64,000 nt of DNA from Candidatus Lustribacter sp. Its GTDB lineage: Bacteria > Vulcanimicrobiota > Vulcanimicrobiia > Vulcanimicrobiales > Vulcanimicrobiaceae. The stretch is from positions 4,672,001-4,736,000 of the forward strand of contig OZ255842.1 in assembly GCA_965277805.1 (NCBI GenBank), read 5' to 3'. The number at the start of each line of letters is the position of its first letter. Position 1 is the first letter of the stretch. Positions 1 through 64,000 of the stretch are shown here, in pieces. The notes beneath the pieces are model-generated. The model was not told the DNA's origin. It searched no databases and saw only the letters and a list, made by a program, of their open reading frames with translations. The translations under genes and the position numbers were made by a program.

Positions 1-632
1 GGCGCGAGATACGGGCAATCGGTTTCCATGATCACCGGTGCCAGGCCGACCGTGCGCACGGCCTCGCGCAATCCCTCGGCGGTCTTAAACGTCAGCACGC
101 CGCCGATCCCGAGCAGCATGCCGAATTCCTCGACGAAAGTGGTCGCTTCCGATGCGTTGCCGCTGAAGCAGTGGATCACGCCGCGCATCGTGCTGCGATC
201 CCACTCGGCGCGTAAGATGGCGACGAAGTCGTTGAATGCTTCGCGCTGGTGGAACACCACCGGCAGCGCAGCGGCGCGGGCGTAGGCGATCTGGTCGCGC
301 AGAACGCGGCGCTGATCCTCGGCCGGGCTGTGGTTGTAGTGGTAATCGAGCCCGGTTTCCCCAATCGCCACGATCGGCGCGTTTGCTCCCGCGCGCAACG
401 CGTCGAACGCCGCGGCAATATCTTCCGGGGCATCCTTGGCCTCGTGGGGATGAATGCCGATGGTGGCGAGCAGGCCGTACGACTCGGCCGTACGGATCGC
501 GCGCTCGCTGTCCTCGAGGTCGGTCCCGATCGTTACGATCGTGTTAACCCCGGCCGCGTGCGCGCGCTCGATCGTGGCGGCACGATCTTCGTCATATTGG
601 TGATCATGGACGTGTGCATGGGTATCGATCAT
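1..632 (-). CDS. tatD: TatD family hydrolase/DNase (3' end runs off the window)
   Basis: Not in the ORF track. Reading the minus strand from ATG 632 gives MIDTHAHVHD (DTHxH motif), and the same frame gives METDCPYLA at the window edge. Typical rsmI-metG-tatD context. Confidence 0.92.
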   Translation of the reverse strand, partial: MIDTHAHVHDHQYDEDRAATIERAHAAGVNTIVTIGTDLEDSERAIRTAESYGLLATIGIHPHEAKDAPEDIAAAFDALRAGANAPIVAIGETGLDYHYNHSPAEDQRRVLRDQIAYARAAALPVVFHQREAFNDFVAILRAEWDRSTMRGVIHCFSGNASEATTFVEEFGMLLGIGGVLTFKTAEGLREAVRTVGLAPVIMETDCPYLA

Positions 633-638
633 TTTGTT

Positions 639-2048
639 ATGGATACGTTCCCTCCGAAGCGGGAGATTCCGTGGCCCCTCGCGGCGAACTCCGATTGGGC
701 CGTGAAATCGTTCCGCTCGATCGCCGAAGCGTTCCACCTCGGTAAGGCGCTGACCGGCGAGGCAACCCATCTCGACATCGAGCAACTGCGCGAAGAGATG
801 GAGGCGTGCATCGAAGCCCGCGGCGGCGACGTTGCCACTCGTGCACGCGCGACGGCGATCGGAGCGCGTTACGCCTCGCTCGCGCCGGCGGCCCGCCCGC
901 GCTTTTTCGAAGTCCTCTCGAGCTTCGATGTCGATCGGGCTGAAGTCGACGGCGCGATTGCCGCCGTTGCCGCTGCCGGCGACGATCGCGAACGCGGTGC
1001 GGCCGAGCGCCGCCTGCGCTCCGCCCTCGTACCGTCGCGCGTCCGTTTGCTCCGCGCGTTCAACAGTTTGCCGAGCGGCGTGAAGTTTCTGGTCGAGATG
1101 CGCGCCGATCTGCTCGACATCGTGAAGCTCGAACCCGCGCTGGCGCCGCTCGAAGCCGATCTCAAGGATCTGCTCGCATCGTGGTTCGACTTGGGGTTTC
1201 TCGAAATGCGGCGCATCTCGTGGGACGCGCCCGCTTCGCTGCTGGAGAAACTCGGGCGCTACGAAGCGGTGCACGAAGTGCGCGGCTGGTCCGACCTGAA
1301 AAACCGGCTCGACGTCGATCGCCGCTGCTTCGCGTTCTTGCATCCGGCGATGCCCGACGAACCACTCATCTTCGTCGAGGTCGCGCTCACGGCCGAGATG
1401 TCGAGCAACATGGCCTCGCTGCTCGATCAGCACGCACCCGTCACCGATCCGGCGCTCGCGACCAACGCGATCTTCTACTCGATCTCGAACTGCCAGCGCG
1501 GCCTCGACGGCATCAGTTTCGGCAACGCGCTGATCAAGCGCGTCGTGCAAGAGCTCACGCGCGAGTTTCGCCACATCCGGACGTTCGTGACGCTCTCGCC
1601 GATGCCGCGCTTTCGCGACTGGCTGGAGACGCAGGGCGCTCCGGGCGACACCGGCGACGTGCCGCTCAAGGCGATGTTCACCAACCGCGGCTGGGCACGC
1701 GACGCGGCTGCGGCGGCAAGTCTGAAGACGCCGCTACTGGAGTTGGCGGCGCACTACCTCATCGAAGCGAAACGCGGCAAGCGCGCCTTCGATCCGGTCG
1801 CGCATTTCCACCTTAGCAACGGCGCCCGTCTCGAACGGCTCAATTGGCTCGCCGACACGTCGGCGCGCGGCATGCGCGAATCCGCCGGCATGATGGCCAA
1901 CTATCTCTATCGCCTCGATCAAATCGACGACAACCAAACCGCCTACGCCGCCGACGGCCGCGTCGTCGCCAACCCCCACGTCATCGCACTGCTCGCCCCC
2001 CGCCGCATTCACGTCCCGTCCCCCAAACGCGAAGACACCGCAGTCTAA
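639..2048 (+). CDS. malonyl-CoA decarboxylase
   Basis: Motifs YEAVHE, DRRCFAFLHP.MP.EPLIFVEVAL, AIFYSISNCQ.GL.GISFGN.LIK, TLSP, DPVAHFHL.NGA. The ORF-track extension 249-638 overlaps tatD and is rejected. Start is ATG 639 or a later GTG. Confidence 0.93.
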   Translation: MDTFPPKREIPWPLAANSDWAVKSFRSIAEAFHLGKALTGEATHLDIEQLREEMEACIEARGGDVATRARATAIGARYASLAPAARPRFFEVLSSFDVDRAEVDGAIAAVAAAGDDRERGAAERRLRSALVPSRVRLLRAFNSLPSGVKFLVEMRADLLDIVKLEPALAPLEADLKDLLASWFDLGFLEMRRISWDAPASLLEKLGRYEAVHEVRGWSDLKNRLDVDRRCFAFLHPAMPDEPLIFVEVALTAEMSSNMASLLDQHAPVTDPALATNAIFYSISNCQRGLDGISFGNALIKRVVQELTREFRHIRTFVTLSPMPRFRDWLETQGAPGDTGDVPLKAMFTNRGWARDAAAAASLKTPLLELAAHYLIEAKRGKRAFDPVAHFHLSNGARLERLNWLADTSARGMRESAGMMANYLYRLDQIDDNQTAYAADGRVVANPHVIALLAPRRIHVPSPKREDTAV

Positions 2049-2055
2049 ACTCCGT

Positions 2056-2091
2056 CTGTCATCCCGAGCTTGTCGAGGGACCGCCACCAGA
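2056..2091. repeat. palindromic REP-like repeat, short type (CTGTCATCCCGAGCTTGTCGAGGGACCG...)
   Basis: 35/36 identical to the reverse complement of 7131-7166. Lies at a convergent gene junction. Confidence 0.85.
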
Positions 2092-2520
2092 TTCCATATA
2101 CACCTTGAACCGGTCTTCGCGCACGACGGTGAAGCCGAGGCGTTCGTAGAGCCGGCGGGCGGGATTGATGCGCGCGGTATCTAGGCGCAGTGCAAGATCG
2201 AGTTCGCGTGCCTCATCGAGCAACTGCTGCAGAAGGTGCGTTCCGATTCCACGACGATGGTGTTTCGGCGCGAGATAGATCGAATGTAGGTAGATGTCGT
2301 CGCTGCGTTGCACGGTGAGCCAGCCGCCGTCTTCGCCGTCGACGACGACGATCGAGGTGTTCGAGGCGTCGTACTGTTCCGCGAACTGCTCGCTTTCGAC
2401 ATCATCGCCGCGCCAGCCGAACAGCGCCTCGATGAGCCAGCGCTGCGTCTCGAAATACACGCGCTCGACAAACGCACGATCGCCGGCGAGCGCCGGTCGC
2501 AACGCGATCTGCGCGGGCAC
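2059..2520 (-). CDS. GNAT family N-acetyltransferase
   Basis: Acetyl-CoA motifs RRGIGT.LL and N.ARRLYERLGF. Abuts the metG stop. Confidence 0.88.
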   Translation of the reverse strand: MPAQIALRPALAGDRAFVERVYFETQRWLIEALFGWRGDDVESEQFAEQYDASNTSIVVVDGEDGGWLTVQRSDDIYLHSIYLAPKHHRRGIGTHLLQQLLDEARELDLALRLDTARINPARRLYERLGFTVVREDRFKVYMESGGGPSTSSG

Positions 2521-4041
2521 CTACGCCGCGGGTGGTTCGAGTCGCGGGAAGAGCGCATCGCCCGGTGCGGTCTGCGTCTCGGCGGCGAGTGCGCCCCAGA
2601 CGAGCTGCTCTTGCCACGGCACGTCGGGTCCGCCGGCGAGGCCGAGTTGCCGCCACATTTCGGTCGCCTTCGACGGCATAAACGGAAAGAGCAAGATCGC
2701 GGTAAAGCGCAAGCCTTCGCACAGATCGTAGAGCAGCGCGTCGAGTTCGACGCCCTTTTCATGTTTGTAGAGGTCCCACGGTTTGCGCTCGTCGATCTCA
2801 CGGTTGAGCGCCGTGATCAGCTCCCAGATCGTATCGAGTCCTTCGCGGAAGCGCAGCGCGAGCACGTGTTCGTGCACTTGCGCGCCGATGTCGGCGAAGC
2901 GTTCGCCGAGTTGCGATTCGCTCGCCGCCGGGACGAGGCCGTTGCGGTACTTCGTGAGCATCGCGAGCGAGCGCCGCAACAAGTTGCCGAGATCGTTGCC
3001 GAGATCGGAATTGTGCCGCTGGCGCAGCTTCTCGAACGAGATCGAGAAGTCGCTGCCGAAGGGCGCTTCGCGAAAGAGAAAATAGCGCACGGCGTCGGCG
3101 CCGAATTGATCGACCAGGTTGAACGGATCGACGACGTTGCCTTGGCTCTTCGACATCTTTTCGCCGTCGGTCAAGAGCCAACCGTGCGCGAAGACGCGCG
3201 CCGGCTCGGCGAGCCCGGCCGACCACAGCATCGCCGGCCAGATCAGCGTGTGAAAGCGCGCGATTTCCTTGCCGATTAGATGCACGCCCGGCCAGTAACG
3301 CTCCATCAGCACCGTGTCGGCCGGATAGCCGAGTGCGGTAATATAGTTGATGAGCGCGTCGAACCACACGTAGAGCACGCCGCCACCCGGCAGCGGGATG
3401 CCCCAATCGATCGTCGCGCGCGAGATCGAGAGATCTTCGAGTCCGCCCTCGAGTGTGCGCATCATCTCGTTATAGACCGCTTGCGGACGCAAAAATTCCG
3501 GCTTGGCCTTGAAGTGCGCGATCAGGCGATCGGTATAGGCCGAGAGTTTGAAGAACCAGTTCTTTTCCGAGAGCCACTGCACTTCGCGGCGGCATTCCGG
3601 ATTCGGACAGCGGCCGTCGATCAGCTTCGCTTCGGGCCAGAACGTCTCGTCGTTCGTGCAGTACCAGCCCTCATACGTGCCTTCGTACACGTCGCCGCTG
3701 GCGCGCATCTTTTCGAACATGGCGATGCACGCTTCACGATGGCGGGGTTCGGTCGTGCGGATGAAGTCCGAGAACTGGGCATCGAAGGTGGGCGCGAGCG
3801 CCTTCCACTGCGGTGCGAGTTCATCGACGTACTCCTGCGGCGTTTTGCCCGCGGCCTCGGCGGCTTGCGCGACCTTCTGCCCGTGTTCGTCGGTGCCGGT
3901 GAGCGAGCGCGCATCGCCGTCCCACGCCCGCGCGGTGCGCGCGAGAATGTCCGCCGCGATCGTCGTGTAGGCGTGGCCGATGTGCGGCGTGCCGCTGATA
4001 TAGTAGATCGGCGTGGTTACGTAAAAGGCGCGGTCGGTCAC
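2521..4041 (-). CDS. metG: methionine--tRNA ligase (short form, no C-terminal tRNA-binding domain)
   Basis: YVTTPIYY, HIGH, TGTDEHGQK, Zn knuckle, YVWFDALINY, KMSKS. Confidence 0.97.
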   Translation of the reverse strand: MTDRAFYVTTPIYYISGTPHIGHAYTTIAADILARTARAWDGDARSLTGTDEHGQKVAQAAEAAGKTPQEYVDELAPQWKALAPTFDAQFSDFIRTTEPRHREACIAMFEKMRASGDVYEGTYEGWYCTNDETFWPEAKLIDGRCPNPECRREVQWLSEKNWFFKLSAYTDRLIAHFKAKPEFLRPQAVYNEMMRTLEGGLEDLSISRATIDWGIPLPGGGVLYVWFDALINYITALGYPADTVLMERYWPGVHLIGKEIARFHTLIWPAMLWSAGLAEPARVFAHGWLLTDGEKMSKSQGNVVDPFNLVDQFGADAVRYFLFREAPFGSDFSISFEKLRQRHNSDLGNDLGNLLRRSLAMLTKYRNGLVPAASESQLGERFADIGAQVHEHVLALRFREGLDTIWELITALNREIDERKPWDLYKHEKGVELDALLYDLCEGLRFTAILLFPFMPSKATEMWRQLGLAGGPDVPWQEQLVWGALAAETQTAPGDALFPRLEPPAA

Positions 4042-4901
4042 GGTTCGTGCGTTCCCGCTCGGGTTGCGCCGGCACCTTCGCTACGGCGCGCACCGACCCG
4101 CGCATACAACGCCTTGCGTTCGCCCGCGCCGTTCGCCGCGAGCTGTTTGGCGATCGCCGCGGTCGAGGCGCCGGCTGCGAGCAACGTGTCGATCTGGTCA
4201 TCGAGGCTAGCGCTGTCCGGTGCGGCGCCGGCGGCCGCGACGCCCGCGTCGATCACGAACGCGACCTCGCCGCGCATCGGATCGGGCAATGCCGCCGCCA
4301 CTTGCGCGGGCGTGCCGGCGACCTGCTGCTCGTAGAGCTTGGTGAATTCGCGCACGAGAAAGGTGCGCACGTCGGGGGCGATCGCCGCCAAGTCGCCTAG
4401 GGCCGCCGCGATGCGATGCGGCGACTCGTACCAGACGCTGGGAATCCCGCGGGCCATCGCGGCGCGAAACGCAGCCTTGCGCGCGCCGGACGTGCGCGGG
4501 GGAAAGCCCTCGAACACGAATCGCCGGACGTCGAATCCGGACAGCACCGCGGCGCAGGCGAATGCCGTCGGTCCGGGCAGCACCTCGATTTGGATGCCCG
4601 CCGCGCGGGCGGCGGCGACGAGCGCGCTGCCCGGATCGCTGATGCCGGGCATGCCCGCGTCGGTCACCACGGCGACGTTGCCGGCGGCGGCGCGTTCGAG
4701 AATCGCGGCGGTCGACGTCGCCGCGTTGTGCTCGTGATAGGTCCAGATCTGAGCGCCCGCGATGCCGTGCGCGGACAGGAGCCTTCGCGCGACGCGGGTG
4801 TCCTCGGCCACGATCAGTTCGGCCTCACGCAACGCATCGAGCGCGCGCAGCGTGATGTCACGCAAATTGCCGAGCGGCGTCGGGACGAAGGTCAATCCCA
4901 T
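4038..4901 (-). CDS. rsmI: 16S rRNA (cytidine1402-2'-O)-methyltransferase
   Basis: TPLGNL.DITLRA, AEDTR, DAGMPGISDPG, YESPHR, REFTKLYE. Overlaps the metG start. Confidence 0.95.
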   Translation of the reverse strand: MGLTFVPTPLGNLRDITLRALDALREAELIVAEDTRVARRLLSAHGIAGAQIWTYHEHNAATSTAAILERAAAGNVAVVTDAGMPGISDPGSALVAAARAAGIQIEVLPGPTAFACAAVLSGFDVRRFVFEGFPPRTSGARKAAFRAAMARGIPSVWYESPHRIAAALGDLAAIAPDVRTFLVREFTKLYEQQVAGTPAQVAAALPDPMRGEVAFVIDAGVAAAGAAPDSASLDDQIDTLLAAGASTAAIAKQLAANGAGERKALYARVGARRSEGAGATRAGTHEP

Positions 4902-4938
4902 GAGGCCTAATTCGGCATCGCGATGCGAACACTTTGGT

Positions 4939-4968
4939 TTGACAAACGTCGCAAGCGCGTGTTAGGTT
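4939..4968 (+). promoter_or_regulatory. putative sigma70-type promoter (TTGACA-N18-TAGGTT with extended -10 TG)
   Basis: Perfect TTGACA at 4939-4944 and TGnTAGGTT at 4960-4968, in the divergent intergenic region. Confidence 0.5.
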
Positions 4969-5009
4969 TGGTGAGCGCGCTTCTTGCGCGCCGGAAAGGG
5001 GCAGCATTC

Positions 5010-5090
5010 GTGCAAAATATCGGTCAGCGAAATGATAATCGGTCGATGCGAGTCGACGATATTTTAACTTTGGAGGTTTGTTCTTCGTAA
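5010..5090 (+). CDS. putative 26-aa leader peptide (MQNIGQRNDNRSMRVDDILTLEVCSS)
   Basis: GTG 5010 has an SD-like GGAAAGGGG 8 nt upstream. TAA ends at 5090. Lies between the promoter and the terminator hairpin. Confidence 0.3.
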   Translation: MQNIGQRNDNRSMRVDDILTLEVCSS

Positions 5091-5120
5091 GTCGCTGCAC
5101 ACGTTGCGATGATCGGTTCG

Positions 5121-5145
5121 AACCTCCACATCTGGAGGTTTTTTT
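5121..5145 (+). terminator. intrinsic terminator-like hairpin in a 5' leader
   Basis: Perfect 8-bp stem AACCTCCA-catc-TGGAGGTT followed by a T-run, 5 nt before ATG 5151. Confidence 0.55.
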
Positions 5146-5150
5146 GTGTC

Positions 5151-5357
5151 ATGAACCCACATTTGCTCGCGGCCTTGGGCCGTGAGCGCCGCCGCGCCCT
5201 CGACGAAGATTTCGCTCGTGGCGATATCCTCGGCATCGGGTTGCGATCGCTCACGGGACGCGTACTGCGCGCGACGGGCGAGGGCTTGTTTCGTCTCGGC
5301 AGTGCGCTCGACGAACGGGTCCCCGAACCATCGCTGGTGGAAACACGTACGCGATGA
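5151..5357 (+). CDS. small hypothetical protein (68 aa)
   Basis: ATG 5151 with GGAGG upstream (inside the hairpin). ATGA overlap with the next gene. No recognised family. Confidence 0.6.
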   Translation: MNPHLLAALGRERRRALDEDFARGDILGIGLRSLTGRVLRATGEGLFRLGSALDERVPEPSLVETRTR

Positions 5358-5860
5358 CAACCATCGGTTTGGTCTCCGACACCCACTTTCCGCGCTTCGG
5401 GCGCGCGCTGCCGCGTGCGCTCGAAGACGGATTGCGGGCGGCGAAGGTCAGCCGCATTTTGCACATGGGCGATTTCACCGACCCGCTCGCGATCGGGCTT
5501 TTCGAAGCGATTGCACCGCTGGATGCGGTCGCCGGTAACAACGATCCGGAAGAAATCTGGAACCGGTACGGCCGCCAGAAAATCGTTACCGCCGACGGTG
5601 TGCGGATCGGGCTCGTTCACGGTGACGTGGGCCGCGGCAACGCGCACGACAACGCGATTCGCGCCTTCGCGCAGCAGCCGGTCGACGTGATCCTCTACGG
5701 GCATAGCCACCGCCCGGTGGTCGAAAAGCGCGGCGCTCAGCTCGTCGCCAATCCCGGCTCGCCGACCGATCGCCGGATGATGCCGACGTTTTCCTACGGC
5801 ATCCTCACGATCAGCGACGGCGTACCGGCAATAGCGCTGCACACCTACGCGGCGCGCTGA
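5354..5860 (+). CDS. metallophosphoesterase, YfcE/MJ0936 family
   Basis: SDTH, HMGD, AVAGNND, HG, GHSH, NPGS motifs. Confidence 0.92.
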   Translation: MTTIGLVSDTHFPRFGRALPRALEDGLRAAKVSRILHMGDFTDPLAIGLFEAIAPLDAVAGNNDPEEIWNRYGRQKIVTADGVRIGLVHGDVGRGNAHDNAIRAFAQQPVDVILYGHSHRPVVEKRGAQLVANPGSPTDRRMMPTFSYGILTISDGVPAIALHTYAAR

Positions 5861-5892
5861 GGTTTTCGCACGCCGGTGCCGAAGAAGCGCCG

Positions 5893-6525
5893 ATGCGTAA
5901 CTTGAGCGAGCTCGTCGCGCCGTCCAAGACGGCGATTCTCGTCGTCGACGTGCAAAATGATTTCTGCGAACCGGAAGGCGCCTCGGGGAAGGCCGGCCGG
6001 AACACCGATGCCGCCATGGCGATGATCCCGACGCTGCAGCGGTTTCTCACCGCCGCGCGCGAGCACGGCACGAACGTGATCTTCATTCAGACGATTCACG
6101 AACCGTCGACCGACTCCGACGCCTGGATCGGCCGGCGCTCGAATCCCGACGCCAAGAACTGCCTCAAGGGCACGTGGGGAGCGGAGTTCACCGGCATCGC
6201 GCCGCGCGAATCCGAACCGGTCGTGATCAAGCACCGTTACAGCGCGTTCGTGAATACGCGGCTCGAGTCGGTGTTGCGCACGCTGAAGATCGAGAACATC
6301 ATCGTGCTCGGCGTCGCGACCAACGTGTGCGTCGAGTCGACGGCCCGGCACGGGTTCATGCTCGATTACAACACGATTTTCGTCTCGGATTGTTCGGCCG
6401 GTTACGATCAAGCCGCGTGCGAGATGACGCTGCGCACGCACGCGATGCACTTCGGCCCGGTGGCGACGGCGCAAGAGATCATGGACACGTGGGCAGCGAC
6501 GCACTCCGTCGCGGCTGCGGTTTAG
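5893..6525 (+). CDS. isochorismatase-family cysteine hydrolase (RutB-like), paralog 1
   Basis: VVDVQNDF, KHRYSAF, GVATNVCVESTAR (Asp-Lys-Cys triad). Confidence 0.9.
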   Translation: MRNLSELVAPSKTAILVVDVQNDFCEPEGASGKAGRNTDAAMAMIPTLQRFLTAAREHGTNVIFIQTIHEPSTDSDAWIGRRSNPDAKNCLKGTWGAEFTGIAPRESEPVVIKHRYSAFVNTRLESVLRTLKIENIIVLGVATNVCVESTARHGFMLDYNTIFVSDCSAGYDQAACEMTLRTHAMHFGPVATAQEIMDTWAATHSVAAAV

Positions 6526-6535
6526 GAGCCGTTCG

Positions 6536-7171
6536 ATGAAACAACTTGCGGAACTCGTGATCCCGGCGAAGAGCGCCGTCCTCGTCGTGGACGTGCAGAA
6601 CGACTATTGCGAACCCGAAGGCGCGCTGGGCAAAGCCGGGTTGCCGACGGGCGCGGCGATGGCGATGATCCCGACGCTGCAGGCGTTTGTCACCGCGGCG
6701 CGCGCCGCGGGCACGCCCGTGATCTTCATTCAAACGAACCACACACCGGAGACCGATTCGGCCGCGTGGTCGTGGCGCAACGGCGGCATCAGCAGCGCCG
6801 TTTGCCGCAAGAACACCTGGGGTTCGGAATTCACCGGCGTCGCGCCGTTGCCGGACGAACCGGTCGTCGTCAAACACCGCTACAGCGCGTTCATCAACAC
6901 GCGGCTCGACTCGGTGCTGCGCACGCTCAAGATCGAGAACTTGATCATGACGGGCGTCTCCACCAACGTCTGCGTCGAGTCGACCGCGCGTCACGGCTAC
7001 ATGCTCGACTACCACATCGTGTTTCTGTCGGACTGCACGGCCGCATACTCGATCGAAGAACACGAAGGCGCGCTTTACAACATGCGCACCCACTTCGGTG
7101 TCGTCGCAACCTCAACCGACGTCACTGACGTCTGGTCGCGGTCCCTCGACAAGCTCGGGATGACAGTTTAG
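6536..7171 (+). CDS. isochorismatase-family cysteine hydrolase (RutB-like), paralog 2
   Basis: Same motifs as paralog 1, of which it is a clear tandem duplicate. Confidence 0.9.
   Translation: MKQLAELVIPAKSAVLVVDVQNDYCEPEGALGKAGLPTGAAMAMIPTLQAFVTAARAAGTPVIFIQTNHTPETDSAAWSWRNGGISSAVCRKNTWGSEFTGVAPLPDEPVVVKHRYSAFINTRLDSVLRTLKIENLIMTGVSTNVCVESTARHGYMLDYHIVFLSDCTAAYSIEEHEGALYNMRTHFGVVATSTDVTDVWSRSLDKLGMTV
7131..7166. repeat. palindromic REP-like repeat, short type (inverted copy of 2056-2091)
   Basis: CGGTCCCTCGACAAGCTCGGGATGACAG. Encodes most of the C-terminal RSLDKLGMTV of the hydrolase. Confidence 0.85.
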
Positions 7172-7174
7172 GGA

Positions 7175-9121
7175 CTAGGGTTTGCGGCGCTGCGCGCGGG
7201 CGCGGCGATCGCGCTTGCGGTGAGCGGTGCCGGTAGCCGGCGCGGCTCCGCCGTTCGGCGGACGATGCCCGTTGCCGTGATGGCCGTTGTTGTTCGGGCC
7301 CTTTGGGCGCGGCGGCGGCGGGCCGCCGATCTGCGTGTAACCGGAGAGGATTTCTTTCACACGTTCGTACGCGTTGCCGAGCGCGCCGGGGAGTGACTTG
7401 TTGCGGTCTATCACGCGGTCGGGAATGTCGTCGGTCGTGTAGAGGGTGAGGTATTCCTCGCCGTCGCGCTGCACGTCGATGCGCGGGGAGTCGAACTTGA
7501 CGGTCTTCGGGTTGACGTTGAGCATGCGCGTCGCGAACCGTTCGGCGTCTTCGTGGGGTGCGATGCGCCGGGCTTCGGTCACCCATTGATCCCACTGTTG
7601 CCCGAAGTTAGGAATCGGGCGGCCGGACTTGTCCCACGCGATCCGCTGCGGCGGGAGAATCATGCGCCAGTGATCGGGATCGAGCGGCGCCCAGGTCGGC
7701 TTGATTTCTTTCGGCGCCGCGAAGCCGTCGATCTCGAGCAGCGCGGTCTCGATCTCTTCCGCCGTGCGTACTTTCGCGGCACGTTTGGGATCGCGGCGTA
7801 ACAGCTCTTCGAACTTCTCGGCGACTTGCGCCGTCATTCGGCCTTGCGCGTCGATCTGCGGCGGCAAGCCATAGAGCGAGGGCAGCGTGACGAGTTGGTG
7901 GCGTTGCGCCTGATCGACGAAGTCGATGATCAAGGCGGCGGGCTTCACGCTCTTTTCGATCAGCTCGCGACGCATCAGCGCGGATTCGGTCGATGAGAGC
8001 TGGTTTGCGATGTCGTCGACCGGGCGCAGCGCGCGGCCCGTAATCTGCGTGTAGAGCGTCGTCGACTTCGTGGGCCGTGCGTTGAGGATCACCTGAACCG
8101 ACGGAACGTCGAAGCCTTCGAGATAGAGCCCACAGTTGGCGAGCACGTCGATATCGCCGTTGCGGAAGTCGCGCACGATCTTCTCGCGCTCGTCCTTGGG
8201 CGTCTCGCCGCTGGCCCATTCGGCTTTGACGCCGTTGGCCACGAATTCTTCAGCGATGTCGCGCGCATGTTCGACCGAGGCGGTGAACACCAGCGCCTTC
8301 ATGCCGGGGGTGTGCTGCTTGTAAGCGGCCACGATACGCGCGTTGCGGTCGACGGTGTTGACCGCCGCCGCTAACTGCCCGATCACGAAGTCTCCGCCGC
8401 GCGAGGCAATATCGTCCAAGTTCGTGGTCGTCGCGACGGCATACGATTTGACGGGCACGAGATAGCCCGCGTCGATCGCCTTGCGCGCATCCATCGAGTA
8501 GACGATTTTCTCGAAAACATCCACGAGCCGTACGCCGTCACCGCGGTTCGGCGTCGCGGTAAATCCGAGAACCATCGCTTCGGGTCGTTGCGCGAGGATC
8601 GCATCGACGATCGCGCGATACGACGGCGCCGCCGCGTGATGCGCTTCATCGATGATGAACAACGAGATGCGCCGGTGAAAGCGCTGAACGAACGCTTCGA
8701 GCCGTTTCTCCGAAAGCGTCTGCACGGTCGCAACGATAATGTTAGAATCGTCAGGAGCCTTGCGTTCGGCCTTCTCGACGCCGATCTTCAGACCCGGATT
8801 CTCGATCTGCATTTTCTCGACGGTCTGCTCGATCAACTCATCGCGATGCGCCACAACGAGCGTAACATCGCCCGGTCGCAACGACAACAACTTGGGCAGC
8901 GTGGCTAATACCACGGTCTTGCCGAGTCCCGTCGCCAGGGACACGATTTGGCTGCGAATACCGCGGGCGCGATGTTCGAGAATTGCTTGTTGCGCTTCGA
9001 CCTGATACGGACGAAGACGCGGCGCCGCCGGCGTTGGCCGGGCGCCATTTTGGTTCGTGCGACGCCGAGGCTGATTCCCTTCAGCAGCGATCGCTTCGAA
9101 TTGTTCCATCACGCCTATCAC
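7175..9121 (-). CDS. SF2 DEAD/DEAH-box helicase (ResIII/Irc3-like) with unknown C-terminal domain
   Basis: LRPYQ, ATGLGKT, IIDEAHH, GFTATP.R, EGFD.P, Q..GR.LR. The start could also be ATG 9109. Confidence 0.9.
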   Translation of the reverse strand: MIGVMEQFEAIAAEGNQPRRRTNQNGARPTPAAPRLRPYQVEAQQAILEHRARGIRSQIVSLATGLGKTVVLATLPKLLSLRPGDVTLVVAHRDELIEQTVEKMQIENPGLKIGVEKAERKAPDDSNIIVATVQTLSEKRLEAFVQRFHRRISLFIIDEAHHAAAPSYRAIVDAILAQRPEAMVLGFTATPNRGDGVRLVDVFEKIVYSMDARKAIDAGYLVPVKSYAVATTTNLDDIASRGGDFVIGQLAAAVNTVDRNARIVAAYKQHTPGMKALVFTASVEHARDIAEEFVANGVKAEWASGETPKDEREKIVRDFRNGDIDVLANCGLYLEGFDVPSVQVILNARPTKSTTLYTQITGRALRPVDDIANQLSSTESALMRRELIEKSVKPAALIIDFVDQAQRHQLVTLPSLYGLPPQIDAQGRMTAQVAEKFEELLRRDPKRAAKVRTAEEIETALLEIDGFAAPKEIKPTWAPLDPDHWRMILPPQRIAWDKSGRPIPNFGQQWDQWVTEARRIAPHEDAERFATRMLNVNPKTVKFDSPRIDVQRDGEEYLTLYTTDDIPDRVIDRNKSLPGALGNAYERVKEILSGYTQIGGPPPPRPKGPNNNGHHGNGHRPPNGGAAPATGTAHRKRDRRARAQRRKP

Positions 9122-9239
9122 GTACGGAGGCGCACCGCAGTTAGATGCGGTGCGAGTGAGTGGCCGGATCGAGACGCACCTGCGCCTACAAGAGCCGGAC
9201 TTGATTCCCTATTCCTAGACCCGCGTTGCGACTCCTCGG

Positions 9240-10517
9240 TTACAAATGCGACGAAAAGAGAACCGACCGCACGGCATCGTTTCCGATGGCGGCGACCTCG
9301 TCGCGCTGGAGGACCAGCGACGGCCGCGCGTCGTGCGTCTCGCGCACGCGTCCGGCCCGCCCGCCGCCGGTGACGTTGAGGAGTATGCGACGGTCGCGTT
9401 CGACCGATCCGTCGGCGACCGCCCGGATTAGCGCAGCCGTCGCGATGCCGGCTTCGGGGTCGATATCGATCCCCTCGGACTCGGCAAAGAGCATCATCGC
9501 GTCGACCATTTCGTTATTCTCGATCGCGAAGACCGTGCCGCTGCTCTCGCCCAGCGCTTCGCGCACGCCGCCCGCGATCGCGTAGGGCGGGGTTTGGTTA
9601 GAGAGCACTTGAGCCCCGATTTGCGCGATTTGGCGGCGGGCATCGGCCACCGAGCGCTCGATCAGTACGGGTGCGTTGGCGCTCCAAGCATCGAAAAGCG
9701 GCGTGAAGGGCGCATTTTGCGCGAGCATCAGTTGCGGGACGTGGCGGCCGAAACGGCCGTCACCGATCAGACGGAGCGCGGCTTCGCGCACGCCGAGCGC
9801 GCCGGCAGCGCTGCCGACTGCCTGAAAATAGTAGTCCGGGATCGCACCAATTGCATCGGCGGCAGCCAACATCACGATGCCGAGACCGTCGCGCCGGGCA
9901 ACGTTGCGCACCCCGCCCTCGAGGATGAACTCCTCATCGGCGGCGAGCTGGCGCGAGAAAGCGATCGCGTCCTCGTACTCGGCGCCCTCGATTGCCACGA
10001 CCTTGACGGTCGGGCCGATCCGGGCGATGGCCGCGACGCGGTCGAAGGCGTTTGCGGGAACGATCACGACCAGCGGCACGTCGTTGACCGTGCACGCATC
10101 GGCGAAGGCCGCCGCGGTGTTGCCGGCCGAGGCGACGACGAGGGTGCGACTTTCGTCGGGGCCGATGCGGGCGAGCACCGCGTAGGCCTCGAGTTCCTTA
10201 AAGGTCGCGGTCCGCAGGGCGGCGCCGCGTTCCGGCCACCAGCCGTTGAAGCCGATCCAGAGCTGGTCGAGCCCGAGCCGTTTGGCGAGGCCGGTGCTGT
10301 GATAGACGGCGGTTTGTGCGGCGGTTGCGATCTCCCGGCCGCGCGGCAGCCACGAAGAGTAGCGCCGGATCGAGGGCTCGGGGGTGACGACGAAGGCTTT
10401 CTCGTCGTATTCGGTGCGAAGAAGTGCGGACGCGTGGTCGTTGGGGCAGTCTAAACGAACGCCGTCGTCTGGGAACGTTCCGCCGCACCCCGTGCAGCGC
10501 AGCCGGTACTCGCGCAT
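9240..10517 (-). CDS. cysteate synthase-like PLP enzyme (threonine synthase fold)
   Basis: N-terminal CxxC, W.GFNGWWPE, T.TFKELEA, VASAGNTA.AF, EGGVRNVARRDGLG, YYFQAVGS, all typical of the MA3297-type cysteate synthase subfamily. Start taken at ATG 10517. Confidence 0.8.
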   Translation of the reverse strand: MREYRLRCTGCGGTFPDDGVRLDCPNDHASALLRTEYDEKAFVVTPEPSIRRYSSWLPRGREIATAAQTAVYHSTGLAKRLGLDQLWIGFNGWWPERGAALRTATFKELEAYAVLARIGPDESRTLVVASAGNTAAAFADACTVNDVPLVVIVPANAFDRVAAIARIGPTVKVVAIEGAEYEDAIAFSRQLAADEEFILEGGVRNVARRDGLGIVMLAAADAIGAIPDYYFQAVGSAAGALGVREAALRLIGDGRFGRHVPQLMLAQNAPFTPLFDAWSANAPVLIERSVADARRQIAQIGAQVLSNQTPPYAIAGGVREALGESSGTVFAIENNEMVDAMMLFAESEGIDIDPEAGIATAALIRAVADGSVERDRRILLNVTGGGRAGRVRETHDARPSLVLQRDEVAAIGNDAVRSVLFSSHL

Positions 10518-10644
10518 GTATAAGAAGTATCGGCCGCGGGGCGACGCGGCGTTAGGCAACCCGGTCACTCTATGCCGGGCGCTCCCTCGGGACGCCCTCC
10601 GGCTAGTCGTGATTGCCAAACTGGAACGTTGGGCAACCGAAGGC

Positions 10645-12723
10645 ATGGCCAAGAAAGCACGTAGCGCCGCGTCACGCGATGCGCTCACCGAATTTCGCGT
10701 TGATGCGACCGGCACGACCCTCACCACCACCGTCGGCGTGCCGATCGCCGACGACCAAAACTCACTGCGTGCGGGCGAACGCGGCCCGAGCCTGCTCGAA
10801 GACTTCGCGCTGATCGAGAAGATTCAGCACTTCGATCACGAGCGTATCCCCGAACGGGTGGTCCACGCCCGCGGCTCCGGCGCTCACGGCTACTTTCAGG
10901 TTTACCAATCGATGGCGAACGTCACGCAAGCGGCGTTTCTGTCGGACCCGTCGGTGAAGACGCCGGTGTTCGTGCGCTTCTCCACGGTGGGCGGATCGCG
11001 TGGTTCGGCCGATACGGCGCGCGACGTGCGCGGCTTCGCGACGAAGTTCTACACCAGCGAAGGCAACTACGATCTCGTCGGCAACAACATGCCCGTCTTT
11101 TTCATCCAAGACGCGATCAAGTTTCCGGATTTCGTGCACGCCGTCAAACCCGAACCGCACCACGAGATGCCGCAAGCCTCGTCGGCCCACGACACGTTCT
11201 ACGATTTTTGCGGCTTGACGCCGGAGTCGGCACACATGGTGATGTGGCTGATGTCCGACCGTGCCATCCCGCGTTCGTACCGGATGATGGAAGGTTTCGG
11301 CGTACACACCTACCGGTTGATCAACGCCAAAGGCAAGTCGACGTACGTGAAGTTCCACTGGAAGCCGGTGCTCGGCATGCACTCGCTGGTGTGGGATGAG
11401 GCCCAGAAGATCGCCGGTAAGGATTCGGATTTCCACCGTCGCGATCTGTGGGAAGCGATCGATAGCGGCGCGTTCCCCGAATGGGAACTCGGCGTGCAGC
11501 TCTTCGACGACCGTCAGGCCGACAAATTTGCGTTCGACATCCTCGATCCGACGAAACTCGTGCCGGAAGAACTCGTGCCGGTGCAGCGCATCGGCAAGAT
11601 GACGCTCGATCGCAATCCCGACTCGTTCTTCGCCGAAACGGAGCAGGTCGCGTTTTGCACGAGCCATGTGGTGCCGGGCATCGACTTCACCAACGATCCG
11701 CTGTTGCAAGGCCGCAACTTCTCGTATCAGGACACGCAGCTCACGCGCCTCGGCGGCCCGAACTTCAACCAGATCCCGATCAATCGGCCGCAGTGCCCGT
11801 TTCACAACAACCAGCGCGACGGCTTGCACCAGATGCAGATCAACACCGGAGTGGCGTCGTACGAGCCGAACTCGCTGGGCGACAACTTTCCCAAAGAGAC
11901 GCGCGCCGGATTCACGTCGTTCCTCGAACCCATCGCAGGCGACAAGCGGCGCGTGCGGGCGGAGTCGTTCAAGGATCACTTCTCGCAAGCACGTCTCTTT
12001 TGGAACAGCCAATCCGAGATCGAGAAAGAGCACATCATCGGCGCCTTCTCGTTCGAACTCGCTAAGGTCGAATCGCCGGCAATCCGCGAGCGTTACGTCT
12101 CCCAGATCCTCGCGAACATCGACGGGCGCTTGACGGCAGCCGTTGCGGCCGCGCTCGGCATGCGCGCGCCGGCGGCGCAAAACGGCGCTGCCGCCAAACC
12201 GCGCAAAGGGATCGATATTTCGCCCGCGCTCAGCATGATCGGCACGCAGCCGGCCGATTCGATCGCGACGCGTAAGGTCGCGATCCTCGTGGCCGACGGT
12301 GTCGACGGCGCAGCGGTCGCTGCGATGCAGGCGGCGCTTACGCGTGCCGGCGCGGTCGTCCACGTGCTCGGGCCGCACCTCGGCGCGCTCAAAGCCGCCG
12401 GCGGCAGCGTGATCGTGGATCACACGCTCGTAACGATGCCGTCGGTCGTGTACGACGCCGTCTTCGTGCCCGGTGGAAAAGCGAGCGTCGCGGTGCTGCA
12501 AGCCGACGGCGACGCCGTGCATTTCGTCAGCGAGGCGTTCAAGCACGCGAAGGCGATCGCCGCCGCGAGCGACGGTGCCGACCTGTTGCGCACCGCCGGG
12601 ATCTCCGCCGAAGCGGTGGGCGTCGTGACCGGCAGCGGGCCGGCCTTGGCACGGAACTTCATCGCGGCGATCGCGCAGCACCGCGCCTGGGATCGCACGG
12701 GCCTGATGGCGGTGCCTGCCTAA
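10645..12723 (+). CDS. katE: large-subunit catalase HPII with C-terminal DJ-1/GAT domain
   Basis: [40 protein letters not shown]. Start taken at ATG 10645. Confidence 0.96.
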
Positions 12724-12732
12724 TATCACCGC

Positions 12733-13575
12733 ATGAAGACGATCGGGGCGTTGCAGGAGCGGCTGGAAACCGACGGCTTCGCGGTGATCGAGGGTTTCAA
12801 GTCCGCGGCTGCGATCGCGGACTTGCGTGCGCGGGCCGGTGAGATCGTCGATCTCTTCGATCCGAGCGTAGCCAGCGGCGTCTTCTCTGCCGCCGATGAG
12901 AAGGAGCGAGCCGACGAGTACTTCCTCGGCTCGGGCTCGACCGTGCGCTGCTTCTTCGAAGCGGAAGCCTTCGGCGCGAACGGCGAGTTGCGCCAGCCGA
13001 AAGCGCTCTCGATCAATAAGATCGGGCACGCGATGCACGATCTGGATCCCGTGTTCGAGCGTTTTTCTCGCGGCCCGGAGCTCGACGCGCTCGTGCGCGA
13101 TGCCGGCATCGCCGAGCCGCACGTCTACCAGTCGATGTACATCTTCAAGCAACCGCACATCGGCGGCGAGGTTCGCTGGCACCAGGACGCCACGTACTTC
13201 TCGACCGAGCCGCAGAGCGTCGTCACGCTGTGGTTTGCGCTCGAGCGCGCCGATCGCAACAACGGCTGCCTGTGGGTGCAGCGCGGCGGCCAGCGCACGC
13301 CGTTGCGCGAACGCTTCGTGGTGGAGAACCGCGTCGGCAAGCTCGTGAAGCTCGATACGACGCCGTGGCCGTCGGATGCCGAAGCCGAACCGTTGGAGGT
13401 CGAAGCGGGCACGCTCGTGGTCTTTCACGGACGGCTGCCCCATTACAGCGCGCCCAATCGCTCGGCGATTTCGCGGCACGCATACACATTGCACGTGGTC
13501 GACGGGCGTGCGGCATATGCGCCGGAAAATTGGTTGCAGCGCGATGCGGCGTTGCCGGTGCGCGGCTTCGTCTAA
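12733..13575 (+). CDS. phytanoyl-CoA dioxygenase family (PHYHD1-like) 2OG-Fe(II) oxygenase
   Basis: INKIGHAMHD, QSMYIFKQP.IGGEV.WHQD, H.S..N.S...R.AYTLH. Confidence 0.9.
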   Translation: MKTIGALQERLETDGFAVIEGFKSAAAIADLRARAGEIVDLFDPSVASGVFSAADEKERADEYFLGSGSTVRCFFEAEAFGANGELRQPKALSINKIGHAMHDLDPVFERFSRGPELDALVRDAGIAEPHVYQSMYIFKQPHIGGEVRWHQDATYFSTEPQSVVTLWFALERADRNNGCLWVQRGGQRTPLRERFVVENRVGKLVKLDTTPWPSDAEAEPLEVEAGTLVVFHGRLPHYSAPNRSAISRHAYTLHVVDGRAAYAPENWLQRDAALPVRGFV

Positions 13576-13700
13576 CGGCGCGGTTTGATTCGGACTTTTA
13601 CAACAAATGTAGAGTGACGCGGCAAGCGCCTTTCTTTATCATTCGATAACACTCGGCGCGGACCGCAAAGCCGGCGGGTTGAGTCTCTGGAGGTAAAGTC

Positions 13701-16589
13701 TTGGCTTACTCGCAACGGGTGCGCAGCGTCATTACGCTTGCGCTTAGCTTCGCATTTTCTGTCATGAGTTTCGGAGCGGCAATCGCCGCACCGAACCCGC
13801 CTGCGATCGTCGCACAAGCAACGACCGGCACGCTCTCCGGCACCGTGAGGACGCCGGCCGGCGACCCCGTTTCGGGCGCAACGGTGAGCGTTAAAGGCCC
13901 CGCACAGACGAGCGCGACGACCGGCGATGACGGCACGTTCTCGCTCAGTGTTGCTCCCGGTCTCTATCAAGTCATCGTGAACAAAGGCGGTTATCAGCCG
14001 GCGTCGCTCGACGACGTAGCCGTCGTTGCAGGGGCAACGCAACCCGTGAACATCTCCCTCGCAAGCGTCGACCTGTCGACATTGCGCACGATCGGCTCTG
14101 TGACGGCCACCGGCCGCGCCTCGCAGATTAACACCGGCGCCGCCGCGCAGACCTATACCAGCGCCGCGCAATTCGCGCAGTACGGCAGCCCGCAAATCAA
14201 CGACGTGCTACAGCGCACTCCCGACGTCGTGATCCAGAAATTGGGCACACAGGCCGACACTGCGATTGTAGTCGGCGGCCTACAGCCGTACGAGACGCAG
14301 GTGTTGATCGACGGTCACCCGGTGGCGCTCGGGCAGTACGGTGTCTGGTTCAGCCAATACCTGCCGTCATATCTCATCGGTGGGGCAGAGACGGAGTCCG
14401 GACCCGGTAATACGACGCCGTTCGCCAACATCGCGGTAGCCGGTACGGTCAACCTCACGACGCCCGCATTCACAACGAAGACAACGGCGCAAGCCAACTA
14501 CGGTTACGACCAGTATCAATCGCAATTCGGAAACGTGCTCTTAACCGGGTCGGCCGGGAATCTCCAATACGTCTTCGGCGCCGGAACGGCCGGCGACAAC
14601 GGCTATTGGTACAAAAAGTCCGCTTGTGACGTATACGTTACCGATCCCGCGACGGCGCCGAATACGCCCGGCTTTGCGGGCATCGTGCCGTTTTGCGGCG
14701 ATTTCAGCGGCTCGTTCCATTCGCGCGGCTGGCTGGGTAAGCTGCGCTACAACTTCTCATCGGCAACATCGATCGACTTCGGTTTCCTCGGCACGTACGG
14801 CGGGTTTTCGCCGCAAGGTTCGGCTTGGGGTGAAGACTACGGTCCCACGCTGGTCGAGGCTTGCATTCCGGGCACGCTGCAGTGCACGAGTCCGCAAAAT
14901 GCCAACCTGATCGGAACGACGATCCAAGGCTTCTATTGGTTCCCCGGAACCGACATTCAGAATACCCAGCAGATGTGGACCGCCCAATTCCATACCTCGC
15001 TCGGGAGCGATACGATCGTCGACCGGCCCTACCTCGGTTCGCTGCAACCGGAAATCTACGATGGTACCGGTGAGGGCTACTATCCGGCATTCTATGCGCC
15101 GAACGCGACGTACCCCGCCTGCCCGCCGGTCGGCACGCCCATCGCGGCCACGTGCTATCCCGGGCCGCAATCGCTGCCGCCCGGCACGCAGATCCCCGGA
15201 ACGCCGAACAACACGTTCTTGACCGCACCCAACCAATTCGAAGCGACGGCCTGTCCGCCGGGCACGATCAACAGCTTCAACCAGATCAATAGCCCGCAGA
15301 ACACGATCGTCACGGTAAACGGTCAGGAAGAGTGCTTCCAATATCCGTACAGTACGTACGAACAGGACAAGCTCTACGGCAACACGTTCCAGTACGTTCA
15401 TCCGTTCGGCAATAGCGAACTCACCTTTACCTACGATTTCCACGGGTCGAGCACGTTCGCATACGTCAACAATCCGAGCAACTTTGCCGTACCGTTCTCA
15501 TCCACGCGCTTCTCGACGTTTTCGTTGACGGGGTCGCTCGGCATGATCCCGCATCTGACGATCAACTTCGGTCTCTACAACACGCAGTGGACGGCGTCCG
15601 GCCAACAACCGATCTTCGACGTTGCGACCAACGCCATCACCGGCTACGGCCCGCTCGGCCGCAGCGTTTCGCGCTTTGATCCGCACTTTGCGCTCGTATT
15701 CCGGCCGGGCTCCGACACGTCGTATCGTGTTGCAGCCGGCAGCTCCGAGACGTTCCCGTTCGTCGGCGACATCAGCGGTGCCGCGATCAGTCAGCCGCCG
15801 GCGTTCTTGTTCTCGGCCGGCAGCATCTCGCAGAAGAACCCCAACCTGCAGCCCGAGTACGCCATGTCCTACAGCGCGGGCGTTGACCATCGCTTCGGCA
15901 ACGGCTCCATCGCCTCACTCGATCTGCAAGACACGCTCGTGCAGAACGTGTTCCAGCAGTCGACGGTCCTCGAAGTCGTTCCCTACCAAGGTTCGACGGG
16001 TATCCTCGGCATCTTCACGCCGATCAACGTCGCGCGTTTGAATGCCAAGACCGCGACCTTCAAGTACGCCTTCGCGCCGGCCAAGGGCCTTGGCTTCAAC
16101 ATTGCGGCGACGGCCGATAGTTCGGTCATGAGCGGCATTCCGGCGGCGGTGTTCAACGGCAACCCCGGTCTCCCGGCCAACGACGTGCAGGTCTGCGGCG
16201 GTGCCGCATTCACGCCCGGTCTCGCGACGTGTATTCCGTACTTGAAAGGCTACGGTCAAATCACGTATGCGTGGAACGGCGGTGGATTTGCGGAGATCGG
16301 CGCAGACTACGAAGGCAAGAACAACGCCTACTACCAGCCCCCGTTTACGTTCCTCGATCTCTCGGTGAGGCAGCCGCTAACCAAGTGGCTCCAGCTCCAA
16401 GTCTCGGTCCAGAACTTGTTCAACAACAACACGTTCAACTATCTGCCGGCCGCCAACGCAGGCATTCCGGCGGTCGGCGACTACACCCCCGACGGCGTAT
16501 CGATTGCGCAGGGCAGCTTCTCCACGTACCGCCTCCCGGCTCCCACGCGCACGGTACTTCTCTCGTTGCGAGCGCATTTGGGGAACTGA
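13701..16589 (+). CDS. TonB-dependent receptor with N-terminal carboxypeptidase-regulatory-like domain
   Basis: TTG start with SD GGAGGT, signal peptide, GTLSGTV..., plug VLIDG, NPNLQPE, VQNLFN, terminal beta-strand. Confidence 0.85.
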   Translation: MAYSQRVRSVITLALSFAFSVMSFGAAIAAPNPPAIVAQATTGTLSGTVRTPAGDPVSGATVSVKGPAQTSATTGDDGTFSLSVAPGLYQVIVNKGGYQPASLDDVAVVAGATQPVNISLASVDLSTLRTIGSVTATGRASQINTGAAAQTYTSAAQFAQYGSPQINDVLQRTPDVVIQKLGTQADTAIVVGGLQPYETQVLIDGHPVALGQYGVWFSQYLPSYLIGGAETESGPGNTTPFANIAVAGTVNLTTPAFTTKTTAQANYGYDQYQSQFGNVLLTGSAGNLQYVFGAGTAGDNGYWYKKSACDVYVTDPATAPNTPGFAGIVPFCGDFSGSFHSRGWLGKLRYNFSSATSIDFGFLGTYGGFSPQGSAWGEDYGPTLVEACIPGTLQCTSPQNANLIGTTIQGFYWFPGTDIQNTQQMWTAQFHTSLGSDTIVDRPYLGSLQPEIYDGTGEGYYPAFYAPNATYPACPPVGTPIAATCYPGPQSLPPGTQIPGTPNNTFLTAPNQFEATACPPGTINSFNQINSPQNTIVTVNGQEECFQYPYSTYEQDKLYGNTFQYVHPFGNSELTFTYDFHGSSTFAYVNNPSNFAVPFSSTRFSTFSLTGSLGMIPHLTINFGLYNTQWTASGQQPIFDVATNAITGYGPLGRSVSRFDPHFALVFRPGSDTSYRVAAGSSETFPFVGDISGAAISQPPAFLFSAGSISQKNPNLQPEYAMSYSAGVDHRFGNGSIASLDLQDTLVQNVFQQSTVLEVVPYQGSTGILGIFTPINVARLNAKTATFKYAFAPAKGLGFNIAATADSSVMSGIPAAVFNGNPGLPANDVQVCGGAAFTPGLATCIPYLKGYGQITYAWNGGGFAEIGADYEGKNNAYYQPPFTFLDLSVRQPLTKWLQLQVSVQNLFNNNTFNYLPAANAGIPAVGDYTPDGVSIAQGSFSTYRLPAPTRTVLLSLRAHLGN

Positions 16590-16590
16590 C

Positions 16591-17613
16591 CTGACGCCGG
16601 CCGGGTTTGTCCGGGCTCTTCCGAAGGCGGAGCTGCACCTGCACCTCGAGGGGTCGGTTGCAGCTTCGACTCTGGTGGAACTCGCGCGTAAGCACCGCAT
16701 CGACTTGCCTTTCGCGTCGAGCGACGATATCTATCGATTCGACGATCTGGCAAGCTTCTTGCGCATGTACGGAATCGTGTGCGATGCGGTGCGCACGGGG
16801 AGCGACTTTGAACGCATGACGTATGAGGCGCTCGAACGCGTCGCCGGCGCCGGTGGACGTTATGCGGAAGTGTTTTTTAGCCCGCACGCTCACGCCCACG
16901 CCACGTATCCGATGATGCTCGACGGAATCATCAGCGGAATGCACGCGGCGGCCATCGACTTCGACCTCTTCTCGCAGCTCATCCCGGCGCACAATCGTGA
17001 GCTCGGGCCCGACGCGGGCCTCGAGTTCGTGGAGATGGTCGTTGCCGACCGCCGCGACGAGATCGCCGGCATCGGTCTCGACTACATGGAGAACGATCCG
17101 CGCCCGTTCGAGCGGATGTACGATTACGCGCGCGCGGCAGGCTTGCACGTGACCGCGCATGCCGGCGAGATCGGCCCGGCGGCCTTCGTGCGCGACTCGA
17201 TCGACGTGCTGGGCTGCGAGCGGATCGACCACGGTTACCACGTGGTCGACGATGCCGGGCTGGTCGCCGCCTGCCGCACCGCGGGGACGTTTTTCACCTG
17301 TTGCCCGACGACGACATTGTACACGACCCAATGGCGCGACGCCGCCGCACCGGATCATGCGATCCGGCAAATGCTCGAGGCCGGCTTGGCGATCACGATC
17401 AACACGGACGATCCCGGGCTGATGAAAACGACGCTGGTCGAAGAATATGCCATGGTCGTGGAACGCATGGGCGCGACACACGAACAACTGAAGGCGATCT
17501 GCCTCAACGGCGTACGGGCTTCGTGGCTCGATGACGTAACCAAACGCGAGATGCTCGCGGCGTGGAGCATCGAGATCGACGCCATTTATCAGGCACAAGG
17601 TGCGACGGTATGA
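16591..17613 (+). CDS. adenosine/adenine deaminase family protein (copy 1)
   Basis: LPKAELHLHLEGS, AHAGE, ERIDHG, NTDDP. Start uncertain: CTG 16591 after SD-like GGGGA, or TTG 16504 overlapping the TBDT. Confidence 0.88.
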   Translation: MTPAGFVRALPKAELHLHLEGSVAASTLVELARKHRIDLPFASSDDIYRFDDLASFLRMYGIVCDAVRTGSDFERMTYEALERVAGAGGRYAEVFFSPHAHAHATYPMMLDGIISGMHAAAIDFDLFSQLIPAHNRELGPDAGLEFVEMVVADRRDEIAGIGLDYMENDPRPFERMYDYARAAGLHVTAHAGEIGPAAFVRDSIDVLGCERIDHGYHVVDDAGLVAACRTAGTFFTCCPTTTLYTTQWRDAAAPDHAIRQMLEAGLAITINTDDPGLMKTTLVEEYAMVVERMGATHEQLKAICLNGVRASWLDDVTKREMLAAWSIEIDAIYQAQGATV

Positions 17614-18569
17614 ACGACGACATTCCGGTCATCTCGCTCGCGGGACTGCGGTCCGGCCGGAGCGCCGACGTGGAACGCATCGGCCGCGAGATCGGCCGGG
17701 CCGCCCGGGGACTCGGGTTTTTCTCGGTCGCCGATCACGGTATCGCGCAGACGCTGGTCGACGCGGTGTTTGCCGAGTCGGCGGCGTTCTTTGCGCTGCC
17801 GGCGGCGGAGAAAGAACGGCTTTCGGTGACCAACTCGACGAGTTATCGCGGTTACGTGCGGCTCGGCGAGGAGAAGCTCGATCCCGCCCTCGCCGGCGAC
17901 ATCAAAGAATGCTTCAACGCCGGCCCCGACCTCGCGCCCGACGATCCCGACGTTCTGGCCGGCAAACCGTATCATGCGGTCAACCAGTGGCCGGATCTGC
18001 CCGCGTTCCGCGCGACGATGCTGGAGTTTCACCGGGCCGCGCTCGAACTCGTCGTGCTGCTGCATCGCGCGATCGCGACCGATCTCGGCATCGACGAGCA
18101 CTTCTTCGAGCAATACTTCACGCGTGCCGTCGGCGTGATGCGGCTCTTGCACTACCCGCCGCATCCGGGACGGTTCGACGGCAGCGCGTACGGGGCCGGC
18201 GCACACACCGACTACGGCAACCTCACGCTGCTCGCGCAAGATACCGTGGGCGGACTTGAAGTGCGCAAGCGCGACGGCAGCTGGACGGTCGTGCCGCCGG
18301 CGGCGGGAACGTTCGTGTGCAATATCGGCGACTGCTTGATGCGCTGGACGAACGACGTCTATGTCTCCAACGCGCACCGCGTCGTGAATCAGTCTGGACG
18401 CGAACGGTATTCGGTCGCGTACTTCGGCGATCCGAACTCCGACGCGCTGGTCACCTGTCTGCCGTCCGTGCTCGGTCCGGGTGACGTGCCGAAGTATCCG
18501 CCGATCACCTACGGCGAGTATTTGCGGTCGCGCTACGACGCGACGTACACGGTGGCACCTGCGCCGTGA
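17610..18569 (+). CDS. IPNS-family 2OG-Fe(II) oxygenase (copy 1)
   Basis: GFF.V.DHG, RLLHYPP, HTDYG.LTLL.QD..GGLEV, NIGD.LMRWTND, HRV, RYS. Confidence 0.92.
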   Translation: MNDDIPVISLAGLRSGRSADVERIGREIGRAARGLGFFSVADHGIAQTLVDAVFAESAAFFALPAAEKERLSVTNSTSYRGYVRLGEEKLDPALAGDIKECFNAGPDLAPDDPDVLAGKPYHAVNQWPDLPAFRATMLEFHRAALELVVLLHRAIATDLGIDEHFFEQYFTRAVGVMRLLHYPPHPGRFDGSAYGAGAHTDYGNLTLLAQDTVGGLEVRKRDGSWTVVPPAAGTFVCNIGDCLMRWTNDVYVSNAHRVVNQSGRERYSVAYFGDPNSDALVTCLPSVLGPGDVPKYPPITYGEYLRSRYDATYTVAPAP

Positions 18570-19918
18570 GCGGTTTCGTCGAAGACGTCCACGCGAGCCT
18601 GGTCGAGAACGGGGTTGCGCCCGAGCAGCAAACGATGGCGCTCGACAAGGTGTTTTGGAGCCACTTCTGCACGAATCTAGCGCCGGCGACGTGGGTGCTC
18701 GGCGCGCTGCTGGTCGGCATCGGACTCGATTTCCGCACCGGATTGCTGGCGATTCTGATCGGCAACGTGCTCGGCTGTTTGCCGGTGGGGCTGAACTCGA
18801 CGATCGGCCCGCGCACCGGGCTCACGCAAATCGAGATCTCGCGTTTCGCGTTCGGCCGGCTCGGCACGCGCGTGCCGTCGTGGTTCAACTGGTTTTGCGC
18901 CGTCGGCTGGGATGCGGTCAACAACGTGCCGTCGGTGCTGGCGCTGCTCGCGTTGGCAGCGCTCTTCGGCCTCTCGGTCCCGTTTTGGCTCGGCTTGTCG
19001 CTGCTGGTTGCCGTCCAGCTCGCCGCTAGCATGTACGGCCACCACGCGGTGCAGTTACTGGCGAAGTACCTGTGCTACGTTCTGATCGTCGTCTTCTCGA
19101 TCACCGGTGTCGTGGCGATTCTCAAAGGCGGGTCGCTCGCAACCGTGCACGCGGCGATCAAGCCCGCAACGTTCATGCTCGGCGTCTCGATGATCGCGGG
19201 GTTCACGATCGGCTTTGCGCCGTACTCTGCCGACTACACGCGCTATCTGCCGCGCACGACCAAGCCCGGAACGATCTTTCTCCTCAGCTTCGGCGGACTC
19301 GCCCTCTCGAGCACGCTGATCGAATTCGTCGGGCTGCTGACCGCGAGCCGGTTGACCGATCTGTCGGCCGCCGGCGTGATCGCCGGCATCGGTGCGATGA
19401 CCGGTCCGTTCGCGCCGGTAGCGCTGATTGCGATCGCCGCGTCCGCGATCTCGATCAATTCGATCAACGACAACACCGCCGCGTACAGCCTGATCTCCAC
19501 CGGTATCCGGATCCGGCGCGATGTTGCGGCCGTCATCACGACCGCGTGCGGCTTCGCGCTGGCCGTTGCCGGCGCGGGAAAATTCGCCGAGCTGTTCTCG
19601 AACTATCTGCTCTTGCTGCTGTATTGGATCGCACCGTGGGCCGGCATCGTGCTGACCGACTGGTGGATGTTCGGCGGTACCGAGCGTGCCCCGCGCCGCT
19701 GGGGTTCCGGTGCCACGATCTTCCTCATCGTTACGCCGCTCACGATCGCGCTCTTCTCGGCGACGCCGATCTACACGGGGCCGGTAGCGAAACTGCTCGG
19801 CGGGACCGACATCGGGTTCTTCGTCGGATTTTTTGCGGCGTCGTTATCCTATGCGCTCGTCGAACGCGGGCGGCGTTCCGCGCGGGCGACGTATACCGTG
19901 GCGGATCCCGCAGCGTGA
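18566..19918 (+). CDS. NCS1 purine-cytosine permease family transporter
   Basis: About 12 hydrophobic segments, GPRTGL.Q..ISR..FG, ADYTRYLP, WIAPW.GI.L.D. Confidence 0.88.
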   Translation: MSGFVEDVHASLVENGVAPEQQTMALDKVFWSHFCTNLAPATWVLGALLVGIGLDFRTGLLAILIGNVLGCLPVGLNSTIGPRTGLTQIEISRFAFGRLGTRVPSWFNWFCAVGWDAVNNVPSVLALLALAALFGLSVPFWLGLSLLVAVQLAASMYGHHAVQLLAKYLCYVLIVVFSITGVVAILKGGSLATVHAAIKPATFMLGVSMIAGFTIGFAPYSADYTRYLPRTTKPGTIFLLSFGGLALSSTLIEFVGLLTASRLTDLSAAGVIAGIGAMTGPFAPVALIAIAASAISINSINDNTAAYSLISTGIRIRRDVAAVITTACGFALAVAGAGKFAELFSNYLLLLLYWIAPWAGIVLTDWWMFGGTERAPRRWGSGATIFLIVTPLTIALFSATPIYTGPVAKLLGGTDIGFFVGFFAASLSYALVERGRRSARATYTVADPAA

Positions 19919-20832
19919 GCGCGCAGGTTCCGGTCATCGACATCGGGGCGCTGCGCGCGAGCGATCCGGCCGCGCTGCGAACGCTCGCAGGGCAGATCGG
20001 CGTCGCCGCGCGCGAAACGGGCTTCTTCTCGGTCGTCAATCACTGCGTTCCGGCCGATCTCATCGAAGCCGTTTTCGCGCAGTCGGCCGCGTTCTTCGCG
20101 CAGCCGCTCGAACGGAAGGCGGAAGTCGGGATCGAATCGTCGCCGGAGTTTCGCGGCTACGCGCGCATCGGCTACGAGCAATTTGATGAAGCCCATCCGC
20201 CCGATGCCAAGGAATCGTTCGACGTCGGGCCCGACCGGAATCTCTGGCCCGCCGGACTCCCCGGCTTTCAAGCAACGCTCGAACGCTACTACGCAGCGCT
20301 GCTCGCGCTGACGGTCGCCATCCATCGCCCGATCGCGCTCGATCTGGGCGTCGGCGAAGACTTCTTTGCGTCCGCGTTCGACGGCGCGATCGCGATCGCG
20401 CGACTGCTCTACTATCCGCCGCATCCCGGAACGTTCGACGGAACGCTGCACGGGTCGGCGCCGCACACCGACTACGGTAACGTCACGTTTCTCGCGCAGG
20501 ACGACGCCGGCGGTCTCGAACTGCGCGCGCGCGACGGTACGTGGATCGGCATCGATCCGACACCCGGCGCGTTCGTGTGTAACATCGGCGACTGCTTGAT
20601 GCGCTGGAGCAACGACGTCTACGTGTCGAACCTGCACCGGGTCGTCAACCGTTCCGGACGCGCGCGGTACTCGGTCGCGTTTTTCGGCGACCCGGCAGCG
20701 GATGCGATGGTGGCGTGTCTGCCGTCGTGCGCCACGGCCGAGCGACCGGCGAAGTACCCGCCCGTGACCTACGGTGATTATCTGCGGAAGCGACTCACGG
20801 CGGCATACCCGCTGAAAGCAGGATTGGGCTAG
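19915..20832 (+). CDS. IPNS-family 2OG-Fe(II) oxygenase (copy 2)
   Basis: GTG 19915 overlaps the permease stop. HTDYG, HRV and RYS motifs. Close paralog of 17610-18569. Confidence 0.92.
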   Translation: MSAQVPVIDIGALRASDPAALRTLAGQIGVAARETGFFSVVNHCVPADLIEAVFAQSAAFFAQPLERKAEVGIESSPEFRGYARIGYEQFDEAHPPDAKESFDVGPDRNLWPAGLPGFQATLERYYAALLALTVAIHRPIALDLGVGEDFFASAFDGAIAIARLLYYPPHPGTFDGTLHGSAPHTDYGNVTFLAQDDAGGLELRARDGTWIGIDPTPGAFVCNIGDCLMRWSNDVYVSNLHRVVNRSGRARYSVAFFGDPAADAMVACLPSCATAERPAKYPPVTYGDYLRKRLTAAYPLKAGLG

Positions 20833-20872
20833 ACCGCGGAGGGACGCTAGCACAGCCGAAGAGGAGCACCCA

Positions 20873-21772
20873 ATGCAGGACAAAATCGCCCGATTGCTCG
20901 CCGAGATGAAGATGAGCATGCCGCTCACGCCGGAGGACATCAAGGCCATCCGCGAGCTGTACACGCCGTTTCAAGAAGTCGAGCCGTACGAGAACGTGGG
21001 CGTCTACCGCAACCAAGCGTACGGGTCGCATCCGCGGCAGCAGCTCGATGTGTTCGCACCCGACGGCATCGCCGAACCGCGGCCGGTGTTGATCTTCGTC
21101 CACGGCGGCGGGTTCGTCGGCGGCGAGCGCCGCACGCCCGGCACCCCGTTCTACGACAACGTCGGCGTCTGGGCTGCGCGCAACGGCTTCGTCGGCGTGA
21201 CGATGTCCTACCGGCTGGCGCCCGAGTTCAAGTTTCCGGCCGGCCCCGACGACATCGGCGGCGCGGTCGCGTGGGTGCGGCAGAACATCGCGGCGCACGG
21301 CGGCGACCCCGACGCGATCGTGCTGCTCGGTCAGTCGGCCGGTGCCTCACACGTTGCCGCTTACGGCGCGAGCCCGAAGCGAGATGAAAACGTGCGCGCG
21401 ATCGCGCTGATGTCGGGCGTGTACGACTACGAAGCGTTCGATCCGGCACCGAACGTCATTGCCTACACCGGCGAAGGCACGGCCGCGCTGAAGGCGGCGT
21501 CGGCGATCGAAGGCCTCGTTGCCTCGCGGCTGCCGGTGCTGGTGTGCGTTTCGGAATTCGACACGCCCCATTTCCACGAGCAAGCACATCTGCTCACCCA
21601 GGCGATCTATCATCGCGACGGGCGCGTTGCGAACTTCCAATACTTGCCGCGGCACAACCATCTTTCGCAGATCTCGCACCTCAACGCCAAGGGCATCGAG
21701 GACCAAGTCCTGAGCGACCGGCTCGCCGAGTTCGTGCGCGCCTACACCACGCCCGCTGTTCCAGCGTTTTAA
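20873..21772 (+). CDS. alpha/beta hydrolase (HSL/arylformamidase-like)
   Basis: HGGGF, GQSAG nucleophile elbow, C-terminal His. SD GAGGAG. Confidence 0.88.
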   Translation: MQDKIARLLAEMKMSMPLTPEDIKAIRELYTPFQEVEPYENVGVYRNQAYGSHPRQQLDVFAPDGIAEPRPVLIFVHGGGFVGGERRTPGTPFYDNVGVWAARNGFVGVTMSYRLAPEFKFPAGPDDIGGAVAWVRQNIAAHGGDPDAIVLLGQSAGASHVAAYGASPKRDENVRAIALMSGVYDYEAFDPAPNVIAYTGEGTAALKAASAIEGLVASRLPVLVCVSEFDTPHFHEQAHLLTQAIYHRDGRVANFQYLPRHNHLSQISHLNAKGIEDQVLSDRLAEFVRAYTTPAVPAF

Positions 21773-21773
21773 C

Positions 21774-22820
21774 GTGCGCGGGCCGGCGGTGTCGCGGGCC
21801 GCGGCGCTGGCCGTGCTCGTCGCATTGTGCGCGCAGCCGGCGCCGGCGGTTCGCGCTGCGGATCAACCGGCGACCGATACGGTTCGCTTGGCCATCAACA
21901 CCGAGGCCTATAATAATCTGCCGCTGTTCGTGGCGATGGACAACGGCTATTTCCAGCAGCAGCACCTCAACATCGTCGTCGTTCCGTACACCGGTTCGTC
22001 GCTGACGCAACTGCCGTTCCTCGCGCGCGGCGAAATCGACCTGACCGGGATCGCACCGGCGCCCGGTCTGTTCAACCTCGGCACGCAGGGCTTCAACGTC
22101 AAGATCGTGGCGTCGCTCGGTGGTGCGCGGAAGGGCTGGAACGGCACGTCGTGGATGATGGTGCGCCAAGACCTGTGGGATGCGAAGAAGATCGCTAAAC
22201 CCTCCGACCTGCGCGGGATGCACGTCGACGTTGCGGTCGCCGGATCGCCGAACGACATCCTGGCCCGCGAAACGATTCGCCTAGCGGGGTTGACGCCGTC
22301 CGACCTCACGCTCACGGACGCCGTGCGCACGCCACCCAGCTGGTTTTCGGCGCTGCGCAATCACGCGATCGACGTGCAGTGCGCCACCGAACCATACGCG
22401 ACGCAGCTCGAGCGCGAAGGCCTCGCGCACAAATGGATCTCGTATCCCGACAGCGCTCCCTGGTTTCAGGATTTTTACCTTGCCGCCTCGCCGGCATTCG
22501 CGCGCGATCACCACGATGTGGTGCGGCGTTTTCTCATCGCCTATCTGCAAGGCGCGCGCGACATCACCAGTGCTGGTCCGGTCTGGCAGACGAAAATGGC
22601 CGCCGAGGTCTCGAAGTGGTCGCAGGTGCCGGTCGCGACCATCATGCAGATTCCGGGCCCGGCTTACCCCGGACCACAGGGCGCGGTGAACCTCGCCTCA
22701 CTCGAGCGCGTGCAAAACTACTGGGTCGCGCAGGGGCTCGTGAAAACACCCGAGCCCTTAACCGACATTCTCGATCTCACGGCGCTCGGCGAAGCGCGAA
22801 AGGCACTCCGCATCCGATGA
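21774..22820 (+). CDS. ABC substrate-binding protein, NMT1/SsuA/Thi5-like
   Basis: Signal peptide, PLFVA...GYF, L.RGEID, DLRG..V, periplasmic binding fold pattern. Confidence 0.82.
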   Translation: MRGPAVSRAAALAVLVALCAQPAPAVRAADQPATDTVRLAINTEAYNNLPLFVAMDNGYFQQQHLNIVVVPYTGSSLTQLPFLARGEIDLTGIAPAPGLFNLGTQGFNVKIVASLGGARKGWNGTSWMMVRQDLWDAKKIAKPSDLRGMHVDVAVAGSPNDILARETIRLAGLTPSDLTLTDAVRTPPSWFSALRNHAIDVQCATEPYATQLEREGLAHKWISYPDSAPWFQDFYLAASPAFARDHHDVVRRFLIAYLQGARDITSAGPVWQTKMAAEVSKWSQVPVATIMQIPGPAYPGPQGAVNLASLERVQNYWVAQGLVKTPEPLTDILDLTALGEARKALRIR

Positions 22821-23848
22821 AATTCGGTGCTTTCGACCATCTCGACCGCGGCATCGTCAATACCAGCCAACAATACGAAGAGCGCCTGCAGCTGGTCGAG
22901 GCGTACGAGCAAAGCGGCTGGTTCCACGCGTTTCAGATGACCGAACATCACGGCACGCCGCTGGGAATGGCGCCGTGTCCGAGCATCTTCCTCGCCGCCG
23001 CCGCGCAGCGCACGACGACGCTGCGGCTGGGCACGCTCGTCTACACGCTGGCGGCCTATCATCCGTACCGCTTCTTCGAAGAGATCTGCATGATCGACCA
23101 GATGAGTTGCGGCCGCCTCGATTTGGGTGTGGGCCGCGGCGTCTCACCGATCGAGCTGAGCTTCCTCAACGTCGACATCAAAGACGCCGACGAAATGTAC
23201 GCCGAGTCGCTCGAAGTGCTGCTGCGCATGTTCGCGGACGGCGCGGGCGGTACGCTGAACTTTCAGGGCAAGCACTATCAGTTCGACGACGCGCCGATCG
23301 TGATGGAGACCTTCCAGAAGCCGCATCCGCCGCTGTGGTACGGCATCGGCACCCCCGACCGCACGATCTGGGCGGCGAAGCATCGCGTGAATCTGATGAC
23401 GAACCACAAGGCGGCGGACGCGCGCCTCATTCACGACCGCTACCAGCTCGAATGGGCCAACGCCGGGCACGATCCGCACGATTTCCCGTTCTTCGGCACG
23501 GTCAAGCACATGGTCATCGCCGACACCGACGAAGAAGCGCTGGCGTTAGCGCGGCCGGCCTACGCGATGTACACGAACCACACGACCCTGTTGTGGAAGC
23601 AGCGCAACATCCCACGGCTGCGCGCCTGGGTCGATGACTTCGACGAAGCGCGCGCCGGCGGTCTGGTCTTCGCGGGCAGCCCGAAGACCGTGCGCGACGC
23701 GCTCGCGAAGTTCATCGAGGAGTCCGGCATCAACTACCTCGCCTGCCGCGTCGCCTTCGGCGATCTCACCTTCGAGCAGTCACTGCACTCATTGGATCTG
23801 CTCACCAAACACGTTCTGCCCGATCTCGCCGATTTGGTGCCGGCCTGA
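22817..23848 (+). CDS. LLM-class flavin-dependent oxidoreductase
   Basis: MKFG.FDH, EHH.TP, RT..LRLGTLVY, GRLDLGVGRG, QKPHPPLWYG. ATGA overlap with the upstream gene. Confidence 0.92.
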   Translation: MKFGAFDHLDRGIVNTSQQYEERLQLVEAYEQSGWFHAFQMTEHHGTPLGMAPCPSIFLAAAAQRTTTLRLGTLVYTLAAYHPYRFFEEICMIDQMSCGRLDLGVGRGVSPIELSFLNVDIKDADEMYAESLEVLLRMFADGAGGTLNFQGKHYQFDDAPIVMETFQKPHPPLWYGIGTPDRTIWAAKHRVNLMTNHKAADARLIHDRYQLEWANAGHDPHDFPFFGTVKHMVIADTDEEALALARPAYAMYTNHTTLLWKQRNIPRLRAWVDDFDEARAGGLVFAGSPKTVRDALAKFIEESGINYLACRVAFGDLTFEQSLHSLDLLTKHVLPDLADLVPA

Positions 23849-23852
23849 CCGG

Positions 23853-25241
23853 TTAGCCGCTCAGCCAGATGTAACGCGCGATGAGCAGAACGGCGACGAG
23901 GTAGAGAAGCGGGTCGACGGATTTGCCGCGGCCGCTCAGCAGCATGATCAGTGAGTAGCTGATCACGCCGAAGCTTACGCCGTTGGCGATCGAGAACGTC
24001 AGCGGCATCGTGACGACGGTGAGAAAAGCGGAGATGAGGACGGCGTAGTCGCCCCAGTCGATCGTCTTCAAACCGTCGAGCATCAGTGCGCCGACGACGA
24101 TTAGTGCCGGTGCCGTAGCGGCGGCCGGAATCGCCGCCGCCAGCGGCCACAACACCATCGAGAGAAGGAACAGCACCGCGACCGTCGTCGAGACGAGGCC
24201 GGTGCGCCCGCCTTCTTCGATGCCGCTGGCGCTCTCGATGTACGCGGTCGTCGTGCTGGTGCCGAGGAACGCGCCGCAGATCGCCGCCAAACCATCGCAC
24301 GCAAACGTGCGGCGCGCGCGCGGCAAGTTGCCGTCGGCATCGAGTACGCCGGCTTTATTGGCCAGCGCCACGAGCGTTCCGGTGGCGTCGAAAAAGTCGA
24401 CGAAGAAGAACGTGAACACGACCGCGAGGATGCCGAGACCGGCCGCTGCGTGCAGATCGAGCGCGCCGATCAAGCCGGTTGGAACGATCGGCAATTGAAC
24501 GATGCCGTTGGTGAAACCGGCGAACGGCACCATCGCGCCTTTGGGCCCGAAGTAGACCGGTGCGCGGGTGACGATCGCAAGGACGGTCGAGACGAGGATG
24601 CCGATCAGGATCGCCCCGGGAATCTTCCGCACCAGCAGCACCGACGTGAGGATCAAGCCGACCACCGCGATCAGCACGCCCGGCGACGTCATCGAGCCGA
24701 GCGTGACGAACGTGTCGGGGTTGGCCAGTACCGCCCCGCAGTTCTTGAGCCCGAGGAACGCGAGGAACATGCCGATGCCGGCGGTGACCGAGTACTTCAG
24801 GTGGTTGGGGATCGCGCGCACGACGGCTTGCCGCGCGCCGATGATCGCCAGGATCACGAAGATTGCGCCCGAGATCGCGACCGCGCCGAGCGCCGTCTGC
24901 CACGGGATCTTCTGGCCGAGCACGACCGTGAAGGCGAAGTAGGCGTTGAGGCCCATACCCGGCGCCTGCGCGAACGGGTAGCGCGCGACCAGCCCCATCA
25001 GGAGGCTGCCGATCGCGGCTGCCAGGGCCGTCACGACCAGCAGCTTGGCGAAGCCGTCTGGGATCTGAATGGCGTTGCCGAGGACCTGCGGGTTGACCAG
25101 CAGGACGTACGACATCGTGAGGAACGTGGTGAGCCCGGCGCGCAGTTCGCGCGGAATTGTCGACCCCGCCGCTGCGATACCGAAGTAGCGATCGATCATG
25201 AAGAAGGCTCCGCCGTGCAGCTTTTCTTCTCCCCCTGCCAT
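23853..25241 (-). CDS. NCS2/AzgA-PbuG family adenine/guanine/hypoxanthine permease
   Basis: AGLTTFLTMSY...VNP, APGMGLNAYFAF, DFFDATGTL, TAYIESASG..EGGRTG, MPLTFSIA.G. Confidence 0.93.
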   Translation of the reverse strand: MAGGEEKLHGGAFFMIDRYFGIAAAGSTIPRELRAGLTTFLTMSYVLLVNPQVLGNAIQIPDGFAKLLVVTALAAAIGSLLMGLVARYPFAQAPGMGLNAYFAFTVVLGQKIPWQTALGAVAISGAIFVILAIIGARQAVVRAIPNHLKYSVTAGIGMFLAFLGLKNCGAVLANPDTFVTLGSMTSPGVLIAVVGLILTSVLLVRKIPGAILIGILVSTVLAIVTRAPVYFGPKGAMVPFAGFTNGIVQLPIVPTGLIGALDLHAAAGLGILAVVFTFFFVDFFDATGTLVALANKAGVLDADGNLPRARRTFACDGLAAICGAFLGTSTTTAYIESASGIEEGGRTGLVSTTVAVLFLLSMVLWPLAAAIPAAATAPALIVVGALMLDGLKTIDWGDYAVLISAFLTVVTMPLTFSIANGVSFGVISYSLIMLLSGRGKSVDPLLYLVAVLLIARYIWLSG

Positions 25242-25297
25242 TTGACAGACGTCGCCCGACCTGAGATGATACCGCGAACATTTTGAGGACGGAGCCG

Positions 25298-26347
25298 ATG
25301 ATGATCGAGCAGAGCGAAGAACGGACTGCGGAGCAAACTGAACTGGATCGGCGCTTTACGGCGATGCCGAAGGCCGAGATCCACGTGCATCTCGAGGGTG
25401 CCACGGCCCCCGATGCGTCGTACGCGATCGCGCGGCGGAATAAGGTCGACCTGCCCGTCGGCTCCCTCGACGAATGGCGCCGGTACTTCGATTTCCGCGA
25501 CTTTCCGCACTTCATCGACGTCTACCGCAGCACGACCGACACGATCCGCACGACCGACGACCTCGCGTTGATGGTGGCCCAGTTCTACGTCGACCAGGCG
25601 CGGCAGAACGTGCGCTACTCGGAGTGCTTCATCAGCATGTCGCTGCATCTGCGGCGCCTGAGCGCGGCCGAGATCCTCGACGCGATCGCTCAGGGGAGCG
25701 AGCGCGGACAAACGGTGTCGAGCGCGCGCGTCGCATTCATCGCCGACATCTCGCGCGAGGATCCGCATACGCAAGGCGCCGTGCTCGACCTCGCGCTGTG
25801 GGGCCAGCGGCGCGGCTTGATCATCGGCATCGGCCTGGGCGGTCTCGAGAAAGAGTTTCCGCCGCACCTCTTCCGCGAGACCTACGCTCGCGCACGCGAT
25901 GCCGGCTTGCACGTCGTCGCACACGCCGGCGAAGCCGCCGGCTGGGAGAGCATTCGCGGTGCGATCGACGATCTGCACTCGGAACGCATCGGCCACGGCA
26001 TCCGCATCGTCGATTCGCCCGAGTACGCGGCGGTGATGGCCGAGCGTCAGATCCCGTTCGAAGTGTGTCCGGTGAGCAACTACGCGATCGGCTCGACGCC
26101 GATCGACAAGCCGCATCCGATCCGGCAAATGGTCGATCTGGGCATTCGCTGCACCGTCAACTCCGACGATCCGGCAATGTTCAGCACGAACCTGGCCGCG
26201 CAGTACGCCCTGCTGGCGGAACAGGGCTTCAGTTGGGATGAACTCTGGAAGCTCAACACGCAAACGCTCGATTCGACGTTCCTGAGCGCTGCGGAAAAGG
26301 CCGCGTACCGTCGCGAATGGGAAGATTTCGCCGCGTCGCTCGGCTAA
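25298..26347 (+). CDS. add: adenosine/adenine deaminase (copy 2)
   Basis: PKAEIHVHLEG, F.DF.HFID.Y, AHAGE, ERIGHG, EVCPVSN, NSDDP.MF. Confidence 0.88.
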   Translation: MMIEQSEERTAEQTELDRRFTAMPKAEIHVHLEGATAPDASYAIARRNKVDLPVGSLDEWRRYFDFRDFPHFIDVYRSTTDTIRTTDDLALMVAQFYVDQARQNVRYSECFISMSLHLRRLSAAEILDAIAQGSERGQTVSSARVAFIADISREDPHTQGAVLDLALWGQRRGLIIGIGLGGLEKEFPPHLFRETYARARDAGLHVVAHAGEAAGWESIRGAIDDLHSERIGHGIRIVDSPEYAAVMAERQIPFEVCPVSNYAIGSTPIDKPHPIRQMVDLGIRCTVNSDDPAMFSTNLAAQYALLAEQGFSWDELWKLNTQTLDSTFLSAAEKAAYRREWEDFAASLG

Positions 26348-26357
26348 CTCAACCGGC

Positions 26358-27275
26358 GTGAATCAATACCCGCGTGACATGGTCGGCTACGGCGCGCATC
26401 CGCCGCATGCCGCCTGGCCGAACGGCGCGCGCCTCGCGCTGCAGATCGTGATGAACTACGAAGAGGGATCGGAGTACTCGATCCCCGACGGCGACGGCAC
26501 CTCGGAGATGTACCTCACCGAAGTTCCGGGCGCCACCGTAGGGCCCGGCAAGCGCGACCTGATCGTCGAGTCGGTGTACGAATACGGCAGCCGGGCCGGG
26601 TTCTGGCGGCTGATGCGCATGTTCGCCGAGCGCAAGATCGACGTTACGGTATTCGGCGCGGCGCTCGCGCTCGAGCGCAATCCCGAAGCGGCGCGCGCGA
26701 TCGCCGATGCCGGACACGAAGTGTGTTCGCACGGCTGGCGCTGGGTCGGCTTCCAAGATATGGATATCGATGAAGAGCGGGCGCAGATGAGGCGCGCGGT
26801 CGCATCGATCGAGCAGACGATCGGTCAACGTCCGCTGGGCTGGTACTGCCGGTATGCGCCGAGCATCAACACGCGCAAGCTGGTCGTCGAAGAGGGCGGC
26901 TTTCTCTACGATTCAGACGACTACAACGACGATCTGCCCTATTGGGTGCGCGTCGGTGAGAAACCGCATCTCGTCATTCCGTATACGCTCGATGCCAACG
27001 ACATGAAGTTTTCGGTAGCGCCGGGATTCACGTCGGGCGACGGTTTCTTCAACTACCTCAAAGACGCGTTCGACGTGCTCTATGCGGAAGGCAAGACGAC
27101 GCCGAAGATGATGTCGGTGGGCTTGCACACGCGCCTCGCCGGCCGGCCCGGCCGCGCCGCGTCGCTCGCGCGCTTTCTCGATTACGTGCTCGAGCATAAG
27201 GACGTGTGGGTCGCGCGGCGCATCGACATCGCGCGGCACTGGATCGCGCAGCATCCGGCGGAGAAGTACCTCTGA
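26358..27275 (+). CDS. puuE: allantoinase PuuE (polysaccharide deacetylase fold)
   Basis: YPRD..GYG, WPNGAR.A, NYEEG.E, ES.YEYGSRAGFWR, HGWRW, PYTLD.NDM.F, PKMMS.GLH. Confidence 0.93.
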   Translation: MNQYPRDMVGYGAHPPHAAWPNGARLALQIVMNYEEGSEYSIPDGDGTSEMYLTEVPGATVGPGKRDLIVESVYEYGSRAGFWRLMRMFAERKIDVTVFGAALALERNPEAARAIADAGHEVCSHGWRWVGFQDMDIDEERAQMRRAVASIEQTIGQRPLGWYCRYAPSINTRKLVVEEGGFLYDSDDYNDDLPYWVRVGEKPHLVIPYTLDANDMKFSVAPGFTSGDGFFNYLKDAFDVLYAEGKTTPKMMSVGLHTRLAGRPGRAASLARFLDYVLEHKDVWVARRIDIARHWIAQHPAEKYL

Positions 27276-27277
27276 AC

Positions 27278-28507
27278 GTGCTTCCGTCGCCGCTGGCCGG
27301 TCGCTTGGCGCAGCTCGCAGCGCTCGGCGCGACCGGCCAGGGCATCGACCGCCGTCTCTTCTCGGCCGAAGATGCGCAGGCGCGGACGCTGTTCGCGCAG
27401 TGGGCGCGCGCTTCGAACTTCACCGTCGAGCAAGACCGCGCCGGCAACGTGTTCGCGCGGCGTGCGGGCAAACGTGACGGTGCGGCGATCCTCAGCGGAT
27501 CGCATCTTGACACGGTGCCGAACGGCGGCGCGTACGACGGCGCGTATGGTGCCGTGGCTGCGTTGTGCGCGCTCGAAGAACTCGATGCCGCCGGCATCGC
27601 GACGGAACATCCCATCGAAGCCGTCGCGTGGGCCGGTGAAGAGGGTAGCCGATTTCCGCTGGGTTGTTTGGGCAGCGGCGCGTTTGCCGGATTGAACGAA
27701 CTCGCCGCGATCGACGCGCTGCGCGACGATGAGGGCGTAACGTTTGCCGCCGCGCGCGCGGCCGCGAACGGCTTGCTCGCCGGCGTGCCGGTGCGCGACG
27801 GTTTCCCGCGTCCCGCCGGCTACGTCGAACTGCACATCGAGCAGGGCCCGGTGCTCGAACACCGCCGGGTGCGCTTGGGCGTCGTCACCGCAATCGCGGG
27901 CCAGGTGCGCGTTGAAATCGAGATCGTCGGCGAAGCGGGACATGCGGGCACGGTCCCGATGGAATTGCGTCACGATGCGTTGAGCGCGGCGGCGGAGCTG
28001 GCGCTCGCGCTCGAAGCCGCGGCGCGCACGATCGGCGAGTGCGTGCTGACGGTCGGACATCTCACCGTGTATCCGAATCAAACCAACGTCGTGCCCGGAC
28101 GCGTCGTGCTGCGGATCGACGCGCGCAGCGTCGATGAGGCGCGCCTCGTGGCGTTGCGCGCCGCAATCGAGGACTGCGCAGTTCGCGCGGCGGCCGCGCG
28201 CGGCGTGCGCATCACGGCGACGCCGATCGAAGAACGCCGCGTGGTGGCGATGGACCAGCGGCTGCGCGGCGCGGTGGCGGCCGCGATCGCGGAACTCGGC
28301 GAGCGGGCGATCGATCTGCCGAGCGGTGCGGGACACGACGCGATGTGCGTCGCAGCGGTAGCGCCGGCGGCGATGATCTTCGTTCCGAGCGCCGGTGGTC
28401 TCAGCCACGTGGGGAACGAGTACACCACGCCCGAGGATTTGCAACTGGGCGTCACGGCGCTCACCCGGTCGATCGCGGCGATCGACCGTCTCTTGGCAAA
28501 GGACTGA
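27278..28507 (+). CDS. allantoate amidohydrolase-like Zn hydrolase (M20)
   Basis: GSHLDTVPNGG.YDG.YG, EEGSRF, ELHIEQGP.LE, HAGT.PM, SGAGHDAM, GG.SH...E. Start GTG 27278 or CTG 27272. Confidence 0.88.
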   Translation: MLPSPLAGRLAQLAALGATGQGIDRRLFSAEDAQARTLFAQWARASNFTVEQDRAGNVFARRAGKRDGAAILSGSHLDTVPNGGAYDGAYGAVAALCALEELDAAGIATEHPIEAVAWAGEEGSRFPLGCLGSGAFAGLNELAAIDALRDDEGVTFAAARAAANGLLAGVPVRDGFPRPAGYVELHIEQGPVLEHRRVRLGVVTAIAGQVRVEIEIVGEAGHAGTVPMELRHDALSAAAELALALEAAARTIGECVLTVGHLTVYPNQTNVVPGRVVLRIDARSVDEARLVALRAAIEDCAVRAAAARGVRITATPIEERRVVAMDQRLRGAVAAAIAELGERAIDLPSGAGHDAMCVAAVAPAAMIFVPSAGGLSHVGNEYTTPEDLQLGVTALTRSIAAIDRLLAKD

Positions 28508-28510
28508 TAC

Positions 28511-28885
28511 GTGCGCTTTTTCATCTGCGGGTCGGCGCTCACGGGGCAACCCGATCACAAAAATCTCGGCGAAGCAAAACTCGTCGGTCCGGCGCAAACC
28601 GCTGCGAAGTACCGTCTGCACTCGGTCCGCGGCGAGCACCCCGGGATCTACGAAGTGGCCGAGGGCGGGGTCTCGATCAAGGGCGAGGTGTACGAGATGA
28701 GCGACGCGCAGCACGCGCACTTGATCTCAACCGAACCGCCCGATCTCTACGAGTCGCCGATCGAACTCGAAGACGGCAGCAAGATCAGCGCGATGATCTA
28801 CCCGCGCGACCTGATCGAGTCGCGCAAGTATCCCGACATCTCGCAATACGGCGGCTGGGCCGCGTTCAAAAAAGCCAACCCCTAA
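28511..28885 (+). CDS. gamma-glutamylcyclotransferase-fold protein (allophanate hydrolase C-domain-like)
   Basis: FICGS...G.P.H, T..KYRL, HPG, SI.GEVY, EPP.L....IEL.DG, DIS.YGGW.AF, resembling the C-terminal domain of allophanate hydrolases. Confidence 0.75.
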   Translation: MRFFICGSALTGQPDHKNLGEAKLVGPAQTAAKYRLHSVRGEHPGIYEVAEGGVSIKGEVYEMSDAQHAHLISTEPPDLYESPIELEDGSKISAMIYPRDLIESRKYPDISQYGGWAAFKKANP

Positions 28886-29112
28886 ACGGGCGGCGGCGCC
28901 GGCGGGCCGAAGCCGATGACGATGTAGGCGCACTTCTGGCAGAGCAGGATCTCGGCCGGAAATTTTTGCGGCGAACCGGGCTTTACGTCGTAGTTCGAGT
29001 ACATCGTGCCGGCTTCGGGCGGTTTGAAACAGCCCGTGCAAGCAACTTCGCCGCCGGTCGCTTCCTGGACATCGCGCCGCGTATAGTACTCGACGACATC
29101 TACGATGGTCAT
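28882..29112 (-). CDS. small hypothetical protein with two CxxC pairs (76 aa)
   Basis: SD AAGGAG upstream, CTGC and CQKC. Directly follows uraH. Confidence 0.6.
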   Translation of the reverse strand: MTIVDVVEYYTRRDVQEATGGEVACTGCFKPPEAGTMYSNYDVKPGSPQKFPAEILLCQKCAYIVIGFGPPAPPPV

Positions 29113-29127
29113 GGGATGCGGGTCTCC

Positions 29128-29457
29128 TTAGCTTCCACGATACGTTGAGTAGCCCCACGGCGACAAGAGCAGCGGGACGTGATACTTGCGGGCGGCGTCG
29201 TCGACGTGAAACCGGATCGTGATCTCGTCGTAGAACGCGGGCACGTTCTTGGCCGCGAAGTACGGCGCGACGCTGAAGATCAGTTCGTACATGCCGGCCG
29301 ACAGGATCTCCGCCATCGGGTTATCGGTGCGGCCGTCCGCATTCGTGACCGATGTCGAGACGTGCGTGCGCACGTTCCCGTCGACCGCAAAGAGCATGAC
29401 GGTGATGCGCGCAGCCGGCTGTCCGGTCGAGGTGTCGAGCACGTGCGTCGAAAGCAT
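29128..29457 (-). CDS. uraH: 5-hydroxyisourate hydrolase
   Basis: LSTHVLDT..G.PA, TN.DGR, YHVPLLLSPWGYSTYRGS signature. Confidence 0.96.
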   Translation of the reverse strand: MLSTHVLDTSTGQPAARITVMLFAVDGNVRTHVSTSVTNADGRTDNPMAEILSAGMYELIFSVAPYFAAKNVPAFYDEITIRFHVDDAARKYHVPLLLSPWGYSTYRGS

Positions 29458-30656
29458 TAGGGGCCTTTCGCGCCGGAATCGATCCAGGCCCCGAGCGTGG
29501 CGCGTTCGGCGTCGGTCATGTTGGTCACGTTCCCCAGCGGCATCGCTTTGCTCGCGACCGCTTCGGTTCGGATCAGCGCGGCGTTGGCAACGATATGTTC
29601 GGGCGTGTCGAGTAAGATGCCCGCGGGCGGCGCGCTGAAACCGGCTTGGGTCGGGTGCACGGAGTGGCAGACGGCGCAGCGCTGCGCGACGATCGGCGCG
29701 ATCTGCGCGTAGCTGACGGCCGGTCCGTTGACCGCGACCGCCGGCGCGTGCGGCGCGCCGAACCACGCGATGATCGCAATGAGCACCAGCGCCGCGACCG
29801 GCAGCGCAACGACGACCTTTTTGAAGTGCGTGAGCACGTAGAAGCGGCGCACCAGCACGCCCGCGATCGAGAGCCCGGGCAGCACGAGCCATCCGTAGGG
29901 CCCGCTGTAGGTCATCGGATAGTGATTGCTGATCATGATGAACAGCACGGGCAACGTGAAGTAGGTGTTCTGCACCGAGCGCTGCTTGCCGAGGAAACCC
30001 GGCCGCGTGTCGGGCACTTCGCCGGCACGCAGTTGGCGCACGACCCTGCGCTGACCCGGGATGATGATGAAGAAGACGTTCCACACCATGATCGTGCCGA
30101 TCACGGCGCCGACGTGGATGAACGCGGCGCGCGCGCCGAAGATGTGGAAGAATCCCCAATCGAAGATCAGCAAGAAGATGCCGATCGATGTCCAGAGCGC
30201 GAACTCGTTCTGCTCGAACACGCGGCACAGCGCATCGTAGATGAACCAGCCCAGCACGATCGAGCCGATGCTGATCGCGATCGCGGCCGGCGGCGTGAGG
30301 TCCATGACGCTCTTGTCGATCAGAAACGTCGACGCGCCGGCCCAATACACGATGGCGAGCATCGCCATGCCCGAGAGCCACGTCGAGTACGCTTCCCAGT
30401 AAAACCAGTGCAGGTGGTTGCTGAGCGGCTCGCCCACCGGGCCGGTGAGGTACTTCTCGTTGTGATAGAAGCCGCCGCCGTGCACCGACCACAGCTCGCC
30501 GTCGATGCCGCGCCGCTTCTCCGCATCGCTCACCTGCCGGTTGAGGTTGTCGTCGAGCCAGACGAAGAAAAAGGACGCGCCGATCCACGCGATCCCCGCG
30601 GTGACGTGGAACCAGCGTACGAGCAGGCTCAGCCAGTCGAGCACATAGGCTTGCAT
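29457..30656 (-). CDS. puuD: membrane urate hydroxylase PuuD with C-terminal cytochrome c
   Basis: RWFHV..GIAWIG.SF.F..LD, LW.VHGGGFY, LHWF.WEAY.TWLSG, QRS..NTYFTLPVLF.MISNHY, CAVCH, MPLGN.T.MT..ER. Confidence 0.95.
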   Translation of the reverse strand: MQAYVLDWLSLLVRWFHVTAGIAWIGASFFFVWLDDNLNRQVSDAEKRRGIDGELWSVHGGGFYHNEKYLTGPVGEPLSNHLHWFYWEAYSTWLSGMAMLAIVYWAGASTFLIDKSVMDLTPPAAIAISIGSIVLGWFIYDALCRVFEQNEFALWTSIGIFLLIFDWGFFHIFGARAAFIHVGAVIGTIMVWNVFFIIIPGQRRVVRQLRAGEVPDTRPGFLGKQRSVQNTYFTLPVLFIMISNHYPMTYSGPYGWLVLPGLSIAGVLVRRFYVLTHFKKVVVALPVAALVLIAIIAWFGAPHAPAVAVNGPAVSYAQIAPIVAQRCAVCHSVHPTQAGFSAPPAGILLDTPEHIVANAALIRTEAVASKAMPLGNVTNMTDAERATLGAWIDSGAKGP

Positions 30657-31162
30657 TAGTTGACGGCGTCTTCGATGCGCAGCTTGGCGATCTTCGCGAT
30701 TTCCGCGAGGGCCGTTGCGATCTCCGCGGTTCGCTCGTTGTTACGGCGGTGCGCCAGCGCGGCGAGAATCGAGTCCTTCGTGTTCTCGCGGGCGCAGATG
30801 ACGAACGGAAAGCCGAAGCGCTCGCGATAGGCGCCGTTGTCGGCATCGAAGCGCGCGATCTCCGCCGGCGTGAGCGCAGCGAGGCCCGCCCCGGCCTGTT
30901 CGGCGGCCGATGCGGCCGTCAACCGGCCCTCGCGCGCGACGCGGCCGGCGAGATCGGGATGCGCGCGGATCAGCGCGACCTGCGCGTCTTCACCGGCAGC
31001 AGCCACGACCGCGACCATCGCGGCGTGCAGCGCAGCGCGGTCGGCAAACGGCCGCGCCGCGGCGGCAGCACGCGCGATCCAGGGTGAATCTTCGAACGCG
31101 AAACCGATTTCCGCGACGAACGCATCGCGCGGACAGGTATTGAGGTGTTGCAGCGTCGTCAT
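30656..31162 (-). CDS. uraD: OHCU decarboxylase
   Basis: FEDSPWIA, LIRAHPDLA, S..EQAGAGL, Y.ERFGFPFVI, AL.EI.KIA.LR. Start ATG 31162. Confidence 0.93.
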   Translation of the reverse strand: MTTLQHLNTCPRDAFVAEIGFAFEDSPWIARAAAAARPFADRAALHAAMVAVVAAAGEDAQVALIRAHPDLAGRVAREGRLTAASAAEQAGAGLAALTPAEIARFDADNGAYRERFGFPFVICARENTKDSILAALAHRRNNERTAEIATALAEIAKIAKLRIEDAVN

Positions 31163-31176
31163 CGAAAGGCGCTCGC

Positions 31177-32535
31177 ATGGGTACGCTCTTGATTCGCGAT
31201 GCGGCGCACGTCGAGACGTTCGACGATGCGAACCACGTGCTGCGCGACGCATCGATCTTCGTGCGCGACGGCGCGATCGAAGCGCTCGGGCCGGCCGCAG
31301 AGCTGCCGCGCGACGCGGACCGCGTGGTCGATGCGCGCGGCTGCATCGTCATTCCGGGACTCGTGAATACCCATCACCACTTCTTTCAGACGTTGACCCG
31401 CGCGGTTCCCGGCACGCAGGACGTCGAGCTGTTCGATTGGCTCGTCACGCTCTATCCGATCTGGGCGCGGTTGACGCCCGCCGCCCTGCGCAGCGCGACC
31501 GCCGTCGCCTGTGCCGAATTGCTGCTCTCGGGCTGCACGACGGCGAGCGATCACACCTATCTGTGGCCGAACGGCTGCCGCATCGATGATGAGATCGCTG
31601 TCGCGCGCGAGATCGGCCTGCGCTTCCACGCCTCGCGCGGCTCGATGTCGGTCGGACGCTCGAAGGGCGGCTTGCCGCCGGATTCCGTGGTCGAAGATGA
31701 GGCCGCGATCATCGCCGACACGCAGCGCGCGATCGCGACGCATCACGACGCCGGCCGTTTCGCCATGACGCGCATCGTCGTCGCGCCGTGTTCGCCGTTC
31801 TCCGTGTCGCCCGACTTGATGCGCGAGAGCATCGCGCTCGCGCGCAGTTGCGGCGTGCATTCGCACACGCATCTGGCCGAGACGCTCGATGAGGAACGCT
31901 TCTGTATCGAGCGGTTCGGCTGCCGGCCGGTCGAACTCGCGGAGCAGCTGGGGTGGCTCGGGGCCGACGTGTGGCACGCGCACATGGTGCATCCGTCGGC
32001 CGCGGAAGTCGGCGTGCTCGGTGCGACCCACACCGGCATCGCGCATTGTCCCACCTCGAATATGCGGCTGGGCAGCGGCGTCGCGCCGGTGCGCGCGCTG
32101 CTCGCTGCCGGCGCGCGCGTAGGTCTCGGCGTCGACGGTTCGGCGTCCAACGATAGCTCGCACCTGCTCGATGAAGTGCGTCACGCGTTGCTGCTGCAGC
32201 GCGTTGCGGGCGGAGCAAAAGCCGTCACCGCGCACGAGATGCTGCGCTTGGGAACGCGTGGCGGGGCGGAAGTCCTCGGCCGCGACGACGTGGGTTATCT
32301 CGCGCCCGGCATGGCGGCGGATCTGGCGGGCGTGCGGCTCGACACGTTGCCGATGGCCGGCGGCGCCGTGCACGATCCGCTCGCCGCGCTCGTCTTCTGC
32401 CGCCCCGCCGGCGTCGATTTCACGATCGTCAACGGCAAGCCGCTCGTCGAACACGGCGCGTTGATCGCGCTCGACGTCGAGCGTCTCGTCGCAAAGCACA
32501 ACGAACTCGCGAGAAAGCTTGTAAGCGACGGTTAA
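31177..32535 (+). CDS. 8-oxoguanine deaminase-like amidohydrolase
   Basis: PGLVNTHHHFFQTLTR, LF.WL.TLYP.W, SGCTT.SDH.Y, RGSMS.G...GGLPPD, APCSPFSV, HTHLAET, HCP.SNMRL.SG, GVDGSASND. Confidence 0.9.
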   Translation: MGTLLIRDAAHVETFDDANHVLRDASIFVRDGAIEALGPAAELPRDADRVVDARGCIVIPGLVNTHHHFFQTLTRAVPGTQDVELFDWLVTLYPIWARLTPAALRSATAVACAELLLSGCTTASDHTYLWPNGCRIDDEIAVAREIGLRFHASRGSMSVGRSKGGLPPDSVVEDEAAIIADTQRAIATHHDAGRFAMTRIVVAPCSPFSVSPDLMRESIALARSCGVHSHTHLAETLDEERFCIERFGCRPVELAEQLGWLGADVWHAHMVHPSAAEVGVLGATHTGIAHCPTSNMRLGSGVAPVRALLAAGARVGLGVDGSASNDSSHLLDEVRHALLLQRVAGGAKAVTAHEMLRLGTRGGAEVLGRDDVGYLAPGMAADLAGVRLDTLPMAGGAVHDPLAALVFCRPAGVDFTIVNGKPLVEHGALIALDVERLVAKHNELARKLVSDG

Positions 32536-32541
32536 CCGCTG

Positions 32542-32565
32542 CCCTTCGATGAGCTCAGGGTGACA
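32542..32565. repeat. palindromic REP-like repeat, degenerate short type
   Basis: Reverse complement TGTCACCCTGAGCTCATCGAAGGG resembles the 2056 element. Contains the XDH stop codon. Confidence 0.7.
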
Positions 32566-34726
32566 CGGGTTCGCGCGTCGATGCTTGCTGCGCGGTCATG
32601 GCGGCGAGAACGCGGCCGGGCGTGAACGGCATGTCGGAAACCCACGCGCCGGTAGCGTGATGGATCGCGGCCGCGACGGCGGCGCCGAAGGGGACGAGCG
32701 GCATCTCCGACATCCCGCGCGCACCGAAGGGTCCCTGCGGATCGGGCGTTTCCATAATCACGGAGTAGATTTGCGCCGGTACGTCGAGCGCGGTCGGCAA
32801 GAGATAGTTGCTGAAGTGCGGCGTTTGGATGCGGCCCTGCGCGATGCGAAAATCCTCGGTGAGCGCGTAGCCGATCGCTTGCGCGACGCAGCCTTCGATC
32901 TGCGCTTCGACCTGTTGACGGTTGATCGCGCGGCCCACGTCGTTCACGCTGACCACGTTGAGTACCGCAACTTCGCCGGTCGTGATGTCGACCTCGACCT
33001 CGACCGCTTGCGCGACGTAGCCGTACGCATAGTGCGGCGTTCCGTGACCGTTCTCGTCGAACGGCGTCGTCGGGTTGGGCTTGAACTGCACCGTCGCTGC
33101 GGGCGCGCCGCCGGTGGCGAGATTGCGCAGCGCGAGTTCGGCCGCGTCCTTCACCGCGCGTCCGCCCATCAGCGTCATGCGGGACGCCGATGCGGAGCCG
33201 GCGTTCGGCGCATCGGCGGTATCTTCGGCAATGATCGCGACCGCGTCGAGCGGCAGGTTCAGCGTTTCGGCGGCGATCTGGCGCAGGATCAAGTGCGCGC
33301 CCTGGCCGACGTCGGCAGCACCGATGCTCACGCGCGCCGCGCGCACGCCGTCGAGCACCACGAGTTCCACCGTTGCCGTCGCCTGTTCGGGAAAACCGAA
33401 CGAATAGCCGACGTTCTTGACGCCGCTGGCATAGCCGATGCCGCGGCGTTTGCGCGAGTTCACGTCGTGCGTGACCGGGGTGAGACGCAGCGCGGCTTCT
33501 TCGATGCAGCGCTCGAGCACCGGGAGGGCGCTGACGCCGGGCGGCATTACGGTGCCCGACGAGTTGAGGCTGCCTTCGCGGTAGAGATGCTTGCGGCGCA
33601 CGTCCAGCGGGTCGAGCTTCAGCGCGTGCGCGACGCGCGTCATCATCGATTCGGCCGCGAAGTGCGCTTGCGGGCCGCCGAAGCCGCGGAACGCGCCGCT
33701 CGGCACGTTGTTGGTGTAGCAGGCGTAGCCGTCGACGCTGATGTTGGGGATGTCGTAGGGCCCGTGCGCGAACGTCATCGCGCCCTTGAGCACTTCGATG
33801 CTGGTTGACGCGTAGGCGCCGCCGTCGGCGATCAAGGTCGTCTCCACCGCGGTGATCGTACCGTCGCGCTTCGCGCCCCACTTCGCCGTGATGAAGAACG
33901 GATGGCGTTTGTGATGGCCGATGATCGATTCTTCGCGGCTCCAGCGAATCGACGCCGGACGCTTGAGCACCCACGTCGCGAGCGCGACCAGGCACTGCAC
34001 CGACATGTCCTCGCGGCCGCCGAACGCGCCGCCGATCTTCGCGTACTTCACGACGACCCGATCTTCGTGCAGTTCCAGGATCTCGGCGAGTTGCTTGCGA
34101 TCTTCGTGCAGCCACTGCCCGGCGGTTTCGACGACGAGCCGTCCCGCTTTGTCGAAATACGCAATGCCCGCATCGGGCTGCAGATAGGCGTGTTCTTGCC
34201 ACTGCGTCGAGAACGTGCCTTCGACGATCACGTCGGCCTCGTCGAACGCGCGCGCGGTATCGCCGCGCCGGATCTTCTGGTGCAGCAGCACGTTGTCGCG
34301 ATCGTGGTGCACGCGCGGCGCACCGGGCTTCATCGCCTCGCGCGGATCGCTCACGATCGGCAAGTCTTCGTACTCGACGCGAACGAGCGCCGCACCGCGC
34401 GCGGCGGCAATGTCGGTTTCGGCCGCGACGAGCGCGACGCGGTCGCCGTCGTGCCGCACGGTGTCATCGCACAGCACGGGCTGGTCGGAATCGATCAGGC
34501 CGTAGCGGTTGTGCGGCACGTCCTTGGCGGTGAGCACCGCGATCACGCCCGGCACGGCCATGGCTGCCGTGGTGTCGATCGAGACGATGCGCGCGTGTCC
34601 GCGGCGCGCGAACACCGTCTTCAGGCGTACCATGTCCGCGGTGATCAGATCGGCCGGATAGTTGGCCGCGCCGGTGACTTTATCCAGCGCATCGTGACGC
34701 GGATGCGACGTGCCGATATGCGTCAC
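32555..34726 (-). CDS. xanthine dehydrogenase family molybdopterin-binding subunit
   Basis: KVTG...Y, HARI.SID, GGAFGGR, AFRGFG.PQ, G.GQG, S.ASR.T, DVG.AIN, GPFGARG.SE. GTG 34726 overlaps the upstream stop. Confidence 0.92.
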   Translation of the reverse strand: MTHIGTSHPRHDALDKVTGAANYPADLITADMVRLKTVFARRGHARIVSIDTTAAMAVPGVIAVLTAKDVPHNRYGLIDSDQPVLCDDTVRHDGDRVALVAAETDIAAARGAALVRVEYEDLPIVSDPREAMKPGAPRVHHDRDNVLLHQKIRRGDTARAFDEADVIVEGTFSTQWQEHAYLQPDAGIAYFDKAGRLVVETAGQWLHEDRKQLAEILELHEDRVVVKYAKIGGAFGGREDMSVQCLVALATWVLKRPASIRWSREESIIGHHKRHPFFITAKWGAKRDGTITAVETTLIADGGAYASTSIEVLKGAMTFAHGPYDIPNISVDGYACYTNNVPSGAFRGFGGPQAHFAAESMMTRVAHALKLDPLDVRRKHLYREGSLNSSGTVMPPGVSALPVLERCIEEAALRLTPVTHDVNSRKRRGIGYASGVKNVGYSFGFPEQATATVELVVLDGVRAARVSIGAADVGQGAHLILRQIAAETLNLPLDAVAIIAEDTADAPNAGSASASRMTLMGGRAVKDAAELALRNLATGGAPAATVQFKPNPTTPFDENGHGTPHYAYGYVAQAVEVEVDITTGEVAVLNVVSVNDVGRAINRQQVEAQIEGCVAQAIGYALTEDFRIAQGRIQTPHFSNYLLPTALDVPAQIYSVIMETPDPQGPFGARGMSEMPLVPFGAAVAAAIHHATGAWVSDMPFTPGRVLAAMTAQQASTREPVSP

Positions 34727-36144
34727 GTGCCGACCTCGATGCGCAGCGCTTCGGCGTCGACCTCGGCGGCCGATGCGATCGCGGTGAGGATCTTCGCGTA
34801 GCCGGTGCAGCGGCAGATGTTGCCGCTGATCGCGCTGCGGATGTCGGCCGTCGCCGGTTCGGGACATTCGTCGATGAGCTTCGCGCCGGCCATGATCATG
34901 CCCGGAATGCAGAAACCGCACTGCACCGCGCCGTGATCGATGAAGGCCTGTTGCACCGGATGCAGCACCGCGCCGTCGGCCAAGCCTTCGATCGTCGTGA
35001 TTGCCGCGCCGTGCGCCTGCGGGGCGGGGACGAGGCACGACATCACCGCGCGGCCGTCGAGCCACATCGTGCACGCGCCGCACTCGCCCTCGGCGCAGCC
35101 TTCTTTCGCGCCGGTGAGGCCGGCAACGTCGCGCAGCGCATCGAGCAGCGAGAGATGCTGCACGTCCTCGAGCGTGTAGTGCCGTCCGTTGATCGTGGTA
35201 TCGACGGTGCCCTCAAACGGCAGCACGGCTTGCGCGGGTGCGGGCGTTTCGAGCAGCACGGGTTCGACGGCGAGCCCGTTGGCTTCGGTGCCGTCGGCGA
35301 TTTGATCGAGCGCGCGTTCCACCAGCGCGGCGACGGTCGTGCGCCGGTAATCCGCCGTCGCGCGGATGTCGTCGATCGGCGCGATCGCCGCAGCGGCTAG
35401 TGACGCCGCGCGCATGCGCGCCGCACGATCGAGCGTGCTCCCGGCGAGCGAGGCTTCGGCTTCCGTGACGCGCACGATCGTCGGCGCGACGCAACCGAGT
35501 GCGATGCGCGCTTCGACGACGCGCGGCCCGTCGAATTCGATCACGATCGCGACGCTGATCACCGAGATCGCCTGCGCTTTGCGCAAGCCGAGTTTGAGAA
35601 AGATGCCGCGGCGCGAGGGACCGAGTTTGCGCACCGAGATCGAGTGCACCAGTTCGCCCGGCGCGAGCGCCGTTTTGCGAAAGCCCGTGCAGAACTCGGC
35701 GATGCCGAGGCTGCGCCGGCCCGCCGCGCCTGCAATTTCGACTTCGGTGTCGAGAACGAACAGCGCCGCGATCGTATCGTTGGCCGGCGACGCGGTGACG
35801 AGATTGCCGGCGATCGTGCCGCGCGCGCGAATTTGCGGCGCGCCGACTTCGGCACACGCTTGAACGAGCGGCAGCGCTTCGCGGCGGAACGTCGCCGATC
35901 CGAGCACGTCGTTGTGCGTGGTGAGCGCGCCCATGGTCAAACGATCCGCGTCTTCGGTGATGAAGCGCAGCTCGGGCTCGAGGGCCGTCAGGTCGATCAG
36001 CTTAGTTGCCTTGTTGCCCCGGCCAAGCTCAACCATAACGTCGGTGCCCCCGGCAATCAGCCGGGTATCGGCGCCCGCGCGGGCGAGTTCGGAGAGAGCG
36101 TCGGCAAGCGAGGTCGGCCGACGATAGACCTCGATCATCTCCAT
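34723..36144 (-). CDS. xanthine dehydrogenase FAD-binding + [2Fe-2S] fusion subunit (FAD domain N-terminal)
   Basis: IAGGTD, G.PQIR.RGT.AGN...ASPA.D, then [29 protein letters not shown]. Confidence 0.92.
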
Positions 36145-36254
36145 ATGTTCGGATTTCCCAGTTTCGGCTCTTCTTTCAGATTGTCACATCTGCGTATCTC
36201 CGCACGTGACGATTGGCGCACGGCGACGGAGCGTATGCTCCCCAAAGGGTCATC

Positions 36255-36557
36255 ATGCACCTGACGGATGTCGAGCGGGACAAATTGCTGCTCAGCTATG
36301 CAGCCGACATGGCGTGGCGGCGGAAGGCGCGCGGCGTGAAGCTCAACCATCCGGAATCGATCGCGATCATCGCCTCGTTCGTGCTCGAAGGCGCGCGCGA
36401 CGGGCGCAGCGTGGCCGATCTGATGCAGGCCGGCCGGGCCGTGCTCACGCGCGAAGACGTCATGGAGGGCGTGCCCGAGATGATCGAGTCGGTCCAAGTC
36501 GAGGCGACGTTTCCGGACGGAACCAAACTGGTCACCGTCCACGAGCCGATCCTATGA
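36255..36557 (+). CDS. ureA: urease gamma subunit
   Basis: [39 protein letters not shown]. Confidence 0.97.
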
Positions 36558-36829
36558 TTCCCGGTGAAATTTTCGTTCAGGCTGGCGAGGTGGAGCTGAA
36601 GCCCGGGCGCCGCCGCGTCACGCTCACGGTGAGCAACACCGGCGACCGGCCGATCCAAGTCGGATCGCACGCGCACTTCGCCGAGGTCAACAGCGGGCTC
36701 GCGTTCGATCGCGCCGCCGCGCGCAACATGCTGCTCGACATTCCGGCGGGCACGGCGGTGCGCTTCGAGCCCGGCATCGAGCGCCCCGTCGATCTGGTGG
36801 AAGCCGCGGGCGAGAAACGCTTCGCATGA
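36554..36829 (+). CDS. ureB: urease beta subunit
   Basis: [36 protein letters not shown]. Confidence 0.96.
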
Positions 36830-38538
36830 AAATTTCGCGCGAACAGTACGCCCGGCTGTACGGGCCGACGACCGGCGACCGGATGCGCCTCGCCGACACC
36901 GGTCTGATCGTCGAGATCGAACGCGACCTCACCGGCTTCGGCGACGAACTGAGTTTCGGCGGCGGTAAAGTCATTCGCGATGCGATGGGCCAGCATCCGT
37001 CGATCTCGCGCGCCGACGGTGCGCTCGACACCGTCATCACGAACGCGATCGTCATCGACGCCGGCGGTATCTACAAAGCGGACATCGGACTGCGCGACGG
37101 GCGCATCGCCGGCATCGGCAAAGCCGGCAATCCGTACATCATGGACGGCATTACGCCCGGAATGATCGTCGGCGCTTCGACCGAAGCGATTGCGGGCGAA
37201 AGCTTGATCGTCACCGCGGGCGCGATCGACACGCACATCCATTTCATCTCGCCGCAACAGGTCACCGCCGCAATCGGCAGCGGCGTCACGACGATGATCG
37301 GCGGCGGCACGGGGCCCGCATCGGGCACGAACGCAACGACTTGCACGCCCGGCGCGTGGCATCTCGATCAGATGCTGCTGGCCACCGAGTCGCTGCCGGT
37401 GAACGTCGGATTTCTCGGCAAGGGGAATGCGACCGGACTCGCGCCGCTGCGCGAGCAGATCGACGCCGGTTGTCTCGGTCTGAAGCTGCACGAAGACTGG
37501 GGCTCGACCCCACGCGCGATCGACGCCGCCCTCACCGCGGCGGATGAAGCCGACGTGCAAGTGGCGATTCACACCGACACGCTCAACGAGATGGGTTTTC
37601 TCGAAGAGACGATTCGCGCGATCGCCGGCCGCACGATTCACACCTATCACACCGAAGGGGCGGGCGGCGGCCACGCGCCCGACATCATCCGCATCGCCGG
37701 CGAATCGTACGTGCTGCCGTCGTCGACCAATCCGACGCGGCCCTACACCGTCAACACGCTGGCCGAACACCTCGACATGCTGATGGTCTGCCATCATCTC
37801 GATCCGTCGATTCCCGAAGACGTCGCGTTCGCCGACTCGCGCATCCGCGGCGAGACCATCGCGGCCGAGGACGTGCTGCACGATCTCGGCGCGATCAGCA
37901 TGATGTCCTCGGACTCACAGGCGATGGGCCGCGTGCACGAAGTGATCATGCGCACCTGGCAGACCGCGCACAAGATGCGCGTGCAGCGCGGGCCGTTGCC
38001 GGGCGAGCGTGAGGGCAGCGACAACCTGCGCGTGAAGCGATACGTAGCGAAATACACGATCAATCCCGCCATCACCCACGGCATCGGCACGTATGCGGGC
38101 TCGGTCGAGGTGGGGAAGATCGCCGATCTCGTCGTGTGGAAGCCCGCATTCTTCGGCTTTCGGCCCGAACTCGTGATCAAGGGCGGCACGATCGCCTACG
38201 CCGCGATGGGCGATCCGTCGGCATCGATCCCGACGCCGCAGCCCGAGCGCATGCTGCCGATGTGGGGTGCGTTCGGCGCCGCGCCGGCGGCCGGCTCGTT
38301 CACATTCGTTTCGAAGCGCGGCCTCGAGTGCGGGATGTCCGAACGCGTCCGCTCGCGCCGCACGTTCTTGCCGGTGATGAATTGCCGCGCGATCGGCAAG
38401 CGGGATATGGTGCACAACGCTGCGTTACCGCACATCGAGGTCGATCCGAAGACGTACGCGGTGCGCGCCGACGGCGAACTGATGACGTGCGAACCCGCAA
38501 CGGTGCTGCCGCTCGCGCAGCGGTACGCGCTGTTCTGA
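36826..38538 (+). CDS. ureC: urease alpha subunit
   Basis: [62 protein letters not shown]. Confidence 0.98.
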
Positions 38539-38993
38539 TGTTTCGCCGCATCGACGCCGTGCTCGGCAACCTCGCCACGTTCCCCGTCGGCACGCGCACG
38601 GTGGAACGCTTGCCGGTGGCGAGCAGTGCCATGACCCGCCGGCTCATCCGGCTGCCCTCGACCATCGGCGACCTCGGCCTGATGCTCGAGGGCGAGCAGC
38701 GCCTTCGTGACGGCGACGTGCTCGTGGCGGATGCGACGCGCGTGCTCGCGATCGAGGTCGTGCCGGAAGACGTGTTGATCGCCTATCCCGATTCCATTCC
38801 GCAGGCGGTCGAGATCGCGCACGCGTTCGGCAACCGGCACATTCCGGTCATCCGGGAAGGCGACGCGATCGTGGTGAGTTATGCGGCCCCGCTCGAAGAA
38901 CTGCTCCAACGCAGCGGCGTGCGTTACGAGCGCTGCGCGCGCGTACTGGAACGGCCGTTCGTTTACGCGCACGCCCCGCACACGCACGCATGA
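38538..38993 (+). CDS. ureE: urease accessory protein UreE
   Basis: LRDGDVL, AH..GNRH.P, short His tail HAPHTHA. Position after ureC. Confidence 0.9.
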   Translation: MFRRIDAVLGNLATFPVGTRTVERLPVASSAMTRRLIRLPSTIGDLGLMLEGEQRLRDGDVLVADATRVLAIEVVPEDVLIAYPDSIPQAVEIAHAFGNRHIPVIREGDAIVVSYAAPLEELLQRSGVRYERCARVLERPFVYAHAPHTHA

Positions 38994-39661
38994 TCGATCC
39001 GCGTTTTCTGCAGTTGTGCGACAGCGCGTTTCCGAGCGGCGCCTTCTCGCAGTCGTTCGGTCTCGAGACGGCGATCGCAGAACGCGGCATCGCGGATGCG
39101 GCGGCCGTGCGCGCGTGGATCGTCGAATACCTCGAACGCGGCCTGGCGACGTGCGATGCGCGCGCGTTCGTGCTCGGCATGCGCGCCGTCGCGACCGTGG
39201 CTGAACTCGACGGAATGCTGGCGGTCTCGGTGTTTCCCGCCGACGTCCGCGCCGCGAATCGCCGCTTGGCGCGCGCGACGCTCGAAGCGTATCTCGCGAT
39301 GGGGATCGCGGACGAGGCGATCGGTGCGTACCGCGATGCGATTCTGGCCGGCGCCGCGAGCGGTCAGCACGCGCTCGCGTGCATGCTCGGCTACCGCGCG
39401 ATCGGCGCGCGCATCGAAGACGCCGTGTGCGCGTATCTCAGTTCCGCCGCGGCGGCGCTGGCGGCCGTGGCAGCGCGCGCGGTGCCGCTCGGGCAGCGCG
39501 ACGTCGGCGCGCTCTTGTGGTCGCTGCGCGCGCCGATCGCGGAGTTCACGCGCAGCGCCTGCGCGGCGGCGTCGCTCGACGATCTGACCTCGAGTGCGCT
39601 CCACTGCGAGATCGATGCAATGCGGCACGCAGCGCTCGACGCGCGGTTGTTCGCGTCGTGA
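38990..39661 (+). CDS. ureF: urease accessory protein UreF
   Basis: [25 protein letters not shown]-terminal RLFAS. Confidence 0.93.
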
Positions 39662-40269
39662 GCGCGGTGCGCATCGGCGTCGGTGGGCCGGTCGGCGCCG
39701 GGAAGACGGCGCTCGTCGAGCGGCTGGCGCGCGCGTTCTACCCGCGCGTCGATCTGGCTGTCGTGACCAACGACATCTACACGCGCGAGGACGCGCTGAT
39801 CCTGACGCGCAGCGGCTGTTTGCCGCCCGAACGCATCGTCGGCGTGGAAACCGGCGGTTGCCCGCACACCGCGATCCGCGAAGATGCCTCGATGAATCTC
39901 GAAGCGATCGCCGAGCTCGAAGCGCGCTTTCCGCAGCTGCGCCTGGTGATCGTCGAGAGCGGCGGCGACAACCTCGCCGCTACCTTCAGCCCCGATCTCG
40001 CCGACGTGACGATCTACGTCATCGACGTGGCCGGCGGGGACAAGATTCCGGCCAAGGGCGGACCCGGCATCACTAATGCCGATCTGCTCGTGATCAACAA
40101 GATCGACTTGGCACCGCATGTCGGCGCCGATCTCGAACGCATGCGGCGGGATGCGGGCGCCGCCCGCGGAACGCGTCCGTATCTGTTCACCGACATGCGG
40201 CACGGTACCGGACTCGATCCGTTGATGGAATTCGTCGCCCAGGCCGCGCTGCTCGACGCCGCTTCGTGA
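39658..40269 (+). CDS. ureG: urease accessory GTPase UreG
   Basis: [47 protein letters not shown]. Confidence 0.97.
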
Positions 40270-40985
40270 GAAATGCCGGCAGCATCGCGCTGACGTGCGA
40301 TGCGAGCGCGGGCCGCACGCGTCTGGCGACGATTCGTTGCGAGGGGCTCTCGCGCACGAGTCGCGCCTTCGCCGCGCCGCGCGGCGCGATTCGCCTCATG
40401 CTCTCGGCGCTCGGCCCCGGCGTACTGGCCGGCGACCATTTCAGCATCGACGGGGCGCTCGCGGAACGAGCGTCGCTCACCGCATTCGGTCAGATGGCGA
40501 CGCCGGTGTTTGCCGGCGCAGATGTGTCGCAAACGCGCGCGGTCTGGCACGTGGCCGACGGCGCAACGCTCGTCGTTGCGAGCGAACCGCTGCTGCTCGA
40601 ACCCGGTAGCGAGCACGCCGCCGGCGCCTCATTCGCGGTCGAAGGCAGCGGCAGCGCGATCGTGATCGACACGTTCGGCTTGCGCGGTTCGGCGCGGCTG
40701 TCGATGCGCACGCGGGCGACGCTCGACGGGCGCCTCGCGTACCGCGACGCGTACGACATCGCGAGCGGCCTCGACGGCGCATTCGGCACCGTTACGCTGA
40801 TCGCGGCGGCTGCCGATGCGCGCGACGCGTTCCTCGCGCGTGCATCCGCGGTTGCGGCAAACGCGAACGAGGTGCGCATCGGATGCGGCGAGACGGCCGG
40901 TGCCGCGATCGTTCGTTTGCACGGTGCGCGCGTGTGGGACGTGCGCGCCGCGGCCTTGCGCATCGCCGGCGCTACGGGGCCGTGA
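40266..40985 (+). CDS. ureD: urease accessory protein UreD/UreH (divergent)
   Basis: G.LAGD and Q.AT.V motifs. Last gene of the ure operon, with GTGA overlap. Confidence 0.8.
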
Positions 40986-41520
40986 TTTCCCGCGTGTCGC
41001 GTTCGAGCGCGGCGTACTCGCGGTCCCACGCACCGCTCTCGATGTGACGCTTCGCGCGCATTGCCAGATGCTCGAATGCGCGCCCGGTGTACGGACCGAG
41101 CGCAACGCGGCGCAGTTCGATCGCCGGGCGCAAGTGATCCCACATGTCGCTGAACGTGTCGGCGTACTCGGCCAGCACCAGGCTTTCCGCCACGCCGCCC
41201 TTGGAGATCAGCACGGAGATGTGCTCGAGAAAGCGCAGCGTTTCGCCCATCTGGCGGAATTCTTCGGGGACGAACTTCGGATCGGTCAATTGGGTGCGGT
41301 AGGCGGGGTCGGTGCGCACGCGCTCGGCCACGGCCCGAAGATTTTCACGCGCAGCGGTCGTGCCCGGCGAGTCCATGAAATCGATCAGTCGCAGGTAGAT
41401 GACCATTTCGTTGGCATTGCGGTTGTGCCGTAATTGACGGAACGCCGCGACCGCCGTTACGGCGACGATGATCGCGGTGATGATGGCCGCAATGGCGGCA
41501 GCCCACCCCGAGTCCAACAA
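40972..41520 (-). CDS. N-terminally membrane-anchored hypothetical protein (DUF4760-like)
   Basis: One TM helix followed by A.RQL, L.F.E.....I..G, FE.LA, the DUF4760-type pattern. Confidence 0.65.
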   Translation of the reverse strand: MLDSGWAAAIAAIITAIIVAVTAVAAFRQLRHNRNANEMVIYLRLIDFMDSPGTTAARENLRAVAERVRTDPAYRTQLTDPKFVPEEFRQMGETLRFLEHISVLISKGGVAESLVLAEYADTFSDMWDHLRPAIELRRVALGPYTGRAFEHLAMRAKRHIESGAWDREYAALERDTREITAP

Positions 41521-41580
41521 TGCTTGCCTAACTTAGAGAGAGACGAGGTCCACGCACCCCTTCCCGTGGAACGCATCCAG

Positions 41581-42849
41581 GTGCTGCTTCAACAACGCCG
41601 GTTCATTTCTATTGGGATGTTTTTGGCCGTTGCGGCCATCGCCGGATGCGCGGGCGGCAGCACTTCAGGTCCGGTTCCCTCGGCCACGGCCACGGCCAGC
41701 CCGGGCTCGGCGAACACCACGCTCGTGGCGATCCCCACCACACCAGGCAACGTTGCGTTGACGGCCATTGCCGGAATTACGCCCGGCTTTGCGATCGGTT
41801 CCGGCGCACCGGCGAACCTGACGGCGACCATGACCGAGAGCGCGACCGCACCGTCGGGCGCGCCGACCTTGTCGGTGGCGCGCAAGACGCAGTCCGCAAC
41901 CGACGGCATCACGCCGTTTCTCTACGTCACGGCGACGTTCTCGGCCAACGTTCCCTCGGGCGTCGTCCTCTCGGAACTGCTGCAGCTTTCGAACGCGCTG
42001 CCGGCCAACGCCGACTACTTCTGCGCGATCACCGACCTCACGGCCAACTCGCAGACCGTCACCTTCGGGCCCGCCGTGCCGGCGAACGGCTTTGTGACGA
42101 TCCCCAACGGCACCGCGACGGGCACGACGAACGCGGCGCCGAGCACTCCGTCGTTCCAGGGCGGCCACACCTACCTCTTCGAGTTCTACGAACTGCCGGT
42201 CTCATCGGCCACGCCGACCCCCTCGCCGAGCCCGACGGCCGGCGGTTCGGCCTCGCCGAGTCCGTCCCCGAGCGCTACCGCCAGCAGCAGCGCGGCCCCG
42301 ACGCCGACCGCGACCGCCACGAGCGCCGGAACGGCGACGGCGCCGCCGGTTTTCACCTTCACCGGCCCGAGCGCAACGAGCGCCCCGGTCACCCCGCCGA
42401 ACGCTCCGCCCGCGTTCTCCGTCGGCGGATCCGGCTACGGCAGCCACAGCGCGCAGGTCTCGATTTCGCTCGGCGCCGCGACCACCTCAGGCGCTTACAG
42501 CATGACGGCGGAACTCGGCAGCGTCGGCGACATCACCTCGAACAACTTCCCGTTCTACACCGGCAGCGCGGCGACGCCGCTGTTCTACGTCCAGCTCGAG
42601 CCGACCGCATCCGTGACGTTCTCCCAGACCCCGGCCATCACGGTGAACGTGAACAGCTTCGGCAGCAGCAACACCTGCAGTCTCTTCATCTACGCGAACA
42701 CCGGTGGGTCGTCGTACCAGTGGCTCCAAGTCCCCAACACGATCGTGAACGTCAGCGGCACCCAGGTGGTGATCCCGGCGGCCTCGGCGCCCGGCGTGAC
42801 CCTGCAATACTTGCCGACGCAGTCGCAGGTCGGGTTCATCGGCTGTTAG
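41581..42849 (+). CDS. secreted Ser/Thr/Pro-rich lipoprotein, two beta-rich domains joined by a PT/PS linker
   Basis: Basic N-region, hydrophobic core, lipobox AIAGC, central SATPTPSPSPT linker. Confidence 0.75.
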   Translation: MLLQQRRFISIGMFLAVAAIAGCAGGSTSGPVPSATATASPGSANTTLVAIPTTPGNVALTAIAGITPGFAIGSGAPANLTATMTESATAPSGAPTLSVARKTQSATDGITPFLYVTATFSANVPSGVVLSELLQLSNALPANADYFCAITDLTANSQTVTFGPAVPANGFVTIPNGTATGTTNAAPSTPSFQGGHTYLFEFYELPVSSATPTPSPSPTAGGSASPSPSPSATASSSAAPTPTATATSAGTATAPPVFTFTGPSATSAPVTPPNAPPAFSVGGSGYGSHSAQVSISLGAATTSGAYSMTAELGSVGDITSNNFPFYTGSAATPLFYVQLEPTASVTFSQTPAITVNVNSFGSSNTCSLFIYANTGGSSYQWLQVPNTIVNVSGTQVVIPAASAPGVTLQYLPTQSQVGFIGC

Positions 42850-42929
42850 CCCGGCAAGCCCGGCGCGGCTGAAGGCGTCCCCTCGCTAAATGCTCAAAAA
42901 GTGAAGATGTTCATGTGCGAGGGGCAGCG

Positions 42930-44423
42930 TTGGCAGTAGCACTCGGGACGGAGCCGTTCATCGACGTGGTCCGCCGCGTGGCGGCGCAGCGCGGCGACGC
43001 GCTCGCGGTCGACGAGCTCAGCTACAGCGAGCTGTGGAGTCAGACGGGCCGCATCGCCGGTAAGCTCGCTGCGCGCGGTGTCGTACGCGGCGACCGGGTC
43101 GCCATCTATTCCGAGAACCGGCGCGGGTTCGTGCTCGCCTATTTGGCGCTGCTGCGCCTGGGCGCGATCGCGGTGCCGACCAACGTGCTCTACCGCGCCG
43201 CCGACCTCGGGAACATTCTCAGCGATGCCACGCCGCGCGTCGTCGTGGGCTCTGCACAAACCCGGCCCCACGTGCCCGCCGACGTCCCGTTCGTCGATGC
43301 GGCCGAGATCGAAGCGTGGGCGAAGGACACGACGCTGCCGTCGTCGTTCGATGACGTCGCGGTCGCGCCCGACGACGTCGCGGTCATGATCTACACGAGC
43401 GGCACGACAGGCCGCGCCAAGGGCGCGCTGATCACGCACGGCAACCTCTCCGCCATCGCCGCCCAAGTCGGCGCGGCGTGGCACTGGACGAGCGCTGATA
43501 CGCTGCTGATCACGCTTCCGCTCTTCCACGTGCACGGGCTGTGTGCGGGACTCAACGGCACGCTCGCGGCCGGCGCGCACGCGATCATTCATGAGCGGTT
43601 CGACGTCAACGAAGTGGTGAAGCTCTTGCAGTCGGGGACGGTGACGCTGTTCTTCGGCGTGCCGACCATGTACGTGCGCTTCATCGAGAAGATCCCGCCG
43701 CAGAAGTTTCCGCACGTGCGGCTGTTCGTGTCGGGATCGGCCGCGCTTCCCGCCGACGTGCACCAAGCGTTCGAAGAGAAGTTCGGCGCGTCGATTCTCG
43801 AGCGCTACGGTTCGACCGAATTCGGCTTTCCGCTGGGCAACCGCTACGAGGGCCCCCGCGTCGTCGGCAGCGTGGGCGTGCCGATGCCGGGCGTCGAGGT
43901 GACGATCGTTGCGCCGAAGACGACCGATCGGGTCGCGCCGGGTGAGGTCGGCGAACTGCTCGTTTCCGGCCCCAATGTGTGTCACGGCTATTGGGACCGT
44001 CCCGAAGCGATGGCCGATGCGTTCGTCGATTTCGACGGGCGGCGCTGGTTCCGCTCGGGCGATTCGATGCGCTTTGATCCCGAAGCCGGCGTCTACATCG
44101 TGATGGGCCGGCTCAAGGAGCTGATCATCAGCGGCGGCTTCAACGTGTATCCGTTGGAAGTCGAAGCCGAAATGCGCCTCTATCCGGGCGTGCGCGATGC
44201 GGCGCTGGTGGGCGTGCACGACGCGGCGCGCGGTGAGATTCCGGTGGCGTTCATCGAAGCCGACCCGGGCTTCGATTCCGACGCGTTCGTGGCTGCAATG
44301 CGCGAGCGGCTGGCAAGTTTCAAACTCCCGAAATCCGTCCGGGTCGTCGATGCGCTGCCGCGTAACGCGATGGGCAAAGTCGAGAAGCAACGTTTGAAAG
44401 CGAGTGTAGAGGAGAAGCCGTGA
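42930..44423 (+). CDS. acyl-CoA synthetase, malonyl-CoA synthetase (MatB)-like
   Basis: IYTSGTTGRAKGA, LPLFHVHGL, FFGVPTMY, RLFVSGSAAL, ILERYG.TE, GSVG, LPRNAMGKV.K. TTG 42930 follows SD GAGGGG (track start 42915). Confidence 0.85.
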   Translation: MAVALGTEPFIDVVRRVAAQRGDALAVDELSYSELWSQTGRIAGKLAARGVVRGDRVAIYSENRRGFVLAYLALLRLGAIAVPTNVLYRAADLGNILSDATPRVVVGSAQTRPHVPADVPFVDAAEIEAWAKDTTLPSSFDDVAVAPDDVAVMIYTSGTTGRAKGALITHGNLSAIAAQVGAAWHWTSADTLLITLPLFHVHGLCAGLNGTLAAGAHAIIHERFDVNEVVKLLQSGTVTLFFGVPTMYVRFIEKIPPQKFPHVRLFVSGSAALPADVHQAFEEKFGASILERYGSTEFGFPLGNRYEGPRVVGSVGVPMPGVEVTIVAPKTTDRVAPGEVGELLVSGPNVCHGYWDRPEAMADAFVDFDGRRWFRSGDSMRFDPEAGVYIVMGRLKELIISGGFNVYPLEVEAEMRLYPGVRDAALVGVHDAARGEIPVAFIEADPGFDSDAFVAAMRERLASFKLPKSVRVVDALPRNAMGKVEKQRLKASVEEKP

Positions 44424-45013
44424 GTACCGATCAGGCTGGTGCAAACGAGTACGACGCGTCGGTACGCGAGTATCACGCGTCGCGTGCGCGTTACATCCGC
44501 ACGGTGACCACCGACACCGAGAAGAAGCTGATGGAGACGGTCGCCAAACGCCGCGACCCGCTCAAGGAAGAGATCAACAACCTGCAGGCCCTCGCGCGGG
44601 CGCGCTACGAGGCGCGCCAAACGACGTTGAAGGCCTACGCGGCGAAAGCACCCGGCCGCGTGAGCTCCGGCGGCCTGCTGCCGCCGTCGGCGGCAGAACG
44701 CATGGTCGGCGGCATCGATAAGCTCTATAAGGCTGCGGTCAAAGCGGCCGAAGAGTTCAACGAAGTCAACGAGATCATCAAGAAGCGCAAAGAAAAGCTC
44801 GATTCGATCGACAACGAAGTGCGCACCGTACTCGAGCAGCACGGACGCGATCTGATCGCGCAGCTCGAAACGCCGACCGGCTTGGAAGGCGCATTCAAGC
44901 GCGACCCGTTGCTCGAACGTGCTCACTCACGCATGGTTGCCGCCGAAGCGCGGCGCGAATCGGTGCTCGGGGCGACGCTACCGGTGCTGGAGGCGCCGCC
45001 GAGTGGCGGATAA
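44420..45013 (+). CDS. hypothetical alpha-helical coiled-coil protein (paralog A)
   Basis: SD GAGGAG, GTGA overlap with the ligase, charged heptad pattern. Aligns with the next gene. Confidence 0.8.
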   Translation: MSTDQAGANEYDASVREYHASRARYIRTVTTDTEKKLMETVAKRRDPLKEEINNLQALARARYEARQTTLKAYAAKAPGRVSSGGLLPPSAAERMVGGIDKLYKAAVKAAEEFNEVNEIIKKRKEKLDSIDNEVRTVLEQHGRDLIAQLETPTGLEGAFKRDPLLERAHSRMVAAEARRESVLGATLPVLEAPPSGG

Positions 45014-45608
45014 ATCGGGCGAATTCGGCGAGTTGTTACCGGGTCAAGCCGGTTTCGACGAGGCGATCGCTCAAGGGCAATACGATTTCGCCAAGACGCG
45101 GTTCGTGCGCACGCTCACCGGCGACGGTGTCGCCCGGGTCGTAGAGCACGCCGCCGCGCGACGCGCGAAACTGCGGGCGGAAATCGATAACTTGCGCGCG
45201 CTCGTGCGCGCGCGCCACGAAGCGGCGGTCGAGCACGCGCGCGCATACGGCGAGATCTTGCCGCACCGCGTCGGCAAGACCTGGATTCAACCACCGGGTC
45301 AAATGGAAAAGGTCGGCTCCGCGCACGGCGCCGACCGCTTCTACAAGCGCGCCGAAAAAGCGGCGAAAGAATATGTGGAAGTGCGCGACATCTTGGTGAA
45401 GCGCCGCGAACAGCTCGTCAAGATGGAAGAAGATCTCCGCGTTGCGCTCGACACCCGCGAAGCCGCGTTGATCCGGCAAATGGAGTCACCGCGCGGCCTG
45501 CAGTCGGCGCTGCAGCGCGATCCGCTGCTCAACGTTGCGTATCAGAAGTTGAAAGCGCTGCGTGAGGAACTCCAGACGCCGCCGGCCGACGGACTCGGCG
45601 ATCTCTAG
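45003..45608 (+). CDS. hypothetical alpha-helical coiled-coil protein (paralog B)
   Basis: GTG 45003 after GGAGG. Shares EI.NL.AL.RAR.EA, YK.A.KAA.E, KR.E.L and LI.Q.E.P.GL..A..RDPLL with paralog A. Confidence 0.8.
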   Translation: MADKSGEFGELLPGQAGFDEAIAQGQYDFAKTRFVRTLTGDGVARVVEHAAARRAKLRAEIDNLRALVRARHEAAVEHARAYGEILPHRVGKTWIQPPGQMEKVGSAHGADRFYKRAEKAAKEYVEVRDILVKRREQLVKMEEDLRVALDTREAALIRQMESPRGLQSALQRDPLLNVAYQKLKALREELQTPPADGLGDL

Positions 45609-46037
45609 GTGGATTCACGTTCCGTGAGTCCTTCGCGTTTGGGCTTCGGCCAAAGCGCCGGCGGTGCGTACATCCGCACCGGCCTCGGCGTTGCCTCCGC
45701 CGTAATCCTCACGTTCTTCGCGATGCAGATCTTCTACGATCAGAAGATCAATCTGCCGTACAAGATCACGGTGATCGTGGTGATCGCCGTCATCGGAATC
45801 GCCGGCATCGCCGCGCTGCTGAGCCCCGAACCCGAGGAACCTGTCGTAACCGAGAAGCTGTACACCGCCGATGAAGTGGCGGCGCTGCTGGCCGCGGTGC
45901 AGTCGGGCCGGCTCGTCGCGGCCGCACCGGTCACGTGCAAATTTTGCGGCGCAGCCGACCCCGACTCAACCGGCGTCGACGGATCCCGCTACCACGCCCA
46001 CTGCTTCCAAACCGCCTACAGCATCGGCAAAACCTAG
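45609..46037 (+). CDS. two-TM membrane protein with C-terminal CxxC...HxxC zinc finger
   Basis: Two hydrophobic helices, then CKFC and YHAHC. Abuts the upstream stop. Confidence 0.75.
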   Translation: MDSRSVSPSRLGFGQSAGGAYIRTGLGVASAVILTFFAMQIFYDQKINLPYKITVIVVIAVIGIAGIAALLSPEPEEPVVTEKLYTADEVAALLAAVQSGRLVAAAPVTCKFCGAADPDSTGVDGSRYHAHCFQTAYSIGKT

Positions 46038-46126
46038 TCAACGCTGGCTGCATTTCTCCGATGTCATGTCACATGTGATGTCTTATATCATAGTCAAAAA
46101 AAGTTAGGGTAACGACACCGGCCGGT

Positions 46127-46726
46127 TTAGCCGAAGGCGGGTTCTTCGGCTCCGGCCGGTAGCGGGGTGCGCCACACGCGCAGGCCGAGGGCGAGCAAGT
46201 CGTAGTAGCCCACCAGCGCGATCAGTTCCATCAGCACGCGCTCGCCCAGCGTTTTCACCGCGCCCGCATAGGCGATGTCGTCGAGGTCGCGGTCGCGCAC
46301 GAGTGTGCCGACGAGTTTGCGCACCAGCGTTTCGCTCGCATCGAGCGTCGGCGCGGGTGCCCCGTCGCGCAGCGCGGCGAGCTCGTCATCGGTGAGTCCG
46401 GCCTGCTTCCCGACGCGCTCGTGCGCGTACCACTCGAACGCCGCGCGGCGCAACACCGAAAGCTCGAGGATCGCGATCTCGCGGCTGCGTGCGGTGAGGC
46501 TCGAACGATAGCGGATCGCGGCACCGAGTTCTTGCAACGCCGAACCGACTTCGGGGCTGAGCAGCATCGCGTTGAACGGGCCGTTGAGCCGCCCGTCTTC
46601 GTCGGTTAGCGGAAACGGGCGCGACACTTGCGCGCGCGGGCCGCCGGTGATCGCATCGTAGAGCGCGCGGGCATCGGGATCGAGTTCGTCCGGCGTAAAC
46701 CAGGGCAGCCGTCCGTGTTTGGTCAC
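46127..46726 (-). CDS. carboxymuconolactone decarboxylase/AhpD-like protein
   Basis: GPFNAMLLSP, R.REIAIL, FEW.AH, ELIALVGYY. Coupled to the Rieske gene. Confidence 0.85.
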   Translation of the reverse strand: MTKHGRLPWFTPDELDPDARALYDAITGGPRAQVSRPFPLTDEDGRLNGPFNAMLLSPEVGSALQELGAAIRYRSSLTARSREIAILELSVLRRAAFEWYAHERVGKQAGLTDDELAALRDGAPAPTLDASETLVRKLVGTLVRDRDLDDIAYAGAVKTLGERVLMELIALVGYYDLLALGLRVWRTPLPAGAEEPAFG

Positions 46727-47952
46727 TACGACACCAGATCGTTGACGCACTCGCGCCAGTCGACGTCGCCCGGATGAAACACGCCTTGGCCGGTGATGCG
46801 CCGGTACGGTTCGTGGCCCGAAGCGCCGCGCGGGACGTTGCCGCGTTCTTGCTCGTGAATCGCCTCGAGGAAAATGCGCCGGAAGCGCGCGACCGCAGCG
46901 TCGCTCGAGCCGAGGTATTCGCCGGTGCGATCGGCGATCGGTCCCATCGTTTCGGCCACGATCATGTCTTCGGTCAACAGGTTGTTGATGCCGGTCATGT
47001 GGCCGTGCGCCATCTTCGCGCGATCCTGACCCATCAGCGGTTCGTCGATCACTTCGAGGTACTCATCGTTCCACACCGTCCAGCGTGCTTCTTCATACGA
47101 GATCGGACGGCCGGGATGCCAGCTGATGTACCACACGATCGTCGTCACGTCGTCGACCGGCGTTTGGTGAACGACGAAGCGCGGCATGTCGTCGTACTCC
47201 GCCGTTCCGGGCGCCGTGGGCCGCGGGATGAACTCCCAGCTCGGCATGACGAATTCGGTGATGCGCGTGTAGCGTTTGTCATCGCTCAGCTTACGCGTCG
47301 CCGCGACGTGCATTCCCCACGGGGTCGTCTCAACGTCGAAGCGCGGCGCGCGATCGGCGCTCGCGAGCGGCGCGAGCGAGTTGGTTGCCGCGGAGGCGTG
47401 CAAGTGCGAGATGTGCGCCGAATCGAGTTGGCCCTCGGCCAGCTGAACCCAGTTGCAGCGGCCGGGAACTTCGGCGATCTGGATGTGATCGAGCGGCAGC
47501 GCGGTGAACTCGAAGTCGGGAAACTGCGGCGCATCGCCGGGCCCGATATACGCCCAGATCAGATTACTGCTCTCGCGCACGGCGACGCGGCGCGTGCGGA
47601 CTTTGTTCACGAACGCGACGCGGTCGGCGGGCTCCGACGGCGCCTCGACGACGCGGCCGTCGAGATCGAGTTTCCAGCCGTGGAAGAGACAGCGCAGGCC
47701 GCAATCTTCGTTGCGGGCCAAAACGAGCGACGCGCGGCGATGCGGGCACAGCTCTTCCATCATGCCGACGCGGCCGTCTTCACTGCGGAACGCCACGAAG
47801 TTCTCGCCCAGTAAGCGCACCTTGCGCGGGGCGCCGCCGGGTTCGAGTTTATCGGCCTTCAATACCGGATACCAGTAACGCCGGAGCAGCGAGCCCCCGA
47901 GCGTTTCCGGTCCGACGCGCGTGATCAGTTCGTTCTCTTCTTTGCTCAACAT
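46726..47952 (-). CDS. Rieske non-heme iron oxygenase alpha subunit (phthalate dioxygenase/LigXa-like)
   Basis: MLS.EENE..TRVGP.T, LRRYW.P, CPHRRASL, CLFHGW, EG..D..H..HLH, ED. Start ATG 47952. Confidence 0.92.
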   Translation of the reverse strand: MLSKEENELITRVGPETLGGSLLRRYWYPVLKADKLEPGGAPRKVRLLGENFVAFRSEDGRVGMMEELCPHRRASLVLARNEDCGLRCLFHGWKLDLDGRVVEAPSEPADRVAFVNKVRTRRVAVRESSNLIWAYIGPGDAPQFPDFEFTALPLDHIQIAEVPGRCNWVQLAEGQLDSAHISHLHASAATNSLAPLASADRAPRFDVETTPWGMHVAATRKLSDDKRYTRITEFVMPSWEFIPRPTAPGTAEYDDMPRFVVHQTPVDDVTTIVWYISWHPGRPISYEEARWTVWNDEYLEVIDEPLMGQDRAKMAHGHMTGINNLLTEDMIVAETMGPIADRTGEYLGSSDAAVARFRRIFLEAIHEQERGNVPRGASGHEPYRRITGQGVFHPGDVDWRECVNDLVS

Positions 47953-48011
47953 GATGAGACGCTCCGGTGGCCGGCAGAATGGCGCGGCTCGTTTCCATGG
48001 AATGGTGTGGT

Positions 48012-48992
48012 ATGAAAAACCTTTCCTGCCGCTCGGTTGATCGTCGTGGTGCCCTTGCGCTGCTCGGTGCTGCCGCAACGATCCCGATGCTGCGCGCGCC
48101 GGCCACCGCGCAGAGCAGCGCGATGACGATCCGCGTCGCCTACATCCCGTTCGAAGCGAGCGCGCAGCTGTTCTACGCGCAGGAGCTGGGTTTGTGGAGC
48201 AAGGCGGGTCTCACGGTCCAAATGCAGCCCAATCCGTTCGGTGCGGCGATCGCCGCGGCGGTCGCATCGAACGCGGTCGACGTCGGTTACGCCACCGTCA
48301 TGACGCTCGCATCGGCGCACGCGAAGAAGATTCCGTTTACGATCATCGCGCCGGCCAACGCGTTCGACGTCTCGCAACCGCCCGGCGGCATGTTGATGAG
48401 CGCGAACAAGAACGTGCGCAAGGGCGTAGATCTCAACGGCAAGCTGATCGGCACCCCGGGCCTCAACACGCTCGGCGAGTACGGCGTGCGCGCGTGGGTC
48501 GACGCGGGCGGCGGCGACGCATCGACGCTGAAGTTTGTCGAGCTGCCGTTCTCGGAGATGCCGGCCGCGCTCGCCAGCGGGCGCATCGACGCGGCCTTCG
48601 TGGCCGAGCCGTTCTTGACCGACGCGAAGAAAACGTCGCACACCGTCGGCATCGAGTTCGACGCAATCGCGAACTCGTTTCTCGTGGCGGGCTGGTTTAC
48701 GACCAGCGACTGGGCGAAGTCGCACGCGCGCGCGGTGCAGCTCTTCGCGCAGTCGATGCGCCATGCGTCCGATTGGGCGCTGAAGAATCCGAGCAAGTGC
48801 CCCGACATCCTCGCGAAGTATCTCAAAGTCGATGCGGCGCAAGTCGCAGCCACGCCGCGGACGTATTTTGCGCGCACGCTCGACCCGGCCCAGGTTCAGA
48901 CGGGCATCGACCTCACGGCCAAGTACGCGAAGTTCGAGACGTTCCCGGCGTCGGAACTCATCTACGCGCCGGCTCGCCGACGTTTGCTTTAA
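48012..48992 (+). CDS. ABC substrate-binding protein, NMT1/SsuA-like (possible Tat signal)
   Basis: DRRGAL twin-Arg-like signal, DLNGK.IG, AALASGRIDAA...EPF. Confidence 0.82.
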   Translation: MKNLSCRSVDRRGALALLGAAATIPMLRAPATAQSSAMTIRVAYIPFEASAQLFYAQELGLWSKAGLTVQMQPNPFGAAIAAAVASNAVDVGYATVMTLASAHAKKIPFTIIAPANAFDVSQPPGGMLMSANKNVRKGVDLNGKLIGTPGLNTLGEYGVRAWVDAGGGDASTLKFVELPFSEMPAALASGRIDAAFVAEPFLTDAKKTSHTVGIEFDAIANSFLVAGWFTTSDWAKSHARAVQLFAQSMRHASDWALKNPSKCPDILAKYLKVDAAQVAATPRTYFARTLDPAQVQTGIDLTAKYAKFETFPASELIYAPARRRLL

Positions 48993-50028
48993 CCTCGGTC
49001 GCGAAGAGTTCCATCGACCGCATGGCGTCCTTGAGCGTCATATTTCCGAACATGAAGTAGCAAATCAGGTAGTTGATGCCGAGCGCTTCGATCTGCGCTT
49101 CGATCGCGGCGCGCACGGTCGCCGGCGAACCGGCGATCGTTGAGCCGTCGGCGACCGCGATGTCGTAATCGCCTTTGGACGGCGGATCGACGTAGCCGGG
49201 GCGGCTCTTCATGTCGGTGCGGCGCAGCGCTTCGCGGCGCAAGAACATCTGGTTGTTGTAGATGTGCTCGTGCGCGGGCTTCGCGATGCGGTGCGCTTCT
49301 TCGTCGGTGTCGGCGACGACGACTTGACGGCTGATCCCGATCGCGCCGCCGCCCGGAAATTCCGCATGGGGCGTTTCGACGCCGGTGCCGCGCGCGGCCA
49401 GCGCGGCGCGATAGGCGGCGATATTTTCTTTGGCGCGTTCGGTGCCGCCGTTGGAGGCGAAGTGCAATCCGCGTTCGCCCGCCCACTGCGAGCCGACCAC
49501 GTTCGATGAACCGTACCACATCGCCGGATGCGGCTGCTGCAGCGGGCGCAGGATCATCGGCACGTCATCGTAGTTGTAGAATTCACCGTGATAGGTGAGG
49601 CGGTCGTGGGTGAGGCCTTCGATCAAGCAGTCGTAGGCGTCGATGAAGATCTCGCGCGACTTCTCCGCGTCGACCTTATGAAAGTTCAGTTCGTAGGGCG
49701 AGACGCCGCGTCCGACGCCAACCTCCATGCGGCCGTGGCTGAGATGATCGAGGATCGAGATCTCTTCGATCAGCCGCAAGGGCGAATACAGCGGGAGCAA
49801 ATAGACCATCGGACCCATGCGGATGCGTTTGGTCGCGCGCGCGACGGCGCCCAGGAACGTGCCGGGGACGGGGATCGTGTTGAGCGGCGTCGCGTGATGT
49901 TCGGCCACATGATAGGCGTAGAAGCCCAGCTCGTCGGCGGCGGCGACGAGTTGCAGGCGCTCATCGTACTGCTGGGCCAACGGCCGGTCGCCGGCGAGGT
50001 CGATGTGGTCGAAGAGTCCGAACTGCAA
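48958..50028 (-). CDS. LLM-class flavin-dependent oxidoreductase
   Basis: TTG 50028 after SD GGAGGA, QFGLFDH, AEHH.TP, GR.EVGVGRG, QQPHP..WYG. Same subfamily as 22817-23848. Confidence 0.9.
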   Translation of the reverse strand: MQFGLFDHIDLAGDRPLAQQYDERLQLVAAADELGFYAYHVAEHHATPLNTIPVPGTFLGAVARATKRIRMGPMVYLLPLYSPLRLIEEISILDHLSHGRMEVGVGRGVSPYELNFHKVDAEKSREIFIDAYDCLIEGLTHDRLTYHGEFYNYDDVPMILRPLQQPHPAMWYGSSNVVGSQWAGERGLHFASNGGTERAKENIAAYRAALAARGTGVETPHAEFPGGGAIGISRQVVVADTDEEAHRIAKPAHEHIYNNQMFLRREALRRTDMKSRPGYVDPPSKGDYDIAVADGSTIAGSPATVRAAIEAQIEALGINYLICYFMFGNMTLKDAMRSMELFATEVKANVGEPARR

Positions 50029-50080
50029 GGTATCCTCCGGGAAATGCGAACCAACGCGAAAACTGCTTGCGGAGGTTCCT

Positions 50081-51259
50081 ATGCGAGTTCGGATTCTGCC
50101 TTTTCTGGTCGCCCTGGCATTGCTTGCTCCATCCGCCGCGGAGGCGCCGGCCTCCGCCCAAGGTGCGCCCTTCGAGATCAACACGATCCTCGCGCTCACC
50201 GGCCCCGCGGCATTCATCGGCGGCTCCGAGCAGAAGGCGTTGCAGATTCTGGAAACGCTGACCAACAAGAGCGGCGGTATCAAAGGCCGCCCGATCAAGT
50301 TCGTCATCGTCGACGACCAATCGAATCCGGCCGTCTCGGTTCAGCTCACGAACGGGCTCATCGCGAAAAAAGTCCCGGTGATCTTGGGTCCCTCGTTTAC
50401 CGCCACGTGTCTCGCCGACGGCCCGCTACTGGCGAAGTCGGGGCCCGTCGACTATTGCTTCTCACCGTCGATCTCGCCGGCGCCCGGCAGCTATCAGTAT
50501 TCGTCGACGGTCTCCACGCGCAACGACGCGCGCGCGCTCGCACACTTCTATCGCGACAACGGCTGGACGAAGATCGCCTTGATGACGACGACCGACGCTA
50601 GCGGCCAGCAGTTCGAGCAGTACTTCGACGAAGCGCTGGCATTGCCGGAAAATTCGTCGCTGAAGCTCGTCGCGCGCGAACATTGGGCCGGCACCGATCT
50701 CAACATCACCGCGCAAGCCGAGCGCATCAAGAACTCGGGGGCGCAAGCGATGATCGGCTGGTCGGCCGGCACCGCAACCGGCACGCTGCTGCACGGCCTG
50801 CACGACACCGGCGTCGACATTCCGGTCGCTTGCGGCAACGGCAACATGATCCCCGAGCAGCTCGCCGGCTACGCGACGTTCCTCCCGAAGAATCTGCTCT
50901 TCCCCGGCCGCCGCTCGCTCGTGCTCGATCCGAATGCGCCGAAGGCGATGCACGCGGTGCAAGTCACGTACTTCGATGCCTTCAAAGCGGCCGGCGTCGG
51001 CACGAACCTCGCAACCACGCTCGGCTGGGATCCGGCGATGCTCGTCATCGATGCGTTTAAGAAACTCGGCACCGAGGCCACGGCCGAGCAGATCAACGAA
51101 TACATCCAGCACACCAAAGGCTGGGTCGGGATCAACGGTTCCTACGACTACACCGACGGCAGCCAGCGCGGCATCGGGATCGACGGCGTGGTGATCGACC
51201 GCTGGGATCCGGCCAAGGGCGATTTCGTCGCGATCAGCAAGCCCGGCGGCGGCAAGTAG
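50081..51259 (+). CDS. ABC substrate-binding protein, LivJ/LivK-like
   Basis: SD GGAGG, signal peptide, L.LTG.AA..G, N..GGI.GRPI....DDQ. Confidence 0.85.
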   Translation: MRVRILPFLVALALLAPSAAEAPASAQGAPFEINTILALTGPAAFIGGSEQKALQILETLTNKSGGIKGRPIKFVIVDDQSNPAVSVQLTNGLIAKKVPVILGPSFTATCLADGPLLAKSGPVDYCFSPSISPAPGSYQYSSTVSTRNDARALAHFYRDNGWTKIALMTTTDASGQQFEQYFDEALALPENSSLKLVAREHWAGTDLNITAQAERIKNSGAQAMIGWSAGTATGTLLHGLHDTGVDIPVACGNGNMIPEQLAGYATFLPKNLLFPGRRSLVLDPNAPKAMHAVQVTYFDAFKAAGVGTNLATTLGWDPAMLVIDAFKKLGTEATAEQINEYIQHTKGWVGINGSYDYTDGSQRGIGIDGVVIDRWDPAKGDFVAISKPGGGK

Positions 51260-51291
51260 ATCCGGCGAAGATCCTGAAGGGGGAAGTCACG

Positions 51292-51726
51292 ATGAAAACG
51301 ATCACGCTCGCTCAAGCGCAAACCATTGTGACCTCCGCGCTCGCGCACGCGCGCGCGCAGAAATTCAAGCCGCTCGGTGTCGCGGTGCTCGACGTGCGCG
51401 GCGTGCTCACCGCGTATGCCGCCGAAGACGGCGCGACGCTGGGGCGTGCGCACGTCGCGATGGGCAAAGCCGGCGGCGCGATCGGCATGGGCCTCGGCTC
51501 ACGCACGCTCGCGAAGCGCGGCCGTGAAGCACCGCAGTTCGTCAACGCCGTCGGCTCGCTGTTCCCGCTCGGCCTCGTGCCCGTGCCGGGCGGCGTCCTC
51601 ATCAAAGACGGTGACGACGTCGTCGGCGCGGTCGGCATCTCCGGCGACAACTCCGATAACGACGAAGCCGCCGCCATCGCCGGCATCACCGCCGCCGGCC
51701 TAACCCCCGACCCCGGCACCGACTAA
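51292..51726 (+). CDS. GlcG/HbpS family heme-binding protein
   Basis: VAVLD..G, A.GKA, PGGVLI, VGAVGISG....NDE. Confidence 0.88.
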   Translation: MKTITLAQAQTIVTSALAHARAQKFKPLGVAVLDVRGVLTAYAAEDGATLGRAHVAMGKAGGAIGMGLGSRTLAKRGREAPQFVNAVGSLFPLGLVPVPGGVLIKDGDDVVGAVGISGDNSDNDEAAAIAGITAAGLTPDPGTD

Positions 51727-51766
51727 TCCACCGGGGGTGTGCGCACGGCGCCCGCACGCCCTCCGT

Positions 51767-51884
51767 TGTCATCCCGAGCGGAGCGCCGCAGGGCGCGCAG
51801 ACGATGTGGCGTTGCCCTGGCTGAAAATGACGACTGTCTCGGTCCCTCGTCTTCGCGCCCTATGGCGCTCCGCTCGGGATGACA
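51767..51884. repeat. REPIN-like doublet: two inverted 38-bp long-type repeats flanking a 42-bp spacer
   Basis: 51767-51804 and the reverse complement of 51847-51884 match 35/38 (TGTCATCCCGAGCGGAGCGCC..AGGGCGCG.AGACGA). Confidence 0.88.
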
Positions 51885-53068
51885 TTGGGGGTGGGGGTTA
51901 GGTTACGGGTGGTGGTTAGGAGGCTTATGGTTATGGCGATGATGCCGAGGATGATGGCGGCGGTGATGAAGGCGGGGGTTAGGCCGAAGTAGGTTGAGGC
52001 GATGCCGATGCCGAGCGCGGGGATGCTGAAGCCGAGATAGCACGCGACGAGATAGGCGGACAGCGTTTCGGCGCGGTGTTCGGGCGGGGCGATCGTGCCG
52101 ATGATGGAGAGGCCCGAGAGGTACGACACGCCGCCGCCGGCACCCGCGATCAGCGCGGCGATCGCGACCAGCAGTTCGGCGCGCAGCGAAATCGCGATCA
52201 GCAAGAGCCAGACGCCCGCGCCGAGCGCGAGCATCGCGCCGATGATCGCCGTGCGCGGTGGAAGCTTTTGCGCGGAGAGCGATGCTGAGACCGAACCGAT
52301 CTGCACGATCGTAATGACGAACGCGCCGACGAGCAGGCTGTGCAGGTTCAGCGCGCGCGAGAGAAACGCGGGGACGAGCGCGATGAAGATCGCGAACGTC
52401 GACCAGCCGATGAACGACTGCGTCGCCGCGATCATGAACGGCCGCCGGATCGAAGCCGGTACGTGCAGGGTCGCGCTGAGCCCCGCCGGATGCAGGTGCG
52501 GACACGACGGCACGGTGGCAACCGCGATCGCACCGCACGCGAGCAAGCCGATCATCACCAAGTACGGGAGCGCGGTCGGATGCGGGCCGTACTCGGCGAG
52601 CATGCCGCCGAGCAGCGCCCCGAACGCCGAACCGCCGCCCGTGGCCAGCACGGTGATCGCCGGAGCATGAACGCGCTGCGCTTCGGTCGTCCATTCACGA
52701 ATCGCTGCGGCCGCCGCGCCGGTACCGATGCCCATTGCGAGGCCTTGGATGATGCGCGCGATGATCAGCCAGCGCAGCCCGTCGGCGAACGCGAACGCGA
52801 GCGAGGCGATCGCCAGCAGCGCAAACGCGAGCAGGATCGTGCGGCGGCGGCCGATGCTGTCGGAGAGGCCGCCGAGAAACAGCAGCGAGGGGATCAGCGA
52901 CGCGGCGTACACCGCGAACACGACGCTGGTATCAGCCGGCGTGAGGTTCCACGTGCGATGGTAGAGTTCAAACAGCGGCGTCGGCAAGAGCGAGCTCGCA
53001 AGCATCAGCGCCATCGCGACCGCGGCGATCGGGTAGCGGCCCGCGGCCGGATTGGCTGACTGCACCAT
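51860..53068 (-). CDS. MFS transporter
   Basis: PTPL...Y, G.LSD.IGRR motif A, ARIIQG, about 12 TM segments. Start ATG 53068. Confidence 0.9.
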   Translation of the reverse strand: MVQSANPAAGRYPIAAVAMALMLASSLLPTPLFELYHRTWNLTPADTSVVFAVYAASLIPSLLFLGGLSDSIGRRRTILLAFALLAIASLAFAFADGLRWLIIARIIQGLAMGIGTGAAAAAIREWTTEAQRVHAPAITVLATGGGSAFGALLGGMLAEYGPHPTALPYLVMIGLLACGAIAVATVPSCPHLHPAGLSATLHVPASIRRPFMIAATQSFIGWSTFAIFIALVPAFLSRALNLHSLLVGAFVITIVQIGSVSASLSAQKLPPRTAIIGAMLALGAGVWLLLIAISLRAELLVAIAALIAGAGGGVSYLSGLSIIGTIAPPEHRAETLSAYLVACYLGFSIPALGIGIASTYFGLTPAFITAAIILGIIAITISLLTTTRNLTPTPNVIPSGAP

Positions 53069-53132
53069 TGCAAGACAAAACGTACATCGGTACGAAACAC
53101 GGCGGCAAGATGCGGCGTGCGAGAATCGGGGA

Positions 53133-53726
53133 ATGAGAATAGGGTTCTCTTTCCTGCGCACGCTCGCCGGCGTGACCTCGGCGGTCGTTCCGTTCGCAAT
53201 CGCCGTCCATCTGTTCGCTGAAGGGCTCGCGCTCGGCGCGAGCGCGATGGCGTCCGATTTCTGGCTGCGCCACGCCTACTTGCTTGCGCCGCTCGCCCTC
53301 TCGCTGTGGTCGTTTAGCCGCACCGTCGGCCTCGGTGCCGGCCGTACGGAGATGATCCGGCGCTGCGCGTTCGTGCGCGCGCGCCTGCGGGCCGCCGGCG
53401 CGAGCTCGACCGTCGTTGCGTTCACCGTCTCCAACCTGATCTTCTTCGGCATCACGCAGTTGCTCGAAGGCGTACCAATCGCGACGACCTCGATCGGCAC
53501 CGGCCTCACTGCGGCCGTGCTCGGCGCGCTGTTTTCCGCGCTGGCCATCTTCTTTTGGGGCCGCTCACTCGTCGCTACCGCGCTGGCCGCGGCCGTGCGG
53601 CGCCCGCGCCTGCCCGCGCGTCTCGCGTCCACGATCCGGCGCATCATCGCTGCCCCGCGTGCGGCTGCGAGCACGTTCTCCCTGTTCGTCCCGAATCGTC
53701 CCCCGCCGGCTTCGTCCCCGGCCTGA
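53133..53726 (+). CDS. multi-TM hypothetical protein with C-terminal RPPP (candidate arrest-peptide leader of the TBDT)
   Basis: About 4 hydrophobic helices with His in the first two (VHLFAE, RHAYL), a basic linker, and the ending FVPNRPPPASSPA 35 nt before the TBDT start. Confidence 0.7.
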   Translation: MRIGFSFLRTLAGVTSAVVPFAIAVHLFAEGLALGASAMASDFWLRHAYLLAPLALSLWSFSRTVGLGAGRTEMIRRCAFVRARLRAAGASSTVVAFTVSNLIFFGITQLLEGVPIATTSIGTGLTAAVLGALFSALAIFFWGRSLVATALAAAVRRPRLPARLASTIRRIIAAPRAAASTFSLFVPNRPPPASSPA

Positions 53727-53756
53727 TCTCAACCACAACTTTCATTTAAGGGGACG
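53713..53756 (+). promoter_or_regulatory. anti-SD/SD pairing that could occlude the TBDT ribosome-binding site
   Basis: CGTCCCC (53713-53719, with another copy at 53697-53703) is the exact complement of GGGGACG (53750-53756), which covers the TBDT SD. Confidence 0.5.
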
Positions 53757-53761
53757 TTCCC

Positions 53762-56209
53762 GTGGGTATTTTTCGACGTGCGGCGCGCATTGCGCCGGCA
53801 CTTTGCCTTGTTTGTATTCTCTGTCTATCCGCCTTCGGAAGTGCGCTAGCGCAATCGACGGCATCGCTCTCCGGTCAAGTGACCGTCAACGGTCAGCCCG
53901 TCAAGGGCGCCAACGTCACGGCGGTCGGCAGCAACGTATCGTTGCACGTCCTCACCGACGCGCAGGGGCACTTCACGTTCACGGGCGTGCCGATCGGCAC
54001 GTACGACGTCGACGCGAACGCGCCCGACGGCACCGCATCGCTGCGCGTCGACGTGCCGTCGGCGGGCGCAGTCATCACGATCGGCCTCTCCGGTCTCAAG
54101 GAGATCGGCCGCACGTCGGTCATCTCGCATCCGCCGCTGGGCGGATCGGGGACCGATCTCAACCTCAGCAGCGACGTGCTCACGCACTCGCCGGCCAACG
54201 GCAGCCTGCCGAACTTGCTCTTGCAGCTCCCCGGTGCCGCGCGCGGCGCGAACGGGGTCGTGCACATCAACGGCGATCACGGCGACGTGAACTACATCGT
54301 CGACGGCGTGCCGATTCCGCAAGAGCTCAACCGCAACATCGGAACGGAGTTCGACCCCAACGACCTCGCGTTCATCGAAGCGATCGAAGGCGCATATCCG
54401 GCGCAGTACGGCGAGCGTTTCGCTTCGGTTATCAACGCCAACACGCGCAACGGCGCCGGCGCGCCGGGTATCAACGCGCAATTCGATGCCGGGTCGTTCA
54501 ATAGCTTCGATTCCGACCTTTCGTACCACGCACCGATCGGCACGGGTTCGCTGGTCCTGGCGTCGCGCAACGAGCAGAGCTCGCGCGGGCTCGATCCGCC
54601 GAACCCCGGCTCGCCGCACAACGGCTTCAGCAACACCAACCAGTTCCTGCGCTACACCCAGCCGATCGGTACCGACTTTCTCAACCTCACGCTCAGCCAC
54701 GCCTATCAAACCTACCAGATCCCCAACGACACCGACGGCGGCGAACCGGCCGCAACCGACGACAACGAAACGCAGAACGACTTCTTCGGAACGCTGCAGT
54801 ACCGCCATCCGATCGGCGATCACGGCTCGCTCACGTTGGGGCCGACGTACAAACGCTCGCAGATCCGCGATTTCGGCGATCCGAACAACGACTTCATCTA
54901 CGGTGAAGCGCAGAATCCCGGCGCGCCGGCGGACTGCGCGCTGGCGTTGAGTTCTACCGGCCCGATCGTGGGCGGCATCGTCACGAACCCCGTGCCGAAT
55001 CCGGCCGTCGCGTACTCCAACGCGACGTGCGGCTTCTCGCTCTACGGCAACCGGACGGCGATCGACCTCGGCGGCGTGCTCGACTACGACAACTCGAGCC
55101 CGCATCACGACGTGCGCTTCGGCGGCGTGTACGACGCGACCAACGTCGCGAAAGACTACGAGATCACGCTGCAGCCCGGCAACTTCCTCGCCCCGATTTT
55201 CACTCCGGCCACGCCCGGCGCCGCGTATACCGTGATCGACAACGCACCGAACGTCGGCCATCTCACCGCATTGTATCTGCAAGACTCGTGGAAAATGGGC
55301 GCCTACGAGCTCGACTACGGCCTGCGTCAGGATGCCTTCCTCGTGTCGTCGACCCAGTTTGCGGTCGGCTACGCCCAAACGAGCCCGCGTATCAAGCTCA
55401 CGCGCAACATCGGCCCGCGAGCGAGCGTATACGTGTTCTACGGCCGTTACTTCACGCCGTTCTCGCTCGAGAACGTCTCGCCGCTCGCGGCGTACACGTT
55501 GAATCTGCCGCTGCAGACTTCGGTCGCGCAGTTCGATCTCAAACCCGAGCGAGACTCAACCTACGAGGTCGGCGGACACGTCGGCATCGGCAAGGGCGAT
55601 CTCGGCTTACGCGTGATGCAGAAAGATGCAACCGACCTGATCGACGATACGCAAGTGGGCGTGACGGCCTTGCATCAGGACATCAACTACGCGCAGGGGC
55701 GCATCGCAACGCAATCGGCGTACTACCAGCTCGGCTTCGGCCAAGGCAGCCGCGTCTACGCCTCCGCCACGCACACGTACTCGGTGAACAAGGGCTGCGA
55801 AACGCAACTTTTGGCGCCGTGTTTCGGTCAGCCCGACGATTGGACGCCGGCCGATCACGATCAGCGGGTCGACATCTCATCGGGAATCATCGCCAACGAA
55901 CGTAACGGCGGGTGGTTCGCCTTTGACGGCGAGTACGGCAGCGGTCTATCGACGGGGCTCAACCCGACCGGCGGCATCACGTGCGCGGGACCGGGCTACA
56001 CCGCGAACATCGGCGGACCGTGTAAATTCACGCCGCATCTGACGTTCGATGCGGAAAAGGGTGTGCCGTTGGGAACTGGGGTCGTGTTGACACTCCGGAT
56101 CCAGAATCTGCTCAACGATCAGTATCAGGTGACCTACCTCAACGCGCAGGGCAACCATTACGCGCCGCCCCGCACGTTTCAAGTCGGTCTCCGCATCAGC
56201 GGAAAGTAG
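53762..56209 (+). CDS. TonB-dependent receptor (possibly metal-specific)
   Basis: Signal peptide, N-terminal carboxypeptidase-regulatory-like domain, plug H.NGDHG...YIVDGVP, GAYPAQYG, YLQDSW, LKPER, DHDQR, IQNLLN, PRTFQVGLR. Confidence 0.9.
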   Translation: MGIFRRAARIAPALCLVCILCLSAFGSALAQSTASLSGQVTVNGQPVKGANVTAVGSNVSLHVLTDAQGHFTFTGVPIGTYDVDANAPDGTASLRVDVPSAGAVITIGLSGLKEIGRTSVISHPPLGGSGTDLNLSSDVLTHSPANGSLPNLLLQLPGAARGANGVVHINGDHGDVNYIVDGVPIPQELNRNIGTEFDPNDLAFIEAIEGAYPAQYGERFASVINANTRNGAGAPGINAQFDAGSFNSFDSDLSYHAPIGTGSLVLASRNEQSSRGLDPPNPGSPHNGFSNTNQFLRYTQPIGTDFLNLTLSHAYQTYQIPNDTDGGEPAATDDNETQNDFFGTLQYRHPIGDHGSLTLGPTYKRSQIRDFGDPNNDFIYGEAQNPGAPADCALALSSTGPIVGGIVTNPVPNPAVAYSNATCGFSLYGNRTAIDLGGVLDYDNSSPHHDVRFGGVYDATNVAKDYEITLQPGNFLAPIFTPATPGAAYTVIDNAPNVGHLTALYLQDSWKMGAYELDYGLRQDAFLVSSTQFAVGYAQTSPRIKLTRNIGPRASVYVFYGRYFTPFSLENVSPLAAYTLNLPLQTSVAQFDLKPERDSTYEVGGHVGIGKGDLGLRVMQKDATDLIDDTQVGVTALHQDINYAQGRIATQSAYYQLGFGQGSRVYASATHTYSVNKGCETQLLAPCFGQPDDWTPADHDQRVDISSGIIANERNGGWFAFDGEYGSGLSTGLNPTGGITCAGPGYTANIGGPCKFTPHLTFDAEKGVPLGTGVVLTLRIQNLLNDQYQVTYLNAQGNHYAPPRTFQVGLRISGK

Positions 56210-56212
56210 GGT

Positions 56213-57400
56213 CTAGAGCGGGGCGCCGCCGGGACGGCTCACGGCGACGACACGCTTCTTAGCGGCGTCCCATTTCACGATGATCAGCGAGGTGATGTGT
56301 TCGCCTCGCTGATCGCCCGCACGATAATCCTGGATCCCGTTGATGCCGGCCAAACCGTGCGCCGACTCGATGAAGGCGAGCAGCGACTTCGCGTCGGTGT
56401 TCGTGCCGAGCTTGCGCAGTCCGTCGATCACGATGAGCGTCGGATCCCACGGGAAGCCGTTGCCGACGTCGGGGTCGATTTTCTTCGCGTTGAACGCCTT
56501 GTAATATGCGACTTCGGCGTCGCGTACGGGGCCCTTTCCCGCGACCTCACGCGCGTAGAAGCGCGGGGCGGTGGAGTAGAATTCGTTGGGCATGAAGCTC
56601 GAATACTGCGAGAGCGCCTCGTCGAGCACGTTGCCGAGGTTGGTCATGAACGGAACGTTGGAAAGCCCGGCGTCGCGCAAGCCGCGCAACAGGGTGCCGG
56701 TCGCAGTGCCGACCGTCATGCCGAAGATCGCGTCGGGGTTCGCGGCCTTGACGTTGGCCAGCTGCGCGCCGACGCCGACGTCGGTTGCGTTGTAATGCTC
56801 GGTCACGACGAAGCTCATGCCGGCGAAGCGCGGATCCTTGATAGCCAGATTGAACTGTCCGCCGATGTCTTGTCCCGTGGCGTCGTTGGTCGTGACTTCA
56901 GCCAGGCGCTTCCAGCCCTTGGCCTTGGCGAAAACGAGCGTCTCGATCGCCTGATCGTAGCTCGAGGCGCCGCCGGAGAAGACGTAGCTGCCGGCGGCCG
57001 GATGGATCGTCGGCGCGAAGCAGTAATCCACCGGCCCGTTTTTCATCAGCGGCGCGATGGCCAGGCACGACGCGAGGAACGTCGGTCCCAGCATCACCGG
57101 CGGATGGTTGGCGATGATGCCGTTCGCGAGTTGCACGGCGACGGCAGGCTGCGTCTGGTCGTCCAGCAGGTTGAAGTGGACGGGCTGACCTTTGATGCCG
57201 CCTTCTTTATTAATCAGCACCTCCAGCGTCTTCAGCGATTCGCCTTCGGCGGTGCCGAGAAATGCGAACGCGCCGGTCAGCGAGAGGATGACGTCGATCG
57301 TGTACGGCGCGGCGGCGCGGGCCGGGACCGAGGCGAACGGCGTGGAGAGAAGCGCGGCGATGCCGAGCGTAGCAATGAAGCGATGCCAACGGTTTTTCAC
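56213..57400 (-). CDS. ABC substrate-binding protein, LivJ/LivK-like
   Basis: GTG 57400, signal peptide, LSLTG.FA..G, INKEGGIKG.PV...DDQ. Paralog of 50081-51259. Confidence 0.85.
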   Translation of the reverse strand: MKNRWHRFIATLGIAALLSTPFASVPARAAAPYTIDVILSLTGAFAFLGTAEGESLKTLEVLINKEGGIKGQPVHFNLLDDQTQPAVAVQLANGIIANHPPVMLGPTFLASCLAIAPLMKNGPVDYCFAPTIHPAAGSYVFSGGASSYDQAIETLVFAKAKGWKRLAEVTTNDATGQDIGGQFNLAIKDPRFAGMSFVVTEHYNATDVGVGAQLANVKAANPDAIFGMTVGTATGTLLRGLRDAGLSNVPFMTNLGNVLDEALSQYSSFMPNEFYSTAPRFYAREVAGKGPVRDAEVAYYKAFNAKKIDPDVGNGFPWDPTLIVIDGLRKLGTNTDAKSLLAFIESAHGLAGINGIQDYRAGDQRGEHITSLIIVKWDAAKKRVVAVSRPGGAPL

Positions 57401-57438
57401 GTGAGCCGCTTTCGGTGGCTCCGCGTGCTGCCCCCGCG

Positions 57439-58656
57439 TCAGGCGGGCGTTTCGGGCGTGTGGATGTGTTCGGGCCGCGGGCCGATGCCGACGACATAGC
57501 CCGGCAGACGCCGCAAGAGCGGGATCGACGCGAACAGCCGCAGCGCGAGCGGCACATTCATCTTCGCCGCGGGCTTGCTCTCGAGAATTTTGCCCATGAA
57601 GCCGTTTTGGACCGCGACCTGGATGCCTTGAATGACCTGCATGGGAAAGACGCGCCGGCGCTGCACCGCGCGCAGATCGTTCGACCTGGGCGTGCCGCGT
57701 CTGAAAGCGGGATAAAGAATGTTCGCCGCCGCCACCGCGTCTTGCACGGCGAGGTTGATGCCGACGCCGCCGATCGGCGACATCGCATGCGCGGCATCGC
57801 CGATGCACAGCAAACCGGGACAGTACCACGTGCGTAACCGGTCGACGCTGACCGTCAGCAGTTTTACGTCGTTCCATTCGCGCAGTTCGTCCACGCGATC
57901 CGCCACCCAGGGCACGAGTGCGGCGATCTCGGCCCGGAACGCATCGATGCCGGCGCTTTGGATCGCATCGAACCCGCCTTTGCGAATCACGTACGCACAC
58001 TGCCAGTAATCATGGCGGTCGATCATCACCATCATCTTGCCGAAGTCAACGCGGCCCAGCACTTGTTCGGGATCGTCGGGCCGGCGCGACAGGCGCATCC
58101 ACAAGATGTCCATCGGCGCGCCGATCGTCTGCACCGGAAGTTGCGCCGCCGCGCGCACCGTCGACGTGCGGCCGTCGGCACCCACCACGAGCTCGGCGCG
58201 AATCTCGCCCGCGCCGTCTTTCGTTTCGGTGCGGACGCCGCGCACGACACCATCTTCGACGATCAAGCCGGTGGCCGATGTTTCCATGAGCAAATGGAAC
58301 GCCGGATAGCTGCGCGCGTTCTCGGCCAGGAAGTTCAAGAAATCCCACTGCGGCATCAACGCGATGAATTTCGCGGCGCCCGGCACGTGCGACACGTCGG
58401 CGACGGTGATGAGCGCGTCGCCGATCTGCGCGCGCACTTGCCGAATCTCGTTGTGGGGCCGTTGCAGAAACGCGTCGAGCAAGCCGAGTTCGTGCATCAG
58501 CTGCAGCGTCGACGGATGAATCGTGTCGCCGCGAAAGTCGCGGAAGAAGTCGGCGTGCTTCTCGAGTACCGTGACGTCGATGCCGGCGCGCGCGAGCAAG
58601 AAGCCGAGCATCATGCCGGCTGGACCGCCCCCGGCGACGACGCAGCGGGTACTCAG
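57439..58656 (-). CDS. FAD-dependent oxidoreductase (UbiH/PheA-like)
   Basis: CVVAGGGPAGMM Rossmann motif (upstream of the track's ATG 58614, so start likely CTG 58656), LEKH.DF.RDFRGDT.HPST, GADGR, IGDAAHAMSP.GGVGINLA.QDA. Confidence 0.9.
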   Translation of the reverse strand: MSTRCVVAGGGPAGMMLGFLLARAGIDVTVLEKHADFFRDFRGDTIHPSTLQLMHELGLLDAFLQRPHNEIRQVRAQIGDALITVADVSHVPGAAKFIALMPQWDFLNFLAENARSYPAFHLLMETSATGLIVEDGVVRGVRTETKDGAGEIRAELVVGADGRTSTVRAAAQLPVQTIGAPMDILWMRLSRRPDDPEQVLGRVDFGKMMVMIDRHDYWQCAYVIRKGGFDAIQSAGIDAFRAEIAALVPWVADRVDELREWNDVKLLTVSVDRLRTWYCPGLLCIGDAAHAMSPIGGVGINLAVQDAVAAANILYPAFRRGTPRSNDLRAVQRRRVFPMQVIQGIQVAVQNGFMGKILESKPAAKMNVPLALRLFASIPLLRRLPGYVVGIGPRPEHIHTPETPA

Positions 58657-59069
58657 AGCTTGCGAGCCATCGCGAGGCCCAGACCGACGGCGACGGCATC
58701 TTCGACGAGCGCTGCAAGAACGTTCGGAATGTGCCGTTCTGATGCGGCTTTGCGATACGCTGCTCCGACGTACGCAGCGGTGATCGCGCCCGCGCTTCCA
58801 AGCACGGCGCCGATCCAGCGCTGGCCGCCGCTCCGCTTCGCCGTTACGGCTCCCGAAATAGCGCCTGCTGCGATCCTGACGAGGAGCGCCGGCGGAATCG
58901 TGCGCGACGGCACGTTGGGCAATTTATCGACGATCAGCTCGGATAGGGCCAGCAGCGGAAGAGTGCGCTGCCATTTGCTTCCGCGCAGTGCGGTTGCGGG
59001 TCCAGTCATCGAACGAAGCCCGGCGACCACGCCGGAACCGAAGGGCCGTACGAGTTCTGCGGTTTTCAT
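58653..59069 (-). CDS. small membrane protein (DUF4126-like)
   Basis: G.VAGLRSMT.PA, ELI.DKLP..PSR, ALVED..A. Confidence 0.75.
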   Translation of the reverse strand: MKTAELVRPFGSGVVAGLRSMTGPATALRGSKWQRTLPLLALSELIVDKLPNVPSRTIPPALLVRIAAGAISGAVTAKRSGGQRWIGAVLGSAGAITAAYVGAAYRKAASERHIPNVLAALVEDAVAVGLGLAMARKL

Positions 59070-59107
59070 TCGGCCCTTCTACCCGCGCAACGAACCATAA
59101 CGAACAA

Positions 59108-59428
59108 TTAGGCCGTGCAGATCCCGTGCACCGGATCGAGCACCATGCTCTTGAGCGAGGCGACGAGCGGCCCGTCGCGTTCGGTTGCTTCGCGCACGGC
59201 CGCCCAGGCCGGGTCGGCCAGAAACGCCTTCCAGGCTGCCTTCATCGCGGCTTCGTCGTTGAAGCGACAAACGTAGTAGAGCGTATCGGCCGGTTCGCGC
59301 ACCGTCCAGAACGCGGTTACCACGATGTTGTGCCGGTCGAACAGCGGCTTCGTCTCGTTCTGGAAGCGTTTCACCAGGGCGTCGAGCTTGCCGGGCGTTG
59401 CGACGTAGTGCCGAAGTTCTTCGATCAT
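59108..59428 (-). CDS. NIPSNAP family protein
   Basis: I.ELR.Y...PGK, F.RH, W..F.ADP.W. Start ATG 59428. Confidence 0.88.
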   Translation of the reverse strand: MIEELRHYVATPGKLDALVKRFQNETKPLFDRHNIVVTAFWTVREPADTLYYVCRFNDEAAMKAAWKAFLADPAWAAVREATERDGPLVASLKSMVLDPVHGICTA

Positions 59429-59509
59429 GCGCTTGGGTTCCGCAGCACGGAACCGCGATACCTCGCTTTCATGGGGAAAGCCCGGACCCCGCACCGAAGG
59501 CAGAGCCCT

Positions 59510-60964
59510 GTGAAAACGTTGTTTTTGAGCCCCCCGTCGTTCGACGGCTTCGACGGTGGAGCGGGCGCGCGCTATCAGGCAAAGCGCGAAGTCACCTCGT
59601 TCTGGTACCCGACCTGGCTCGCGCAGCCGGCGGCCCTCGTTCCGGGTAGCACCCTGGTCGACGCGGCCCCGCACGGGCTCTCGACCGAGGACGTGTTGAA
59701 GATCGCGGTCGGCCATGATCTGGTCATCATGCACACCAGCACCCCGTCGCTGCCCAACGACGTCGAGTGCGCGCGCCGCATCAAAGAGCAGAACCCCAAC
59801 GTGAAGTGCGGTTTCATCGGCGCGCACGTGGCGGTGCTGCCCGAGCAAACGCTCCAGATGAACCCGGTCATCGATTTCGTCTGCCGCAACAATTTCGACT
59901 ACACGTGCCTCGAGCTCTCGGAAGGCCGCCCGTGGGAAGATATCCTCGGCCTCTCCTATCGCGACGCCGACGGCGTGCTGCATGCGAACGCCGAGCGCCC
60001 GGACATCGCCGACTGGGATGCGATGCCGAGCGTCCTTCCGACGTACGACAAGTTCCTCGACATCCGCAAGTACTACAACGGCTACTTACTGCACCCGTAC
60101 GTCTCGTGGTACACCGGCCGCGGCTGCGTGGCGAAGTGCACGTTCTGCCTCTGGCCGCACACGATCGGCGGGCACAAGTTCTTCCACAAGTCGGCCGAAG
60201 CCGTGGGCCGCGATCTCGATGAAGCGAAGAGCATCTTCGGCGACCGCGTGGCCGAGTACATGTTCGACGACGACACGCTGACCGGCGAAAAAGAATATGC
60301 GATCGCGCTCAGCAAGCACATGAAGCGCCTCAAGCTGAGCTGGGCCTGCAACGCGCGTGCGCACGTCGACTACGACACGCTCAAGACGCTGCGCGACAAC
60401 GGGCTGCGCGTGCTGCTGGTCGGTTTCGAATCGGGCAATCAAGAGATTCTGCACCGCATTCGCAAGGGGCTGAACCTCGCGATGGCGCGCGAGTTCATGA
60501 AGAACTGTCACAAGCTCGGCATCAAGGTGCACGGCACGTTCATCATCGGCTTACCGGTCGAAACGCCGGAGACCGTGCGCGAAACGATCGAGTTCGCGAA
60601 AGAACTCGATCCGCATACGATCCAGGTATCGATCGCGTCGCCCTATCCGGGCACGGTGCTCTACGATCAAGCGCTGGCCAACGGCTGGTTCGCGCGTCAG
60701 GACCTCGTCTCGGGTTCCAACGGCATCCAAACCTCGACCTTGAGCTACGACACGCTCTCGACCGCGGAGATCGAGGATTCGGTCGAGCGCATGTATCGCG
60801 AGTTCTACTTCCGTCCGAAGAAGATCGCCAAGATCGTCGGCGAGATGGTGACGAGCCGTCAGATGATGGTGCGCCGTCTGCGCGAAGGCGGCGAGTTCTT
60901 CGAATATCTCCGTCGCCGCCACACCTCGACTGCCAACCGCCGCGGGGAGGCCGTGACCGCTTGA
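59510..60964 (+). CDS. hpnJ: hopanoid biosynthesis-associated radical SAM protein HpnJ
   Basis: KTLFL.PPSFDGFDGGAG.RYQA.REV.SFWYPTWLAQPAALV, YTGRGCxxxCxFC.WP.TIGGH, HGTFI.GLP.ET. GTG 59510. Confidence 0.93.
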   Translation: MKTLFLSPPSFDGFDGGAGARYQAKREVTSFWYPTWLAQPAALVPGSTLVDAAPHGLSTEDVLKIAVGHDLVIMHTSTPSLPNDVECARRIKEQNPNVKCGFIGAHVAVLPEQTLQMNPVIDFVCRNNFDYTCLELSEGRPWEDILGLSYRDADGVLHANAERPDIADWDAMPSVLPTYDKFLDIRKYYNGYLLHPYVSWYTGRGCVAKCTFCLWPHTIGGHKFFHKSAEAVGRDLDEAKSIFGDRVAEYMFDDDTLTGEKEYAIALSKHMKRLKLSWACNARAHVDYDTLKTLRDNGLRVLLVGFESGNQEILHRIRKGLNLAMAREFMKNCHKLGIKVHGTFIIGLPVETPETVRETIEFAKELDPHTIQVSIASPYPGTVLYDQALANGWFARQDLVSGSNGIQTSTLSYDTLSTAEIEDSVERMYREFYFRPKKIAKIVGEMVTSRQMMVRRLREGGEFFEYLRRRHTSTANRRGEAVTA

Positions 60965-61833
60965 GAAAGCCTCGCGTCGGATCGCTCGAACACCGCGATC
61001 TGTTCTGCCGCACGTTCATCGAGACGCACCGCGCGTTCGAACCGGAAAACTTGCCGTGGCCCCGCCTCGAAGCGCGCTACGTCGAGTTGCTGCGCGCGTT
61101 TCCGTTTTGGAGCTTCGCGCGCAGCATGGAGCAAGAAGCGGACCGCATGATCGCGACGTTTGCGAAAACGCTCACCGATCCGGTCATTCGCGAAGCGGTC
61201 GAACTGCAAGGGTATGAAGAAGGCCGCCACGGCCGCCTGCTCAATCACATGCTCGAGCGCTACGAGATCGACGTGCCGAGCGTGCCGCTGACCACCTTGC
61301 CCGTGACGCGCGAAGACTTCGTCGTGTTCGGCTTCAGCGAGTGCCTCGATTCGGTCATCGGCTTCGGCGGCTTTGCGCTCGCGCGCGAGAAGCAGATCTT
61401 TCCCAAAGGCTTGCTCGACATTTTCGAACACATCTTGTTCGAAGAAGCGCGGCACATCGTGTTCTTCATCAACTGGTGGCGGTACGATGAAGAATTGGCC
61501 GGACGCACCAATCCGCTCGCGCGCCAGCTCGCCATCGCGCAATATCACGCGCGGGCGGGCATGCACCAAGCGCAGGGCGCCCAGGGTGCGGCCGTGGTGC
61601 CGGCGCCGATCGACTTGACCGGCGGCGGCTCGCAAGCGATTCTCGAAGGCGTCTCGCCGAAGATGTTTCTCGAGGTGGCGCTAGCCGAAGAGCGCGCGAT
61701 GATGTCACGGCTCGATCCGCGCCTCCTGCGGCCGCGCTTCGTGCCGGTGCTGGCGACCGCCGCGCTGCTCGGACTGCGCCTGCTGCCGCCCCGCAAAGAA
61801 ACCCTCAAGCGTCCCTTAGCGGTTGCTTCGTAG
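60961..61833 (+). CDS. ferritin-like diiron domain protein (hopanoid-cluster associated)
   Basis: EE.RH twice (EEGRH, EEARH), SECLDS, LPWP.L. TTGA overlap with hpnJ. Confidence 0.8.
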   Translation: MRKPRVGSLEHRDLFCRTFIETHRAFEPENLPWPRLEARYVELLRAFPFWSFARSMEQEADRMIATFAKTLTDPVIREAVELQGYEEGRHGRLLNHMLERYEIDVPSVPLTTLPVTREDFVVFGFSECLDSVIGFGGFALAREKQIFPKGLLDIFEHILFEEARHIVFFINWWRYDEELAGRTNPLARQLAIAQYHARAGMHQAQGAQGAAVVPAPIDLTGGGSQAILEGVSPKMFLEVALAEERAMMSRLDPRLLRPRFVPVLATAALLGLRLLPPRKETLKRPLAVAS

Positions 61834-61837
61834 TAGA

Positions 61838-62800
61838 ATGGCTGTCGTCGCCGAGAAGAAGATCCTGCTCTGCCAGCCGCGCGGATTCTGCGCGGGGGTG
61901 GAGCGCGCCGTGCAGATCATCGATGAGCTGGTGCGCCGCTCGGGCGAGACGGTCTACGTGCGCAAGGAAGTCGTTCACAACCGCGTCGTGGTAGACGAAT
62001 TCCGCCGGCGCGGCGTGATCTTCGTCGACGACGTCGAGGATGCACCCGAGTCGTCGCTGCTGGTGTTCAGCGCGCACGGCATCGCGCCCGAAGTGCGCGC
62101 GCGCGCCGAGAAGCGCCACCAGCGCACGATCGACGCAGTCTGCCCGCTGGTGGTGAAAGTTCATCGCGAAGTGTCGAAGTTCGTCGGTGAAGGCTATCAC
62201 GTGCTGCTGATCGGTCATGCCGGCCATGAAGAAGTCGACGGCACGATGGGTCACGCCGGCGGTCACGTGACGCTCATTCAAAACGAAGCCGAAGCCGAAG
62301 CGTACCAGAATACGAGCGGCAAAGCCCTGGCGCTCGTGTCGCAAACGACGCTCGCCGTCAGCGAAGTGCAGCACGTGATCGACGTGCTGCAGCGGCGCTT
62401 CCCCGGCATCCACTTGCCGGCCAAGAGCGACATCTGTTACGCGACCGAGAACCGCCAAGTCGCGGTGCGCGCGATGGCGCCGTCGTGCGACGCGATCCTC
62501 GTCATCGGCTCGAACAACAGTTCCAACTCGCGCAGTCTGCGCGACGCCGCGGGCGAAGGCGGACGCCCCGCCTACCTGATCGACGATCCCGCGATGATCT
62601 TACCGGCCTGGCTCGCGGGCGTCACGACGCTCGGCGTCACCGCCGGCGCCTCAACCCCCGAAACCCTCGTCGCCGATGTGATCGAACGCGTGCGTCAACT
62701 TGACGCGGGCTTCATCACCGTCGAACCCGTCGGCACCGGCGAACCCGCCATGACGTTCCGCCCCCCACGCGAACTCGCAGAGCTGTTACCGCCCGCCTAA
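61838..62800 (+). CDS. ispH: 4-hydroxy-3-methylbut-2-enyl diphosphate reductase
   Basis: PRGFCAGV.RA, VHN, FSAHG, DA.CPLV.KVH, GH..HEEV.GT, SQTT, ICYAT.NRQ, NSSNS, GVTAGASTPE. Confidence 0.96.
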   Translation: MAVVAEKKILLCQPRGFCAGVERAVQIIDELVRRSGETVYVRKEVVHNRVVVDEFRRRGVIFVDDVEDAPESSLLVFSAHGIAPEVRARAEKRHQRTIDAVCPLVVKVHREVSKFVGEGYHVLLIGHAGHEEVDGTMGHAGGHVTLIQNEAEAEAYQNTSGKALALVSQTTLAVSEVQHVIDVLQRRFPGIHLPAKSDICYATENRQVAVRAMAPSCDAILVIGSNNSSNSRSLRDAAGEGGRPAYLIDDPAMILPAWLAGVTTLGVTAGASTPETLVADVIERVRQLDAGFITVEPVGTGEPAMTFRPPRELAELLPPA

Positions 62801-62825
62801 TAGCAACGCCGGTAGCGTGGAGCGC

Positions 62826-62868
62826 GTCCTTCGTCTGCGCGCCCTTCGGCGCTTCACTCAGGATGACA
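62826..62868. repeat. palindromic REP-like repeat, long type
   Basis: Reverse complement TGTCATCCTGAGTGAAGCGCCGAAGGGCGCGCAGACGAAGGAC matches the 51767 arms. Contains the DUF1697 gene's stop. Confidence 0.82.
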
Positions 62869-63406
62869 GGTCTACGGCGGCGGCGAGTTTTAGGACGGTA
62901 TTCCAATTGCGAGCGGTGCATTGGACGCCGAGTTTGCGTTCGATCAGGGCGTTGGTGAGTTTCGAGTTGCCCTGCCCGTCGGGGTAGATCGCGTAGACTT
63001 GCTTGCCGGCGGCGGTGATGGTTTCGCGGCCCACGATCGCCGCGCGCAACGCCGCAACATCCTTCGCGGCGGGGGCCGACTTGCAGGCGATCATGACGAA
63101 CCGGCTCGGATCGTCGCGTGCGGCGTCGGGATATGGGTTGTTGGTGACGATTGCGTCCCACTCGCGCGCGGTGCGTACGAAGAACGCCGTCTGCACGCCG
63201 AGCTTCGCCGCGACCGCAGTTTCCAGTTGCCGTTCGAGCGCAGCATCGGCTTTGCCGCTGCAGCCGAACACGACGTTGCCGCTCTGCAAGAGCGACTTCA
63301 CGCCGGTGAAGCCGAGCCCGGTCAGCGCCTTGCAGAGCGCGGGCATCGAGACGGCTTTCGTTCCGCCGACGTTGACGGCGCGCAAGAGCGCGACGACGCG
63401 GGTCAC
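62858..63406 (-). CDS. DUF1697 family protein
   Basis: VALLRAVNVGG, LQSGNVVF, NP, T.RNWNTV.KL. Confidence 0.9.
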   Translation of the reverse strand: MTRVVALLRAVNVGGTKAVSMPALCKALTGLGFTGVKSLLQSGNVVFGCSGKADAALERQLETAVAAKLGVQTAFFVRTAREWDAIVTNNPYPDAARDDPSRFVMIACKSAPAAKDVAALRAAIVGRETITAAGKQVYAIYPDGQGNSKLTNALIERKLGVQCTARNWNTVLKLAAAVDLSS

Positions 63407-64000
63407 GTCAGACGGGCCGCCGCGGCGAGCGTTTCTTCGAGCATGTTGCGCTGGAACGCAACCATATCCGCAACGTGCGGGAACCGTGCATCGGCGCGCG
63501 CGTCGGTGAGCCGGTAGCGCGGCCCTGCGGCGGCGAGGATGCCCAAGCGGATCAGCACCATCAGCGCTTCGTCGACGACGGCATCCGGACGGCGGCGCAA
63601 TTCCGGATCGGCGAACACGTTCGACGGCAACGCGGCTAGCTGCGTCAGCACGCTCTCGCGCGCCGCGCTCGCCGCGAACGGCTCATCGACGCCGCAGAGA
63701 AACGTTGCCACAAGCGCGCTCGTCGTCACCGTGCGCGCGGCGGCGAGCGACGTGCCGAGATCGTTGCGGTCGGCGGGCGGGACGACGCGGTAGAGCATCG
63801 AGAGGCGCCGTCCGCGGAACGGATCGTAGGCGATCGCGCACAACCACGGTTCGGCAACGGGCAGCACCGCATCGGTAAGTCCGTTGCGCATCGGGTGCAT
63901 CGTGCCGTCCCGGCTGAAATCGCCTTCGGGCGTCACGTAAAACGTCGCGCCCTCGCGCAAGCGCTCCACTACCGCGGCAATGTCGGCGGTCATCGTCGCG
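63403..64000 (-). CDS. phospholipid/glycerol acyltransferase-like protein (5' part outside the window)
   Basis: TPEG..S.DG.M..MR.GL resembles the PlsC-type PEG block. The frame is open to the window edge. Confidence 0.55.
   Translation of the reverse strand, partial: ATMTADIAAVVERLREGATFYVTPEGDFSRDGTMHPMRNGLTDAVLPVAEPWLCAIAYDPFRGRRLSMLYRVVPPADRNDLGTSLAAARTVTTSALVATFLCGVDEPFAASAARESVLTQLAALPSNVFADPELRRRPDAVVDEALMVLIRLGILAAAGPRYRLTDARADARFPHVADMVAFQRNMLEETLAAAARLT

Follow-up and report, generated by a model that had tools for sequence, protein, structure and literature searches.

A Conserved Polytopic Leader Protein with a C-Terminal R-x-P-P Motif as a Candidate Arrest Sensor Upstream of a TonB-Dependent Receptor Gene in Vulcanimicrobiota

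Introduction

Arrest peptides that sense extracytoplasmic conditions are a young topic, comprising CruR (2022), CutF (2023–2025), and a survey of RAPP/RGPP open reading frames (2025), and the transfer of a signal across the membrane is a question posed in those papers themselves. CruR (Bp2923) of Bordetella pertussis, a DUF2946 protein, is encoded first in an operon with a TonB-dependent transporter, senses metal, and carries an R-x-P-P motif near its stop codon that is required for the expression of the downstream transporter; this exported protein of 145 aa has a signal peptide, bears CXXC 45 residues ahead of its RAPP, and acts through Rho-dependent termination over a 162-bp spacer (PMC9426467). 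CutF of Rhodobacter capsulatus, also a DUF2946 protein, has a C-terminal PPP and senses the periplasm through a nascent chain attached to the ribosome; it is described as secreted and single-domain with Cys ligands, and it controls a multicopper oxidase by a detoxification logic in which metal induces stalling (bioRxiv 10.1101/2025.02.05.636593). In Escherichia coli, the C-terminal arrest peptide of SecM (RAGP) stalls the ribosome, which melts a stem-loop over the downstream Shine–Dalgarno (SD) sequence of secA; SecM monitors secretion, pulling force on its nascent chain ends the arrest, and the protein is degraded after release. The uA_LPPP arrest peptides of Planctomycetota, which carry X-P-P-P within their last 15 residues, lie upstream of secA, have a signal peptide and diverse N-terminal sequences, and were shown by toeprinting to stall with the third motif codon in the P site (PMC10987492).

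TonB-dependent receptors are enriched downstream of RAPP/RGPP open reading frames, and the proteins encoded before them are nearly all signal-peptide proteins in the available parts of the survey, which describe no SD-hairpin mechanism or covariation (PMC12992588). The same survey contains four Streptomyces lividans proteins (SLIV_18480, SLIV_27375, SLIV_33595 as well as SLIV_33605) with four transmembrane (TM) segments, a C-terminal RAPP or RGPP, conserved His/Cys/Met clusters, and a metal-related downstream gene on the same strand (PMC12992588). As RAPP and RGPP were the only motifs searched for, a family with RPPP in about 90% of its members would largely have been missed (PMC12992588).

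The locus described here lies in a 64,000-nt stretch of Candidatus Lustribacter sp. DNA (the window, in which all positions are counted on the forward strand), and pairs a leader gene with a gene for a TonB-dependent receptor (TBDT). The leader resembles CruR in gene order and in the R-x-P-P near the stop, CutF in the C-terminal PPP, the uA_LPPP peptides in the position of X-P-P-P, SecM in its C-terminal motif and the stem-loop over the downstream SD, and, compared by description, the four Streptomyces proteins in both TM number and C-terminus. Unlike CruR, CutF, and nearly all surveyed proteins encoded before TonB receptors, it is a polytopic bundle, and it belongs to a family unrelated to CutF; a 35-nt spacer and an SD-sequestering helix take the place of the long Rho-dependent spacer of CruR. 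It also differs from SecM in that it is polytopic and conserved, apparently has a ligand site, and targets an outer-membrane receptor; as this target is an uptake receptor, a response of opposite sign to that of CutF is expected. The arrest-sensor concept was published between 2022 and 2025, whereas the leader family itself is not in print; the novelty claimed in the preliminary description of the locus accordingly holds for the family, but RAPP/RGPP reading frames before TonB receptors and four-TM RAPP proteins had been published in 2025 (PMC12992588).

The Leader Protein and Its Candidate Ligand Site

The leader gene (53133–53726) begins with ATG at 53133 and encodes 197 amino acids ending in ...FSLFVPNRPPPASSPA, followed by a TGA stop codon (53724–53726) five codons past Pro192. 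The gene is genuine and conserved: homologs fall into 103 clusters, with 172 representatives at E≤1e-3, and are confined almost wholly to Eremiobacterota/Vulcanimicrobiota. About four predicted membrane helices (residues 14–38, 45–65, 90–112, and 118–146) are followed by a basic linker of about 45 residues that leads into the candidate arrest motif, and the AlphaFold2 model (mean pLDDT 80.9) places helices at 18–39, 48–65, 90–112, and 118–155. The loop charges (2, 0, 6, 0, and 8 K+R), together with hydropathy, are compatible with an N-in topology. The second helix (45–65) is only weakly hydrophobic, and we assign it to the membrane on the strength of the AlphaFold2 model together with the positive-inside rule. 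The region upstream of the gene (53075–53132), which includes the palindrome CGTACATCGGTACG (53081–53094) and is common to the closest relative, L002, is a candidate promoter/operator; a search of the upstream region for a sigma-70-like promoter found none, and more distant relatives have a 7-1-7 palindrome adjoining the leader start codon instead.

The residues His26, Glu30, His47, Tyr49, Glu112, and Gly113 are invariant in 56 sequences with identities down to 26%, and the invariance of His26 and His47 extends to the members ending in RAPP or RGPP. His26 and Glu30 (H-L-F-A-E, codons 53208–53222) reside in helix 1 and His47 (53271–53273) at the start of helix 2; the Glu112 codon is at 53466–53468. 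His26, Glu30, His47, and Glu112 may form a polar ligand site, possibly for a metal, in the half of the four-helix bundle that faces the periplasm, a placement suggested by the predicted topology and the charge distribution. In 12 of the 108 full-length representatives, a C-P-x-C sequence directly follows Glu112, 71–86 residues before the motif Arg; this Cys pair is absent from the translated leader of the window. The preliminary description had read the sequence correctly (a 197-aa gene ending in RPPP, a 35-nt gap, complementary 7-mers, about four TM helices, and His residues in helices 1 and 2), and its statement that CxxC is lacking is right for the window protein but not for every member of the family.

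Profile searches with the leader matched no Pfam or NCBIfam family. Membership of DUF2946 (PF11162), the family of CruR and CutF, was rejected: none of 29 leader members matches even at E <= 10, the leader has no CXXC or CXXXC about 45 residues before the motif, and four helices are predicted where DUF2946-type leaders have a single N-terminal export signal, either a signal peptide or one N-in/C-out helix. The C-terminal motif near the stop and the position at the head of an operon, here with a TBDT gene, are common to both. The best DUF2946 match in the genome reaches only 14.2 bits against a cut-off of 23.7 and falls in a frame interrupted by stops. Membership of the ZIP transporters (PF02535) was likewise rejected, as the match to residues 14–44 (E 0.015, 15 bits) is below the Pfam gathering score of 35.1 bits; this sub-cut-off match is limited to 1 of 29 members. 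The H-x-x-x-E-G-L-A-L-G sequence of the leader presumably resembles a ZIP helix motif and serves as a lead only.

The Linked TonB-Dependent Receptor Gene

The TBDT gene (53762–56209, 815 aa) opens with GTG at 53762, 35 nt past the leader stop. Its product scores above the Pfam cut-offs for an N-terminal CarboxypepD_reg domain (PF13620, 44.5 bits) and a Plug domain (PF07715, 24.7 bits; cut-off 23.9), while NCBIfam matches in the barrel region are sub-threshold only (TIGR01786, residues 472–641) and give no assignment to a substrate subfamily. A TBDT gene lies directly 3' of the leader on the same strand in 29/29 and 20/20 loci found via the leader, a count of 49 that includes one partial TBDT match (L095). 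The distance from the motif Arg to the TBDT start is 56–139 nt, and the spacer between the genes is 12–58 nt in the first 26 loci that retain their stop. The receptor is more widespread than the leader, which counts against the arrest reading: among 401 genomes from the phylum, 233 have TBDT orthologs (E<=1e-80) and 95 have the leader, and 9 of 20 sampled ortholog loci have no detectable leader.

The neighborhood comparison found no conserved neighbors besides the leader and the TBDT gene. This does not favor the earlier proposal that nickel is the ligand, which drew on a urease operon with no Ni transporter; the urease gene is 16 kb away, and a NicO-family Ni/Co transporter is present elsewhere in the genome.

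The Candidate Arrest Motif

The candidate arrest motif, Asn188-Arg189-Pro190-Pro191-Pro192 (53694–53708), is defined by conservation across the family. R-[P/A/G]-P-P is present in all 60 complete loci (56 RPPP, 3 RAPP, and 1 RGPP), down to about 26% protein identity, and 108 full-length representatives comprise 96 RPPP, 11 RAPP, and 1 RGPP, which share one alignment column in true members of the family. LPPP occupies the motif position in two leader-family representatives. The motif Arg lies 182–194 codons from the leader start, and the residues 3' of the motif vary freely in sequence and length, with a tail after PP of 2–13 residues in 104 of the 108 representatives and 36–38 in four. In L003, L006, and L011, the stop is lost and the frame extends 36–38 codons across the receptor start, while the motif and the anti-SD are kept.

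Experiments have established RAPP and RGPP as arrest motifs, and the RAPP of CruR arrests ribosomes in vitro with its third and fourth codons in the P and A sites (PMC12992588). By analogy with the toeprints of CruR RAPP and of LPPP, a pause is expected when the P site holds Pro191 (53703–53705) and the A site holds Pro192. In E. coli assays, RPPP is the strongest staller among X-PPP sequences, and PPP pauses depend on EF-P (PMC4176338). The genome of the window encodes EF-P, which counts against an arrest. EF-P normally relieves PPP pauses. The leader shows the sequence features of RAPP-like arrest peptides, which are a functional class and not a homology family: a motif conserved within the last ~15 residues in 60/60 loci, an N-terminal membrane segment, and a downstream gene on the same strand. 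Only two coding-like reading frames in the whole genome end in R[APG]PP, and both encode polytopic membrane proteins that head operons with a TBDT gene; the second is an unrelated RAPP leader that precedes a CusF-like gene, a TBDT paralog, and a metal ABC importer.

The Shine–Dalgarno-Sequestering Helix

The TBDT gene's ribosome-binding site (53748–53766) consists of the SD AAGGGGACG (53748–53756) and the GTG start (53762–53764), both of which are base-paired in the predicted free mRNA. In the MFE and centroid folds, the 5' strand of the structure spans 53702–53719, within which 53713–53719 (CGUCCCC) forms the anti-SD, and 53702–53706 and 53708–53709 pair with the start-codon region. CGTCCCC occurs both at 53697–53703, in the Arg189–Pro190 codons, and at 53713–53719, and its complement GGGGACG (53750–53756) lies over the AAGGGGA Shine–Dalgarno. 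Both copies had been proposed as anti-SDs; the second is conserved in the family, but the first coincides with the invariant Arg-Pro codons, and its pairing with the SD is limited to a few relatives. Within the window, CGTCCCC is not enriched (13 copies versus 13.9 +/- 3.6 in shuffles), and the single-sequence fold (-25 kcal/mol, z = -2.07) is equaled by 6 of 200 shuffles. This signal is modest, and it is the comparison with relatives that places the pairing above chance.

Across 49 loci, 257 of 294 SD bases are paired in MFE folds, and the mean predicted unpaired probability of the SD is 0.15 (<0.3 in 40/49). Counted from the first base of the motif Arg codon (R; the P-site codon is at R+6), the partners of these bases lie at R+12 to R+23 in 198 cases, R-18 to R+11 in 45, and at or beyond R+24 in 14, so that 243 of 257 are within reach of a ribosome paused at the motif. 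The tail window binds its own SD at -14.2 kcal/mol and the SDs of other loci at -9.0 (0/20,000 permutations, 49 loci), with its own SD ranked within the best three partners in 26/49 loci, whereas two in-gene control windows are flat (-8.4 vs -8.6 and -8.6 vs -8.6) and the Asn-Arg-Pro-Pro codons have a small own-locus preference (-9.5 vs -8.4). A 29-locus test gave -18.3 vs -12.8 (0/20,000). The arms also covary between genomes: all 7 pairs change on both sides in a model-fitted alignment of 20 loci, where the covariation score is 0.308 against 0.166 +/- 0.024 in shuffles (0/500) and 0.08–0.15 with slid partners, and 70.8% of cells pair in a plain MAFFT alignment of 14 loci against 39–58% when slid. 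An SD-sequestering helix of the SecM/secA and CutF/cutO type, kept by compensatory change, is present here. The computation shows that the motif, its position, the linkage to the receptor, and the covarying anti-SD/SD helix are all conserved.

To model a stall, the bases as far as 14 nt beyond the P-site codon were held single-stranded, a constraint whose outcome is highly sensitive to the chosen ribosome edge. SD accessibility rises from 0.15 to 0.36 on average and exceeds 0.5 in only 8/49 loci, and in the window's own locus it falls from 0.33 to 0.10, opposite to what is expected.

Proposed Mechanism and Alternative Explanations

The comparisons that the preliminary description had called for (terminal R-x-P-P conservation, kept in 60/60 complete loci; conservation of the His residues, with His26 and His47 invariant; a TBDT gene next to the leader in all 49 leader-first loci; anti-SD/SD covariation; and distinctness from DUF2946, with 0/29 members matching at E <= 10) are all favorable, and the reading best supported is therefore that of an arrest leader unmasking the SD of the TBDT gene. 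That interpretation survives from the preliminary description, whereas its nickel/urease argument, its use of both anti-SD copies, and its degree of novelty do not. The leader is probably a cis-acting arrest sensor of the CruR/CutF/SecM kind, not homologous to DUF2946, in which the SD hairpin opens during the RPPP pause and closes once a ligand has triggered release; stalling on the host ribosome, the release, the identity of the ligand, and the sign of the response are what we infer.

The leader would be a polytopic inner-membrane protein doubling as a cis translational switch for the TBDT gene. In free mRNA, 53702–53719, from the Pro codons to just before the stop, would mask the receptor SD and GTG, leaving the receptor untranslated. 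A ribosome translating the leader would halt at Arg-Pro-Pro-Pro once Pro191 occupies the P site. At that point, the four helices would be outside the ribosome and insertable, and the exit tunnel would be spanned by about 45 residues of basic linker. The paused ribosome's leading edge would cover the anti-SD, so that the hairpin would be open and a second ribosome could start on the receptor gene. The duration of the pause may be governed by the condition of the membrane domain: once the periplasm-facing His26/Glu30/His47/Glu112 site had bound its ligand, most probably a divalent transition metal, the bundle would compact and pull on the nascent chain to release the arrest, whereupon the ribosome would terminate five codons on and the hairpin would re-form. 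The imported substrate would thereby feed back negatively on receptor synthesis.

An unlikely account of the locus is plain translational coupling, with a leader that works as a partner protein, RPPP as a structural or merely slow motif, and no regulated arrest; the hairpin would serve just to tie receptor synthesis to translation of the first gene, and the four-helix protein could then be an inner-membrane component, such as a small permease, reductase, or chaperone, serving the substrate of the receptor. The invariant intramembrane His and Glu residues and the confident fold suggest a stable protein with its own function, a weak ZIP-like motif is present, and the modeled stall adds only modest SD exposure. 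Furthermore, in most loci the leader stop falls within the anti-SD or immediately 3' of it. The helix would thus open whenever a ribosome terminates there, and coupling therefore explains part of the design. However, coupling leaves unexplained an invariant R-x-P-P in which P, A, and G interchange as in proven arrest motifs while the tail is free; the motif and the anti-SD persist in loci without the stop, and the anti-SD keeps its place relative to the motif rather than the stop, lying 6–17 nt past the predicted P-site codon in 198/257 cases. Nor are the two exclusive, since a sensor could transport too.

A second explanation, which we consider quite improbable, is that the same arrest device reports membrane-insertion capacity (Sec/YidC load) or EF-P activity, like SecM and MifM. 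The EF-P dependence of PPP pauses (PMC4176338), the requirement of CutF for EF-P, and membrane insertion as a classic arrest-releasing force (bioRxiv 10.1101/2025.02.05.636593) are in its favor. The controlled gene, however, encodes an outer-membrane uptake receptor and not a Sec/YidC or EF-P component, and the invariant His/Glu residues, together with the Cys pair seen in a subset, speak for ligand chemistry. Some 45 residues separate the end of helix 4 from the P site, and the helix should therefore be inserted already at the pause, as judged from published force profiles.

It is very unlikely that the locus is controlled transcriptionally in the manner of CruR, the pause shielding the transcript from Rho or an intrinsic terminator and the SD pairing being secondary. 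CruR does use Rho-dependent termination (PMC9426467), and a GC-rich nested hairpin, in some cases followed by U-rich runs, occurs in the spacer of many distant relatives; but this hairpin is missing from the window's own subgroup, the window's spacer has no terminator-like site, the spacers are short (35 nt here and 12–58 nt in 26 loci, versus 162 bp in CruR), and the covarying feature is pairing with the SD itself. That the pairing arose by chance, Pro codons (CCN) being inherently complementary to G-rich SDs in a genome of 64% G+C, is scarcely credible despite the unenriched 7-mer, the single-sequence z of -2.07, and the small own-locus preference of the Asn-Arg-Pro-Pro codons (-9.5 vs -8.4), as the conserved partner lies 3' of the Pro codons in non-conserved codons that co-change with the SD, and the own-versus-other permutation gave 0/20,000 with flat controls.

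Conclusions

Beyond the cis-acting arrest sensor favored here, it is possible, though doubtful, that the family represents a new, phylum-restricted class of co-translational transmembrane sensor, in which the entire His/Glu bundle of four helices, in some members with Cys-x-x-Cys as well, folds in the membrane while tethered to the arrested ribosome, reads the imported metal in the periplasm, and lets metal binding end the arrest mechanically, whereupon the SD hairpin closes. On this reading, the second, unrelated polytopic RAPP leader in the same genome suggests that polytopic arrest sensors may be convergent, and a general means of post-transcriptional feedback on uptake receptors in outer-membrane bacteria, independent of DUF2946. 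Surveys limited to RAPP and RGPP overlook families dominated by RPPP. The leader family provides a clean natural experiment, with one invariant motif alternating between RPPP, RAPP, and RGPP, a short covarying anti-SD helix fixed in position relative to the pause site, and a compact four-helix domain with just four invariant polar residues to mutate. Should ordinary coupling be the explanation instead, a conserved two-gene cassette with an SD-masking helix is still documented. Eremiobacterota (Vulcanimicrobiota) are a phylum of soil and peat known mainly through metagenomes, and the arrest sensor would be the first regulatory mechanism proposed for them.

Genetic Organization of the Leader–Receptor Cassette

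The leader gene, which encodes the 197-aa protein P0001, occupies positions 53133–53726 of the forward strand, where it begins with ATG and runs for 197 codons to a TGA stop (53724–53726), giving a protein that ends in F-S-L-F-V-P-N-R-P-P-P-A-S-S-P-A. The gene for the TonB-dependent receptor (TBDT) P0002 follows on the same strand (53762–56209), starting at a GTG codon 35 nt past the leader stop with AAGGGGA ahead of it; its 815 codons include matches to the Pfam models CarboxypepD_reg (44.5 bits) and TonB Plug (24.7 bits against a cut-off of 23.9). The heptamer CGTCCCC occurs on the forward strand within the Arg189–Pro190 codons (53697) and again at 53713, and its complement GGGGACG lies over the receptor Shine–Dalgarno (SD) sequence at 53750–53756. 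The preliminary description had read the open reading frames, the RPPP end, the spacer and these repeats in the same way, and the sequence bears it out. The flanking genes are both oppositely oriented on the minus strand, the upstream one coding for an MFS transporter and the downstream one for a solute-binding protein, and the unit therefore consists of two genes.

Taken alone, the heptamer and the fold of this single sequence are weak evidence for pairing: the window holds 13 copies of CGTCCCC versus 13.9 expected, and the local junction fold of −25 kcal/mol has a z of −2.07. A scan for promoters and terminators gave nothing informative. In a soil metatranscriptome library, one 191-nt contig falls within the leader gene (53435–53625; 3 differences, 98% alike), with DNA carry-over possible; it is a weak hint at transcription of the leader gene or of its copy in a close relative, and such contigs are silent on level, ends and pauses. 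Upstream of the leader, at 53081–53094, lies the palindrome CGTACATCGGTACG, and the closest relative, L002, has CGCACATCCTTGCG at the equivalent place, so that the two arms change together; the element could be an operator or an RNA hairpin.

The Leader Family and Its Predicted Fold

P0001 matched no Pfam or NCBIfam model, with ZIP appearing only below threshold over residues 14–44. Its relatives number 103 among 90%-identity clusters and 172 among 50%-identity representatives (profile search, E ≤ 1e-3). Most genomic matches (23 of 27) carry the labels of Vulcanimicrobiota/Eremiobacteraeota MAGs (Candidatus Lustribacter, Velthaea, Elarobacter and Baltobacteraceae), while three of the other four name another taxon and one reads 'uncultured bacterium'. 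A broad profile finds the leader in 95 of 401 genomes of the phylum: it is present in 68 of the 296 genomes that belong to the window's family and in 26 of 30 from a second one, and it turns up in none of the 19 other families sampled. A narrower profile finds it in 60 of the 401. The two nearest ESM Atlas clusters are P0001's own Vulcanimicrobiota clusters, the third (score 0.94, unnamed) is mostly from Actinomycetota, and the nearest named cluster is DUF6412 at 0.82; these neighbours are leads only.

In an alignment of 56 sequences, reaching as low as 26% identity, Pro20, His26, Glu30, His47, Tyr49, Glu112, Gly113 and Arg189-Pro190-Pro191-Pro192 are invariant. The AlphaFold2 model built on this alignment (mean pLDDT 80.9) contains helices at residues 18–39, 48–65, 71–88, 90–112 and 118–155 and a low-confidence tail, and a Foldseek search of the PDB returned no match to it at E ≤ 0.001. 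The loops carry 2, 0, 6, 0 and 8 Lys and Arg charges, which under the positive-inside rule fits a four-helix topology with the N-terminus inside and loops 39–44 and 113–117 in the periplasm. His47 and Glu112 would then lie at the periplasmic ends of helices, and His26 and Glu30 in the outer half of helix 1. A Cys-Pro-x-Cys sequence directly follows Glu112-Gly in 12 of 108 full-length representatives.

The C-Terminal R-x-P-P Motif

R-[P/A/G]-P-P is present in all 60 complete loci (56 RPPP, three RAPP and one RGPP), which comprise 29 from the first genome search, 20 more with the second taxonomic family included, and 11 reached from the receptor side; L005, cut by a contig end, holds the motif too. 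Among 150 listed representatives, 116 have x-RPPP and the remaining 34 are fragments or have RAPP, RGPP or LPPP; the 108 full-length representatives divide into 96 RPPP, 11 RAPP and one RGPP. The RAPP and RGPP proteins are true family members, because they keep His26, His47, Glu30 and Glu112 and their motif falls in the same column of one common alignment. Such leaders occur with a TBDT at L094, L100, L104 and L106, and a metagenome scan found no loci of the DRAPP subgroup.

The Arg lies 182–194 codons from the start codon, and the tail after the motif is free sequence of 2–13 residues in 104 of the 108 full-length proteins and of 36–38 in four that have lost the stop. At L003, L006 and L011, where the stop is lost, the frame runs on for 36–38 codons, giving a 67-nt overlap with the TBDT start, and the RPPP motif and the anti-SD (53713–53719 in the window) are kept despite this loss. 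Judged by this sequence pattern, the C-terminus behaves like a candidate arrest motif rather than an element of protein structure. RAPP and RGPP have been shown to halt translation both in vitro and in vivo, among others in CruR and in Streptomyces proteins with four TM helices, with motif codons 3 and 4 in the P and A sites (PMC12992588); a ribosome stalled on an LPPP peptide has the third codon of the motif in its P site (PMC10987492). Among X-PPP motifs assayed in E. coli, RPPP stalled most strongly, and it is under-represented in the proteome of that organism (PMC4176338). An EF-P gene is present in the window's own genome. RAPP peptides act species-selectively.

Linkage of the Leader to the Receptor

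A P0002 homolog lies directly downstream of the leader, on the same strand, in 49 of 49 leader-found loci (L095 as a partial tblastn match); the starts of the relatives' receptors were set by frame, SD and alignment. All-against-all neighbour clustering of 27 named loci revealed no other conserved neighbours, and the tandem duplicate leaders that this clustering suggested were ruled out as antisense shadows of an upstream gene. Locus L021 comes from an unpublished genome (G231), and the unpublished genomes G233, G276, G345, G128, G330 and G360 enter only the phylum-genome tallies; the conclusions are independent of them.

P0002 orthologs (E ≤ 1e-80) occur in 233 of the 401 phylum genomes, versus the 95 with a leader. 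Among 20 receptor loci from genomes in which the first profile had found no leader, 11 have one by the broader profile, and the other nine (L109, L110, L112–L117 and L119), whose TBDT orthologs are about 52–62% identical, have none by that profile within 1.2 kb upstream. These leaderless orthologs, together with the difference in genome counts, imply that the receptor is regulated differently in many genomes.

Pairing between the Leader End and the Receptor SD

When the junctions are set side by side, the bases just past the Pro codons change with the receptor SD, as in the tail/SD pairs GTCCCC/GGGGAC, GGTCCCT/AGGGACC, GGATCCCTTC/GAAGGGATCC, CTCCTAGAC/GTCTAGGAG, GCTCCTAA/TTAGGAGC, CTCTCCAAGTC/GACTTGGAGAG and TCTCCCCGC/GCGGGGAGA. 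Minimum-free-energy folds of 49 junctions pair 257 of 294 SD bases, and, counted from the first base of the motif Arg codon (R), 198 of the 257 partners lie at R+12 to R+23, 45 at R−18 to R+11 and 14 at R+24 or beyond. If the P-site codon is taken as R+6, the largest of these groups falls 6–17 nt in front of the P site, inside the mRNA channel or at its entrance.

In a permutation test (49 loci, 20,000 permutations), a 5′ window of each locus was paired with its own SD and with the SDs of the other loci. The tail (R+9 to R+32) gave −14.24 kcal/mol with its own SD versus −8.99 kcal/mol with others, a value reached by none of the 20,000 permutations, and the own SD was among the top three partners of this window in 26 of 49 loci. 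The stretch from R−15 to R+8, covering the Asn-Arg-Pro-Pro codons and the bases before them, shows a small effect (−9.5 versus −8.4 kcal/mol; 10 of 20,000) because some subgroups have their anti-SD there, and the control windows R−90 to R−67 (−8.42 versus −8.56 kcal/mol; 13,571 of 20,000) and R−150 to R−127 (−8.58 versus −8.58 kcal/mol; 9,841 of 20,000) show no preference. In L088–L093, the F-R-Y-R-P-P-P subgroup, and in L029/L086, the anti-SD is found not in the tail but within the Arg-Pro codons or immediately upstream of them (as in CGTCCTC/GAGGACG and TTCTCCATCGCGA/TCGCGATTGGAGA), still within the stretch that a ribosome pausing at the motif would cover.

When 14 junctions are aligned by plain MAFFT, pairing is seen in 70.8% of cells versus 39–58% with slid partners, and five of seven pairs change on both sides; RNAalifold recovered only three pairs from plain MAFFT, since the position of the arms differs by one column from row to row. 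It was replaced by the duplex and permutation tests and a covariance-model alignment, and a second MAFFT alignment, which was out of register, was excluded. In the covariance-model alignment of 20 junctions, which was fitted to the structure and is biased in its favour, seven of seven pairs change on both sides and the covariation score is 0.308, versus 0.166 ± 0.024 for shuffled (0 of 500) and 0.08–0.15 for slid partners. The preliminary description had proposed checking homologs for joint conservation of the leader histidines, the terminal R-x-P-P, the adjacent receptor gene and anti-SD/SD covariation, and the loci come out in favour of each.

In the window, the predicted helix joins CGUCCCC (53713–53719) with GGGGACG (53750–53756), and CCCGC and GG (53702–53709) with CCGUGGG (53760–53766); this second part would mask the GTG start as well as the SD. 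The spacers of L016–L030 and L077–L096 contain a GC-rich hairpin nested in the anti-SD/SD loop, followed in some by U-rich runs, and none is found in the window's subgroup; such a hairpin may stabilise the long-range helix or serve as an attenuator.

The weak point of the case is the modelling of the stalled state, which is sensitive to the assumed ribosome edge. If the mRNA is constrained to stay single-stranded as far as 14 nt beyond the P-site codon, the mean predicted SD accessibility rises only from 0.15 to 0.36 and just eight of 49 loci exceed 0.5, and the window's own locus falls from 0.33 to 0.10. The alternative pairings in this model may form too slowly to matter.

Candidate Ligand and a Possible Second Leader System

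Nickel had been suggested as a plausible ligand from a His-containing receptor plug and a urease operon with no nickel transporter. The urease alpha gene (about 36826–37191) lies 16 kb away, its linkage is not conserved, and a gene for a NicO-family transporter exists elsewhere in the genome, so the suggestion is unsupported; no HupE/UreJ gene was found in this genome, for which marker genes indicate 95% completeness and 5.9% contamination. The window contains a second Plug-domain (TBDT) gene at about 14142–14414, and neither this gene nor urease alpha is linked to the cassette in relatives.

Two hints suggest a divalent transition metal in general. In the distant relatives L016–L028, a 15-nt 7-1-7 palindrome, TGCGAAT-N-ATTCGCA, ends 3–4 nt before the leader ATG, and no SD lies between the two, so the leader mRNA is perhaps leaderless or has a very short leader. 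A near-identical box precedes an operon with a Fur-family regulator and a TroA-like (MntC/AztC/ZnuA-like) protein in three genomes of one genus (L041, L042 and L038), which suggests that the palindrome is a Fur-family operator. The window has no exact copy and its own locus lacks the box; elsewhere in the genome, only a loosely similar element was found, before a TroA-like gene.

Outside the window, the same genome encodes what looks like a second arrest-leader system, L099 (contig C1 of G000, 2659545–2665069, minus strand; leader at 5399–6070 of the locus). Its leader is a 224-aa polytopic open reading frame with a Met-rich loop that ends in G-R-G-L-R-A-P-P-S-F-V-R (GRGLRAPPSFVR-stop), followed in order by genes for a CusF-like protein (PF11604, 34.6 bits), a TBDT paralog 27% identical to P0002, a TroA-like binding protein and a Fur-family protein; the system possibly serves copper. 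No relatedness between P0001 and this leader is detectable (hhalign probability 0.2%). A six-frame scan of the genome, which has 18 Plug-domain genes, gave 209 open reading frames in which R[APG]PP occurs no more than 15 residues before the stop, 82 of them of 50–320 aa, and by a heuristic GC filter only these two leaders among the 82 have the coding-like order GC3 > GC1 > GC2.

Relation to Known Arrest Leaders and Proposed Mechanism

The arrangement resembles SecM/secA and CutF/cutO, in which a hairpin on the next gene's ribosome-binding site has its 5′ arm at the arrest position. Unlike the DUF2946 proteins CruR and CutF, the P0001 family has no CXXC at the right spacing, no single export signal and no match to the DUF2946 profile; by analogy, the device would work like CruR, CutF and SecM without DUF2946 membership. 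Published work already describes arrest leaders that sense metals ahead of TonB receptors, as well as RAPP proteins with four TM helices (PMC9426467; bioRxiv 10.1101/2025.02.05.636593; PMC12992588). The 2025 survey searched RAPP and RGPP alone, and its open reading frames upstream of TonB receptors were nearly all signal-peptide proteins (PMC12992588). A full-text literature search found no paper dealing with the P0001 family, with RPPP leaders upstream of TonB receptors or with arrest peptides from Eremiobacterota; the survey's supplementary gene lists might include RAPP members of the family. The general idea is known; the variant described here is a polytopic family that is not homologous to the earlier ones, is dominated by RPPP and has unusually good support for its SD-masking helix.

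In the proposed mechanism, the hairpin would mask the receptor ribosome-binding site, with its 5′ arm where a ribosome arrested at the C-terminal motif would sit. The spacer of 35 nt, versus 162 bp in CruR (PMC9426467), leaves little room for Rho loading, which favours translational over transcriptional control. As helix 4 ends about 45 residues ahead of Pro191, the membrane domain should have emerged in full from the ribosome by the time of the pause, and this domain, rather than the insertion of a single helix, is the likely source of the releasing force, with the invariant His and Glu (sometimes Cys) residues likely forming a candidate ligand site. Without ligand, the pause would be long, the SD open and the receptor synthesised; with ligand bound, the arrest would be released and the hairpin shut. 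By analogy with CruR, the ligand would thus lower receptor synthesis, the sign expected for an uptake receptor.
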